64,000 nt of DNA from Octopus bimaculoides (GCF_001194135.2 NC_068984.1:89316647-89380646); one strand, 5' to 3'. Numbered from the stretch's first letter, positions 1 to 64,000 are shown. The notes: a model not told the origin generated them from the sequence alone. Made by a program: numbers and translations.

Positions 1-460
1 CATCAATGTATAGTACTAAGCCAACTTGCTGAGGTAGTTATGAAAGGCTATCAAGACCAAACACCCAGGAAAACTGATGAAAGGGGTCTTGTTTCATCAG
101 GACAATGCTTGAGCACACAAGTCCTTGGCTTCAATGGCTGTTGTGCATGACTGGCTTTGAACTGGTTGATTACCCTCCCTATTCTCCTGATTTGGCCACA
201 TCTCACTATCATCTGTTCCCCAACATGAAAAGACACTTGACTGAGAACCAATATGGCAGTGATGATGACGTCATATCTGCTGCTGATGACTTTTCTGATC
301 AACTTGCTGAAAACTTCTTCCCCATTGGGATCCAAGCACTGCAACACCAATGGAGTAAGTGTGTGCTCTGCCAGGGAGACTATATTGAAAAATAAACCTC
401 ATTTGGTTGCATTCCATGAGGGTATTTTGGTCAGCCTATGAACTTGTCAGCCGATCCTCA
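1..460 (+). mobile_element. Mariner-family transposon, 3' fragment (transposase C-terminus and right end)
   Basis: ORF 105-395 reads DYPPYSPDLATSHYHLFPNMK, matching the mariner YSPDLAPxD region. The element ends ...cctca followed by TA at about 461-462. Confidence 0.8.
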
Positions 461-1135
461 TATGAAAGTGGAAATATATTCCAGTTGAAGTTTTCCATTA
501 TACACTATTAACTGCAGTTGGCACATTGCTGCTAACATTTGGTCTGCTACTTAAGATGTTAAAATGAAATATGAGAAAGAAAATGTAAAATAATTATAAT
601 TACAAGTTATAAATAAAATATTAGTGAAAAGTTAAAATAAGATAAATATATAATAATAGTTTTTAAAAAAATGTGTTCCTTGTTTTGAATCCAAATCCAC
701 ACACTTAATGCTATGTACTTCACTTAATCTATATGTTAGAAAAAGGTACATTTTCTAAGAATGTCACCCACAACAGATACATTCAGATAGTGTTATATTT
801 CTCAACATCTTAATGCTATGAAATCAGAAATAAACTGTTCATTATGAGCCTTTCTGGATTTCTTGATGACATTTATTTATTTACTTAGTTTTCTTATTTT
901 CTTGACCCAGATATGTTTTGGCCTCAAACGTCTGCATATGGTATCATTTAGGAAGACTTCTAACAGTTACATGGAAGTATTTCACAAAATATGAGTTATT
1001 ACATAAGGTTGATATTCTGATCAATTTTACTTAATTTCTTGCATCCAAATGTCCACATCATGTATCTATTGAATCCATTTATATTTTCACTATCTTATTT
1101 GACTTTCTCATTTTGTATTAAGTTAACTTGTTACT

Positions 1136-1153
1136 TGCCTTAACATTTGCTAC
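1136..1153 (+). other. U12-type (minor spliceosome) branch point and AC 3' splice site
   Basis: TGCCTTAAC at 1136-1144, branch A about 10 nt from ...GCTAC|ATGTTGG. There is no in-frame AG acceptor nearby. Confidence 0.8.
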
Positions 1154-1230
1154 ATGTTGGTCATTGTGATTTCCTAGAAAAAGCAGCTGCAGAAGGTGAC
1201 TTTGTGATAGTTGGACTACATTCAGATCAG
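1154..1230 (+). CDS. PCYT2: Ethanolamine-phosphate cytidylyltransferase exon: (H)VGHCDFLEKAAAEGDFVIVGLHSDQ
   Basis: Contains the HxGH motif of the second cytidylyltransferase domain. Donor CAG|gtaag at 1230/1231. The acceptor is AC rather than AG, with a CCTTAAC branch site upstream. Confidence 0.9.
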
Positions 1231-2394
1231 GTAAGAAATGACAAAATATTGGTACTTTATTCATTATGCCATACAGGGTAGTTGATTTCCACATACTTCT
1301 TGGTATCATTTGAATGCCACTCTCTTTCATTAATCCTGATTACATTGTTTAAATAACAAAGTATTTTATGTGTGGCTATAGGTGTATAGTCCTTCCACCC
1401 CAATCCACTCAATATACCCTCTAATAGATGTTGCCAGTCTTGAAGGACCTGTTAAAATTATGGGTACTGTCTCTCTTCCAACTAAATAAACCTTTTCACT
1501 ACAGACACAAGGCCTGGAATTTTGGGGAGTTTGGGGAGGGGCTAGTCAATTACATCGACCCAGTGTTCCACTGGTACTTATTTCATTGACCTCGAAAGGA
1601 TGGAAAGCAAAATCAACCTTGGTGAAATTTGAACTCAGAACTTAAAGACAGACAAGATGCCGCTGAGCATTTTATCTGGCATATTAATGATTCTGCCAGC
1701 TTGTTGCTCTCCTCCAACTAAATAATACTATTTTCCATTTTTATACACTTTTGCCACTCAACATAATGTGTAGCAGTGTACACTGTGTAGAATTAACTGT
1801 AATGTGTTAGAAGTGTACACTATGTAGAAGTTGCTGCAGTGTGTTAAAGTGCACTTATAGCAGTGTTTGTAGCATATTAGACGTATACATTGTACAGTAA
1901 TGACTTTAGTCAGTTGATAGTGTGTCAACATATTTAATGTAGTGAGCATCAAACATTAACCAGAGATAATTTGGCTGCAAGGAAATGACAATTTCTCAAT
2001 GATGAGTATTGTCTTTATATTAAGATGTGTTCCTACTTCATAAAATGTATAATGCTAAGGGAAGTAATGCTAATTGTAAGAAACTGTTGGTTGTTATGGT
2101 AGTGATGATGACAATGGTGTTAATAATGGTGGAGGGAGGAAGATTCAAAGAGAGACAGAGTGTAAGAGAGAATCAAAAGATTCTAAGAAGGCTGTTTGGT
2201 GTCATTTTAGTTATTCTCTCATTCCTTTCTGCATTTGAAGTGTTTTTGAAGTGTGTCTTAGAATATCAAATCATGGCATCTTTAGCTGGAAGTATTATTT
2301 CTCTACAAGAACTAAAAAACTGCTAAGAGTTTTGCATGTAAGTTTCTATGTGTATATTTATGTATATCAATATCTGTGTAAATACACATACATA

Positions 2395-3984
2395 CACTGG
2401 CCAAAATAAGTTTGATGACTGTTCTATTCCTTCATTAAATTATTTTTAACAAAACTATAAGATTATTTTACTTTTTACAGTTTATGTAGAATGTTTTTCT
2501 CTTTCGAATGATATAGGCATTATATATCTTTCTACAATTTGAATAATTTTATAATTCAAATGATTAGAAACTATTAGCAAAATAAGTTTAAGACCATACC
2601 AACATTATTCTGTTTCAATTGAAAATTTACGGCACAAATGATCAACGAACAAAAATTTTGTTATTAGTATCTAGTTCCATAGCCATTATTTTCAATTACG
2701 GCCTTACAACGATGGGACATAGAGTTGGACAAATGAGCACAAAAATCATTTGGAATCTTCTGCCATATTTCTTCGATAAAATTATATAATTGAGATACAT
2801 TTGTTGGTTTTTAGCATGAACTCTTTTAGAGACATAATTCCATATCGTATTCAAATCTGGGCTCTGCAGAAGTCACTCAATAACCACCATATTATTGCGC
2901 TCAAAATATTGCAGAACTTTTCAAGCCTTATGAATGGGGCAATTGTCCTGCTGGAAAATAGATTGTGGTGGTAACTGATTATTTAAATACGGCAGCACAT
3001 TTTCATTTACTAATTGCAGATAGCCTACACTGTTCAATCTGTCATCAACCTTAACAATTGAACAAACACCTAAGCTGTTAAACACGGTCCACACCATTTC
3101 CCACCCACACACACACACACTCCCGCTTGTGCTGTTTTCTTGCCACACTTAGGATGGAATTCTTCTGTTGGACAGTATCTAACACAAGTCTTTCCATCTG
3201 ATCCAAAGATGCAGAAGCGGGATTCATCGTTCCAAAGAACTTTTGATCAGTCTTTGGCTGTCCATTCAATATGGCTTTTAGCAAACTTGATCTGCTTCTG
3301 CTGGTTTGTCTCAGAAATTATTGGCTTCTTTTGAGCGATCTGGCCAAACAATCCAATTTCTTTTAGGTGATTTCTAAAAGTTTGTGGTGTAAAGCTTATA
3401 TCAGTTTCATTAGATAACTGCTTGCAAATGTCCACTGTTGTTAGCATTCGGTTACCTTCAGAAAGCCTATGAATTTACCGATCCATCTGTACTGTTGTTT
3501 TTCTCAGAGCACCCATTCTTTGTTGATCTTTGTATTAACCAGTGGCTTGTTAAAGCTTTCACGCTTGAAAACAAGCCATTTTGCTGCATCCTAATTACTT
3601 GCTAATGTTAATGAAGGGCACATTTTGCTGATGAAACAACACGAGCTCTGATCTAGTAACTGGGCTTATACTATGATGCTTTCCCATAGCAAATTAATGT
3701 GTAACAATGCTCGATTGTTAAACAAAACAGTGCAGTACGACCAGCCACATGACCACCCATTTAGTTTATTAATTTGCATAATCTTGGTATGGTCTTAAAC
3801 TTATTTTGCTGACAATTTCTAATCATTTGAATTAATTGCACATTAAAATTATTTGAAATGTAGATAGAGAAAAAAATTCTACATAAACTGTAAAAAGTAA
3901 AATAATTTTATACAGTCTTGTTAAAAATATATTAATGAAGGAATAGAATTGTCATTATCAGTCTTAAACTTATTTTGGTCAGCG
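2395..3984 (-). mobile_element. Full-length degenerate Tc1-like DNA transposon with about 205-bp IR/DR-type TIRs, inside a PCYT2 intron
   Basis: TA at 2393-94 and 3985-86. TIRs at about 2395-2604 and 3781-3984. Minus-strand fragments WNDES, FQQDNCPIH and SPDLN, broken by stops and frameshifts. Confidence 0.9.
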
Positions 3985-5258
3985 TATGTAATGGCTATAA
4001 GCAGGAGTTAGGGTTTAACTAATGACATAGTTGTATCAAGTATATTTGAAATATCAAGTTAATTGGTGCCTTTAAGCATTTAATTAAGCATATCAGCACA
4101 AGTAATTATTTTTAAGTTTGGTACATATTTGAACAATGTGTATTTGTCAAAGCACTGGTTTTAAGTGACATGAAAGTAAACAGACACTCACACATACATG
4201 CATAAACACACACACACAACGATGGGCTCCCATACTGTTTCTGACTACTGAATTTCACTCAGTGCATTAATCATCTTTAGGCTGCAGTAGAAAACTCTTT
4301 CTTTCCTGGGCACTACACAATTGGACCAAATCTGGAACCACATGGTTACAAAATACACATCTTAACTATACAGCTAAGCTTCAGAACACTGATCCTATAG
4401 ATCTTTGTGATATAAATAGGGGCTATTGTATCTGCTGTTGGTTATTAAGCAGGAAACTCTTACAGTTATGGCCCACTTGTTTTTTTTTGTTTTTTTTACA
4501 TTTACCCATAGCCCACATATATTATCACATGATCTTATAACATGACTGACCAGGCTATCATGTCGTCACACATCATTGGTTACAATGTGCTTTTTGCATT
4601 GTTTTAGCCTTCAACAGACACCACCCCACTGGCTAGGCAAGCAGGCCAACATTACCCTCTGATTGAATGGGGGACTGGAGCAATGTGAAATGAAGTGTTT
4701 TGCTGAAGAACACAATGCGATCGTGAGTGCAACAGCCTAACCACTAGACCACGCACCTTCACACATATCTTATATCCTATACCACACATATTTTATGTTC
4801 TATCTTATATATAAAAGATATCTCTAAGTCAGAGTATCTTCTAGTCTCTAACTGTTGCTTACATAAGCTTTGTCAGTGATAAAGAAATCATGATATAAAA
4901 AACTATCTAAACACAATCAACTACTCAATGGCCCACAAATACATTAATCTTGAAAAAACTTTATGCAAAAGTTGAGACCTACAGAGAACACCCTAATGGC
5001 TTTGTTGTGAGAGCAACCCATTTTTTGTTTCCCTACGCTGAGAAGAAACTAGAAATCAAACTTGGATGCCATCCATTATGTAGAACTCAAGATGGATGCC
5101 AGTGTGTCAGAATGGTATCTTGGGATGGGTAAGAAGTTATGAGGCTGAAAGTGTAAAGAGCAAAAACTTTATATTTTACATTCCTGAAGTTCCACTGATA
5201 TGAATTTTGTAGTGTGGTGAAATAAGTCTGCATCAGTGTCAGTACATATTGTAAAGCT

Positions 5259-5291
<33 letters not shown>

Positions 5292-5736
5292 GCATCTATA
5301 GAAATCCACACCTTACAAGATAGCAATTTGGGAGTCGCACCAATGGATTCCTCATGGTCGAAAATGCCTGGAATCGACCATTTATTTATTTTTTTCTTCC
5401 TTCCTAACAGGTGAATTTTTGCATTAAAAATAATTTTAAACCATAACTTCTAATAATTTTCAAGTCGGAGAAATACACCATTTGCAAACATGAGTTAAGT
5501 CCCCTTCTAGCAACGATGTAACGAGAAAAAGAGAGAGAGAGAAAGACAACAGATTTTTAAAATTTCATCTTTTTAGTGAGTGATACACAATATAAATGAT
5601 ATTCTCCGTTTCTCCACAACTAATTTCCAAATTTGCTGAATCCGTTGCTCTACTCATAGCAAGTAGACACGCTCCTTCGCAAACGATCAGCTATTATTTT
5701 GTAAACAATGTTACGAAACTGTTCATGTTTTCGAAA

Positions 5737-6128
5737 GGATGGCTGCGTGTTACGAAGTTTGTTTCCCAACCACATGGTTCTGAGTTCAGACCCACTGCAT
5801 GGCACCTTGGGAACAAGTGTCTTCTATAACTTCGGGCCAACCAAGGCCTTGTGAATGAATTTGGTAGACGGAAGCTGAAAGAAACCCATCAATTGTGCGT
5901 GTGTGTGTGTGTGTCTTTGTGTCTGTGTTTGTCCTCCACCACCGCTTAACAACCAGTGTTGGTATATGTATGTCCCTGTAACTTAGCAGTTTGGCAAAGA
6001 GACTAATAGAATAAATACCAGGCTTAAAGAAAAATAAATAAATAGGTACTAGAGACAGTTCATTCAACTAAAAATTCAAGTTGGTGCCCCAACCTGGCTG
6101 CAGACTGAAACAAATAAAAAAAGATGAA
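5737..6128 (+). mobile_element. SINE family A copy (PCYT2 intron)
   Basis: Homologous to 36506-36890 and 28427-28838. Confidence 0.8.
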
Positions 6129-6165
6129 AGGGATTTCTAATGGAAATAAAAGACCAGTGATATAA

Positions 6166-6372
<207 letters not shown>

Positions 6373-8113
6373 TGAAGACATTTGCATCAAGAAGTGATGA
6401 TCTCTAATTGTGGAGGGAACATATGGAAAGGGTAGATTTAGGAAGATGTGAGATGAAGTGGTGAAAAAGGATCTTCAGATGTCGGGCCTCACAGAGGAGA
6501 TGACAAGGGACCGAAACTCCTGGTGGTTTGCTCTACTTGAGAAGACACATCAAACTAAGTAAGATCGTGGTTGACCTTGCATACAAGTATTTTGCCTGCT
6601 AAACATAATGCACTTAAATCTTGTTGAATTTTTGTATAGGTTATCGTTAATTCATACATTGCAATCATAGAATATTATTAGTTGTTATTGTAATTTTACA
6701 ATTTAAACTCTAACATAAGCACTGGTTGTCTTGTGTGTATATATATCATATTTGAAAAAAGAAAAGGAATGACTTCATTGGTAGTTCTAATCAGTTTTAA
6801 TTTATTATTTTTTAATAATATAAATTTTATCAAACTAAAGGATTTATATTATTAAAAAATAATAAATTAGACTGATTAGAACTACCAGTGAAGTCATTCT
6901 TTTTCTCTATTCAAATATACCCTAACTACAAAGGATCTCACACACTTTCCTATATATATANNNNNNNNNNNNNNNNNNNNNNNNNNNNNNNNNNNNNNNN
7001 NNNNNNNNNNNNNNNNNNNNNNNNNNNNNNNNNNNNNNNNNNNNNNNNNNNNNNNNNNNNNNNNNNNNNNNNNNNNNNNNNNNNNNNNNNNNNNNNNNNN
7101 NNNNNNNNNNATATATTTATATATATATATATATATATCATCATCATCATCATCATCATCATCATTGTTTAATTCCGCTTTCCATGCTAGCATGGGTTGG
7201 ACGATTTGACTGAGGACTGGTGAACCAGATGGCTACACCAGGCTCCAATCTGATTTTGCAGAGTTTCTACAGCTGGATGCCCTTCCTAATGCCAACCACT
7301 CTGAGAGTGTAGTGGGTACTTTTACATGCCACCAACACGAAGGCCAGTCAAGCAGTACTGGCAAGGGTCACGCTCGAAATGGTGTATTTTACGTGCCACC
7401 TGCACAGGGGCCAGTCCAGTGGTACTGGCAATGAACTCACTCGAATGTCTTTTCACGTGCCAGAAAGGCAACGTTGGTAACGGTCATATAGTACTTCCTT
7501 TATAAACTGAGATTGTTAATATTACAATACTCAGAAACAGGCTAGAATTGAAGTGCTCAAAATGAGCTAAGATTCAAATTATAGTTTGAATGGAGACAAT
7601 ACAGGTGGAAAACCATAGGAACAATACCCCATCTCCAACAAAAGATTTAATATACGTGTTGTGCATGTTCCTTTTTCTTCGTTATAGTGTATATTATATC
7701 TATTTTCTGTATTGTACATGTTCTTATAATATAATACATGTAAATTTTGTAATATCATATCGTATATATTTATTCACTATATGTTATATCATACTGAAGG
7801 TTTATGTTTCGTATTACATCGTCTTATATTGGATAATATTTTTGTATGGCTCAGAAATTAGGAATACTTATAAATATTTTTAAACATTCTTTATATTTTT
7901 GAAGTTTACGTGTTTATATGCTGGTATACTTTTATTTTATTTTATTTTATTTCATTTTTGGTATTTTTGCTACTGAGAATTGTGTATAATTATTGATTCA
8001 AGGAGGATATGCACACACATGTATATTAAATCTTTTGTTGGAGATGGGGTATTGTTCCTATGGTTTTTTCACCTGTATTGTCTCCATTCAAACTATAATT
8101 TTAATATATATAG

Positions 8114-8153
<40 letters not shown>

Positions 8154-8305
8154 TGTCTGCAATAACAACAGTTCCCTTACTTATTGAATTAGGAGAAAAT
8201 ACTATTTATAATATTATGCTTAAATTATTACAATACTGATTATATTTTTTATGAAACATCTTTATACTTGATCTTTATCTGATTAACTTTTATTGTAATT
8301 TGTAG

Positions 8306-8371
8306 TATGTATCTGAAGTTGTCATTGGAGCACCATATGAAGTAACATCAGAACTTATGGATCATTTCAAG
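8306..8371 (+). CDS. PCYT2: PCYT2 exon: YVSEVVIGAPYEVTSELMDHFK
   Basis: tgtag| and |gtaatt boundaries, 66 nt, in frame. Contains the YVSEVVIGAPY motif. Confidence 0.95.
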
Positions 8372-10379
8372 GTAATTTGAATATAAACTACCTTTCTTTT
8401 CTTTCTTTATTTGCTATTACTCAATGAAATAGAGAGAGTTTTGTTTGCTAGGTGAAATCAATAATTATTACTCAGAATTCATAATCTAGAAGGGAATTCT
8501 TTTGTGACATAGTTTTTAGTTCTATAACATAAAGAATTTCGTTTGAAGCATAACATCTTTCTTTTTTACTATTATTTTTAATAATAATTAAGTTCTTCTG
8601 CTATAATTTTTAAAATCACTCTGATAAGAAATAGTTTTATTCATGAGCTCTTAGGTAATGAAATATTAATTTCAAATTTTGGCTCAAGGCCTGCAATTTC
8701 AGGGCAGGGGTTAAGTTGATTACATCAACCCCAGTGCTCCACTGATACTTAATCTATCAACCCTGAATGGATGAAAAGCAAAGTCAGCCTTGCCAGAATT
8801 TGAACTCAGAATGTAAAGATGGACAAAATGACACTAAGTATTTTGTCCAGCATGCTAACGATTCTGTCCACTTGCCACCTTAATAGGGAAAGAAATATTA
8901 CCATACCAAAGACAAACAGCAACTTCTTCTTCTTGTGTTTACTGATGAATATAAATATAGTCTTTAATTCTTAAAATAATGGTAAATTCTATAATTCTAT
9001 AACATGATTCAAGCTCAAATTACATATTAATACTTTTTATCATCTTTTCTCAATTATTTGTATTATTTTTATGCTATTTTCATAAAGTGTAACTTCTGAA
9101 AGTGATAAAGTAGGTGAGGAAGTTGAAATTAATTCTATTATAGATGCTCTTTTTCATGGAAATCAGATTGTTCCACATGAAAAACTTTTAATTTATAAAA
9201 ATGAAATAAAAACGAAATTTTATTTAATCCCAACATTTCCAATATCTTAGCAAGTATTTCTGAAAGTTCTACAGTTTTCTCTGACATTTACATCCTTAAC
9301 TGCCTTATTACTTGTCCCCATTTAAAACTGTTATTCTGTAGTAACTTTAAATTATCTTTGTCTCATTTATGCTCTACATATTGTAGTGATATTTATGTGC
9401 CTTCTTTTAAAAGTTAGAAATGAATGTAAGTGCACATTCACATCATTATTATCACTACTGGTAACCTTGATCACTGCCACAACCCTTGCCATTACTACCA
9501 TCTTTGGAAGCAACAGTCTGCAGTATGATTTATTGTCAATCACTAGCATCTTTTGTCATCTTGTCTGTAAGACTGAACATCATTAAAAACTACTGCACTT
9601 TTACCTTGCTGCTTCCTTTCTTTGTCCTCCTTTTTTTTCTTATCTGCAATTCTACTGCAACATAGATTCACGTACATTCCAGTCACTTGTTTGCTTATTT
9701 GTTGTATGTTATTTCCTAGGAACATAAAGTTACTGGTGTGTACTTTTAGAAAAGCAAGGAGAAATAAAATGTTCAGTTTTATAACTGAGATGATAAACTG
9801 TATTTTAAAGGATCTGGATAAATTCCATGTTCCTCATTATCATTTAATAAATAATAAAATATGCATATAATTAAATATATGTGATTGTATGCAATTTTTA
9901 TATTTAATTTTATCTCAAGATTCAGCCAAATCTGTTTAGTATTTTGATATAAAATAAAGATAGTGAAAGTATCAAAGCTGCTTCTTGCTTTGAAATACAT
10001 GTCAAAAAAAAAAAAAAGAGAGAGAGAGAGAGAGAGAAAGAGAGACTACCAGTTATGTTAGTAGACTCTCAGCACCATACAAGAATTTTATCTCTATATT
10101 CATATAATCATGTGATAAGGCTGCAAAGTAGGTAATTCACATAAGGACATTTGTTTGCTTTTTCCTTTGTATTTTAAATGCTTCTAACTTAATTTCCTTA
10201 ATTTAAAGAATCACCTTACTTTCCTGGTGGTAACTCTCTTAGAATTTTAATTTGATAATCCTATTAGTATTTTTGATATACTGTGTTTTTGCATATTTTG
10301 TATATTGGGTTTACCCAATTTCAGGTCACTACAGTTAACCAACCATATAATTATTCATTTTTATGTTTCATTTATGTAG

Positions 10380-10478
<99 letters not shown>

Positions 10479-12509
10479 TAATCTGTGTTTCATGTAACTT
10501 AAAAGTGAGAACTTTCAAGTACATTTTTTTGTTTATATTAATACTATTTTATATTTATTTTCCATACTTTTATGGGTTGGAATTATTTCTTAAATCTAGA
10601 CTTTTGTATATTGTTGGTGCAATTTTTGCCGTTGTTGTTTTTTAGCCCCCAGTTCAGTCTTGATCTCTACAAACCTATTACAAAAGAAATTCCAGCTGTA
10701 CCATTCCTGTCTAATATGTCCTTTCATTTTTAAGAGGGCTGATGACATTTAAGTGAATTTGGATGCCATTTCTAGCAGAGTGACTGACTGAAATGAGACA
10801 CATTCAGTCCCAATTTTTTTTTTGCATGTGGAAACCCTTTCTTCAAATAGCTACTAAAGTTTGAAGTATGCATAATTGGCACATAATTGTACTTGTTGGA
10901 TTAACAGAGAATCAAGATAACAGCTATAAAAGTTCCTAAATTTGAACTCATGACCTGTGATGTGGTTAGTAGCTCAGCACATTAACTTGACATAAAGATA
11001 GGTTATATAATATTAGAACACAGTTCTACATCATTTGTCAGTTGTTAAATAGCCAAAACTGTTATACCAAATCTTTGATTGTACCAGTGAAGGTCACATA
11101 CATCTGTATAGTACTTAATACTGTGAATATTGTGTGATGCTGTGTAGTTGTAACTATAGTTAGCTCAACATAATAGGTTATAATCTGAAGTCCTATTTAC
11201 TTTTGGTTGAGTGATGATGTCTAATAGTGTAGTTCCTTTTTCTTTCATCAAATTTGCTGCTATGCATTTTGTGATATGTCATATTTAATATTGATGATAT
11301 GGTATTAAGTTTTTCTGAATGGTAGAAGTCACAGTACATTGAGCATTCCTAAATATTAGTGTTTTATCTTGTGGTCTTTTCTTTATCTCTTGGTCTCCAA
11401 ATATATTAGTACTGTTGCATTCTCTGAGTGTTTTTAATAAAATGAACTGTTGTACAGATACAGGTGACTGTTGAAAGAGTGTTCTGTAAGGCATGAATAG
11501 CTTGTTGATATATTATTAGTGGAGATAGTACATGTTTTTTTTCTTGTCATTTGGGAATCAGAACTCTATATTTTGACACTATTTATTCTTGATTTTATTG
11601 TAATATATTTCCATTGTTATTCTTAATAAGACTTAACATCTTCTTCATGCAACTCTAGCAAATCTTTATGCTGTTCATGAACAGATGGTGGAATTTGGGA
11701 AATAGTTTATGATCAAGGACTGAAAAGGTTTTGTAACATAACTCTACAATGTTTTCATTGGAGGATATTGCACTTGTTAGTGTTGCTTTCAGTTCATGTT
11801 TCATGACTGAGAAATTATATTGTATGTAGATGTAGGATGGTATGTTATTTAATTTCTGAAATGGCTTCTATAATTTTGAATTTATGTTAAGTGTAACTCT
11901 AAGGAAGTTCACTACACTTCAGGCTGATTTGTTAGGTGTTATGAACAGTCTAAACTGTTCAACATCATAAGCTTGACATCCTTCATCCTTGAATGAGCAT
12001 CCTTACCTATCACCAACCACTTTACTAAATGTACTGGGTGCTTTTTATTGAGACACCAGTACTAGGAAGATTGTCATGTTCTTGACAAGGCAAGACTGTA
12101 AAGGGTCCTCACTGTTCTATGTTGTCTTCATAGACAACATCTCCAATAGAGTGGGTAGGAGAGGGGTGATTGCAGTGAGAGAGGTAGGGAAAGAAGTGAG
12201 CATATAATGGAGACATCACAATGAAAATGAAACATTAATGACAGTCACATAGTTACTAGTAAGAGAGAGAGAAAGTATGAGTGATAGATGTGTGATATTT
12301 AATTTTGATTTATTTATTTTATACTCGAATTGAGGTTATACAAGAATTTCCAAAGAATACTTGTTTCAGTTTTAAAAAATTTAGTATTTCTTTTACAAAT
12401 TTTGGACAGTCTAAAAGCAATACTATCATCAGAACACTTCTGTTAAATTTTAAAAATTAGTTGCAAGTAGCAATATTTTTCTGATTGCTGTATTCCTGTT
12501 TTGTTCCAG

Positions 12510-12598
12510 GTACCCAAAGAAAGGAAAAAATTCAAAATGCTTGACAGTGGAAATGATTTGACTACACAGAAAATTGTTGAACGTATTATAAGAAACAG
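12510..12598 (+). CDS. PCYT2: PCYT2 exon: VPKERKKFKMLDSGNDLTTQKIVERIIRN(R)
   Basis: ttccag| and AG|gtaatg boundaries, 89 nt ending in phase 2. Contains DSGxxLTTxxIVxRII. Confidence 0.95.
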
Positions 12599-14329
12599 GT
12601 AATGAAAAATAAATAAAATTTTATAAAACGTTATTCTTCCATCTTAATATACCAGGGTAAGTGAGATGTGTGTAGAAAATTAGGATATTTAAGTATTGTT
12701 TAGGCAAAAGCCTTTTACAGCTAAGTGCCTTTCTTGTTGATAATCACTCAACAATGACATGGAAATAGTTAAATGAAGGCAATCAGAGTTATCTGCCTTG
12801 CTTACGAAAAAAAGTTAAAAACGTTCCTATTCACGCTGCCTGCTATTTTTTTACTTTTTTGTTATGAGTTTTATGTAAAGTTACTTCATAAGGAAGTAGC
12901 ACGAGCTGTGTTCTTACACCCTAATCTTAAATCAGCCACACCATCTCATGTTTCCTTATCTTATCGAACAATTATTTTAAACATAAACAGAATAAGTTTA
13001 GTTTAGACATCATTTAGTCTTTGGATACCTCTCATGTATTCCACTTTGTAACATGCATTCAAGTCAGATCTCTGATCTGAGGATAATTTTTTCTCTTTCT
13101 CTGATTAGTCTTTTAAGCTCTGACATGGCCATGAATGCTTCCTCTCCTCTTGTCACTGAATAGTAAATAAATATTCATCACCATCTTCATTTAACATCTG
13201 TTTTCCATGCTGGCATGGGTTGGTTGGTTTGACAGGAGCTGGCAGCTAAAGAACTGCCCAGATACCATGTCCATTTTAGCGTGGTTTCTACAGCTGGATG
13301 CCCCTCCTAACACTGTCCACTTTACAGAATGTACTGGGTGCTTTTACACAGCATCAACATGGGTGTGTTTACATGGCACCAGCACCCCATAAGCCCACAA
13401 GGTTAGGAATGCTCAGTTGAAGAGGGGTGCAGTGGGTAGCCTGTATGCAAGGACAACTACACTTTTACTTTGCTTGACATGTCTTTTCAAGCACAGCAAA
13501 CCACCAAGAGTCTCAGTCCCCTGTCATCTCCTCTGTGAGTCCCAATGCCTGTCGATCCTTTCTTACCACTTTATCCCATATCTTCATGGGTCAACTCCTT
13601 CCATGTTCCCTCTACAATTAGGTTGGCACCTTCTGATGCAGCTGTCTTCATTGATATACATTACATGGCCATACCAATTCAGTCTTCTCTCTCTTGCACA
13701 CTATATCTGATGCCTCATATACCCAGCTTTTCTCTCAAGTCACTTACACTCTGTCATATACGTATACTGACATTACCCATCCATTGGAACATACTGGCTT
13801 CATTTCTTTCAAGCTTTCACAAAAACATTGTTCAACCAGCCTGATAACATCTAGAATATTTTGTATATGACTTACTCATACACATAGAAATGTACCACAC
13901 ACACATAAACAAACATGAAAAATGATTGAGTAAATATATCTATCATTTATTGTAAATAATATATTTGTAATTTGAATTTATTTGTTTATGATGTATTACA
14001 ACTGGAGTAACTCATAATGTTTTAAATGTGACCCCCAGTTTAATCTTACTAATAACTAAAGTGAAAATGAGCTGTCATGGTGTAAATAGCTGTTGAGAAA
14101 GTGGATGCTGGGTCTACCATATGAAGTTAAGTGTGTAGATAGCAGCATGTAATCTGTTATGTGAATGTTGCTTAAAATAGTTCTGTGCATCCCAATGACT
14201 GGCATATTAGTATCTTTATATCTATTAAAGCAGTATTATCATCAAGCATAAATGAGTTGCTTTAGAATGAAGCAACTACAAAGATATGAAACTGATAGAC
14301 CAAGTTATGATGATAATGGAAAAAGTTTT

Positions 14330-15470
14330 AGTACAACTGATTAGGAGGAAAATCAACTGAGATGAAATATAGTTTAGGGTATTATTGATGGTCTCTTCAT
14401 AGTAAGCCAGTTGCAAGAGAAGATTTTTGCTTAGAGCATACTTGTCTAGCTAGTATAAGTTGTTCTGAAGACAGCTTTGACAGGGTGCCATGCTTTCTTG
14501 TGGATGTCTCTAACAGAAAATGTTTAGATGAATGGCTTATGAGATTGGTGCAAGACATGTACAGAGATGATGTCAGTAAAGTGAAAGTTAGCAATGAGCT
14601 CTGTGTGAAATTTAGTATACAGGTAGGTGTTCACCAAGGCTTCTTAGCTCCCTCCTGTTTATTATAGTTCTCTAAGCTATAACACAGAAGTTTAAGATAG
14701 CTGTCCATTGAAGTTCTTAAAAGCTGATGACCTAATATTTATAGCAGAGTTTGCAGAAGATTCAGTGAAAAAATTCCAGATGTAGAAGCAAAATCTAGAA
14801 TCACAGGGCCTCAGAGCAAATCAAGTGATGACTAAATTTTTGTAAAAAAGAAAGATAGAACCTTGATGCCATTTAATATACAAATATTAAATATACCTTA
14901 TTTGATATACAAAAGAGGGATAGGAATTCTGTTTGGTGTACTTGATTTGAACTGTGAGTCCACAAGGGGTTTACTGAGATCACAGGTAGGTTGACTTTGT
15001 ATGCAGCAGTTGTACATGAGTGTTAACTACAAAGCACCAGTAAAATAAAATTTTTCCAATACCTAGAAGGTTTTCTGGCAACAATTGATTGTGTTCAAAA
15101 CAGAATGCTGCATGGTAATAAGACATGAGCTTTAAATACAAAATTTGTACTGGATGTGCAATGTTAGTGTACATGAGTGACAAAGCATAAATGCTAAGAG
15201 AAAAACTGGGTTTAAAGAGGAATTAGAGGTAGCTTGTAAGAAAGAAGACTGCTTTGGTATGGACATGTGATGTATATAGTTGATGATAGTTGGGTAAAAA
15301 AGTGCTAAGTGACTGAAATGGAAAGAAACTATGTAAGAGGAAAACAAGGTAGAAGTAGTGAAAACTGGTCTGAGATGCTGAACCTGACAAAGATGATTTA
15401 GGAATGCCACAAGTGGTGATATGTTGTATTGCAGGGAATCTGTCGAATCCATACAGGTATGGAAAAATTG
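14330..15470 (+). mobile_element. Degraded RTE-clade LINE reverse transcriptase fragment (PCYT2 intron)
   Basis: EWLMRLVQDMYRDDVSKVKV...VGVHQG, plus a downstream ADDL motif. Confidence 0.7.
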
Positions 15471-16394
15471 ACATAAAAATGTTGATGGTAATGCAACCTA
15501 ACTGCAGATAAAGGAAGACCTGTGAGAGATCAAGATATGTTATGCCAGGAATATTACTGTCAAGCAAACCTAGACTCAAGTCTTCAGCAATACAGCAATC
15601 TTGTAATAATTCTGTTTGTCATTGTGTTACTTAGCCCGTCAGTAACACTTTCACATGATTAAAAGAAAGAGGGAGAAAGAAAAGAGGAAGAGAGAAAAAG
15701 AGAGAAACTTTAATGACATGAGGTAGAGAGAATGTAATTTTAATGCTTTCAAGTAATTAGTTGAAGGGAAAGAGAGGAGAAAGAAAAAGAGCATACATGA
15801 TGTGGTAGGGGAAACGTAATATTTATTATGTAATTAAAAAAGTTAGTTGAAAGTAGTGATATAGAGAAAGAGAGTCAGAAATATTTTTAGTAGAGGGGTG
15901 ATGTTCTGATGGTGAAGTTAAAGAAAGGCTGAGAGGGGGGAGATGATGATGGTGGTGGAGGTAGCAGTGGTGTGTAGATAATGAGGAGTATATTTTTTAA
16001 AATTGAACTAAGTTTTTTGTATTACCTACCACTTAACAGATGCACATAAGTGCAATTCCATGAAATATTCATACTTGGCTGATATATGCAATTTAACTAA
16101 AGGTTGTATCATATGTATGGGACATTTTTTCTTATGGGAAAAATGGAAAAGTAAGAGTGAATATTATTTTATGAGTGCATGTATTAAGCCTATAAAATTG
16201 TGCATTCAGTAATCATCATATTCCAATTTCTTTCACTTTTCAATGAGTAGCAGATGAGTGACTATCTTTCCATACAGACACAACACAGGCTATGCTTTCA
16301 GGTTTTTTGGATAAAGTTTTCAGAAATAACCCAATAGGTTTACCATTAATTCCATGAAATATTCACGAGTCCTGCTAGTAATTATAATAATAAT

Positions 16395-17045
16395 GGTTTC
16401 TAATTTAGGCATAAAGCTAGCAATTTAGAAGAGGTGGGGGTGGTATAGTCAATACCATCAACCCTAGCACTTGGCTGATACTTTATTTTTTCAACCTTTG
16501 AAGATTGAAAAGCAAAGTTGGCATTGGTGGGATTTGAATGTAATTAGGCAGAACAAATGCAACAAAACGATTTTCACAATGTTCTAATGACTTCCAATAT
16601 ATAACCTATAATAATAATAATATTAATAATAATAATAATAATCATGGTTTCAAATTTTGGCACAAGACTGGCAACTTTGGTAGAGGGGTTACATCAACCC
16701 CAGTCCACAACTGGTACTTATTTTATCAATCCCGAAAGGATGAAAGACAAAGTTAACCTTGGTGGCATTAGAGTGTGAAAATGGACAAGATACCACTAAA
16801 CATTTTTTCTGGTGTGCTAATGATTCTGCCAGCTTGCTGCCTTATAATAATTATTATTAATAATGATAATAATAGTTTCTAATTTAGACACAAGGCCAAC
16901 AGTTTTAAGAGTGAGGGTTAGTCAATGCCATCAACTTCAGTGCTTGATTGGGAAAGGCCAAAGCTGGCCTTGGTGGAATTTGAACTCAGTATGTAACAAA
17001 TACTATAAGGTATTTTATTTGATGCTTGAATGATTCTGCCAGTCC
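16395..17045 (-). mobile_element. Three tandem copies of SINE family B separated by (TAA)n
   Basis: Repeated TTTGGCACAAGGCCAG...CCCCAGTGCTC..CTGGTACTTATTT..GAAAGGATGAAA...GAACTCAG. Also at about 1500-1712 and 8670-8883. Confidence 0.8.
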
Positions 17046-17096
17046 TCCATTATAGTTAAGCATTTTTTAATTATTTTTTTTCCTAAATGAATTAAA

Positions 17097-17575
17097 NNNN
17101 NNNNNNNNNNNNNNNNNNNNNNNNNNNNNNNNNNNNNNNNNNNNNNNNNNNNNNNNNNNNNNNNNNNNNNNNNNNNNNNNNNNNNNNNNNNNNNNNNNNN
17201 NNNNNNNNNNNNNNNNNNNNNNNNNNNNNNNNNNNNNNNNNNNNNNNNNNNNNNNNNNNNNNNNNNNNNNNNNNNNNNNNNNNNNNNNNNNNNNNNNNNN
17301 NNNNNNNNNNNNNNNNNNNNNNNNNNNNNNNNNNNNNNNNNNNNNNNNNNNNNNNNNNNNNNNNNNNNNNNNNNNNNNNNNNNNNNNNNNNNNNNNNNNN
17401 NNNNNNNNNNNNNNNNNNNNNNNNNNNNNNNNNNNNNNNNNNNNNNNNNNNNNNNNNNNNNNNNNNNNNNNNNNNNNNNNNNNNNNNNNNNNNNNNNNNN
17501 NNNNNNNNNNNNNNNNNNNNNNNNNNNNNNNNNNNNNNNNNNNNNNNNNNNNNNNNNNNNNNNNNNNNNNNNNNN
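17097..17575. other. Assembly gap hiding the start of the last PCYT2 exon (other gaps: 6961-7110, 20242-20251, 57887-58067, 63494-63503)
   Basis: Runs of n. Confidence 0.98.
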
Positions 17576-17629
17576 AAAAATGAAAAGGAACTGAAAATTT
17601 TAGAAGCAATGAAAAACAATTTCCATTGA
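17576..17629 (+). CDS. PCYT2: PCYT2 terminal coding exon, visible part: KNEKELKILEAMKNNFH*. The 5' part lies in the N gap.
   Basis: The open frame directly after gap 17097-17575 resembles the PCYT2 C-terminal helix (human ...KKEAKELAFLEAA...). It ends in TGA and is followed by a long AT-rich stretch. Confidence 0.7.
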   Translation, partial: KNEKELKILEAMKNNFH

Positions 17630-20600
17630 ATTTGAGTCAACCAAAAGAAAGCCTTCACTCTATAGCTTCTGCTTCTTTATTTTCTACCCTTTAACATTCA
17701 GAACATCTGTTTGGATTCAGCTAAGAAAAATATTACTTTATCTTGCTAGCAATACAATGTTTATCTTAATCACTCATCCTCTCACCTTTTTTAAACTTAA
17801 TTTTTTTTTCTAGACAAACATGTATATTTATATATATGTTTAAAAAAAAAAGCACTACTATGATATATGTTTGAATATTTTTATTTATGTATGTAATTGG
17901 TTCATCTAATTTGGCTTTTCTGGTTTTATTAATCAAATGTAATCCCTTGCTCAAATCTTGAAATAACTCATGTTTTAACATTTAAATTTATGAGGTATTT
18001 TTAATATTTTTAATATTTTAAAAAATTAGTGAATTTTGATGTTTTATGATTAAATAATACTATTTAGAAAATGAATTTTAAAATAATTTCCAAAAAAAAC
18101 AAATACAGTTTACAAATGAATTCTTAAAAGGAATATTAAAATAAAACTGTTACCTAATATAATATTTAATGGTATAATATTACATGATTTTTGATATAAT
18201 ATTTAAATATGATATTTAAGGCTACATTAACATTATTTATGCAATATTTTTGTTGAAACTATGTCATGAATGAAATTAGAAGGCATAAAGACATTAGTTA
18301 CATATTTCAATGATCAGACTGTATTTGGCAAAATTCTATTTGCTATTTAAGTATAAAGTGTATTTGTATGAGACGGAAAAATAGTCAAAGTATATGTACA
18401 AATTTTCTTATTTATCTTTTCCTTTCTGCTTAATATGTGTATTTTTGTATGCATACAAGCAAGAACTTCTATTTATTTTTCTAAAAATTTTTAATAAGAG
18501 ATTTAATCCTTTCAGCTAATGAACAAAAATAATTAATGTCATTTTGATCACATATTTCTAGGACTGTTATAACAGGTGTTTGTTCATCACACTCTTAATT
18601 GATGTTTACAATATGCATAGTACATAAATTTTCCTCAGATCATTCATCTCACTACCACCTCGCTCAGCAAGACCCAATGCTGAATGGTTTCAACATCAAC
18701 TTATTGTTCAGACTTCCAAAATTAAACATAATACTAACATTCATAAACATATGTAGTATATAGTTGTCAAACTAAATTTGCAATTTTCAAGGCATCTTTT
18801 CAAAACTAATGATTCTGTAGGATTTAAAATATTTTTGCAGTTTAAATAATAGAATTATATATCATATAAAATGCTTGTAATTCAGAAAGTGTTTTAAAAA
18901 TAAGATTAATTTTGAGTGTGTCGAAATAGCTTTAGTTATTTATCCATAAGATAATTAAATTGTAGATTACTTTCGAAACTAAACAACAAAGATTTCCACT
19001 ATCTTTTTAACAGATTAGGATTAAGATACAACATTTATGGAGAGAGGAAATATTATGATGCCCATTCAATATCAGTATAATAATACTATCATTTTTTTAA
19101 AAATCAGCTTCATATAATAATTATACTGTTGTTTTATCAAAATACTTTTTAAAATCCACTGGGGCTCAAGCGTTAATGAATTAAATATACTAACAACTGT
19201 CATATTTCACCTTCAAAGGATTGTGCTGCCAAAGTGAAATAAAGTGGCTTTAACTAATGAGACCAGACAACATTCAGCTTGTCTCTCTTTCTGTCATGCT
19301 CTTATCCTTGAAATAGACTTTAAATAAGATTGAATATGTTTGTTTATCACTACTTTTGTAGAAGACTTTCCTGCCATTGCACTACACAACTGGAATCAAT
19401 ACAAGTTTACTAGTTTCAACAATATTATAAAATATAAATGCTTTTATTAAATATCTTAATTTTTAAATAGTTTAACATTTCCAGTTTTAATTTTTTTTTT
19501 TTTCTATGATTGGAACTACTGTTCAATTGTTTTATTGTCAGCTTGACCCCTAATTTTTGCATACATAAGCTTAACCCTCAACTCTTGAATACATTCTTTG
19601 TTTCTAATTCATTAACATTAAATATAGAAACTAACCAATAAATCTCATACAGACTTCAATGCAGTGTCTATCAATTTTTAAATGAGTTTTCTGTACCTGA
19701 CTGCTAAATGTCATTAAGCATAGCTGTTAACATTGAAATCTACTTTACAAATAAGATTGTGTTAAAGACCAGGCTAAGCTATATAAGAACAGGATCCTTG
19801 AAGATTATTTCAAAATGGACTAATTAAAGACATACTGTGGAACATAGAGATACACATAAGATGACATTGATAGTACGGATACTTCAACCAGTCTATAAAT
19901 AATTTTGTTGGTTCTAAACACTTTCTTCTTTCTAAAATTCCATATTCCTATCCCGTCCCATATATTCAAACTCTTTGTAATAAACAAGGTTTCATGTATT
20001 TTACTTCATGCTTTTCTTTCACCCAGTGGTCATTCAATATCAGGACTATAATACCAATATAAATTATGAAATTAGCTTAATATAATTATACTGTTTTATA
20101 AATATACATTGAAAATCCACTGGGGCTCAAAAGTTGAAGAGTTAAATTATCCATTTCAACTTTATCATTACAGACTATTTCATATGCAAATGTTTTCGAT
20201 GCCTTATCAAATTTTTGTGAAATTATATATATATATATATANNNNNNNNNNTATATATATGCACACACATACACACAGATATGTGTATTTTATTTACATT
20301 ATCCATAAAAATCTATAAATCTGACTTGGAGACCACCTGTTTAAAAGGTCATCAAAATTTTGTCTTTGTATATTGAACAGCTTGATTGCTCTAAATCTGT
20401 CATGTTTTGAGCTTTGTGCGTGTTTTTCTGTTTTTCCATCAGAAATTATATTGTCTCAAATTACCATTTTCAATTGAAAATATATAATTCATGTAAAATA
20501 CTAATTTTTTCAAAAATATTCAATTTGTTAATAATAAATGTCCTTTATTTCTCCTTTTAAGAAATTGAAATGTAAAGTTTCTTTTTTATTATGACTCATT

Positions 20601-21659
20601 AGATTTTTTTAAAAATATGAATGTTTATTTTTTAATATTTTAATTGAAAAATAAGCAATAAATTTTTAACTCATTTAATGAAGCTCAACGTGGGAAATTT
20701 TTAAGGAATATATTTCTGTAATATAAACTGGTGAATTTTTAAAAATTAAATCTGGCCCCTAGAAAATGTTAATGATGCACTAGAATTATTTAGTTTTAGC
20801 TTTGTAAGTCATTGAATTGTTCTTTAATGAATACCTTCTCTAATTTCAGAAGATAATTTCATTTATTTTTTTATTTTTACTAGTTTATCAGTTAGACTGC
20901 AGTGCTGCATTTAAGGGTTTTGTCCAATCATAAATCATTTCACTACATTGTATTTAGCGAGTACTTTGTGATAAGCTAAGTTTTCTTCAACAAAATTATA
21001 TAAGATATTTTATGTTTAACTAGGCTTTACATCTTAGAATTAGTCTTTTCAATTTCCTTTATGTAATGGTTAAATTTAGTTGTAAATTTCTTTTAAATTT
21101 TGAAATTATTTCTTCTGTATCTAGATGTGAATATGAGACATAATAAGTACTTATTTATTTATCTAAAACTGTTTGTTTGTAATTTTGTTTTGAACTAACT
21201 TACCTCACTATATTAAATTTTTGTTTTTTTACTATTTCATTTTTACAATCTGAGTTTGATTTTAAACTTTTACCCCTTCCTAGTTGAAGTTATCACGACT
21301 AGTTGCATAATAGTTAAAACTCCATCTCTGTGTTTGATAGTGTTGTTAGGAATGTTAATATTTTTCCTTCTCCCACTATTATTATCTCAAAACAATTCTG
21401 GTGCAATACCAATAGTTTTTTTTTTTTGTTTTATTTTTAATTAAAACAAAGTTGACTATGTAACAAAAAAGTTTGTTATGGTTGTTTACTGTTTACCCAT
21501 TTTTAACATTGTTATTGTCTTAAATTATATAAATTTGGAAATAAATTCTGGACAAAAATCTGTTGTGCATTCATCTTTTATAGGGATAAGCATTCATCTG
21601 AAACTCAATGCCAATGATCAATAGAATTTTTGATGACTTATAGAAACTTTAGTGAAACA

Positions 21660-21705
<46 letters not shown>

Positions 21706-21709
<4 letters not shown>

Positions 21710-22671
21710 AGAACGACCGTGCGAACCAAAAGGAGAAATGGTGACGAATGGAAAAACAGGCTCCTTTTTAAAATGCGTCACACGGTCGACACAAAATATA
21801 ATGTTATATGTTATAATACTATAACATAGAGAAATAAGAAGTTTGCCAGGAAGGACAAGATAGGACTCAACCGATAAAGATGAATAACGGTAAGATTTAT
21901 TGGAGCATTAAACTGTATGTTTGTGTGTGAGTGAATGCGACATAATGAAATACAATACAAGACAGGCCATCATGTAAACAAAAGAGTGTGTGCAAGTAAT
22001 ACATGTATGTGTATGTAAGAGTTACAGAGTATATTTAAGAGTCAGTAACACGGATAAGGAAATACCAGTTCTGTTGAGGTACACAGTTAGATTGTAGGTC
22101 TGTATGTAAGAAGTTAAGGTTAAGGCAGAGCTGTCACTCGTCATGATGTTGGGGCTTCTATGCCGGGCCGGATTCTTGAATACAGATGTTCTTCGCAGGC
22201 TGAATTCTGGCTGTTATTTCATGGTGAGCAAATCACACAAACAGGGTTGAGAAGCTGCGGTGGTTGTTTGGTAGCTGTTGGTAGCTTGTGTACGTGCAGA
22301 AGTCATGTTGAGGCTGGTAGTTGTAGTTGAAGTGGTTGTTGATATCGTCGCTGGAACTGGCTGGTTGGTTGGTGCTGTGTTACGCGTGTGTGGTCAAACG
22401 ACCAGATCTTAGAAGATCTGAGCCGCAACAAATTGGCGGGTATCTAGCAGGCTATTTATAGATACAGATAGGCTCCAGAGAAGCATCAGAAGAACACTCT
22501 CACGTGACCTTATTAGGGGCTACGGTTGGTCGATTTGCGTCCTGGCTCAAACGGTGTGGAGACAATTGCCGCCCAAATAATAGTCAGTCAGGTGATGACA
22601 GGGAAAGAGATGTTCTCTGCTACGCTCGCATTTGTTTGTATATAATGGTGATAGAGGTTAGTTTCACTACA
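21706..22671 (-). mobile_element. Probable solo LTR inserted in a (TA)n microsatellite
   Basis: TG...CA termini, 966 bp, with (TA)n on both sides. CpG-rich. Minus-strand TATAAATA (22453-60) and AATAAA (21896-901). Confidence 0.6.
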
Positions 22672-22682
22672 TATATATATAT

Positions 22683-22740
<58 letters not shown>

Positions 22741-23092
22741 AATAAATCATAAATCTGAAAGGGAAGTACACTGTAAGTTATAGAGCAGTAGAGTATATAG
22801 TAAAGATAGATATATCTTTATCTATCTATACACACACACATAGGTATAGCTCTAAGGAATCAATAAACTTATTGGGATCTACTACTATTGCAGAATACAT
22901 GGCTAAATGGATTGAGTATCAGAAAATCAGCATCCACCAAGAGTTCAGTAGTTTGTGGATAACCATAACATATTGTGACACAATACCAAAGTTATTTTCA
23001 GTTGGTGTTCCTGCTAAAAATTGGTATTGCCTGCTACTTCAAGCAGCAAGAGCACAGTAAAAATGTTTCATTATCTTCTAGAGCTGAGTTAG

Positions 23093-23287
23093 CCCTTTTG
23101 CATTTAAACTGACCATATTTGGTCTGAATATTCTATGTGTTTTACGTTCAAACTGGTTAGATCTAGCCTCTGACACCTTTCCTACAATATCATTCTGAAA
23201 ATAAAATCATATCACCAAAATCTTCAAGTTAAGGATAATTTATGATAATTCAAAATAATTTTATAGAGTAATCTGAATGCTAAAGGG
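23093..23287. mobile_element. piggyBac-like MITE (copy 1)
   Basis: TTAG-CCCTTTTGCATT ... AATGCTAAAGGG-TTAA. The interior is homologous to 31305-31479. Confidence 0.7.
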
Positions 23288-25592
23288 TTAAACTCCTCCA
23301 GATTGGAGAGAGGTATGCCTCAAATTGATTTGATGCATGTAAGTTACATGATGAAAGTTTTCAGTGACACCTGTGTGACCCAAAGGATTTAAGCAATAAC
23401 TACACCGCTGTTACTAATGACTATGTATTAAATATTAAGCCTTTTCTGAATTTCATTTATATCATTCTTATGTTAACAAAATGAAAATGTGTAAGGTAGA
23501 ATATAAGCATGTTGCACATCATACTATGTTCACCAAATAGAGTAATGGTTAAACTCATAGGAAAAAGGCATGACTAAGTCTTTTTGGATAACCAATAGCT
23601 TTGCAGTTATTGTGAAGTATATTATTCTTAATTGATAGCTGGTCAGCTAGTTTCTTCAAAATCATTGACAACAATAACCTCATAGAGACTAAGTTAAAGA
23701 CTACCACTTTAAAAATCTCTGCAAGGAGGCTATGGTAACAATTCAAAGATTGAAGAGGGCATGAATCTAAAATTTATTTACTATCTGTAGCATAAATTTT
23801 ATGAAGTGAAACTGTAGTCATGGTCATTGCCAGTGTCATGTAAATGACACCCATGGAATTATAGTTGTGACCATTGATGGTTACCAGCTTACCAGTTCCA
23901 GTCAAACCATTTAATCCATGCCAGCATGGAAAGAGGATATTAAATGATGATGATGATGATGATGCCAATGAATTGGTCTTGTACCAGTCTGATGACATTG
24001 ACTTTATTGTGGTGAAAAATAGGGACAGTCAATGATTACAAAATAGATACCTGGTAAGTAATGTGCTTCCAAAATGAATTAAAAACTATTAAAGTTTACA
24101 ATGAAAGTAGAACCACAATTTGAGTATGTACTAAAATCTGACTGAAGGCCTGCTCCCATACAGCACTAACAAATACTTGATTTGAGCATTTCTACAATGA
24201 AGAAAATCATTTTTGTTTAGAGAGCTTTGGAACAGCTACAGAAGGTAAGAGATAGACTATGGAAAAACCGAAAAAAAAAAAAAAGGAAAACAGCCAGATG
24301 GAATGATAGATATCAGGTATACAAGCTAGAGAAGTGTAGAGTAGCAGTTTTATTAGTAAGATTTTTGATTCCTTAAATTTGAGAAGTATGAAATACCTAG
24401 ATGTGTAAAGCAGTGGTACAAAAGATATGAAATAGTATGAATTATGTATAATAATAGTCAGTGACTATGAAAAAAAGTATGTTGATTTAGGCACGTTAAC
24501 TGTGAACAAGAATAAAGAATTACAAATGTGTCACTATTAACAAAGAAAATGCAGGTGCAGGCAAGGCTCTGTTGTAAGAAGCTTGCTTCCCAACTACATG
24601 GTTCCAGGTTCAGCCCCACTGCATGGTACCTTGGGCAAGTGTCTTCTACTTTATCCTTGGGCTGACCAAAGCTTTGTGAGTGGATTTAGTAGAGGGAAAC
24701 TGAAAGAAGCCCATCATATATCATCATCGTTTAATGTCCATCTTCCATGCATGCATGGATAGGATGCTTCACAGGAGCTGGCCGGGTAGAAAAACTATCC
24801 TATGCTACTCTGTTTTGGTACAGTTATGGCTGGATACCCTTCCTAACACCAACCACTCTGCAGAATGGAGTCAGTGCTTTTTATGAATCCACTCAGGCGA
24901 GGTTAGTTTTGGCATGATTTTTATAGCTGGATACCCTTTGAAATGCCAACCACTTTACAGTGTGAACTGGATGCTTTTTATGTGGTACCAGCACTGGCAG
25001 GGTCACCAAGTAACTTGCAAGACAAGGAATTATGAGAGGGGCATTTGAGGAGGGAAACTCATGTCAGAGGATGACAAAGAGGCAAAACAGGTGTCTTGCT
25101 ATAATGGAGGGGACACTGAAAGAGGTGATCCAGTATCAGATGATGAAAAGTTAGAGTGCAACAGAGAAATAGGTGTTTTGCTATAGAGGAAGTACATGGT
25201 CACCTAGTGAGAAAGAGAGAGAGCAAATAAGAACAAGGGCAGAAATAGGTGTGCTGCTGTAGAGGAGATACATGGCTACCCAGCCAGAGGGAAGAGAGAG
25301 AGAGAGTAGGAAACAGCAAAAGTGTAAGAGAGATAGAGAAGTGCCAGGATATACTCACACAGAACAAGGATCAGAGCATAGATGTGATGGTAAAGAAAAG
25401 AGGTATAATATGCACTGTTAGATGTTGCCAAGAAGATGCAAGTAGGGAGTGGAGATTGCAGTGACTGGCAAAAACCAGAGTAGAGGGCAGTGAAAGCAAG
25501 AAAGGGGATTGGAAGACAATCATAGTTTATGAAGAGGAAATGTAAAAAAGAGAAAGATGCTGTTTAGAAGAGATGTAGTTTGGTTTCTTGGG

Positions 25593-25790
25593 GTAGGACG
25601 TGAAAAGTTTCTTGTCACATGTGGGTGGGACAACTCTTCCAGCACAGTTTTGCAGATGGGTCTTCTCTAGAACCTTATATCACCAAACGTCTTGGTCCAT
25701 TGTTAGCTCCTCTGTGGCATAGTACTCTCTAGTGATGGTGTAGTCCATTTGAAAATAGTCAATAAACACAATACCTTTTGTATCCCAGAA
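25593..25790 (-). mobile_element. Mariner-derived fragment
   Basis: Minus translation FWDTKGIVFIDYFQMDYTITREYY matches the mariner catalytic region. Confidence 0.65.
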
Positions 25791-28426
25791 TGCTGTGCGT
25801 GAGAAGACCCGGCAAGCCAAGTGAGACCATAATCCGAGGCCTCTGCCAGGGGTGTAGCCAGTCCACTTAAGCATACCTTTTCTTCATTGGACACTAAACT
25901 CTGCTTGCAAAGACCTGTTGAGGTAAGTGAAATCGAAATCGAACCAAATTTGATGACTGGCACCTATGCCAACCTCTCCTTCATTGGACACTAAACTCTG
26001 CTTGCGAAGACCTGTTGAGGCAAGTGAAATCGAAATCGTGTTGGCACCTGTACCAGTGGAGCGCTAAGAGCACTGTCCGAGCAGCTGTCTGGCTCCCGTG
26101 CCAGTGGCATGTTAATAGCACCATTTGAGCATGATCGTTACCAGTACCGCCTGACTGGCCTTCATGCTGGTGGTATGTAAAAGCACCCATTACACTCTCA
26201 GAGTGGTTGGCGTTAGGAAGTGCATCCAACCATCATCGCCATCTTCTTTGTTCGCACGGTCGTTCGATTACAAATGTATAAAAGAAATCAGATGCAATTT
26301 GTACTGGTACAGGTATATGACATGTATTGAGGATGACAGCTGCATATAGAAGTAAAGATTTTCCAATAATCTTTCCCTTATGACAAAGGTAAGAGATATT
26401 GCTCGCTGTGTAATCTAGAATTATTTTTTATATTATTCTCTAAGGGTAAGTTAATAAATAAACTCACATACAATGCATTCAGATGTAGCCATTTTCTTAG
26501 ACATACGTTTTTCTGGTTTAAATAAATTATAAATTTCAGTATGATCGGGTATTATAATATAATATTAGGTTTAAAAGACAGGATATATTAAATGTATAAT
26601 TTATCACTAATAATCAAATTGTATATTTGTATTTATTTACTAAAGTTTCTAGAGATAATATAATATAGATTTCCATTAGTTTAGAATTTATTACCAGGAA
26701 TGAATAATTTGTAATACTTGATTGTTTATAATTAATAATATTATTAGGGTTTTCTCCTTTAGATGGACTTTTATTTAAGGAGGAATTTGAATATGGATCA
26801 GACTTGGAGATTATAAATTTTTTTTGGTGTTTACTTTTTACCCTGAGGATGTGTAAGGTAATTTACTTATTTAACTTGAATTGAGAGTTGAATTTGACCT
26901 TATACAGAAATGTTGACATAGGTAATAAACTTTAATATAAATGGATATTAGCGTCAAAACTCTTATTAAAATTTTTGATATATAATCAAGGAGATCGATC
27001 CATAAGGAGCTTACTACAGACCTTTGTGGATGAATTTTTGCTATTTTGGTCACGATTACATGTTTTATCTCACCAATACATTGTGTAGATATCATTATAT
27101 GAACACACATATATATATATACACACACACACACACTCCATGCTTCTTAGTTTCCAACTGTAAAATTCCCTCTTTTGACATCGGTTGGCTCTGTGCTATA
27201 GTATGAGATACTTATCCCAAGGTACTGTAGAAGCCATCTGGTTGAGAAGTAAATTTCTCAAAAAGACAGCATGCTTGCACCTTCATCATCAAACATCCAT
27301 TTCCCATGCTGGCATGGGTTGAACAGGAGCTGGCAAGGCTAGGGGCTGCACTAGGTTCCACAGCCTGTTTTGACTTGGTTTCTACAGCTGTATGCCCTTC
27401 CTAACACCAACCACTTTACAGAATGTACTAGGCGCTTTTTACATAAAACATTTTTCTTCATCTGTTGAAAACAGCTTTAGAAAATTGGGTAAAATACCCC
27501 TACAGCTATTCTCCTGTATTCAAGATTTTCTTCATTTTTAAAAACATTTTATCTCACTCAATGTTTACTTATGAAATAAATGTTCTCACATCTTTTCTTT
27601 ATATCATCGTTAAAAACAATATTTTTTGGGGGATGTAGGAAATATGGTCTAACAGTATTTAGTTTGCATAGGATTAACTACAAGTTAGTTTAAAATTAGA
27701 TGGTACCGGCATAATTATATCTTTAGAAAACTACAAAGGCAATTTGCTACTAACCTAGTAACATTTAGCTGGGTTTTCAAAAATAATAATTTAATCTACA
27801 ATAATAGCAGACTTGGTTCTGACAAGTTTAATATCTTGCGCACTAATTATTTGAAGATAAAAAAACAAAAACTTAATGAAGCCTATAAAAAACAATGGAT
27901 TCACTGTTTTAATGTCCACTTTTTACGCACACCGTCACTGGTAACAAAAATGCTTTACTATTTCTATACAGGAACAAAATCCTATTATTGATAAAGAAAT
28001 ATTCTAATGTCTAAGAGAATATAATCATGAATCTGCTGCTTCTATTATAACAAGATCAACCAATCAAATACCCAAATGTATGGACTATAGCAAATAAACA
28101 TATTGCCAGATTTAAGTTAGTTTAAATATTGTTTACACTACTTCAATGAAACATTAAATTGATTGTTTTAAGTCAGATGTGGATCTTCTTCATTTATCTG
28201 AATCATGAGCATCAAAAAACGGAGTCATATCAATATAAGGACTATTTTAACATGCTAATTAAGAAAATAAAATATATTTGATGATTAATATAGCATAACA
28301 TTCATGACAAGAAACAAGAAAATTGTTGAAAATCAGAAGAAAAGTAGTATTCTATGGATAATTACTTTGAAAATATGCAACAAAACATTGCAAACTGTTA
28401 GTTTTTTTTACCACTTTGGTACCTTT

Positions 28427-28564
28427 CAGGCATAGGTATGGCTGTGTGGTACGAAGCTTGCTCTCCAACTGCATGGTTCCTGATTCAGTCCCACTATACT
28501 ATAGCCTTGGGCTGACCAAAGCCTTTTGAGTGGATTTGGTAGACAGAAACTGAAAGAAGCTTAT

Positions 28565-28631
<67 letters not shown>

Positions 28632-28838
28632 ATGTGTGTGTGTGTATCTTTGTGTCTGTGTTTGTCCCACCACCACCGCTTGACAACTGGTTTACATCCC
28701 TGATGGCAAAAAGATACTGATAGAATAAATACCAGGCTTTAAATTTTGGGATCAATTTAATCGACTAAAAAAACCCTTCAAGGCAGTGCCCCAGCATGGC
28801 CACAATCAAATGAGTGAAACAAGTAAAAGATAAAAGAT
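28427..28838 (+). mobile_element. SINE family A copy
   Basis: Homologous head, central (TG)n(TA)n, and AAAAGAT tail. Confidence 0.8.
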
Positions 28839-29369
28839 ACATACACATTCACACACAAAAATGTTTTTATTACAAACTTCAGTAAAAATAATTTTCTGAA
28901 GTTTTTGTATCTGAGTTATCATGACCAAACAAGGAAAATTCAAGAAGTTGTTTTTATTCATGATAAAATCCTGATGAGTTTATGCATCTAACAGATTTCT
29001 TTTAATTTTAAATAAAATACATTTACCTAGTTTCTCATCATTACTATTTTAATATATTTAAAAATGTTGTCAAGTGATGATGAAAAAGAACAAAATCCAA
29101 ATAGTTAAAAAAGTTAGCTGATACACTAATGAAGTTAATGAAGATCATCCATATATTAATTAAGATATATGTAAATAGTTCTAAATAATTATTCAGCCAA
29201 GTAAATGATAACATTGACTATATATGAAAGGAACTCACCAGTTGGAATCTATTAAAAGCATACCTTATGAAGGAAGTATACATTAAATAAACATGGGAGA
29301 AAATATCTATTTACAGAGAGCAGAAATGCTTAATTAGAAAAAATAATTTTTTTAATATGTTAAAAAAAA

Positions 29370-29780
29370 TTATCTGCTAAAAGAAAAATGGCTACTGTCT
29401 GAAGGTGATGTTTTTGTTAAGCGCCCAATTCGAGCAGCATGGGCCTTAAATAAAACTTCATTTATACGATAATAAAATGGATTAGATGATTCATCAAGTT
29501 CAGGCTCATATTTTTTTATGACTGTATGATCAGCAGTATGCCTTGTGTCCAAAAAGGAGTTAGGAGTTTGCTGTTGTGGGTTATAAGGATGAGGGTGGTT
29601 GACTATTGCTGCAGACATATTAGCAGAGGATCCAGAGGCTTCTGAATAGAGTTTTGATTGAGTGTTGTTTAAACAGTCTACTTGTGGAGGTAGATGATGG
29701 AATTGTTGCTGCTGCCAAAGCTTATAATTTTGATCTGGGTGATTGTTCTCAGCTACAGGAGGGTCAGGGCTTGGTGTTGA
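29370..29780 (-). CDS. FAM104/VCF-like gene, terminal exon 4: STPSPDPP...YEPELDESSNPFYYRINEVLFKAHAARIGR...FSFSR*
   Basis: ttctttgttgcag| acceptor and a 136-codon stop-terminated frame. The C-terminal YYRINEVLFKAH resembles the FAM104A/VCF1 helix YFHINQTLREAH (comparison from memory, not a search). Confidence 0.75.
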   Translation of the reverse strand, partial: STPSPDPPVAENNHPDQNYKLWQQQQFHHLPPQVDCLNNTQSKLYSEASGSSANMSAAIVNHPHPYNPQQQTPNSFLDTRHTADHTVIKKYEPELDESSNPFYYRINEVLFKAHAARIGRLTKTSPSDSSHFSFSR

Positions 29781-31304
29781 CTGCAACAAAGAAAGATATT
29801 CAATTTAAAGAAAATAACATTTAAATTAGTTTCAGATTTTTGTGACAGATTTTATCAAAGTAAAGATAAACCAATTTTCTCAATTGCTTAGAACCCCTAA
29901 ACATTGGTAACTATATTTGATAAAATTTGAAGCAATAATTTAACTTTTCAAGATTAACATGCATGAAACAAAAATAAATAATTAATGATCATAAACTTCA
30001 GTCAACATAAAAAATGTAGCATTGATCAATAATTAAGCTCCTTTGTAAACAATGCCAATCCTGTCACAAAATACAATAAAATATAAACAATGTAATTCGT
30101 AGATTCTTCTACCCATTTAAATCAATGTTAAAGATCATTTCATTGTGATTGTTGTTATTTATAGCTCTAGATAAACACATTTCTCAACACCATCTTAAAT
30201 CTAACAGCCTAACTAAGCTAAAACAAACCACTCATATATCATCATTTGTTTTTCTAAGACAACATGTTTCCATGTCTCAATTCAGAATTATTTTTTCCGT
30301 GTTACCTAATATTTGTAAGAGTAACCCTTCTACTTACAAAATCTTCTATGGATAATTTCTCTCATAAATGCCCAGCTCTTTTTCATTCAAAATATATCAT
30401 CCAGTCAATTAGAACATCAGAATGACAACATTATGTTGTTGCTGAATGACAAAGGCTTCTTTTTTAAAAGAATACCAAGTAATTGCAGCTATTCCACATC
30501 AAGGAAGTCCAATACAATCACGTCTATAGTTAGTACTAAAACATTCAGATATGCAAAAGTGAATGGACAACAAACTAGATACATCATACTTCACCTTATG
30601 CAGCTAAATACCATATGATAAAATGAGCTGATGAAGCTAATCAATGACATGGCTCCCTACTTTATAACAGGCTATACTAACACCACACCAATAAATCACC
30701 TACACTGTGAAGCAAACTGACTCCACTCTCAGAAGGATATCAGCTAATAAATAGAATTTAATAATTACCTTCAACATATCTGTTGGTTGCATTAGTAGGT
30801 GAGAGAACTTGATGCTCAATCAATCTGTTCTGTAATCATTAGAGGCTTGATTTTATAATATTGAACAGCTACTAACTCTGTGTCAAACCAAGAAAGTCAG
30901 CTTTCCTATTATTTTATGGTTTTGCTGACTCCTGCTAATCTATAAAACTCTATTGCTGGCCTTATTTACCATTATATTATCTAACTCAAGATCAGTTCTT
31001 CATTTCAACTACGCTCTACAGCTCATTTCTAACAAAGTAAATTGTCAAAAAACAGAAAAAAATACTAGAGCTTCCTTAAGCATTTAGTGTGAAACTTTTT
31101 CCACCCAGCTCTACTTTTAGTCCCCTTCTAGGAGTAACATATCTTAAATGCTTCATGTAAACTACATTTTAGACAACTTTTATCAACAGAAAAACTACAG
31201 TACTGCAACATAGGCTTCAGTCATAATATTCAAATGATTACAGTAGCTGAAAAATCTTTCCTAGGAATCAGTAACTTAAGTTTCATCCAATAGAAATGTT
31301 TTAA

Positions 31305-31479
31305 TCCTTTAACATTTAAACTGGCCATATCCAGCATCTCACACCTAACCTACAATCTCATTTAAAAATATATAATTACATCATTGAAATCTCAAAGCTA
31401 CAAGATAATGCATGATTAATTCAAAACATTTTGAATAAATAAGCATTACATTTGACAGATTAATCTGAATGCTAAAGGG
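31305..31479. mobile_element. piggyBac-like MITE (copy 2)
   Basis: TTAA-TCCTTTAACATT ... AATGCTAAAGGG-TTAA, giving a TTAA target site on both sides. Confidence 0.75.
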
Positions 31480-31823
31480 TTAAACAATTTATACCCAAAA
31501 TTTACTATAGTTTATCTATCTCTTCTTTTGTAGATAATAAATTAACTGAACCTAAATATCAAATATTAATTTACAGCTGAAATAAATACAGGCTTTTATA
31601 AAATATCAAGAATTTAAAGAAATATTTGATCATATTCATAATAAGAAGGTAATAGTAAATGAACAAGTTCATTCATCTATATGGACAAAATTTCATGTAC
31701 TAACAGAAATGTAAACCTATCCCCAACACACAAAATTTTATTTTTACTATTCTTAATTTTTGAAAGAAATAACTAACTTTCATAAGCACATTATGTTCTT
31801 AAGAAGCAGTAGCAAATAATTAC

Positions 31824-31848
31824 CTCATGAGAGCAATCAGGTCTTCCC
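31824..31848 (-). CDS. FAM104/VCF-like gene, 25-nt microexon 3: GRPDCSHE
   Basis: tttatttttcag| and GAG|gtaa boundaries. Its length is exactly what is needed to join phase-2 exon 2 to phase-0 exon 4. Confidence 0.75.
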
Positions 31849-32099
31849 CTGAAAAATAAAGAAAAATAATTAAGTTAATTTAATTGAAAGCAACTACAAG
31901 CACATTAGAAAAACTCAGGTCAAGTATTGTCAAGATTAAGGAATAATCTATGTATATTGATAATAAAAGTTGACTGTAAACTGCAGTCTGCACTGAATTT
32001 CTGGTTATAGTTCATGAAACAGTACAATATAAAGTTTGCTGATACCAGTTGCAGTCATGAAAACTGTAAACAGATGAATACATTGAATCTTACACCATA

Positions 32100-32900
32100 A
32101 TTTACACAACCTTGCCAGACACAGTAAATTTTGAGTTGTAACTGCTGATGTACATGAAGAAGAGTGCATCACAAAATCATCTATTTCTAAGGTCTCCTCT
32201 AATCATTTTGACAAAAACTTCTTGAAAAATCTTTACTGAATTTGAAATAGTCAGTTATTCAAGCTTGTTCTTTGGATGTTGCTCAGAGAAATGCAGGGTC
32301 ATTAGACATTTTAATGCTCCATCTGGAACTGCACTAAAACTAGAGTCTAACTCCATTAACAATGATCATACAGCTGCTGTCGATGAACAAATCAATTTAT
32401 ACATGAAGATATTATATCTCTACTCAGCTCTTCTGTCTGTTCTGTTTATCCAGCAAAGAACAAAGTTTGCTGAAACTACAAATCAGTTGGACATTTTTCA
32501 CAAGAATATTGCTCAAAGAGAGTGACATTAGCATCCACAATCCTTACTACAACAAGCATACATCAAGGAAATGGACATATATCAGCATATATTTGGCTAA
32601 CCAATGTTCTATGTTTCAGTGCCATCAGTTTCAAAGATGATGTTTGAAAGATTCCTGCTCCCAAAGTGGAGTAATGTCTTCATATTGGCTGGCTACTCAA
32701 ACAGCCTGTTTACAGATTTCAAACCACCTTGTGAGGCTTTTCTCTCAAATGTTAAGTGTAAATGTTTTACTTAACCTGTGTTCGTCTATGAATCTGAGAC
32801 ATGACTTTCCTAAAAGTCCTCTAGTTGAAGCTAGAAAATGTAATTCTCATCAGCTATATAAACCCACAGCTCTTCCACCTGTAACTAGTTTGATAAGTGC
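32100..32900 (-). mobile_element. Highly degraded CR1-like LINE RT fragment
   Basis: Minus-strand remnants KVMSQI...KPHK, resembling the KAFDKVPH region. Many stops. Confidence 0.4.
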
Positions 32901-33011
32901 CAATGCATGAAACTCTTGGACCTTGAGTCACTCTGTTGCTTCAGCTAAATGTTAATAAAAATATACTTATACTCAAAATTTTTCCTGTTTGCATCACCAT
33001 ACCTGTATATA

Positions 33012-34130
33012 CAGGGTGCATAAGATATTTGAGGATAGATTTATGTTTATATAAAAAAAAAACAGATATATAATAACAGATAACTTTATTTAGCAAAAAG
33101 TGCTATGAGGATAAAAATAATCCTTCTTTTCTATAATGTTATTCAATAAAGCAACCTTCAGCTTCAACAACTGCTTCTATATGAATCAAGTGGTCCTGGC
33201 TCATTTTGGACATTACTCTGATTATGGCAGCTTTCAAAGGATCTTTGGTGTTATGGGCTTGTTCATTGACCACTCTCTCTCAACAACGCTCCACATGTAA
33301 TAGTCCAATGGATTGAGATCTGGGGAATTAGGAGGCCAAATGTTAGGGGTTATGTGATCGTGAAAATTTTCAGTCATCCATTCCTGTCTTACTAGAGCCA
33401 TTTGTGATAGTGCAGAGTCTTACTGAAACACATATGGCTTTCCATTGCATATACTGTCTATCCAGGGCATAACTATTGTTTCCAGGACCTCAATGTAGGC
33501 GACAGAGTTAACTCTAAGGCCTTGTGGAAAGAAGTAAGGAGCTTCATTGTTTACAACCCCTAAAACCATGACAGTTGCAGGGAATTTTGTATGCATAACA
33601 CTTGGAACTTCAGAAGGGTCTGCACATAACCATCTGTCATTTCTTGTTAACTTTTTGATCTTTCTCGTTTGAGAAAAACCAAATCAAATCATCTTCTGCT
33701 GGATTTTTCCGTTTGTTTAAGAACGTTTTAGATTTGATGTAGTGATTTTCTTTTGCTTTTTCTGACAAACTGACTTTTCCTCATCATATAAGACTTCTGT
33801 CTGATGTCTTCATGGACAACATTTCTGACTGTTCCTTCTGACACATGGAAATCTTTTGCAATTGACCTCATGGACTTTCTGGGACTGTAATCAATGGTCT
33901 GTTGAACTTGCTGGATAAATTCAAGCATTCTGATGATTTCAGAGCGTTTAGAATGCTTTTTATGCTTTAATACTGGTGATACGTTTCCATCTTCAGTCTC
34001 TAGCTCCATACAAACTTTGTAGATGAAAGATCTGGTGACTTTTAAAAATCAAGATATTTCTAAATCGTTGTGCTCAGCCTTTATAATCACAATAACAACA
34101 TGCTTCCTCATTTCTTAAGCTGAGGGTCTG
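33012..34130 (-). mobile_element. Degenerate mariner/maT-like (DD37D-type) transposon
   Basis: TA-CAGGGTGC end at 33010-33019. Minus ORF 33728-34009 contains SPRKSMRSIAKDFHVSEGTVRNVVHED (HTH). The right boundary is approximate. Confidence 0.7.
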
Positions 34131-34227
34131 CCATTATTATTTTCTGGAATAAGGATTGTACAGAGTTAACAAAAAATGCAGTAATGACCCAACAAAGGTA
34201 TGTCCTCAAATACCTTATGCATAAGGT

Positions 34228-34269
<42 letters not shown>

Positions 34270-34580
34270 TGTGTATTTCTTCTATCTTAATGAATAAAAA
34301 TTCTTCTGATAGAATAAATGGGTTAATAGAAACCAATGTAGCAAAGAACACAGGTTGTAATCCTTTGAAACATATGTAGGAATAAAGTATGCAATTATAA
34401 CATGCGTTTTCTCCATTCCTTAAATTCTTATACTCAAATACCCAAAATTTCAAGGAGTTCCTGCCTTAAAAACAGGAACTAAACCACAGTTATTTTGTGT
34501 TCTTTGCTACATTGGTTTCTATTAACCCATTTATTCTATCAGAAGAATTTTTATTCATTAAGATAGAAGAAATACACATA

Positions 34581-34611
<31 letters not shown>

Positions 34612-35379
34612 AGTGGTCAAATGGAATGCTGCTTGGCTGACCAAGACATCAACTTGGCAATGACACCCTGGTCTCATGCCACTTCCACTCCACCAGTCAT
34701 TCACTACATCTGTCTGTGTTTGAACTGTCTCTGCACAGAGACCACCTGGACTCATGCCTTTGCCATGAACAGGAATTAATCTTCTTCCTTTATTCCTTTG
34801 CTCCTTATGGTCTCAATTTGCCACCTCTCTTCATCTAACACCAACCCCACAGATTCCCTTGCACCTCCCACATTCAACTGCCCCTCCTCTCCACCCCCAC
34901 ACTGCCTAACTCGGTACCCTCAACACACACCACTATATAAACACCCCTACATATTATTCAATTCAGTACACACCACACACCATTATGCATACTCCCACAC
35001 CCACTCACATGCATTCACACACACCTTCCCACACCATACACTCAAGCACCCAATATCTGCCTACCTACACCTCACACCTCTATGCATTCTCCCACAACAC
35101 ACAGTATGCACTCCAAAAAGCACAAAACTCCTGAACACAAACAATATACAAACATATGCATAAACACAACTACTTTTGCATACAAACATACACAATACAC
35201 ATGGACACTATAGGGTCACAGACACACATACACATCACCTGAACAAGCACACATCAACTGCTAAGTACAAGCATTTGCATATGCATGCACACGCACAAAT
35301 ACACATCACACTCTAGGTTACTTGTATACATACACAGGCCCATGCATTTGTGCACACATGATAACCCCACACATATGTA

Positions 35380-36231
35380 CAGGGTGCAGTGAATATATTG
35401 TCGTCTAAATTACACAAAAATGAAAATAACACTGACATCTCATTTTAACGGATATACTTATCACCAAAATTACTAAATACTAAAGAATAAATTTATTCAG
35501 CAAAATCGCCATTGGCTTCAACCTCAGCATCCAGACGACTTTGGAATCTCCTGCAACTCTTCTGGATGGTCTCCTTGTTGCTGAATGCTGCCATAATCCT
35601 TGCCTTCAGTTCATCTTTGGTGTTACAAGGAGTTTTGTTGGTCTCTTGCTTAACTGTGCCCCACACATAATAATCAAGAGGGTTGCAGTCTGGGGAGTGG
35701 CCAGATGTTAGGGGTGATGTGGTTGCAGAAATTGTCTGACAGCCATGACTGTGTTCTCCTGCTTGTGTGAAATGGTGCAAAGTCCTGTTGCCAGACATAG
35801 GGTCTTCCAGCAGTCACCCTCTTGACCCAGGGCAGCACTACCTCCTCCAGGCACTTGATGTAGGCCTGTGTTGAGTCTGAAGTTGTGTGGGAAGATGAAT
35901 GGAGGCATAACGTCACCACCACTAGTGATCACTCCACACACCGTGATGTTGACTGGATGTTTGATTTTTATCACTCTCGGTACATGCACCGCACTCAGAT
36001 TGACCCCAAACACTCTGAAATGCTCATATTGGAGCTTCCAGTGCGAATGCCAAGCAGTACAGCATGTTGTTTTCAAATTTCTGGCAGAGTGAAATGTGTC
36101 ATGGTATTGTTTTTCTCAGACAGTGCCCAAGTGATGCTACTATACAGTGTAGTCAACAAAATCAAAAACAAACAATGTGCATGCGCGAAATTAAAATTAT
36201 AAAATGGCGACAATTTACCCATCGCACCCTG
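35380..36231 (-). mobile_element. Internally deleted maT/DD37D mariner-like transposon
   Basis: TIRs CAGGGTGCAGTG...ATTGTCG and CGACAATTTACCCATCGCACCCTG. Minus fragments PYVWQQDFAPFH and SPDCNPLDYYVWG. Confidence 0.85.
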
Positions 36232-36505
36232 CACATACGTCCATAGGCAGACACACATACACACCAGTACATGAAATGCACATCGCTCCACATATGTACG
36301 CACTAGGTTACTTATAAAAATAAACACACACACACAGGGCCACATAATTTTAAGCTTGTCCACACATACATACGCATGTACTCGCCCCCATTCACAATAC
36401 ACACACACATGCTTGTGCACCTTAGTTCATCTGGGTCACCATTATTATCTCCCTTTCATTAAGCCTTTTTCTTCCAGCCATTTCATCATGTTGAACTGTT
36501 AATCC

Positions 36506-36890
36506 CTCTTTTACTCTTTTATTTGTTTCAGTCATTTGACTGCGGCCATGCTGGAGCACTGCCTTTAGTCGAGCAAATCAACCCGGGACTTATTCTTTGT
36601 AAGCCTAGTACTTATTCTATCGGTCTCTTTTGCCGAACTGCTAAGTTACACCAGCATCAGTTGTCAAGCAATGCTAGGGGGACAAACACAGACACACAAA
36701 CATATACATATATATATATATATATACGACGGGCTTCTTTCAGTTTCCGTCTACCAAATCCACTCACAAGGCTTTGATCGGCCCGAGGCTATAGCAGAAG
36801 ACACTTGCCCAAGGTGCCACGCAGTGGGAATGAACCCGGAACCATGTGGTTGGTAAGCAAGCTACTTACCACACAGCCACTCCTGCGCCT
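36506..36890 (-). mobile_element. tRNA-derived SINE family A (central TA/CA microsatellite), well-preserved copy
   Basis: Head GGCGCAGGAGTGGCTGTGTGGTAAG...GGTTCATTCCC. Other copies at about 4200-4380 (-), 5737-6128 (+), 24555-24720 (+), 28427-28838 (+), 52981-53150 (+) and 58790-58880 (-). Confidence 0.85.
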
Positions 36891-37439
36891 ATACATTTTT
36901 TCTCCAAATCTTTTCTGTCAAAGAGCGTAGGCTTGAAACATCAAAGACTTTTTCGTTTTTTCTGAGTGTTAAGCTAATACACCAGCTTGTTGTTCCTTCA
37001 CCTGTCTTCGTCTTTTGTCTTCTGTAAATTTGAACTATATACATATCTATGTGTGTGTCTCTGTCCCCCACTACCATTTAACAACCAGGGTTGGCATGTA
37101 TATGTCCCAATAACTTAGCAGTTTGACAAAAGAAACCAATAGAATAAGCACCAGGTTGATAAGTTTGATTAAAATTTTCAAGGCAGTGCCTCAGCATGGT
37201 TACAGTCTTACGACTGAAACAAGATAACAGATTAGTGAATAATGACAAATGTCCCCACCACTAAACACCCATTTGTTATCTAAGTTACACAGTATAAAAT
37301 AATTACGTGCAATTTAATCTAGGAAAATTGAAACCTTTCCTTGATTACCTGATGCCATGCAATGCTAAATAACTATTATGACCCTTAGATTTCTTTAGTT
37401 ACTTCTCTAACTGGGTGTCCATTCTCTGAACTTGGTCAA

Positions 37440-38330
37440 CTGCTAGAAATCTTCATTTTCCTTTGCAAAAATGTCACTTATTTGCTTTACCTCTGCTTAA
37501 AACATTAATAGTTAATGATCCAGTTTCATTGATCTTATCTGAAGGGCCACTACATACTAATACTGATGCTTTTGAAACTGTAATTTCAATTATCCTTCCA
37601 CAGTGTAATAAACCTGTTCCTTTATTCCTCAGAAAATTGTTTTGCCCTGAACAAAGTCTCCCAGCAACTGAAAAGAAGGCTAGGGCTATCACAGAAAGTT
37701 TTAAGAGAATTAAAAAAAATTTATTTCAAGACTATTTTACATGAAACATCGACCCACAAGTGATCTCATATTTAAAGGGTTAGTCGCAAAAGTAGAGGAA
37801 AAACAAGCAACAAGATTTTCACTGGCACATTGAAATAGCACCACTCTACAACTATAGTGTCTGAAACATATCAAGCAAAGATAAGGTTGCTCGTGATGCT
37901 TTTACCAGATGTTCCTCTATAATATTCCCTGGTATCACAAATTCAGGTAATCTTTTGCATCATTCTGCAATAACTTGATTATGGCACTACATCAGATTTA
38001 AGGACTTGTAATTTTTTTCAGGAGATGTTACAAAAATCTGTGATAACTGTATCATATACTCCTCCCATCCTCTTCATGGACTTATCAAGTTCACATAATT
38101 ATTTGAGTGCCTCAGTATCAACTTCAAAGGTCTTCTAATCTTATATAACTCTTACCACTAACTGATTGTGATTATAGATGAATGCTCAAGATCTCCCTTT
38201 GTAACTGTGCATTTTGGTATGAGAGTTGCTTCAACACATTTCTCAGGTTTGGTGCTCCAGTTTCACTCTACTCAAACCAAGGATCTCAATTTGTCTTGAG
38301 ATCTCCATATCAACCAACTAAAAACAGTCA
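37440..38330 (+). mobile_element. Degraded Ty3/Gypsy pol fragment (RNase H to integrase zinc finger)
   Basis: TDAFETVISIILPQCNKPVPLFLRKL..EQSLPATEKKARAITES and KDKVARDAFTR match Gypsy RNase H motifs. Confidence 0.65.
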
Positions 38331-38942
38331 AGTAAAATAACTAAATGCAATTTTAAGAACAATAATGCTCTTCATTCAAGATGGCCAACAGAAAAATGGT
38401 TTTAAGAAAAACATTTCATGTGACTAGATTCTTCACCTAATATTTCATGATAGGCTAATTTTTAATGTTGTTCATCAATAACTTGGTCTTTATTTGGTGG
38501 CACCCTGAAGTTGGAGAAAATTTGCTAAGACACTTTAATCCTAACAATAAATATATGCCAAGGTTGATTAATGATTAATGCTAGTCGTCACTATTTTTGT
38601 TTCAGATACCCTTGTGATCAAATTAATACTGTCTTAACTAAAGTTATAATTCTATCTAGAAGACTTCTCTGTAAGAATTGATGAAACTCTAGTTCCACTG
38701 AGGAGTATTCCATTGGTAATTGCTGCAAGGCTGACTTGAAGAATCTAATTCAAGCAAGCTTTGGATCTGCTGATGACTATGCTGAAAAGTACACAAGTTC
38801 AGGAAATGTGTGAACAGGAAAATCTCTTTATCACTAAACCCAACTTAGTCTACAAACTTCTGCAAATTATAAAATCTCTTTAGTTCCATAACATACAATA
38901 TTATTGAAAACTTTGATACAGAAATGATTGCTTTAAACTTAC

Positions 38943-39029
38943 TCAATATAGAGGCTATTTATTCTTTTAGATATCGGAATACTTTCATCAAATTCATCCT
39001 CAAGATTCCGAGGTCGTTTGCGACAGCAA
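38943..39029 (-). CDS. FAM104/VCF-like gene, exon 2: CCRKRPRNLEDEFDESIPISKRINSLYI(E)
   Basis: Long pyrimidine tract with cctag| acceptor and |gtaagt donor, 87 nt, phase 2/2. Basic RKRPR...SKR bipartite-NLS-like motif. Confidence 0.8.
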
Positions 39030-39849
39030 CTAGGAAAAGAAAGAAAAAAAAAAAAACATTAAAGCAGGAATATACAAAAAATATTGAAAATGATCTATGG
39101 AAGGCAAATTAAATATTTAAACAGAAATTAGGCATAGAATGGCATAATTCTAAATGCTTTATTAAATTAGTGTTAAGAGCTTTTGTAATTCTGTTCAAAA
39201 CCTATACAAGAATCATTAAACCACTCCTCTAAAACAGATTTTCTTCTATCAGAAACCAAAATATAGCTTTGTAAAAGCAAAAATACTACAAAATAAGACT
39301 ACTTGAGCAAAGCTAACCAGGTTAAATTTACATAATGGAATGCAGTGGTCCCTACTGTCATCACTAGCTGACTTTAAAGACTAGAGTAACTCCAATCTAC
39401 ACTCCAAAAATTTAGATCAACTGATTTTACTGGTTGTTGCTTTTACATTTGAACAAGGTGCTTTTGTCTAATTGCTTGGATAATCTTAGAATGACATATG
39501 TGAGATTGTACTGCATTCTAGTTTTTTTTCCCCAGCAAAAGGTCTAGTTTAATGCATTTGGCATAATGTTTAGTGTAGAGTCTAAGAAAGACAAATCAGG
39601 TGGGTGCACAGGGTGAGCTAGAGCAGAGGTGGTGAACAGATTGCTAATTCAGTAGAGTAAAAGCTAAGTAAAAAAAATGGTAAAAGATTTAGTGAGAAGA
39701 ACTAGCATTATCTTTCAGACAGTGTAATGACAAGTGAATCAATCAATCAATCAATCAATCAATCACATAAATTTTTATTACATTGCTGAGTGCTACATTA
39801 GCGCCAGGTTAAATGCATGAATAATATTCTAATATTTGTTTACTTTGCA

Positions 39850-41240
39850 GAGAGTCAGCAACTTAGACCTTGAGATGCAAATTTAACTCTTTTGGAGGGA
39901 CATAACGAGAACATTTGCCAAGGGTAGTTAAGGTAGAATTGGTAATATTGAGAGATTTGAGGGGAAATAATTGTTGTGTAGCAGTATGATATGAGGTATG
40001 TAGATATCAAACAATCATGAGATGGTCGAGATGATAATGGTTGTGTAAAGATCAGATTTAAAGACAAAAAAAGAGATCTAGAATGTTGAGAGTTTTCTAT
40101 ATTCATCTAATATTTGAACAAGTAATTAATGTTGCTGGTTTAAACTGTTCAATATAGAAGAACATTTGGCCTGTGTTGGTTTGAGAGGAGTGTGAGAAAA
40201 AGAAATAAGGTCCATTGAAAGTCATTGAACTAACTTCTTCTGAGAGTTGAGATAGATGTCCTTCATACAGAGAAAATAAAAATGTTGGTGTTTGGATGTT
40301 TAAAGAGTGGTAGAGAGAGCAAATAAAATTAAGGAGTGGGTAAGACAAAGTTCGAGTCAGAGTAACTTTATTATGAATGTTAAATGAGGTGGGAAAATGG
40401 ATTTAATATATATGTAAACTTCACCTTCAGAATGTTTGAATATAGAATGTAGCATGGATAGCGAGTTCGTATTAGTAGGTATCACTGTAGAGCTCTATAG
40501 AAGGGACAACAAGCACTGGTTGATCATGCAAAAACCCACTTTTTGCTTGATCACATTTTTATGTCAAAATACATTTTTTCCATGGACAATTATATATCAT
40601 TTGAAAGTTCTGGATGTGAACTTTCCTCTCATATACTTTTGATCAAAATCCAACACTTACAATATCATGTCAGGTCTCTTTAATCACCATCATATTTCCA
40701 CCCATTCGCAATGTTTGTTCCATTTTTGTTTTTGACTGCTGAACAGTAGTGCTCGTTCAAGATAAAGTACAGTAGAAATTAGATCTAAATATTCTCAAAA
40801 ATTCATTGATACTGAGAGATTTGTTACCAGATGGATTGACATGTGGTATGCATGTTAGTAGTTGGAGAGTAGGGTTGGAGTCTACAGATACAAGAGTAGA
40901 GAAGTGAGAATTGTCCAGTGGAGTGTTTCTTGTTCATTTATTAGTATTTTTATGGTTTGGAAGGGAAATAGGAGACTTTAGCTAGATGCTAACTATTGTT
41001 TTGTCCCTGTTAGTAGCCCAGTAGTTAGTCAGTGATATCAAATGAGTCTCTTGAAATCTTGTTCCCAGATGAGGAGGGACATCAATATAAACAGGGGTCA
41101 AGTTACTGGTTTACATAACAGCTGTTAGGGAGCCTAGAAAGTGTAGTTGAAAACAAAGCATAGAAAGGCTGTTATCCTCAAACTGAGACCTGACTTCACT
41201 GATGAGGCCACAATAAAACCGTAACTTGTCCAGAATTGCC
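39850..41240. mobile_element. Very degraded retroelement, possibly Penelope-like
   Basis: Purine-skewed + strand similar in composition to the 61.3-62.1 kb copy. Ends in a CTGATGAGGCC...GTAACTTGTC hammerhead-like remnant. Confidence 0.3.
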
Positions 41241-44084
41241 TCCCATACTTATTAGAAAATGAAAATACTAATTATTGATTAATATATTTTTTTTTTTTGC
41301 CTTACTGCATACTTCTTTCTGGCTAGCTTTTTTATGTTTTATGTACTTATATAAATGTTGAAGCCAACTTCACTGTTTTCTAAATTCTTTAAACAATTCT
41401 ACCTTTCCTACGTCAACCAAAATGCAATCTTAAGAGATGCAGTAAAATATACAATGGAAAATAAGTTTTTATGGCTAAATAATATTTATTTCGATTAAAA
41501 TCGATCATGAAAGAGAGTAAGGTAAAATCGTCCCAGACTAGATCTTAACTCTTAGTCATTACTATGCTTGACACAAATGCAAAAACCCTGCAGCTGGCAT
41601 TGTTATTACTGTGAAAAATACCCAAGAGATTCACATGATTAGAAAGAAGTTTTATTTTTTGTGTATATCTTATGTGTTATATAATATATATATATATATA
41701 TATATACAAACATACTGGAATTTTAATTAGAAGCACCCATTTTCCAGATGTTATGTGGTGACCTTGACATTAAACGAACTTAAAATGACTATCAGAAAGC
41801 CATCCATTGGCCTGAACTTCGAAATACTCTAGCCAATAAGAGAGCCTCTACGTGGTTGATCACCCTGCTAAAAATAGCAGCCATATTTTTCTCAAATCAC
41901 ATATTGCCGTCATGGATAGGACAATCACGACTGGAACGCCTTAGATCTAGACCAGATTGAGGTTAAACAACAACTTCAAAATAATCATCTCAGTCGATTT
42001 TATGGAATATATAAGTTATGGCTCGTACTTTGAGATTTAATATCTAGTTGGTTAAAACAGCTCACAGCACTAGTAAAACGATTATGTATTGTATTTACAA
42101 ATGTCGTTGTTCTCATGGAAGAAACAAATAGTTCTGTTTCATCATTTTTTGTTCTCTGTTCAAATCTCGTTGGAGAAGACTTTACTACTCATCCATCTGA
42201 GGCGGACGCTGTACAATACCGATCAAATTCACTAAACCCGACTAAGCAATGTACTCTAGTACAAGACAAGATACCACTATAGTTATATATTAAAAACTCT
42301 GAACAAAATGCATTTTTAACAGACATCCATTGAAATACGAATGTCCACCAGTCTATTTGTTAAAGCATGAATTTTGATTGCTGCTTCGTACTAAAACTTC
42401 ATTATTACACGAATTACTCTGTGTGTATGTGCGTGCGTGCGCGCGTAAACAGTTGAATATACTTGAATTAAATAAATTTTCTACCTATTTATTTGAATTT
42501 TTCATGAGAAATTTGAAAACCAGAATTTATACGTAAGTTAATTAGCATCATAACTTGCAAAATTTCAAGTCCTAAACACTGGTGAGCTGAAAATGATACA
42601 GCATCAATCAGCTGATTCAGAAACACTGACAAAGGCAACGCTAAATAAATACAATGTCTAAAAATAGAAAGCAGCAGAAAGAAAAAAAAAGAGAAAGATG
42701 AAATTGCTCAAACTTTATTTGAAAATACTTCATGTGATGACTTCAACAGAAAATAAAAAGGGAAAGGAAGATCATTGGTAATATTACTAGTAGGTTAGTT
42801 AGACACCCATGTCGACAAAATACGATACTAACCAAACTTCATATGCACCAAATAAAAATTAGCTACCAAATAGTTATGGATAAACAAATTTATTGCGAGT
42901 AGATTTATTCTTTAAGTTCATAAAGAAAGTATTCCGGATTTAAATTTTAAAATAATTAAAAAAATATTTTGTGATCAAACATTATTTAACCTATATGATA
43001 CGTTTTCGTAACCTTTAAAAATGGGGTGAAAGAAATTAGCAAGAGTGTACGAGACACAGATCACAAGGGACATTATACATTCATGGAACAGTGTATAAAG
43101 CACTTTGTTGATTACCTATTATATATACTGCAAAACACGTGAGGAATAAACGTATAAGTATATGAAACATACACGAAACGAATTAAATGTGCGAGGAACA
43201 TATTAACAGTATAAATTTACACGGCTACTGAATAATGACAAGCGTATATGCTGTCATTATGAATTCTAATTAAACATCTATTTTTAGGATGAAGCTACCA
43301 CGATCAACTACATTTTACAGTCCCTAGTTTTAGATACGGCATTGCGGTGTCTACATGATTCTATGACTATCGGCTGTATTGCATGAATATCGATTTACAT
43401 AAATAGAACTCTTATTTATAAATTAGTGGAAATCAGACTGGCTTTCACTTTCTACTTTTAAGGGTATAAGTGACGTCAAACGAAACCAGATCATAACAAG
43501 CCTTTATGTGGTCCCTTCACTGGCTAGAAATAGCAGATACAAACACCATCCTACAGTTTAAAGATGAAGGCATGAAAAAAATAATGAAGTGTCAGAAAAT
43601 ATATATAATAGATAAATAAATACACAAGTAAATAAACTGTGACAGACTGTCACAGTTTTGATCAGCCCAGCTGAATTGGGAGCAAATAAGTGCCAAATCA
43701 CGGACTTGTCGAGAACTTATACACGACAAATTGCCATCTAGATTGTCCAGAGCGACAACTCATTATTCTTTTTACATATTTACAAGTTTGTATCGGTATG
43801 AATAACTATTTACTAACTATTCGTGGTGTCGAATTAATTCATATTTCCACATCGTCCTATAACACTAATACTAAAAACAGACAATAATGTTAATGCATTA
43901 CGCAACGTAAGCTGTAGCGTGAAGTTAGAGGATTCTTCAAAGTTAGGTTGATAAAACTAAAATTGTTCGGGATGTAAGACACAAAAAAAAATCGAATGAT
44001 TCCATTAAATTTAGAGAAATATTTGCAAGGATCCTGCACGAATGATAATTAGGTTTATTACTTAAGAAATATATGCAAACATAC

Positions 44085-44140
44085 CTTAATGTCATATCAA
44101 GGTTTTCGAAATGGCTATCCAAATCAACACCAGTCCTCAT
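44085..44140 (-). CDS. FAM104/VCF-like gene, coding exon 1: MRTGVDLDSHFENLDMTL(S)
   Basis: ACAACC-ATG start context and AG|gtatgt donor. Phase 2 matches the next exon. It lies directly downstream of promoter motifs. Confidence 0.7.
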
Positions 44141-44199
44141 GGTTGTTGGGAGAACAATCAAATGTTGACAAAACTCCCTTCCAGCAAGCGACGACTACG

Positions 44200-44285
44200 C
44201 TTAGCATGAGATTTAGCAAACTGCGCATGTGCACACAGCTGAGTCGTAGAGAAAGAAAAGACCCAGCATGACGTCACTTCCTATG
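44200..44285 (-). promoter_or_regulatory. Putative promoter of the FAM104-like gene: NRF1-like site plus overlapping ETS-CRE motif
   Basis: TGCGCATGTGCA at 44222-44233. TGACGTCA at 44269-44276 overlaps CACTTCC at 44275-44281. The region is CpG-retaining and lies 80-140 nt upstream of the ATG. Confidence 0.65.
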
Positions 44286-47229
44286 TCATAAATACTACCA
44301 CTATTCTTCAATAATGCTAATTTGTTTATATTTTAATGTAGTTTTGTGTTATATATGTATCATATACATATGTGTTATATATGTAATAATTATTATCTCC
44401 GTTGGTAATAAAACTTTGATGTATTTTGCAAAAGAAAAAAAAAGAACCAGTAATTTACTTATTTATTTATTCAGAAATTTCATCTGAAAATACAGTTTTT
44501 TCCAACCTGCTAAAAATAGCAGACAAAAATTCGTCAAATCACTTTCTACTGTCTTGAATAAACATTCATTGAATAGTATAATCCTGGATACATTAAAAGA
44601 AGAAAAAACAAGATGAGATGATCGTAATAGGAAAGCCTTTGATCATAAATCTGCTGGTTAGTACTGATCTAAGTTAAATACCGACAACGTGCATTCTTTT
44701 CTACTGATTTGTTTGGTATTGCTATGTCTGCTTTAAAGAAAGCGTAGGTGGTCTGTCAGCCTCAACCAACATCATTGATTTGTCTGTAACCAAGATTTAA
44801 TTCACAAATAACCAAGTGTATTTTGCTGTAATTAGTTGCTACAGGACAGGAACAACTCGCTACTGTTGAATGTATTAGTTGTTATTTAGCTCCAGCCAGC
44901 TCTGATCAAAGGCATTTTTGCTGTGATCGCCCTGTATTTTATTCATCTAAAATATGTCAAGGGTCACATTATTCAATATACCCTTCCTTGCTTTAAGACG
45001 AAAGGATGTCATGTGAGAGAGAATGGGATTCTGCTTCTTGTAGGAAGGTTACTTCGTTGGCTTGTGATTCGTTATTTTAAATCTTCCTGTGAAGGTGTGG
45101 AAGCCACTTTTTCTTTCAGGATTTGTTTACAATAGTGAGCTATGTTTTGTGTGCAAGGACAGTTCCGTGATGCTCCTTATGTAAAGGTACCTTCTGTCTT
45201 GTGGATATCCTCCATACACACTCTTCTAAGTGTAGAACCCTTCAGAATGAAATTTTCAAGGACAAATCCTCCACATTCATAATGTAAAGTAGGACAGAAA
45301 ACCTACGATAAAAAAAACAAAACAAAAAAAAAAACACAAGTATATAGTTAAGATTTTCGAAACAAAAAAATTTAAGAAAATGAAATGATTAATTTATTAA
45401 TTATTCAGTTTGAGTTTAATTATAGAAATACACATTACATTATTTTGACCTTCTCAAAAAATATTTTGTCGACCTGAAGAGATAGTGTTCAAGGGAGTTT
45501 CATCCGAGGACAATAGTTTCCCAAATTTTTTTTCCAGAAATTAAAAGTGGTATTCAGTTGTTTGATCAGCTGAACTATTAATTCTTTACATTAGCATAAA
45601 AGTGACTGAGTATGCTAAGTGCATATGCAGGCAGACAACGTAACAAAGCTGTACCTTGAATTACAGATGGAATTTATCTGAAAGGCTTCTGCACAGTTTC
45701 AGTTTTTCTACCTGAAGTAGTGGTAAAAGGCTCTTGCCCAAGACGCTACACAGTCGGATGGAATCTGAAATCTCATGATTCGGTGCACAATTCTGATACA
45801 TTTCAATACTGACTGTTCGGTGTTACTGTAGATTCAATCTAAATGCAATCTATATTATAAAAGTCAAGATGATCTCCGTCTGTCTGTCTGTCCATCTGTC
45901 ACAGCATATATGTAGAAGGGGGGGGGGAGAAAGAAATACAGTGAGAGAAAGGAGAGAGAGAGAATGTGTGTGTGAAAGATAAATAGATAGGGCTGTCACT
46001 ATAGTAATTAACAAGTTTTGATTAAAAAAGCAGGAATTTTGAGTGCAAATCTGTCAACACAATGCAACAAAACACAGACTTCAAAAAAAGACAACGCAAC
46101 ACAGACCTAAAAAAAAGACAACTTTTACTATATAACAGTCTACTATTAAGTGACTGTACCATACGAAGCCATGACATTTCTCATGAGAGAGAAAGTGTGT
46201 GTGTGTGTGTAAAAGATAGAATTAAAATGTTTAAAAAAAAATGTATTTTAAATAAATGTTATTGTTCAACAAAAGTCAATCTAAACATTATTTGAACAAC
46301 TTATGAAGGTATGTGCATGATTAACAAATATTCTTACTGGCAGCATGGCGACTGATAAAGACCTAGTTGATATAATTGTTTTGTGAACACCAGAGTTTAA
46401 ATGAGGGTTTAATCCTTGACACAGCTAGCTCATATTTGAGCTTGGATTAGCTGGTTTCTGATCTTGATAAGACATAGTAGATTGTTGGGAACCTAATTTC
46501 ACACGTTTAGGTCATGAGAAATGGATGGAATATATCATTAGAGTTGGGTATCCTGTTGCTTCTTGCTGAAGCCAGAAAGCTGTAATATTGTTAATAGTGT
46601 CAAATGTGCTAGAGGCTGTAGCAGTAACTATTGAGCTACCTCTAGTTCAGAGATAGGAAATATAAAAATAACAGCTAAGTGGTGGCTTTCAGTCATTTGA
46701 CCAAGAGAAATAGACAGACATAGCAATGACGTGAATGGCTCTAAGTCTAATTGACTAAGAAGTAAAGAGCAGGGTTAGCAAGCTGTTTTTATTAATGGAA
46801 CGCTAGACATTCTAGGAACTTCCAAGAGAAACGCTAAGCTTCTTGAATAATTAAGAATCACGTCTCATGACACAGATGCTTCAAGAAACTTAGAAAGGGA
46901 GGTTACTCTATAATCTTTCTTGCAAAGAAGATCATTCAACTATAAGGCCATAGATACAGTTCTGAACTTCAGGAATTTGACATTGCAATGTTGGTGTCAG
47001 AAATGACTCTATGCAGTGTTCCTCAGTACAACCTTGCTTTCATGAAAATACTGTTATCGATTTGAAACTGTTCATATAAGGTAATCTTATCTCTTAATGT
47101 ATACATTTAAACTAAGAAAAGATAAAACATTTTAAACTTACATAATTCCATACTTGATTTCTGAACAATATCTCTTCATGCTAAGGAAGAAGCAAGTGAG
47201 TCATTGTAAGCTGGGGAATATAAGCTATA

Positions 47230-47810
47230 AAGGTGCATTCCAGAAGTTTTCAAACTTTTCAAGAGAGACATTTATTAATTTCAAAGAAGTATAAAACCCT
47301 TACCTCCTTCAATGCACTTATTGTAGCACTACAACCTCTTCGTGAAGGTCTTATGGAAGTCCTCCAAACTGAAGTTGCCCAGGTTCCTTGTTACAGCGTC
47401 CTTCATCTTCAAAACAACTGCCCCTGGGGTTTTTCTTCAGTTTTGAGAACAGCCAAAGAGTCACAGGATGCAAGGTCTGGACTGTAGGGAGGCTGAAGAG
47501 CAGTTTTAATTCCTGTCTCTGTCCAATTGTTCATTACTGAGCAGCCTGGGAACTTGGTGTATGTTCAGATCTTCATGAATAACTCTATGTACAGTTGTCA
47601 CACCAACTCCAAACAGTATGCTCATTGTCTTTGTAGACACACAATGGTCTTCATCCAGAAAACTGTTAATTTTCTCACCCAGTTCTAATGTTCCTCTACC
47701 TCCCACACCTCTCATCGTCTCTCACCTCCACTTTACCACCCTTGAACCTGTTGTGTTAGTGAAAATGTTAACCCATAAGTAGTCTGGGGCATTTCCTAAA
47801 TTTCAGAAGT
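47230..47810 (-). mobile_element. Deleted mariner-like element
   Basis: Minus translation includes HTH-like ILFGVGVTTVHRVIHEDL. GGTGCATTCC and GGGGCATTTCC lie near the ends. Confidence 0.55.
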
Positions 47811-48395
47811 GTTTTTTGTCCTGTTTAACACATAAAACTTTATTGCATAGCGAGCTTCCAAACGTCCCGACTGCATTTTGCAAACTAGACAGCTATGACA
47901 AGCAGTATGTGTTCAAAGTGTTATTACAGCCATCTCCTTCAATCTGGAAAAACAAAAGTTGGCAGGTCAGCTTATCAGATGTATAGTAATGATATATTAA
48001 AATTACAATGATCTAGGACAGTTATAACTGCTTTTCCTAAAAAAAGTCTGTAAACCTCTGGAATGCACTTCATATCATACTATTAGCTTTTGGCAGCCTC
48101 ACTAACTTTGTTTCCTCATAACTATTTGGAGAGAAAGATGTTTCTGAAGGTGCAGATTATGATCATGCTTTTGAAAATTAATTTTTAAAATTGCATACAA
48201 TAAAAAAAAGACGTCCATATCTTTTTAAGTATTTAATAACCGTTGGCCATTACACAACATAAATCTATGATATTATTCTGATTATTATTAATGTAAAACT
48301 GTTAGACATAACAATATTTCTGTGTTTACATTTAGCTTATAATACAAGTTGAAAGTATTTGGCTCTGAAATAATTAACCCTACTACAGTTCAGAT

Positions 48396-48789
48396 GTGGA
48401 GGCGCAATGGCCCAGTGGTTAGGGCAGCGGACTGGCGGTCATAGGATCGCGGTTTCGATTCCCAGACTGGGCGTTGTGAGTGTTTATTGAGCGAAAACAC
48501 CTAAAGCTCCACGAGGCTCCGGCAGGGGATGGTGGCGAACCCTGCTGTACTCTTCCACCACAACTTTCTCTCACTCTTACTTCCTGTTTCTGTTGTGCCT
48601 GTAATTCAAAGGGTCAGCCTTGTCACACTGTGTCACACTGAATATCCCCGTGAACTACGTTAAGGGTACACGTGTCTGTGGAGTGCTCAGCCACTTGCAC
48701 GTTAATTTCATGAGCAGGCTGTTCCGTTCATCGGATCAACTGGAACCCTCGACGTCATAAGCGACGGAGTGCCAACAACAACAACAACA
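48396..48789 (+). mobile_element. Young full-length tRNA-derived SINE with (CAA)n tail and 11-bp TSD
   Basis: A-box TGGCCCAGTGG and B-box GGTTTCGATTCC. CpG-rich. ACAGTTCAGAT at 48385-48395 and 48790-48800. Confidence 0.9.
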
Positions 48790-49239
48790 ACAGTTCAGAT
48801 CAAAAGAGTTCTAGATAATATTCTGCAATGCACTCTGTTACTCTTATCTCACTCTATTATGTTTTGCAACAACCATGAGTAATTAAAGAATAAAACAGGT
48901 ACAAACTTCTTTCCTTTCTGAATAAAAAAATCTTTTTAGTTTTGTCAACACAATAAACAAATACTCATTTGAAAACGCGTCTCTATAAATTTTTTTTATA
49001 AAATATGCATTTAGAAAAAAGTGAGTGAGGTACTAAAATGTTAATATACCTAGCTTTGGTTACTTATTTTGGTAATACATAGTCCTTAGAACATATTATT
49101 GCACCTTTAAGACTAAAATTTTATTTTTAATGTAGCAGTAATTATTTTAAATTCTGTTGTATTTCTTCATTAAGATTATATCATATTTATGCTACTGAAT
49201 AACACCTTCTATACTTCAGCTTTAGACTGGGACAAATTA

Positions 49240-50400
49240 ATGCCAAGATAGCAAATTCTGCAACTTCTTTGAATAGCTTTGATTCAGATGAGTCTTATAC
49301 AGGATCACCCTCACTCCAGAAATTTACAATATCTTTGTTGTAGATCTAATTAATTTTTTTATACTGGTTTGATGGAATGAAATGCTTCTATGAATTCAAT
49401 TAAAAAAGCAGTTAGTTGCTTGTTTTATAGAATAATTTTTCAACCAAATATAATGATGCATTCCTTAAGATCTTCAATTGACGAAAAATATACAGAAGAA
49501 ACTACAAATGTTTTTCTTAGACGTATTTCTTCATGTCTTGTTGCTGTGTAATCTTTCAGTCATTGAATATTAATTGGAAGAGATCAGTTAATTCATCCAA
49601 GTTTGTGGGGCTTTTTTGTCTTGTACTCTCCATACTTTCTCTAAAACTGGATAAAAAGAAGGATGATTAGATTTTTCTCATCATTACAGATATCAGCAAA
49701 AATTTCCGATTTATGTAAGGTGATGAGCTGACCAAAATTTTAAACCCAATATTTCTGAAGTATAAAACACTTTTATTCAGTCTCATATGTCAAAGTGGGT
49801 TCTTAACTCAAACCATTATGGTCCAATGCATCCAACACTAGACTCAATGGAAACTCATCTTGTTTTACAGTCAGCTGAAATTTTCAAGTGATTTTCCATC
49901 AGTTATAACTTCATGTAGCTTTTTATATGACAGCTGTATTTTTTTTTTTGTCTTTGGGATGATAAAGAAAATCACTTGTATGTCTTAGAGATAAGGATGC
50001 ATTTGAAGCTGCTAATTGAAGAGATTGACACACATCTCATTAAGATAAGTGATGGAATTTCTCTTTTAAGCCAGACATCTTTATTTATGCTACTACCACA
50101 CTTGTTATAAGTGGCAACTGCTATAAGCTATGGAATATCAATTTTTTCTTCTTTTCTAATTTCAGTTCACTTGCTAGAACTTCACCAATACATATTTCAA
50201 GCACAACAAAACTGAAATAAGTTGAAAATATTTTCCCTTCATTTTTGGCTAAAATAAATCACTGCAATATCAAAGATGCAATCTGACTCGCCCCAAAACA
50301 AGTCTCCTGCATCAGTCATTAAATCCTTTTCAAAATGTTGGCTCTGTGTATTCTTCATAATTGCAGAACATTTACTTCTATGCAGTTTTAATTGTGAGGT
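49240..50400 (-). mobile_element. Degraded hAT-superfamily transposase
   Basis: Minus-strand pieces LKREIPSLILMRCV / LQLAASNAS (hAT CxxHxLxL region) and SIESSV...WFELRTHF (TRWLS region), with many stops. Confidence 0.6.
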
Positions 50401-50494
50401 TGTTTTACAATGAATTTCATTTTAAGGCATGTCTGTTACAGGGTTACAATTCTTTAAGACAAACAAACCACAACAAACAATATGGGTTTTTGTG

Positions 50495-51912
50495 GATCTA
50501 GTTAAATTGATTCACAAAATCAGCCCCCTTTAATTTTGCTCAGATTGCTTTCAATTTTGGTGTAATGATGCAACTCTGAATTTGATTACGATCAACCAAT
50601 TACTTTATCTTGTAAATTAAAGAATCCAATGTTATTTGGAATTAAAGTTGGGAAATTTGGATAATTTTAGCCATTCAACAGACAGCAAGGCATTAACAGC
50701 TTGTTACCATGACAACCGCATGTTGTGTAGTTTCACTTCACCTGCATCTGTGCCACATGTGAACATTTTTTCCCACGAGAGTTCTCTACCCCAGTAATGA
50801 ACTCATTTGCATACAGCCAATCAGAGCTCACTTTGACCATGTCAAGTTAAGAAACACACTCTATCAAGTAAACTCAAGACAAAGAACGGTGTTGTAAGTC
50901 GACCAATCGCCAAGTTATACCTGATTTTAGAAAGAGACAAGTAATTAGGTAGATGTGCATCTATACCTTTTATCAGATTTTGTTAGGGCCCCATATGATA
51001 AAGATGTGGATGAAAAAAAGTGTGGGTAGAGGGGATGTGCTAGCAACCCTCTCCCCTTACTGTTTCAGAAAGTAAACAACAACACAAATAACTATGCAGA
51101 GGCAGCCATAGTTGAAACAAGAACAAGAACACAAGCGTTATCAAAAGAAAATAGATGCATGGTCATTCCTTACCCAAGTGACCTTATCTTATCGTCCATC
51201 ACTTGTTATGCGCTCATAAATTAGTTTGATAGTTGAGCTCTGATTGGCTGTATGCAATTGAGTTCATAACTGGGGTCTGGAACTCTTGTGGGAAAAAAAT
51301 TTTGCGTGCCGCATGTTGTACTGTGTTGATTCTTCACTCCAGAAATTCATTTTACCTGCGCGTTTTGTTCTAATTTTTCTGTGGAGTGATACAGATAATT
51401 TGACATTATTTTTGAATTCTGCATGCAAAAACATATAAGATACAAATATTCTTTTTCTTGGGACAAATTCTTTGTTGATCAGTGTTATTCTTATTGTAGT
51501 TTACAAATCCAAGCATGAAAACGTTACTCAACTTTGGAGTGACAAATATATTAATATAACAAATTTTTAAAAAATAATAAAAATATACAAAACACTATGG
51601 AAATCAATGAAGAGATAAAAGAAACAATAAGATGATACCTGTTGACTTTATTAAGTAACAGATCATTGCACAGGGTAGAACCTTAAAGTTGACACCATTA
51701 CAATGCAGGAAATTTCTGTTTCACTATTGGCTAAAAATACACAGTTTTTTCGATTTTCAAACCTCAGTGACTTTTTCCTCAATTTTCTTTTTTTTCCACA
51801 AGATCATGGGTTCACAACAATAAGAGTGGAAAACTACATCAATATAACTGATTTTCAGACTTTTTACTTCCTTTTAAAAAATGCAGACTCCGCCAATCAA
51901 TTTAACTAGATC
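50495..51912. repeat. Nested inverted-repeat segment (18-bp outer IR, about 75-bp inner IR)
   Basis: GATCTAGTTAAATTGATT at 50495-50512 with its exact reverse complement at 51895-51912. Inner IR at about 50765-50835 and 51235-51300. Confidence 0.65.
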
Positions 51913-53306
51913 TGGTATTTCTTTCAAACAAAAATACTGTGTTGCATCCTCATAAACTTGGACCATACTAGGAATTTCAGTGATATTAATGAGTTTTAGG
52001 GTCTTTTGTAATCACAACACTTGGTATTTATCTTAGTTCTGTATGCACTGCACCGTATATCAATTCTCTTCTGAAGTCTTGCCTATATTTCTTTATCTTT
52101 GGAATTATGGGTTAGAGAAATTGCATATTTTAAACATTACTTTAGCACAACAACTACATGTCGCTGAGTTATTGGGAATCATGGAAAAGTGTTGGTACAT
52201 TGCTAATGAGTGGTAGTTAATTGTACCTAATTCATTACTTATTTGTAACAAAGCTAAACAATGTGTCACTCACAACAAAATTTGTTATCTGTTTATGCGC
52301 ATAAAGTATGTATTAATGCCAACTTAATTTACCTTACAGTTCATTTGACAGTTCACGATTTCGTATTTTTTCACTTCTTTTTAATCATTCCTTTCGCTCC
52401 AGCTACTACAAAGACGAGCCAAACAGCCATCAGTGAAAGCTATAGATCAAGAACACTATCCTTACTTTTTATTTTCTTAACATTTATACAATAGACGGAA
52501 TCAAATAGATGAAAAAAAAAACAAAAAAAAACTTTTAAGACTTATAAGAATGATACGCGTAATCACGGAGGTGTGAGTTTGAGTCTCATAGCTGGCCGCC
52601 TACACTTATTCGAGTCTCATCGCTGGTTGCCTACACTTTTTTCTGCAAAATAGGGTGTCTTATCCTGTTCAGGCTATATTATTAGCATTATCCTGCATTT
52701 GAGAATTTAAAATCACTTCTTTAAAATCTATATAAAAAGACCGAATGTTAAAAATACTGAAATAATTTCAACAAAATTTATTTTCCAATGTTTGAAGTTG
52801 ACTTGAAAAGTGAAGGAAATAGTTTTCACATTACCATATACAAATGGCAAAGGTTATCCCCCTCTATCCTGAGCGTTTATATGAAAGATCCGAATTAATT
52901 ATTCAGTAACAGTGAACTTCAAGTGAAAGGCATTGTTTTAGTTTTACAAACGAATTGATATGCATAATAAAATAATTACGTAGGCGTGTGGGCAAGAAAC
53001 TGGCTTCGCAACTACGAGCTTTTGGATTCAGTTCCACTCGTGGCACCTTAGGGTAGGTGTCTTCAACTATATCCCTGGGTGGACCAATGACTTGTGAGTG
53101 AATTTGGTAGATGGAAACTATGTGAAGCCCGTTGTATGTATGTATGGATGGATGGATGTCTGTATATACGTATGTATGTATGTATGTATGTATGGTGTGT
53201 GTGTGCATGCCCTTGTATTTGTGTTTTTGTTTTAGTCGAAGATAAGCTACATCGACAACTTTGTTGAAAAATATATGTTGTTTCACCAGACAACCCCAAA
53301 ATTTTG

Positions 53307-53401
53307 GGTAATTTTTCAGATTAACACCCACACGATTTCCACTAGGGTGTTAGGTTTAGGGTTTTATGGTCAGGGTCAGGGTTAGGGTTTTAGGGTTAGG
53401 A

Positions 53402-53449
<48 letters not shown>

Positions 53450-53651
53450 TGTTAGGGTTAGGGTTAGGATTAGGGTTAGTGTTAGGGTTACAGTTTTAGG
53501 GTCAGGTTTAGGGTTTTAGGGTTAGGGTTAGGATTAGGGTTAGGGTTTAGGGCTAGGGTTAGTGTTAGAGTTAGGGTTAGGATTAGGATTAGGTTTAGGG
53601 TTTTAGGGTTAAGGTTAGGTAATTGTGCGGGTGTTAATCTGAAAAATTACC
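53307..53651. mobile_element. MITE-like element (Merlin- or hAT-like) with telomeric (TTAGGG)n core
   Basis: 31-bp TIRs at 53307-53337 and 53621-53651 with 2 mismatches. Direct repeat AAATTTTG at 53299-53306 and 53652-53659. Confidence 0.85.
53341..53620 (+). repeat. Interstitial telomere-like array (TTAGGG with TTTAGGG, TTTTAGGG, TTAGGA, TTAGTG and TCAGGG variants)
   Basis: Directly visible tandem hexamer repeat of about 280 bp. Confidence 0.95.
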
Positions 53652-54704
53652 AAATTTTGATCATTATTGGATTTAACTCACTTTCATACTATTTAAAAAA
53701 AATTTCAGCCTTAAGATGGGAGTTATTGTTGACTATTTGGATAATATCAGTTGATCGTAGTCATTCAGCTAGCTATTTTACAAGGGTAAAACCGTAGGTG
53801 TATGATTTGCATGCAGAACACTCTCTTGAAGTTTTATCCCTCAGCAATTTCGTATACTATGTATTTAATTGAATCAGTTAAGTACATAACTTCATTTTTT
53901 ATAATTCAGACAAGAGAAAGGTAAAAGTTAATCCTGGTAGAATTTAATCTCAAAATATTAAGATAGCGAATTGTTTTCAGTACGCAGGTATTGCAGACTT
54001 TAACTGTTTCTAAGCGTGACAGTTTAGAATTATATAATTTGGTAATTATTCAGTTAAGGGATATTAAAAAAGTAAACAAAAATTAAGGGGGAGATGACTA
54101 TTAAAGGGACGTAAATATGTCAACTTACTGTTTGTAATAAGGTGACATGGCGAATGAGAATTTTCGCATGTGTATAAATTCATAATTAGTTGATGCCGTA
54201 CCAACCACTGATAAACTTTGTCTTGTGATTCAGCTAATTGGGTTGGGGGTGATATTCCAAAATTCCTCCAAGATTGATTGAGGTTGAGAATTTCAATTTC
54301 GGAAGCAATAAATTGCGGTCCTGCTGGTCAGCCATGTGCCATTCTAATCAATTTCAAAGTAAATAATATCCAGTATTTATGTCGAGCAGTAAGTTGACTT
54401 ATTTATGTCCCTTTACTAGTTATCTCCCTCTTAATTTTATTTACTTTTTTAATATCTCTAAACTGAACAATTACCTATATTTTTATTAGTCAATGCTTAT
54501 GCAAGGTTTAGTATTATGATAATTTGACAGAAAAGAAATATGCCTGTATGTGTTTGCAGCGAAATTATCTGCTGAAAGATAATAATAATAATAAACTACA
54601 TATAATAGATAATTTTTTCTTTCTATGTAATACCAGCAATGCAAATCCTTAACATTTAATTCAAATTGTTAAAAGTTCATTCCGCCAAACGTTATGATGT
54701 ACAG

Positions 54705-54830
54705 CAGCGGTTCTCAATCGGTCCATATGGCCCCGAGGTCCATATACGATTTTGGGGGTCCACACAATAAAATAATAAATTGGGGATCCACAACAGCATT
54801 ATAAGGGTCCCTGAAAAATTTTTGCTTTAG
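54705..54830. mobile_element. hAT (Charlie-like) MITE left end, interrupted by an RTE 3' fragment
   Basis: Begins CAGCGGTTCTCAA and contains GGGGTCC subterminal motifs. Confidence 0.55.
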
Positions 54831-55560
54831 AGGCAATGACAGGAGACTGAGACCTTTGGAGATATGCTGTGATTGAGAAGACCCAGCAACTAAAGTGAGA
54901 TTGCAGCCACACATGTCTGGCCCAGTTAAGAGTACCCCTGATGCATCGGGCGATATGATATGCTTGAGAAGTCCTGTTGAGTCAAGTAAAACCAATATCG
55001 TAGCTGTGGCCAGTGCCCCCTGACTGGTTCCTGTGCTGGTGGCATGTAAAAAGCACCATCCGAATGTGGTCGATGCCAGTACCCACTGACTGGCTCCCGT
55101 GCTGGTGGCACGTAAAAAGCAGTATCTGAATATGATCGACACCAGGACTGCCTGACTGGCCTCCGTGCCTGTGGCATGTAAAAAGCACCATCCGAACGTG
55201 GCCGATGCCAGTACCCACTGACTACCCCTGTGCCGGTGGCACGTAAAAAGCACCATCCGAACGTGATCGACGCCAGGCCCGCCTGACTGGCTCCTGTGCT
55301 GGTGGCACATAAAAAGCACCATCCGAACGTGATCGACGCCAGTCCCGCCTGACTGGCTCCTGTACTGGTGGCATGTAAAAAGCACCCACTGCACTCTTGG
55401 AGTGGTTGGCATTAGGAAGGGCATCCAGCTGTAGAAATATTGCCAGATCAGACTGGAGCCTGGTGCACCCGCTGGCTCTCCAGACCTCAGTCAAACCGTC
55501 CAACCTGCCAGCATAGAAAATGGATGTTAAACGATGATGATTATTATGATGATGATGATG
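54830..55560 (+). mobile_element. RTE-type LINE 3' end with tandem-repeat-bearing 3' UTR and (GAT)n tail
   Basis: The ORF end reads DLWRYAVIEKT. The tail is gatgatt...gatgatgatgatg. Homologous copies lie at about 7140-7480 (-), 13180-13400 (-), 24720-25020 (-), 25790-26235 (+) and 27290-27430 (-). Confidence 0.7.
55009..55385 (+). repeat. About 66-bp minisatellite, about 5.7 units
   Basis: Unit GCCAGTxCCxxCTGACTGGCTCCTGTGCTGGTGGCAYGTAAAAAGCACCATCCGAACGTGATCGAC starts near 55009, 55075, 55141, 55207, 55272 and 55338. Confidence 0.9.
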
Positions 55561-56360
55561 TATGTACTGGTATGTATTGCAAGAAACAGCTAGATCTCTT
55601 TCTTTAACATTTTACATAGTTCAACCTACACAAGTTAATGTTTGAAAACAGCATAGGAATTTTGAAAGAAGCTTCTATAAAACTAGTTTTTAAATCTTTT
55701 ATTTAGCCTGACCTAATTTAGTGAGTAAAAAATATAATACAGAACCTAAATTCAATTCTTCCTCCTTTCATTTGGTACCATCGGTACTACTTTGGTGTGT
55801 AATCTACAATTTAAAGGGAGATTACTTTAGGCTATTTTTTAGTTTACTTTGTGTTAGTGCTACTATCTGTGTGATCTACATAAGCAAATTTACTCTGGTA
55901 GGTGATCTACACGCTTATTTTAATTATTATATGGCTTTCTTATTATCAAAATTGTCAGAATTTTGGAGAAAAATACATTTACAATGCTAAGTATGTACAA
56001 AATAATTTAAAAAGTAACCTAAAGCAATCTCCCTTGTAGATCACACACCAAAGTAGCACCAAAACATCTCATGCGAGTGTTACACAACTTTCACTATTTC
56101 TACTGGTTAACACAGATAGGGAGATTCTTTTACCCCCTCTCTCTCACTTTCATCTTTTCTCCAAGTAGTCAACAAAAGATGAACATAACTACCTAAAGAA
56201 GAGACAGAAGGATTGCAGATAATCTGTGAACAACAACAGCACGAAAAAGTTGTATCTTACATAGTAACAACAAAAGAAAGGCCATTTTCATTAATATTCT
56301 TCTCCTGTCATTCTTTGCTCCATATTATCGTTATGCATACATACATACATACATACATAC

Positions 56361-56910
56361 TGCAATAAAATGTAAACATAATAGACCTGACATAGTAATT
56401 TGGGATAGAGAAGGGAAACTATGTACAATTGTGGAAATCAGCTGCCCAGCAGATGTTAACATAAAGCTAAAGATCAGCGAAAAAGAAAACATGCACGTTG
56501 AACTACTACTACTCTGTCCAGATTACAGGTTCAGGTTTATACCTGTAATTCTTGGGGTACTGGGATATGTAACACACTGCCTAAATACCAGTCTTGAGAA
56601 ATTAAGTTTTTCAAAGTCAGAAAGAAGAAAGCTGATTCGAAGATTACAAATCCAAGCCATCACTGGAACTGTAAAAATCTGTAAAACTTTCCAGAAGTCT
56701 ATCATTTAAGTATACATGATCATGTCTAGACATGCAACTTTATGAATGAGAATACATACATAAAACAAAACATGCAAATCTGCACATATACATACAAAAC
56801 TACCCTGTTGATGTTGTTGAAGTTCCAATGAAGGAGCCTTGTATCTAGGTTAGAACCTGGCTCTATCTCTGTTGGTAAGAAGTCTTGAAATAAAACTTTA
56901 CAATGACATG
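56361..56910 (+). mobile_element. 5'-truncated R4/Dong-like non-LTR element (restriction-like endonuclease domain and 3' UTR)
   Basis: HNRPDIVIWDREGKLCTIVEISCP...FIPVILGVLG is the REL PD-(D/E)xK signature. Stop at 56709. (CATA)n lies on both sides. Confidence 0.8.
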
Positions 56911-56911
56911 A

Positions 56912-56944
<33 letters not shown>

Positions 56945-57280
56945 CTTATATATAAGTGGCAATTTCTATCTGTCGATCTGTTTGTTACCTTCTTGCTGCC
57001 TACACCAGTGAACTAATCTCGACAAAATTTTGCAAACATGTTAAACTAACATCCAGTTCAATTATAGGCTAATTGGATTCCAACAAAAATCTATAATGAG
57101 CTCCTTAGTCGGGTTGGGCTATTTTTTCATAAAATGAGAAATGTAGTGGCATAGTGAGTGTGGTTGATATCAGAGAAGAGGAGAACAGTATTGTGTAAGC
57201 GACAAATATGGAGTGGGAGTAGGATGATAAACGTTAATATAACTGTCATTCACGGATATACATGCAACGCTGCATACATA
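56945..57280 (+). mobile_element. Non-autonomous Helitron/Helentron-like fragment
   Basis: TC-TTATATATAAG start and a degenerate CACGG..GCAACGC 3' hairpin remnant. A similar start, TCTATATTATAAAAG followed by (CTGT)n, is at about 45850. Confidence 0.4.
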
Positions 57281-57608
57281 CTTTTATAAATACATAGATA
57301 CACACACACACACACATACTACACACACATGCACATAACTAACTTTTAAAATGCTGGAGAAAGGAAAGAAAGGTGGGTGTGAGGAATACATAACTTTAAG
57401 GAGAGAGGGGATTGGTGGCTTTTCTGCTGTCTATCACAAAGAAACACTCAAACACACACACACATATATACATATATACAAACATACATACATACATGCA
57501 TACATGCATACATACATACATACATACATACATACGTATATATGTGTACTACACACCTTTTTTAAACTTGTGATTACCTGTGTGTACGTTTGTAAGTGTA
57601 TGCGTGTG

Positions 57609-57640
<32 letters not shown>

Positions 57641-58193
57641 CACGCATGTGTGACATCCTATAACTGACTGTCTCGCTACTTTTGTAGGGTCTTCTTTGTT
57701 GCTGTTACATATTGTGAAATTTTAAAATTACGTCAAAAGTTTCAAATTTGGTATATTGAAATAATTCTCCGCGTTAAATCTAATTTTGTTATTAATTTGT
57801 TCCAAGAAAAATTGCAGAAAAATGTTACTGAGCTTTAAAGTTTAACCAATTTTACCTAATCAGAAAACAGGATTTTAGAAGTTGGCNNNNNNNNNNNNNN
57901 NNNNNNNNNNNNNNNNNNNNNNNNNNNNNNNNNNNNNNNNNNNNNNNNNNNNNNNNNNNNNNNNNNNNNNNNNNNNNNNNNNNNNNNNNNNNNNNNNNNN
58001 NNNNNNNNNNNNNNNNNNNNNNNNNNNNNNNNNNNNNNNNNNNNNNNNNNNNNNNNNNNNNNNNNNNTCAATGAATTTTTTCTTGCTAAAAATTGCACAA
58101 ATCTGTCCTGATCAAGAGACCTATCTGTCGGAGAAGGTATGGTCTGACATGGAATAAACAAAAATTTATGTAAGACATTCTGTTGTAAAAATT

Positions 58194-58222
58194 GCCCGGC
58201 AACGATGGGTTATTCAGTTAGT
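58194..58222 (+). mobile_element. Helitron-like 3' terminus
   Basis: GCCCGGCAACGATGGGT hairpin followed about 10 nt later by TTAG-T (CTAG-like). Confidence 0.5.
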
Positions 58223-60490
58223 ACATACATACATACATACATACATACATACATACATACATACATACATACATACATACAACGGAATTCTTTCAGTTTC
58301 TGTCTGCAATATCCACTCACAAGGGTTTGTTGGCGTGGAGGCGAAATTTTTTTTCCTGTTTTCTGACTGGGTGAAAATGACCAAACTTTAAACCTTTATA
58401 ACTTTTTAAAAAGCATTTACCTGGGAAAAATGAAATAACTCCAGCAATTCAGTTTGGGTTAGTGTATTCTTGGGCTAACATTTAACTAACTAGTGGACAT
58501 TGAAGGATCAACACCAAAATGAAAAAAATATTATTTACATATATTTATTCGTTTGCCCGGACAAACGAATAAATATATGTAAATAAATATATGTAAATAT
58601 ATGTTAGAGAGACAGTAGTACTTGTTTTTTGATAGTGACAAAAAGGTTGCTGTCTGCCAGTAGAGAAGGAAAGAGTAAGGAATGCATGGTGCTGACTAGA
58701 AAAGAAGAAAAGATAAAGGTGGCTCTGCTCTAATTGGCTGTATGCAAATGAGTTCATTACTAGGATCATGGGGAAAAAAATTTTGCAGCCCAGAGCTTTA
58801 GTGGAAGATACTTGTTTAAGGTTCCATGCATTGGGAATGAACCCAGAGCCATGTTTAGGAAGAACATTTTTTTACCACACAACTACACTAGCACCTCTCT
58901 CTCTTTCTCTTCTCTCTCTGCACATACGTACGTATGCACGCACACACACACACACACACACACAATGCTCTTGAATTAAAAGTTCGCACAGGGTCTGAAT
59001 GCAAAAATGAGATGCTGCAACCTTTATATTCCATTCAACTTGATATTTTCGAGCAAGTGGAAAGAGGCACGATAGGTTGCTGTCGTGAAATCGAAGTGAG
59101 GCTAAAATGAGAATGAGAAAGCTTTACATTCCGGCTATAAAGCCAAAATATTAGAATATTGGTTTCACATTGGTTAATAATGACAGGTGAACATGTTGAA
59201 CGACTAAAACAATACCTGTCGCATGAGTGTTGTTTTGCTACATATTTGAAATCTGTCAGAGGGTAATGGAATAGTAGAAAATAATATCGTGCAGCACTAC
59301 CAAATAATATTTAGTTTTTTCTTATATTTGCTTTAAATTTCACTGACTTTGCTATTAGTTATTCTAGGACTGACTAAATAAGCACTATACAATATTGTAG
59401 TCATGTTAATCGACTATAATCCTTCCCCTGAAAATTGTGGTCATGTGACAATGTAAGAGATTATGGAGTAATAATTACAATATATCTTAAATACGTAGTA
59501 CTATTTAGAGACTAAACTCGATGCTTGCTGATATACAAACATGGGTAAGAAGTAATGTCCCTCTAATTTTAGTTCAGAGTATACAAAACTCTTATGTGGT
59601 GTACATTTTTCACGTGACAAAAATGTGTACAAACAATACACGGTAAGTATAATTATTAGTTATCACTTTTTTTTTTTAGCTAACTGATCTTTTGTGCACG
59701 CATTAATTTCTTGTGTACTCAAATTTCGTGTATGCACGCGAACACATAGCTTAAAGGGAGACTCATAGATATAATAGGAGTTGTCTCCCTTAGCATGTGT
59801 GTTTTGCAACAAAATAGATTTTTCAAAGAGTATAGTTAAAAGAAAATTGGGGCACAATAAAAGCAAGAAGTAGGTTACACTTTTCATATTTTTTTCTCTC
59901 TAATTTGTATCTTACACTAATTGATATAATATATATTTGGAAAATGGGGATCTGAACGGTAGAACAATTTGGCACCTTCCTTTCCCATTGTATTATGTAA
60001 AAGTGATTGATGGTGACACTATAGACAAATCAATGTGAATCAGCAGGAAAAACAACAAAAAACCTTTAAAAACAAAGCTATTGTTGCATGAAATCTTATT
60101 TCACTTTGCTTGTCATGAATACTTTCAGAAAAAGCTTGAGGATCACAAATCCATATACCCTGCTCTTAAAATATCTGGTTAAACAACTGTATAAGAAATC
60201 ATATTCTAAGAAGTTTATTCACAAAAGTAGGTATTGTTTAGGTATTGGTGTCATTTGTAACTCAGATGTGGTGAAAATTTTTCTTAATATAAGACGTGGA
60301 TGCTTCACAGGAGCTGCTGTTATTAAGCACAGATAATTTAAATATGTGTAAGAAGGAATGGTGTCCATGGTGATTGATAAATGATCATTGGTTGAGTGTT
60401 GATAGAAAATCAGAAATAATTGGTCCTCTCTTGACATGAAATAACACAGAAGCTAATGAGATGTGTTGTTAAGAAATTACTGTTAATAAT

Positions 60491-60867
60491 GGTTTCAAAT
60501 TTTGGCACAAGGCCAGTAAGTTTAAGGAAGGGAGCTAGTCAGTTATACCAACCCCAGTGCTCAATTGGTACTTATTTTATCGACTTTGAAAGGATGAATG
60601 GCGAAGTCAACCCTAGTGGCATTTGAAAATCAGAATGTAAAGACCAAATCATTATTAATATCAATGAATTATAAGGTGGTGAGCAGGCAAAATCATTACC
60701 ATGCTGGAAAAAATGCTTAGTGGCATTCCTTCTGACTTTACCAAGGTTGACTTTGCTTTTCATCCTTTCAGAGTCAATAAAATAAGTACCAGTTGAACAC
60801 TGGGGTTGATGTAATTAATTTACCCCTTCCCCGAATTTGCTGGCCTTGTGCCAACATTTGAAACCAG
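60491..60867. mobile_element. Inverted (head-to-head) pair of SINE family B copies
   Basis: 60491-60640 and 60674-60867 are diverged reverse complements of each other. Confidence 0.85.
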
Positions 60868-61269
60868 TATTAACAAACTAGTGCAGTGAAACATAATGTA
60901 AATACTAAGTACAACACCCTTGGTTTCATGAATTTCTAAGAGATTGTGGTTTATAGAGAAATGTAGAACAACACCTAAAATTCTGGAAACTATATTTATG
61001 GTAACTAAATGAATGAAATGCTAATGGCTGAGAGTATACTGAATGTTATTTAGAATATGTATGTATGTTTGTTTGTGTGAGTATGTATGTATGTATGTAT
61101 GTATGTATGTATGCATGTATGTATGCATGCATGCATGCATGTATGTATGTATGACTGTATATATATTATGTATGTATGTCTCTTCTAATTTTTAATTATT
61201 ATAAATCTTCCACTGAGGAGGGAGCCAGTTTCCAACAGAGATACAAGGCTCTATCTTTGGGATGTAGTT

Positions 61270-62155
61270 AACACAGGCAAATTCACATTCTTGGAGGTGT
61301 TCCACGAACCGGTCAGCCAAGTAGCGTCTTGCTTGACCGATGTATATAGAAGGACAGAGAAAGCAGGAGATGATGTTGCTAGAAGTGCAGGTGAAGGAGT
61401 CAGTGATATGATAGGGTCGATGATGGGTGCCAATGTCGGAGAGGTACGGGCAAGTGCGGTAGCTTGGGCGGGAGCAGGGGAACGAGCTAGGTTGAGAGGT
61501 TGGGTTAGGGAAAAAGCTGTGGACCAAGAGGTCTCGTAGGTTGTGGGTTCATTTGAAGGAGGGGAGGGGTCGGTTACGGGAGATGTGTGAAGTGGAAGTG
61601 TCGGACTGGAGTCGCTGGAAGGCTCGGAGCATGGTGCATTGGAGAGGTAGGGTGGTGGGGTGGTAGGTGAGGGGAAATATGAGATGGTTGACGGCAGTGC
61701 AGGTGCAGTGGAGATAGCAGATGCACAGTCCACGGAACATGCTCTGGCAAGGGCCTTGTGGATAGTGGTGAGGGGATATCCATGTAGGATGAAGTGGTGA
61801 GCCATGAGTTGAGACTGAGTCTCAAAGTCATGGTTGTCACTGCAGAGCCTGAGTAGACAGAGGAATTGGGAATATGGGATGGAGAGCTTGGTATGTTTAG
61901 GGTGGAAGGAGGAGAAATTGAGGTATGAGTGTAAGTCTGTGTGTTTGTAGTGGATGGAGGTGGTGACAGTGGAGTGATGAATGCTGACTAAAATGTCAAG
62001 AAAGGCGATTGAGGTGTCGGAAATAGTGCAGGAGAAGTGGAGGGCGGGATGGAAAGATTTGACAAAAGAGAGGAAAGAGTCTAGCTGTTCACAGGAGAGT
62101 GAGGTTGCACCAATACAGTCATCAATATAATGACTGTATAGTTCAGGAGTGGGAC
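61270..62155 (-). mobile_element. Penelope-like element fragment (RT C-terminus and GIY-YIG endonuclease)
   Basis: YIDD, FLDILV, HYKHTD, HPKHTKLSIPYSQF and CPSIYIGQARRYLADRFVEHL, with frameshifts. Confidence 0.85.
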
Positions 62156-63019
62156 CAATATATATATATGTATATATATAGGCACAGGCATGGCTGTGTG
62201 ATAAGAAGCTTTATATATATATATATGTATAATAATAATATTAGGGATAAAAATCCAAATTTACAGGTAAAAACTCAATTTAATTTAATTTATCAAAAAT
62301 TAAAATTAAATTAAGTTTCACAGTATATAATATATAAATATATAATTTAGAGAAAAGAACCACAGTTCCTGAACTCACCCATGAGAATCCACAGTCACAT
62401 ACAGAAAAAAATAAAAAAGTAAATACACTCAAAAGAACTATAATAAAATACAAAGTAATAATTATTAAAATAATAAAACGACTACACATGTTTCATAACC
62501 AAATTTTCAAATAGAAAATAAAACAAAATCAAATCGATTAAGATAAATCGATCGAAAATCAATTCTATTCAAAAATATAGCTAATCTTTAGGTCAAAATA
62601 CAAAATATACTATTAACATATCGAAGCTTTAGTTTAAAATAAAATTTAAACATTATACTATTAACTTAGCGTTTATTAGAATATTAACTAACAATAAATG
62701 AATTTATATAAAAATACTTCTTCTTATCATACACACGGGTCTGGTTGACTCCATTACCCTTCATAACCTTTATATAGGTATGTATGTATATATGGCAAAT
62801 GAAAGATGGGAGATGGAATACACGAAAATTTATTATTTATCATGACAATTGTTTCGACACATCTAGCATCGATTCCACTTCCATCTTTCATTTGCTGTGC
62901 TTTACCAGTAATCTACCAAGTGTAAACCATTCATTATATATATGTATATATATAGATGATGATGATGATGATATATATAGAGGTTTCAACCCTTAATGAA
63001 TCAAAGAAGATATACATAG

Positions 63020-63260
63020 GAAGTACGACTGACTTTACGACTAGCTATAGGGGCCATACAAATTAATTTATTAATCAAGAAACAAAAGACTCAACCGCAC
63101 TTGCTACGTACATTAATAAATTAAAAATGCGTAATAAAGAATTCAGTCTGGATTGGTCTATTATAACGGAAGCCACACCATACAATACAGACATCAGCAA
63201 TTGTAAATTATGCACAAAAGAATCGATCAATATACTCTGTACTGACAAAAAAAAATTTGC
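63020..63260 (+). mobile_element. Second Penelope-like GIY-YIG fragment
   Basis: YIGSTTDF...STALATYINKLK...WSII...CKLCTKE. Confidence 0.75.
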
Positions 63261-63526
63261 ATTACCGCTCTACATTCACAATGTGCATATTTTAATATCC
63301 TCATTGATTTTAATACGGACGTGCAACCGCACAAGTACATTTATGCATTTATATAGTTATATATTTTTATATCATGTATATATGAGTGCACCTATGTATT
63401 CTGTGAAGTATTCTGATGCTTTGAAATATATGGAGTGGATATGAACACTAACCTTTGAAATTTGTTCTCACTTTCTTGGCTTTATATATATATNNNNNNN
63501 NNNTGTTATAATTGCATACTTTATTC

Positions 63527-63862
63527 CTACATATGTTTCAAAGGATTACAACCTGTGTGATCCATAGTATGTGTATATGTATTTGTATGTATGTATGTAT
63601 GTATGTGCATACGTGTGTTTACGTATGTATACATGTATGTATATATATATGCGAATCTGTTTATTTGATTAGGTAATAGGCGTAGATGTATAGCTATGTG
63701 TATGTGCATGAATCTATTTCTATTTATAAATGTGTGTATATGTAGATGGATACATATGTGTATATGGGGACACGCACACATGTGTATATTTGTATATGCG
63801 TGGGTACGTATGTACATATGTATAAATGTGGACGTATGAGTGTGTATATATATGTATGTATG

Positions 63863-63910
<48 letters not shown>

Positions 63911-64000
63911 CATATGTATATACAAGTGCACATGTGTATGTATGTGTATATGCATATATATATATGTATATGTGTGTGTGTGTATCAGTATGCATGTATA
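63527..64000. repeat. Compound (TA)/(TG)/(TATG) microsatellite and low-complexity tract
   Basis: Directly visible. It accounts for the HTHT/YIYI-type ORFs. Confidence 0.9.

Follow-up and report, generated by a model that had tools for sequence, protein, structure and literature searches.

Telomere-type repeats that lie inside chromosomes are usually ascribed to chromosome fusions or to telomerase acting at breaks. Mobile elements linked to the host telomere repeat are known from ciliates, where Oxytricha has telomere-bearing elements and where, in Paramecium, Helitrons reportedly cap chromosomes. Among molluscs, the tandem-repeat MITEs pearl/CvA (oysters) and DTC84 (Donax) are short, non-coding, built around a tandem-array core and able to seed satellite DNA. 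The Merlin superfamily of DNA transposons, to which we return below, reportedly goes back to Feschotte in 2004. Transport of telomere repeats by mobile elements has been proposed, with support that is mostly co-location (review PMC6410037). Merlin elements have terminal inverted repeats (TIRs) of 24–462 bp, a conserved 5'-GG and target-site duplications (TSDs) of 8 or 9 bp, and many of them contain internal tandem repeats, which they could spread; O. bimaculoides is unusually rich in them, with 191 protein hits (PMC8101967). Tandem repeats are already known inside MITEs, as are internal repeats inside Merlin elements.

Here we describe a 345-bp element of Octopus bimaculoides whose interior is a telomere-like array. 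It lies in a 64-kb stretch of DNA, the whole of which we call the window and from whose first base all positions are counted, unless another locus is named. The window belongs to chromosome CM046604.1 (GCA_001194135.2), to which it is 100% identical over the part compared (19370–54140). The element is situated about 9 kb upstream of LOC106869975, which spans 29370–44140 on the minus strand. The minus-strand ORF at 29373–29789 matches, at 99% identity, a protein annotated as hypothetical in O. vulgaris and O. sinensis, and an O. bimaculoides protein belongs to that protein's cluster. We put at roughly three in four the probability that the element is a Merlin-type MITE that was moved in trans, carried its array as passive cargo and inserted in the O. 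bimaculoides lineage.

Boundaries of the element and its empty site

Two copies of the 8-mer AAATTTTG, at 53299–53306 and 53652–53659, enclose the element. Directly inside them lie two 31-bp TIRs, the left one on the plus strand (53307–53337, GGTAATTTTTCAGATTAACACCCACACGATT, with a 5'-GG end) and the right one on the minus strand (53621–53651, reverse complement GGTAATTTTTCAGATTAACACCCGCACAATT), which match at 29 of 31 positions. The 345 bp between the TSD copies read GGTAATT...AATTACC, and the account of the TSD and TIRs in the earlier note, down to the two mismatches, is accurate to the base. Inverted-repeat detection returned arms of 37 nt at 53304–53340 and 53618–53654, 89% complementary, and the inverted repeat reaches 34 bp of the element with extra mismatches. 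The 23-nt terminal core occurs at only two sites in the 64-kb window when up to three mismatches are allowed (0.00 expected from shuffles), and the chance of an identical 8-mer adjoining both ends is about 4^-8. The element is without coding capacity, its ORFs being short read-throughs of the repeat only, and Rfam and tRNA scans of the window gave no matches. At 345 bp, devoid of genes and enclosed by TIRs and a TSD, the feature is a non-autonomous DNA transposon with the build of a MITE.

In O. vulgaris (L001) and O. sinensis (L002), the orthologous locus shares about 90% identity with the window and ends just beyond the insertion site. In both, the left flank aligns up to window position 53306 and the right flank from 53652, and the two flanks join in BLAST on the same 8 bases, a single AAATTTTG; the site reads ...GACAACCCCAAAATTTTGATCATTATTGGATTTA..., with no element. 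Because filled and empty sites could be compared, the boundaries (GG...CC plus an 8-bp TSD) are fixed, and because two independent assemblies agree, an assembly artefact is excluded. This is a lineage-specific insertion with an 8-bp target-site duplication. The earlier note had proposed a non-autonomous transposon bounded by TIRs and a TSD, with an empty site carrying one AAATTTTG in other species, and both sister species bear this out exactly.

The insertion postdates the split of O. bimaculoides from the lineage of O. vulgaris and O. sinensis. It had been called recent, which holds in that sense and no finer one, the flanks being about 10% diverged at that distance. At the element itself the TSD is intact, and the two TIR differences (CCCACAC versus CCCGCAC, and CACGATT versus CACAATT) each set a CpG in one arm against a CpA in the other. 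At the second of these sites the O. sinensis relative described below carries CACGATT, which supports G as ancestral. The arms were probably identical at insertion, as GGTAATTTTTCAGATTAACACCCGCACGATT, with one CpG lost per arm since. A quite different history would have the element ancestral and precisely lost from O. vulgaris and O. sinensis, either through repair from an empty homologue after excision or through the sorting of an old polymorphism. The comparison does comprise two close species only, without an outgroup to polarize gain and loss. However, cut-and-paste excision normally leaves a footprint, whereas the empty sites are exact, and the intact TSD and CpG-only TIR differences argue for a young insertion. 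We regard such a loss as extremely improbable.

The telomere-like interior

Inside the left TIR, a subterminal segment TCCACTAGGGTG (53338–53349, plus strand) aligns with TTCACTAAGAAA, its subterminal homologue in the O. sinensis relative, and it is at the TAGGG of this segment that the telomere-like array begins. The array (53350–53620, about 271 bp, with its G-rich strand on the plus strand) spans the element from arm to arm and comprises about 45 units in three higher-order blocks. Tandem Repeats Finder reports it as 53349–53619, with period 6, 43 copies, 78% matches and 9% indels, and with a second periodicity of 26. TTAGGG is the sole cephalopod telomere motif determined experimentally, according to PMC13218726 (citing Adachi 2014) and PMC6160780. 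The interior had been described as (TTAGGG)n, but it is degenerate instead: plain TTAGGG accounts for 14 of the approximately 45 units, the others being TTTAGGG (6), TTAGGA (5), TTTTAGGG (4), TTAGTG (3), TCAGGG (2) and single variants, and the longest perfect TTAGGG run is three units. The window contains 24 near-matches to TTAGGGTTAGGG, every one of them within the array (0.11 expected by chance), which holds seven exact copies of this 12-mer.

The degeneracy is itself ordered. A motif T[TC]AGG-TTTAGGG-TTTTA[T]GG at 53350, 53501 and 53589 heads three blocks that show the same variant order, and repeat detection places the identity between blocks at 83–88%. Block duplication acting on a small satellite gives a layout of this kind. 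Three canonical G-quadruplex motifs are present in the array (53373–53395, 53405–53445 and 53537–53558), and it had been suggested that the array could seed such structures; effects of the array on telomere-protein binding, fragility or chromatin are speculation.

The array might have arisen only after insertion. In that case an element consisting of little more than its termini would have landed at the site, and its interior would have grown there, either because telomerase added repeats at a double-strand break or because the TAGGG of CCACTAGGGTG served as a seed for slippage, and would then have decayed. A seed was in place, since CACTAAG of the O. sinensis relative is the homologue of the subterminal CACTAGGG, and telomerase reportedly adds telomeric repeats at break sites in vertebrates (PMC8537989). 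The minimum count of independent mutations in the array also appears to be near what the lineage could have gathered: given a single origin for every variant unit, followed by spread through block duplication, it comes to about 5–9% of array length, low enough that the array could have decayed at this site after insertion. Against such growth, perfect runs are at most three units long and the blocks only 83–88% identical, whereas the TSD is unchanged and CpGs are the only positions at which the termini differ. Furthermore, TTTTAGGG and TTTTAGAG units are common to two other octopus arrays, which points to an inherited satellite type, and a termini-only element of about 75 bp would be unusual. 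Taken with both sides of this evidence, growth at the site seems unlikely to us.

We consider it more likely that the array was cargo already present in the donor than that it is a telomerase product, because it fills the element, has decayed further than the TSD and the termini and has diverged internal blocks, and because TTTTAGGG and TTTTAGAG units turn up again in the two other arrays. Interstitial telomeric sequence (ITS) derived from telomerase consists of near-perfect repeats without TIRs or a TSD; the array here has 78% matches and a block structure, and both TIRs and a TSD are present.

Telomere-like arrays number three in about 216 kb of octopus DNA, from loci chosen for their Merlin genes, and all three lie between inverted repeats. 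The two besides the window element are in O. bimaculoides (L004:5565–6294, where arms of about 230 bp accompany TTAGGG-like repeats facing CCCTAA-like ones) and in O. sinensis (L008, about 7130–7620). The arms of the three array-bearing structures are unrelated to one another. The L004 and L008 arrays are 1.8 and 2.5 kb from transposase ORFs, which belong to copies of one Merlin family; TSDs are not callable at either structure, their boundaries being too uncertain. Because three of three arrays lie in inverted-repeat structures, tiny as these numbers are, we raise a wider pattern, tentatively and with more doubt than belief: that the internal telomere-like arrays of octopuses are mostly transposon cargo, carried by several unrelated families, with transposition (Merlin included) as the main seeding route. 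The decayed satellite of telomere type that such families may share would combine TTAGGG with TTTTAGGG or TTTTAGAG units. If this were true, there could be effects on telomere-protein binding or on the G-quadruplex load along chromosome arms.

Relatives and the probable Merlin assignment

One of the Merlin loci that we fetched contained, by chance, the sole relative of the window element encountered, a 3.1-kb, non-coding, foldback-like element of O. sinensis (L005:161–3272). Its termini, GGTAAAATTACAGATTATCACCCCCACGATT at both ends, match those of the window element at 27 of 31 positions; with the subterminal bases counted, its ends read GGTAAAATTACAGATTATCACCCCCACGATTTTCACTAAG and match at 33 of 40. 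The relative has its own 8-bp TSD (AAAAAAAT), and the terminus, whose recurrence elsewhere had been put forward as a check, is not unique to the window locus. Its inverted arms are 1.4 kb long and 95% identical, its centre is TA-rich and its subterminal repeats measure about 125 bp; it has no telomere-like array. In blastn, both of its arms matched the Merlin family of L008 and L004, at 77% over 101 bp (E 3e-15) and 72% over 123 bp (E 1e-12), and the first Merlin-matching piece falls inside the transposase ORF. In tblastn, FRKETFLENSKLKCQQII of the relative matched transposase residues 75–92 at 16 of 18 positions. These fragments derive from the P0020/P0008 Merlin gene.

The octopus Merlin loci were reached from KOF79200.1 (O. 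bimaculoides, supplement of PMC8101967) via PF12762 homologues. One Merlin, 8.7 kb in length, encodes a 305-aa PF12762 protein and has TIRs of about 354 bp that start with GG; it is represented by three copies, two in O. sinensis and one in O. vulgaris, at 98–99.6% identity, with 8-bp TSDs GCAAATCT and CAAGGCTT. A nested 470-bp Merlin MITE, which adjoins another Merlin gene, has the same termini as the 8.7-kb element, perfect 44-bp arms (including one flanking base beyond the GG) and the TSD CAAAAGAG / CAGAAGAG. Merlin is evidently active in Octopus, with a signature (GG ends, 8-bp TSD) like that of the window element. In the L008 Merlin copy, the outermost inverted repeat begins with GGTACTATTTAAGA / GGTGCTACTTGAGA, which agrees with GGTAATTTTTCAGA of the window element at 11 of 14 positions; no TSD is visible at that copy. 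The three Merlin termini compared differ from the element's own, save for the GG and this one 11/14 match over the first 14 bases.

Several searches concerned a possible source or sister copies of the element. The 8.7-kb octopus Merlin was rejected as its direct parent, as its termini (GGCGATGTTTCG...) share the GG alone. The roughly 150 kb of octopus DNA that we fetched showed no autonomous copy with GGTAAWWTTWCAGATTA termini and a DDE_Tnp_IS1595 (PF12762) transposase, and Logan contigs with Merlin ORFs (L009, L010) showed no recognizable termini and no match to the element's TIR. Nor was a second copy of the window element, with or without telomeric core, found in the octopus DNA reached via Merlin proteins. 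The 23-nt terminus had 0 matches among metagenome contigs. The peptides encoded by the termini (VIFQINT..., GVNLKNY) had none among 5.8 billion proteins, a weak result, as naive ORFs of this genome are apparently absent from that set; exact look-ups of the window ORFs 52903–53331, 54714–55424 and 29370–29789 in protein records returned no entry. The earlier note had spoken of a mobile telomere cassette that may disperse ITS; the data behind this comprise one insertion and, as the only relative found, an element lacking the telomeric core.

We consider Merlin the likely superfamily, as inferred for this particular element, because of its 5'-GG ends, its 8-bp TSD and the Merlin transposase fragments in the O. 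sinensis relative; its TIR length also falls within the 24–462 bp of the superfamily. Of the three superfamilies that had been offered, hAT, P and Merlin, the last is therefore favoured, while the termini of the other two do not fit. Termini are of the YARNG type in hAT and CATG in P elements. The TSD length of the window element would suit a hAT, but it ends in GGTAA rather than in CAG/TAG-type termini. An 8-bp TSD by itself does not separate groups, and a transposase gene with the exact termini of the element was not found in the fetched octopus DNA, so that hAT, P, some Mutator-like elements or a rare group such as Novosib or Zisupton come into question. We nevertheless hold another superfamily to be very unlikely, given that the ends are GG...CC, unlike those of hAT or P, that Merlin transposase fragments are present in both arms of the relative, and that octopus Merlin elements share the GG ends and 8-bp TSDs.

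Mechanism, significance and comparison with known systems

Having no coding capacity, the element must have been moved in trans. Under the Merlin reading, a Merlin-type DDE transposase, supplied in trans, would bind the GG-ended termini and excise the element from its donor site; the element would then join a staggered 8-bp cut in AAATTTTG, and gap filling and repair would duplicate the 8 bp. These steps would have taken place in the O. bimaculoides lineage, after its split from O. vulgaris and O. sinensis. The array would have ridden along as passive cargo, probably having been taken up by, or formed within, an ancestral element before block duplication remodelled it, and would not have been produced by telomerase at the insertion site.

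At the level of sequence, the locus provides proof of principle, in an animal, that telomere-like DNA can be carried to an internal chromosomal position by a transposon. The full-text literature searched, the coverage of which is incomplete, yielded no earlier MITE that has TIRs, a TSD and a telomeric core, nor any element so bounded whose core is telomere-like and whose empty site has been shown. The element also adds a described non-autonomous family to Merlin, a superfamily unusually abundant in O. bimaculoides. If the family is multicopy, it would account for the telomere-like tracts that are scattered through octopus genomes, and would offer dated, polymorphic insertions for asking about telomere-protein binding, G-quadruplexes and breakage.

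The closest described systems are the non-autonomous Merlin elements, which have the same 5'-GG, a TIR within 24–462 bp and an 8-bp TSD, and in which internal tandem repeats are common (PMC8101967). The window element differs from these in its interior of telomere-like hexamers, whereas most Merlins in Repbase list repeats of 10–113 bp. Merlin-1_Aplcal of Aplysia, also in Repbase, is listed, by period and copy number, with a period-6 array of 39.5 copies. The mollusc MITEs pearl/CvA and DTC84 have cores of satellite monomers of about 80–170 bp and microsatellites, not the telomere motif, and their termini and superfamilies differ or are undefined. The short ITS inserted by telomerase (Nergadze and colleagues; PMC8537989) resemble the present case in that an internal telomere-type array is missing at the orthologous site of a related species. 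However, they are reported to have no TIRs and no 8-bp TSD and to be near-perfect at the start, whereas the window array is degenerate, block-structured and bounded by TIRs and a TSD. Finally, in the ciliate elements the repeats are at or beyond the element ends and are tied to chromosome ends or DNA elimination, while in the octopus element they are interior cargo at an intergenic site.

A relative of the window element, and Merlin elements, in other octopus loci

Among the octopus loci retrieved through Merlin proteins, one from O. sinensis (L005, CM016860.1) holds a relative of the window's 345-bp MITE: a non-coding, foldback-like element of 3.1 kb (L005:161-3272), whose termini are identical to those of the window element at 27 of 31 positions and which is bounded by an 8-bp TSD, AAAAAAAT. 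It is built of inverted arms of 1.4 kb together with subterminal repeats of ~125 bp, and each arm contains pieces of a Merlin transposase gene.

Three copies were found of a much longer Merlin element of 8.7 kb, one at the same O. sinensis locus (L005:4267-12984) and two at further octopus loci (approximately L007:4253-12988 and L006:3886-12941). This element encodes a PF12762 protein of 305 aa, ends in GG-ended TIRs of ~354 bp and is accompanied by 8-bp TSDs (GCAAATCT, CAAGGCTT). Because the three copies, drawn from O. sinensis and O. vulgaris, are 98-99.6% identical to one another, their sequences suggest that the element has been recently active.

A second O. sinensis locus (L008, VCDQ01004827.1) contains a Merlin MITE of 470 bp (L008:10779-11248) with perfect arms of 44 bp (GGGCGATGTTTCGC..., the leading G belonging to the flank), a TSD read as CAAAAGAG / CAGAAGAG and a microsatellite interior. 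It is inserted directly past the transposase ORF of another Merlin, that transposase being annotated as 'partial'.

Surroundings of the insertion site and other features of the window

Around the insertion site, O. bimaculoides lacks ~1.3 kb that is present in both O. vulgaris and O. sinensis (window 53210-53217 versus L001:251-1528, in the orthologous O. vulgaris locus); this stretch adjoins a (TGTA)n microsatellite, ~90 bp to the left of the site. At 20 bp from the site there is a further difference, a 12-bp indel (TTTGTTTTAAAG). The O. vulgaris annotation has a gene here (L001:1-2147) that spans the empty site and encodes a product of 79 aa, and no gene is annotated at the matching position in O. 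bimaculoides.

Located 1.4 kb to the right of the window element is a tandem array of 66-bp units (55009-55386; 5.7 copies, and higher-order periodicity at 131 and 197). Transposase- and reverse transcriptase-like ORF fragments in the window, recognized by eye only, comprise a decayed mariner-like fragment (105-395), decayed Tc1-like fragments that include the HTH part (33728-34009 and 35493-36076) and a decayed retroelement-like ORF resembling a reverse transcriptase (56431-56709). Assembly gaps (N runs) occupy 6961-7110, 17097-17575 and 57887-58067.

Telomere-like arrays between inverted repeats

Elsewhere in O. bimaculoides, locus L004 (LGKD02092233.1) contains an inverted-repeat structure (L004:5565-6294) whose arms, each ~230 bp long, enclose a core (5899-6022) in which a degenerate TTAGGG-like run is opposed to a CCCTAA-like run. 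The structure, for which a TSD could not be called, sits 1.5 kb downstream of an ORF encoding a Merlin transposase. At L008 in O. sinensis, a telomere-like array of ~100 bp (7389-7489) with the variant units TTTTAGAG and TTTTAGGG lies between two imperfect inverted repeats (7177-7221 and 7538-7582); the whole structure, whose limits are indistinct (approximately 7130-7620), is 2.5 kb upstream of an ORF encoding a Merlin transposase.

A possible parallel comes from another mollusc, Aplysia californica: for the Repbase element Merlin-1_Aplcal, a tandem repeat with period 6 and 39.5 copies is listed at 2231-2475 (PMC8101967, S1 Table). The table names no motif for this array, which matches that of the window element in scale.
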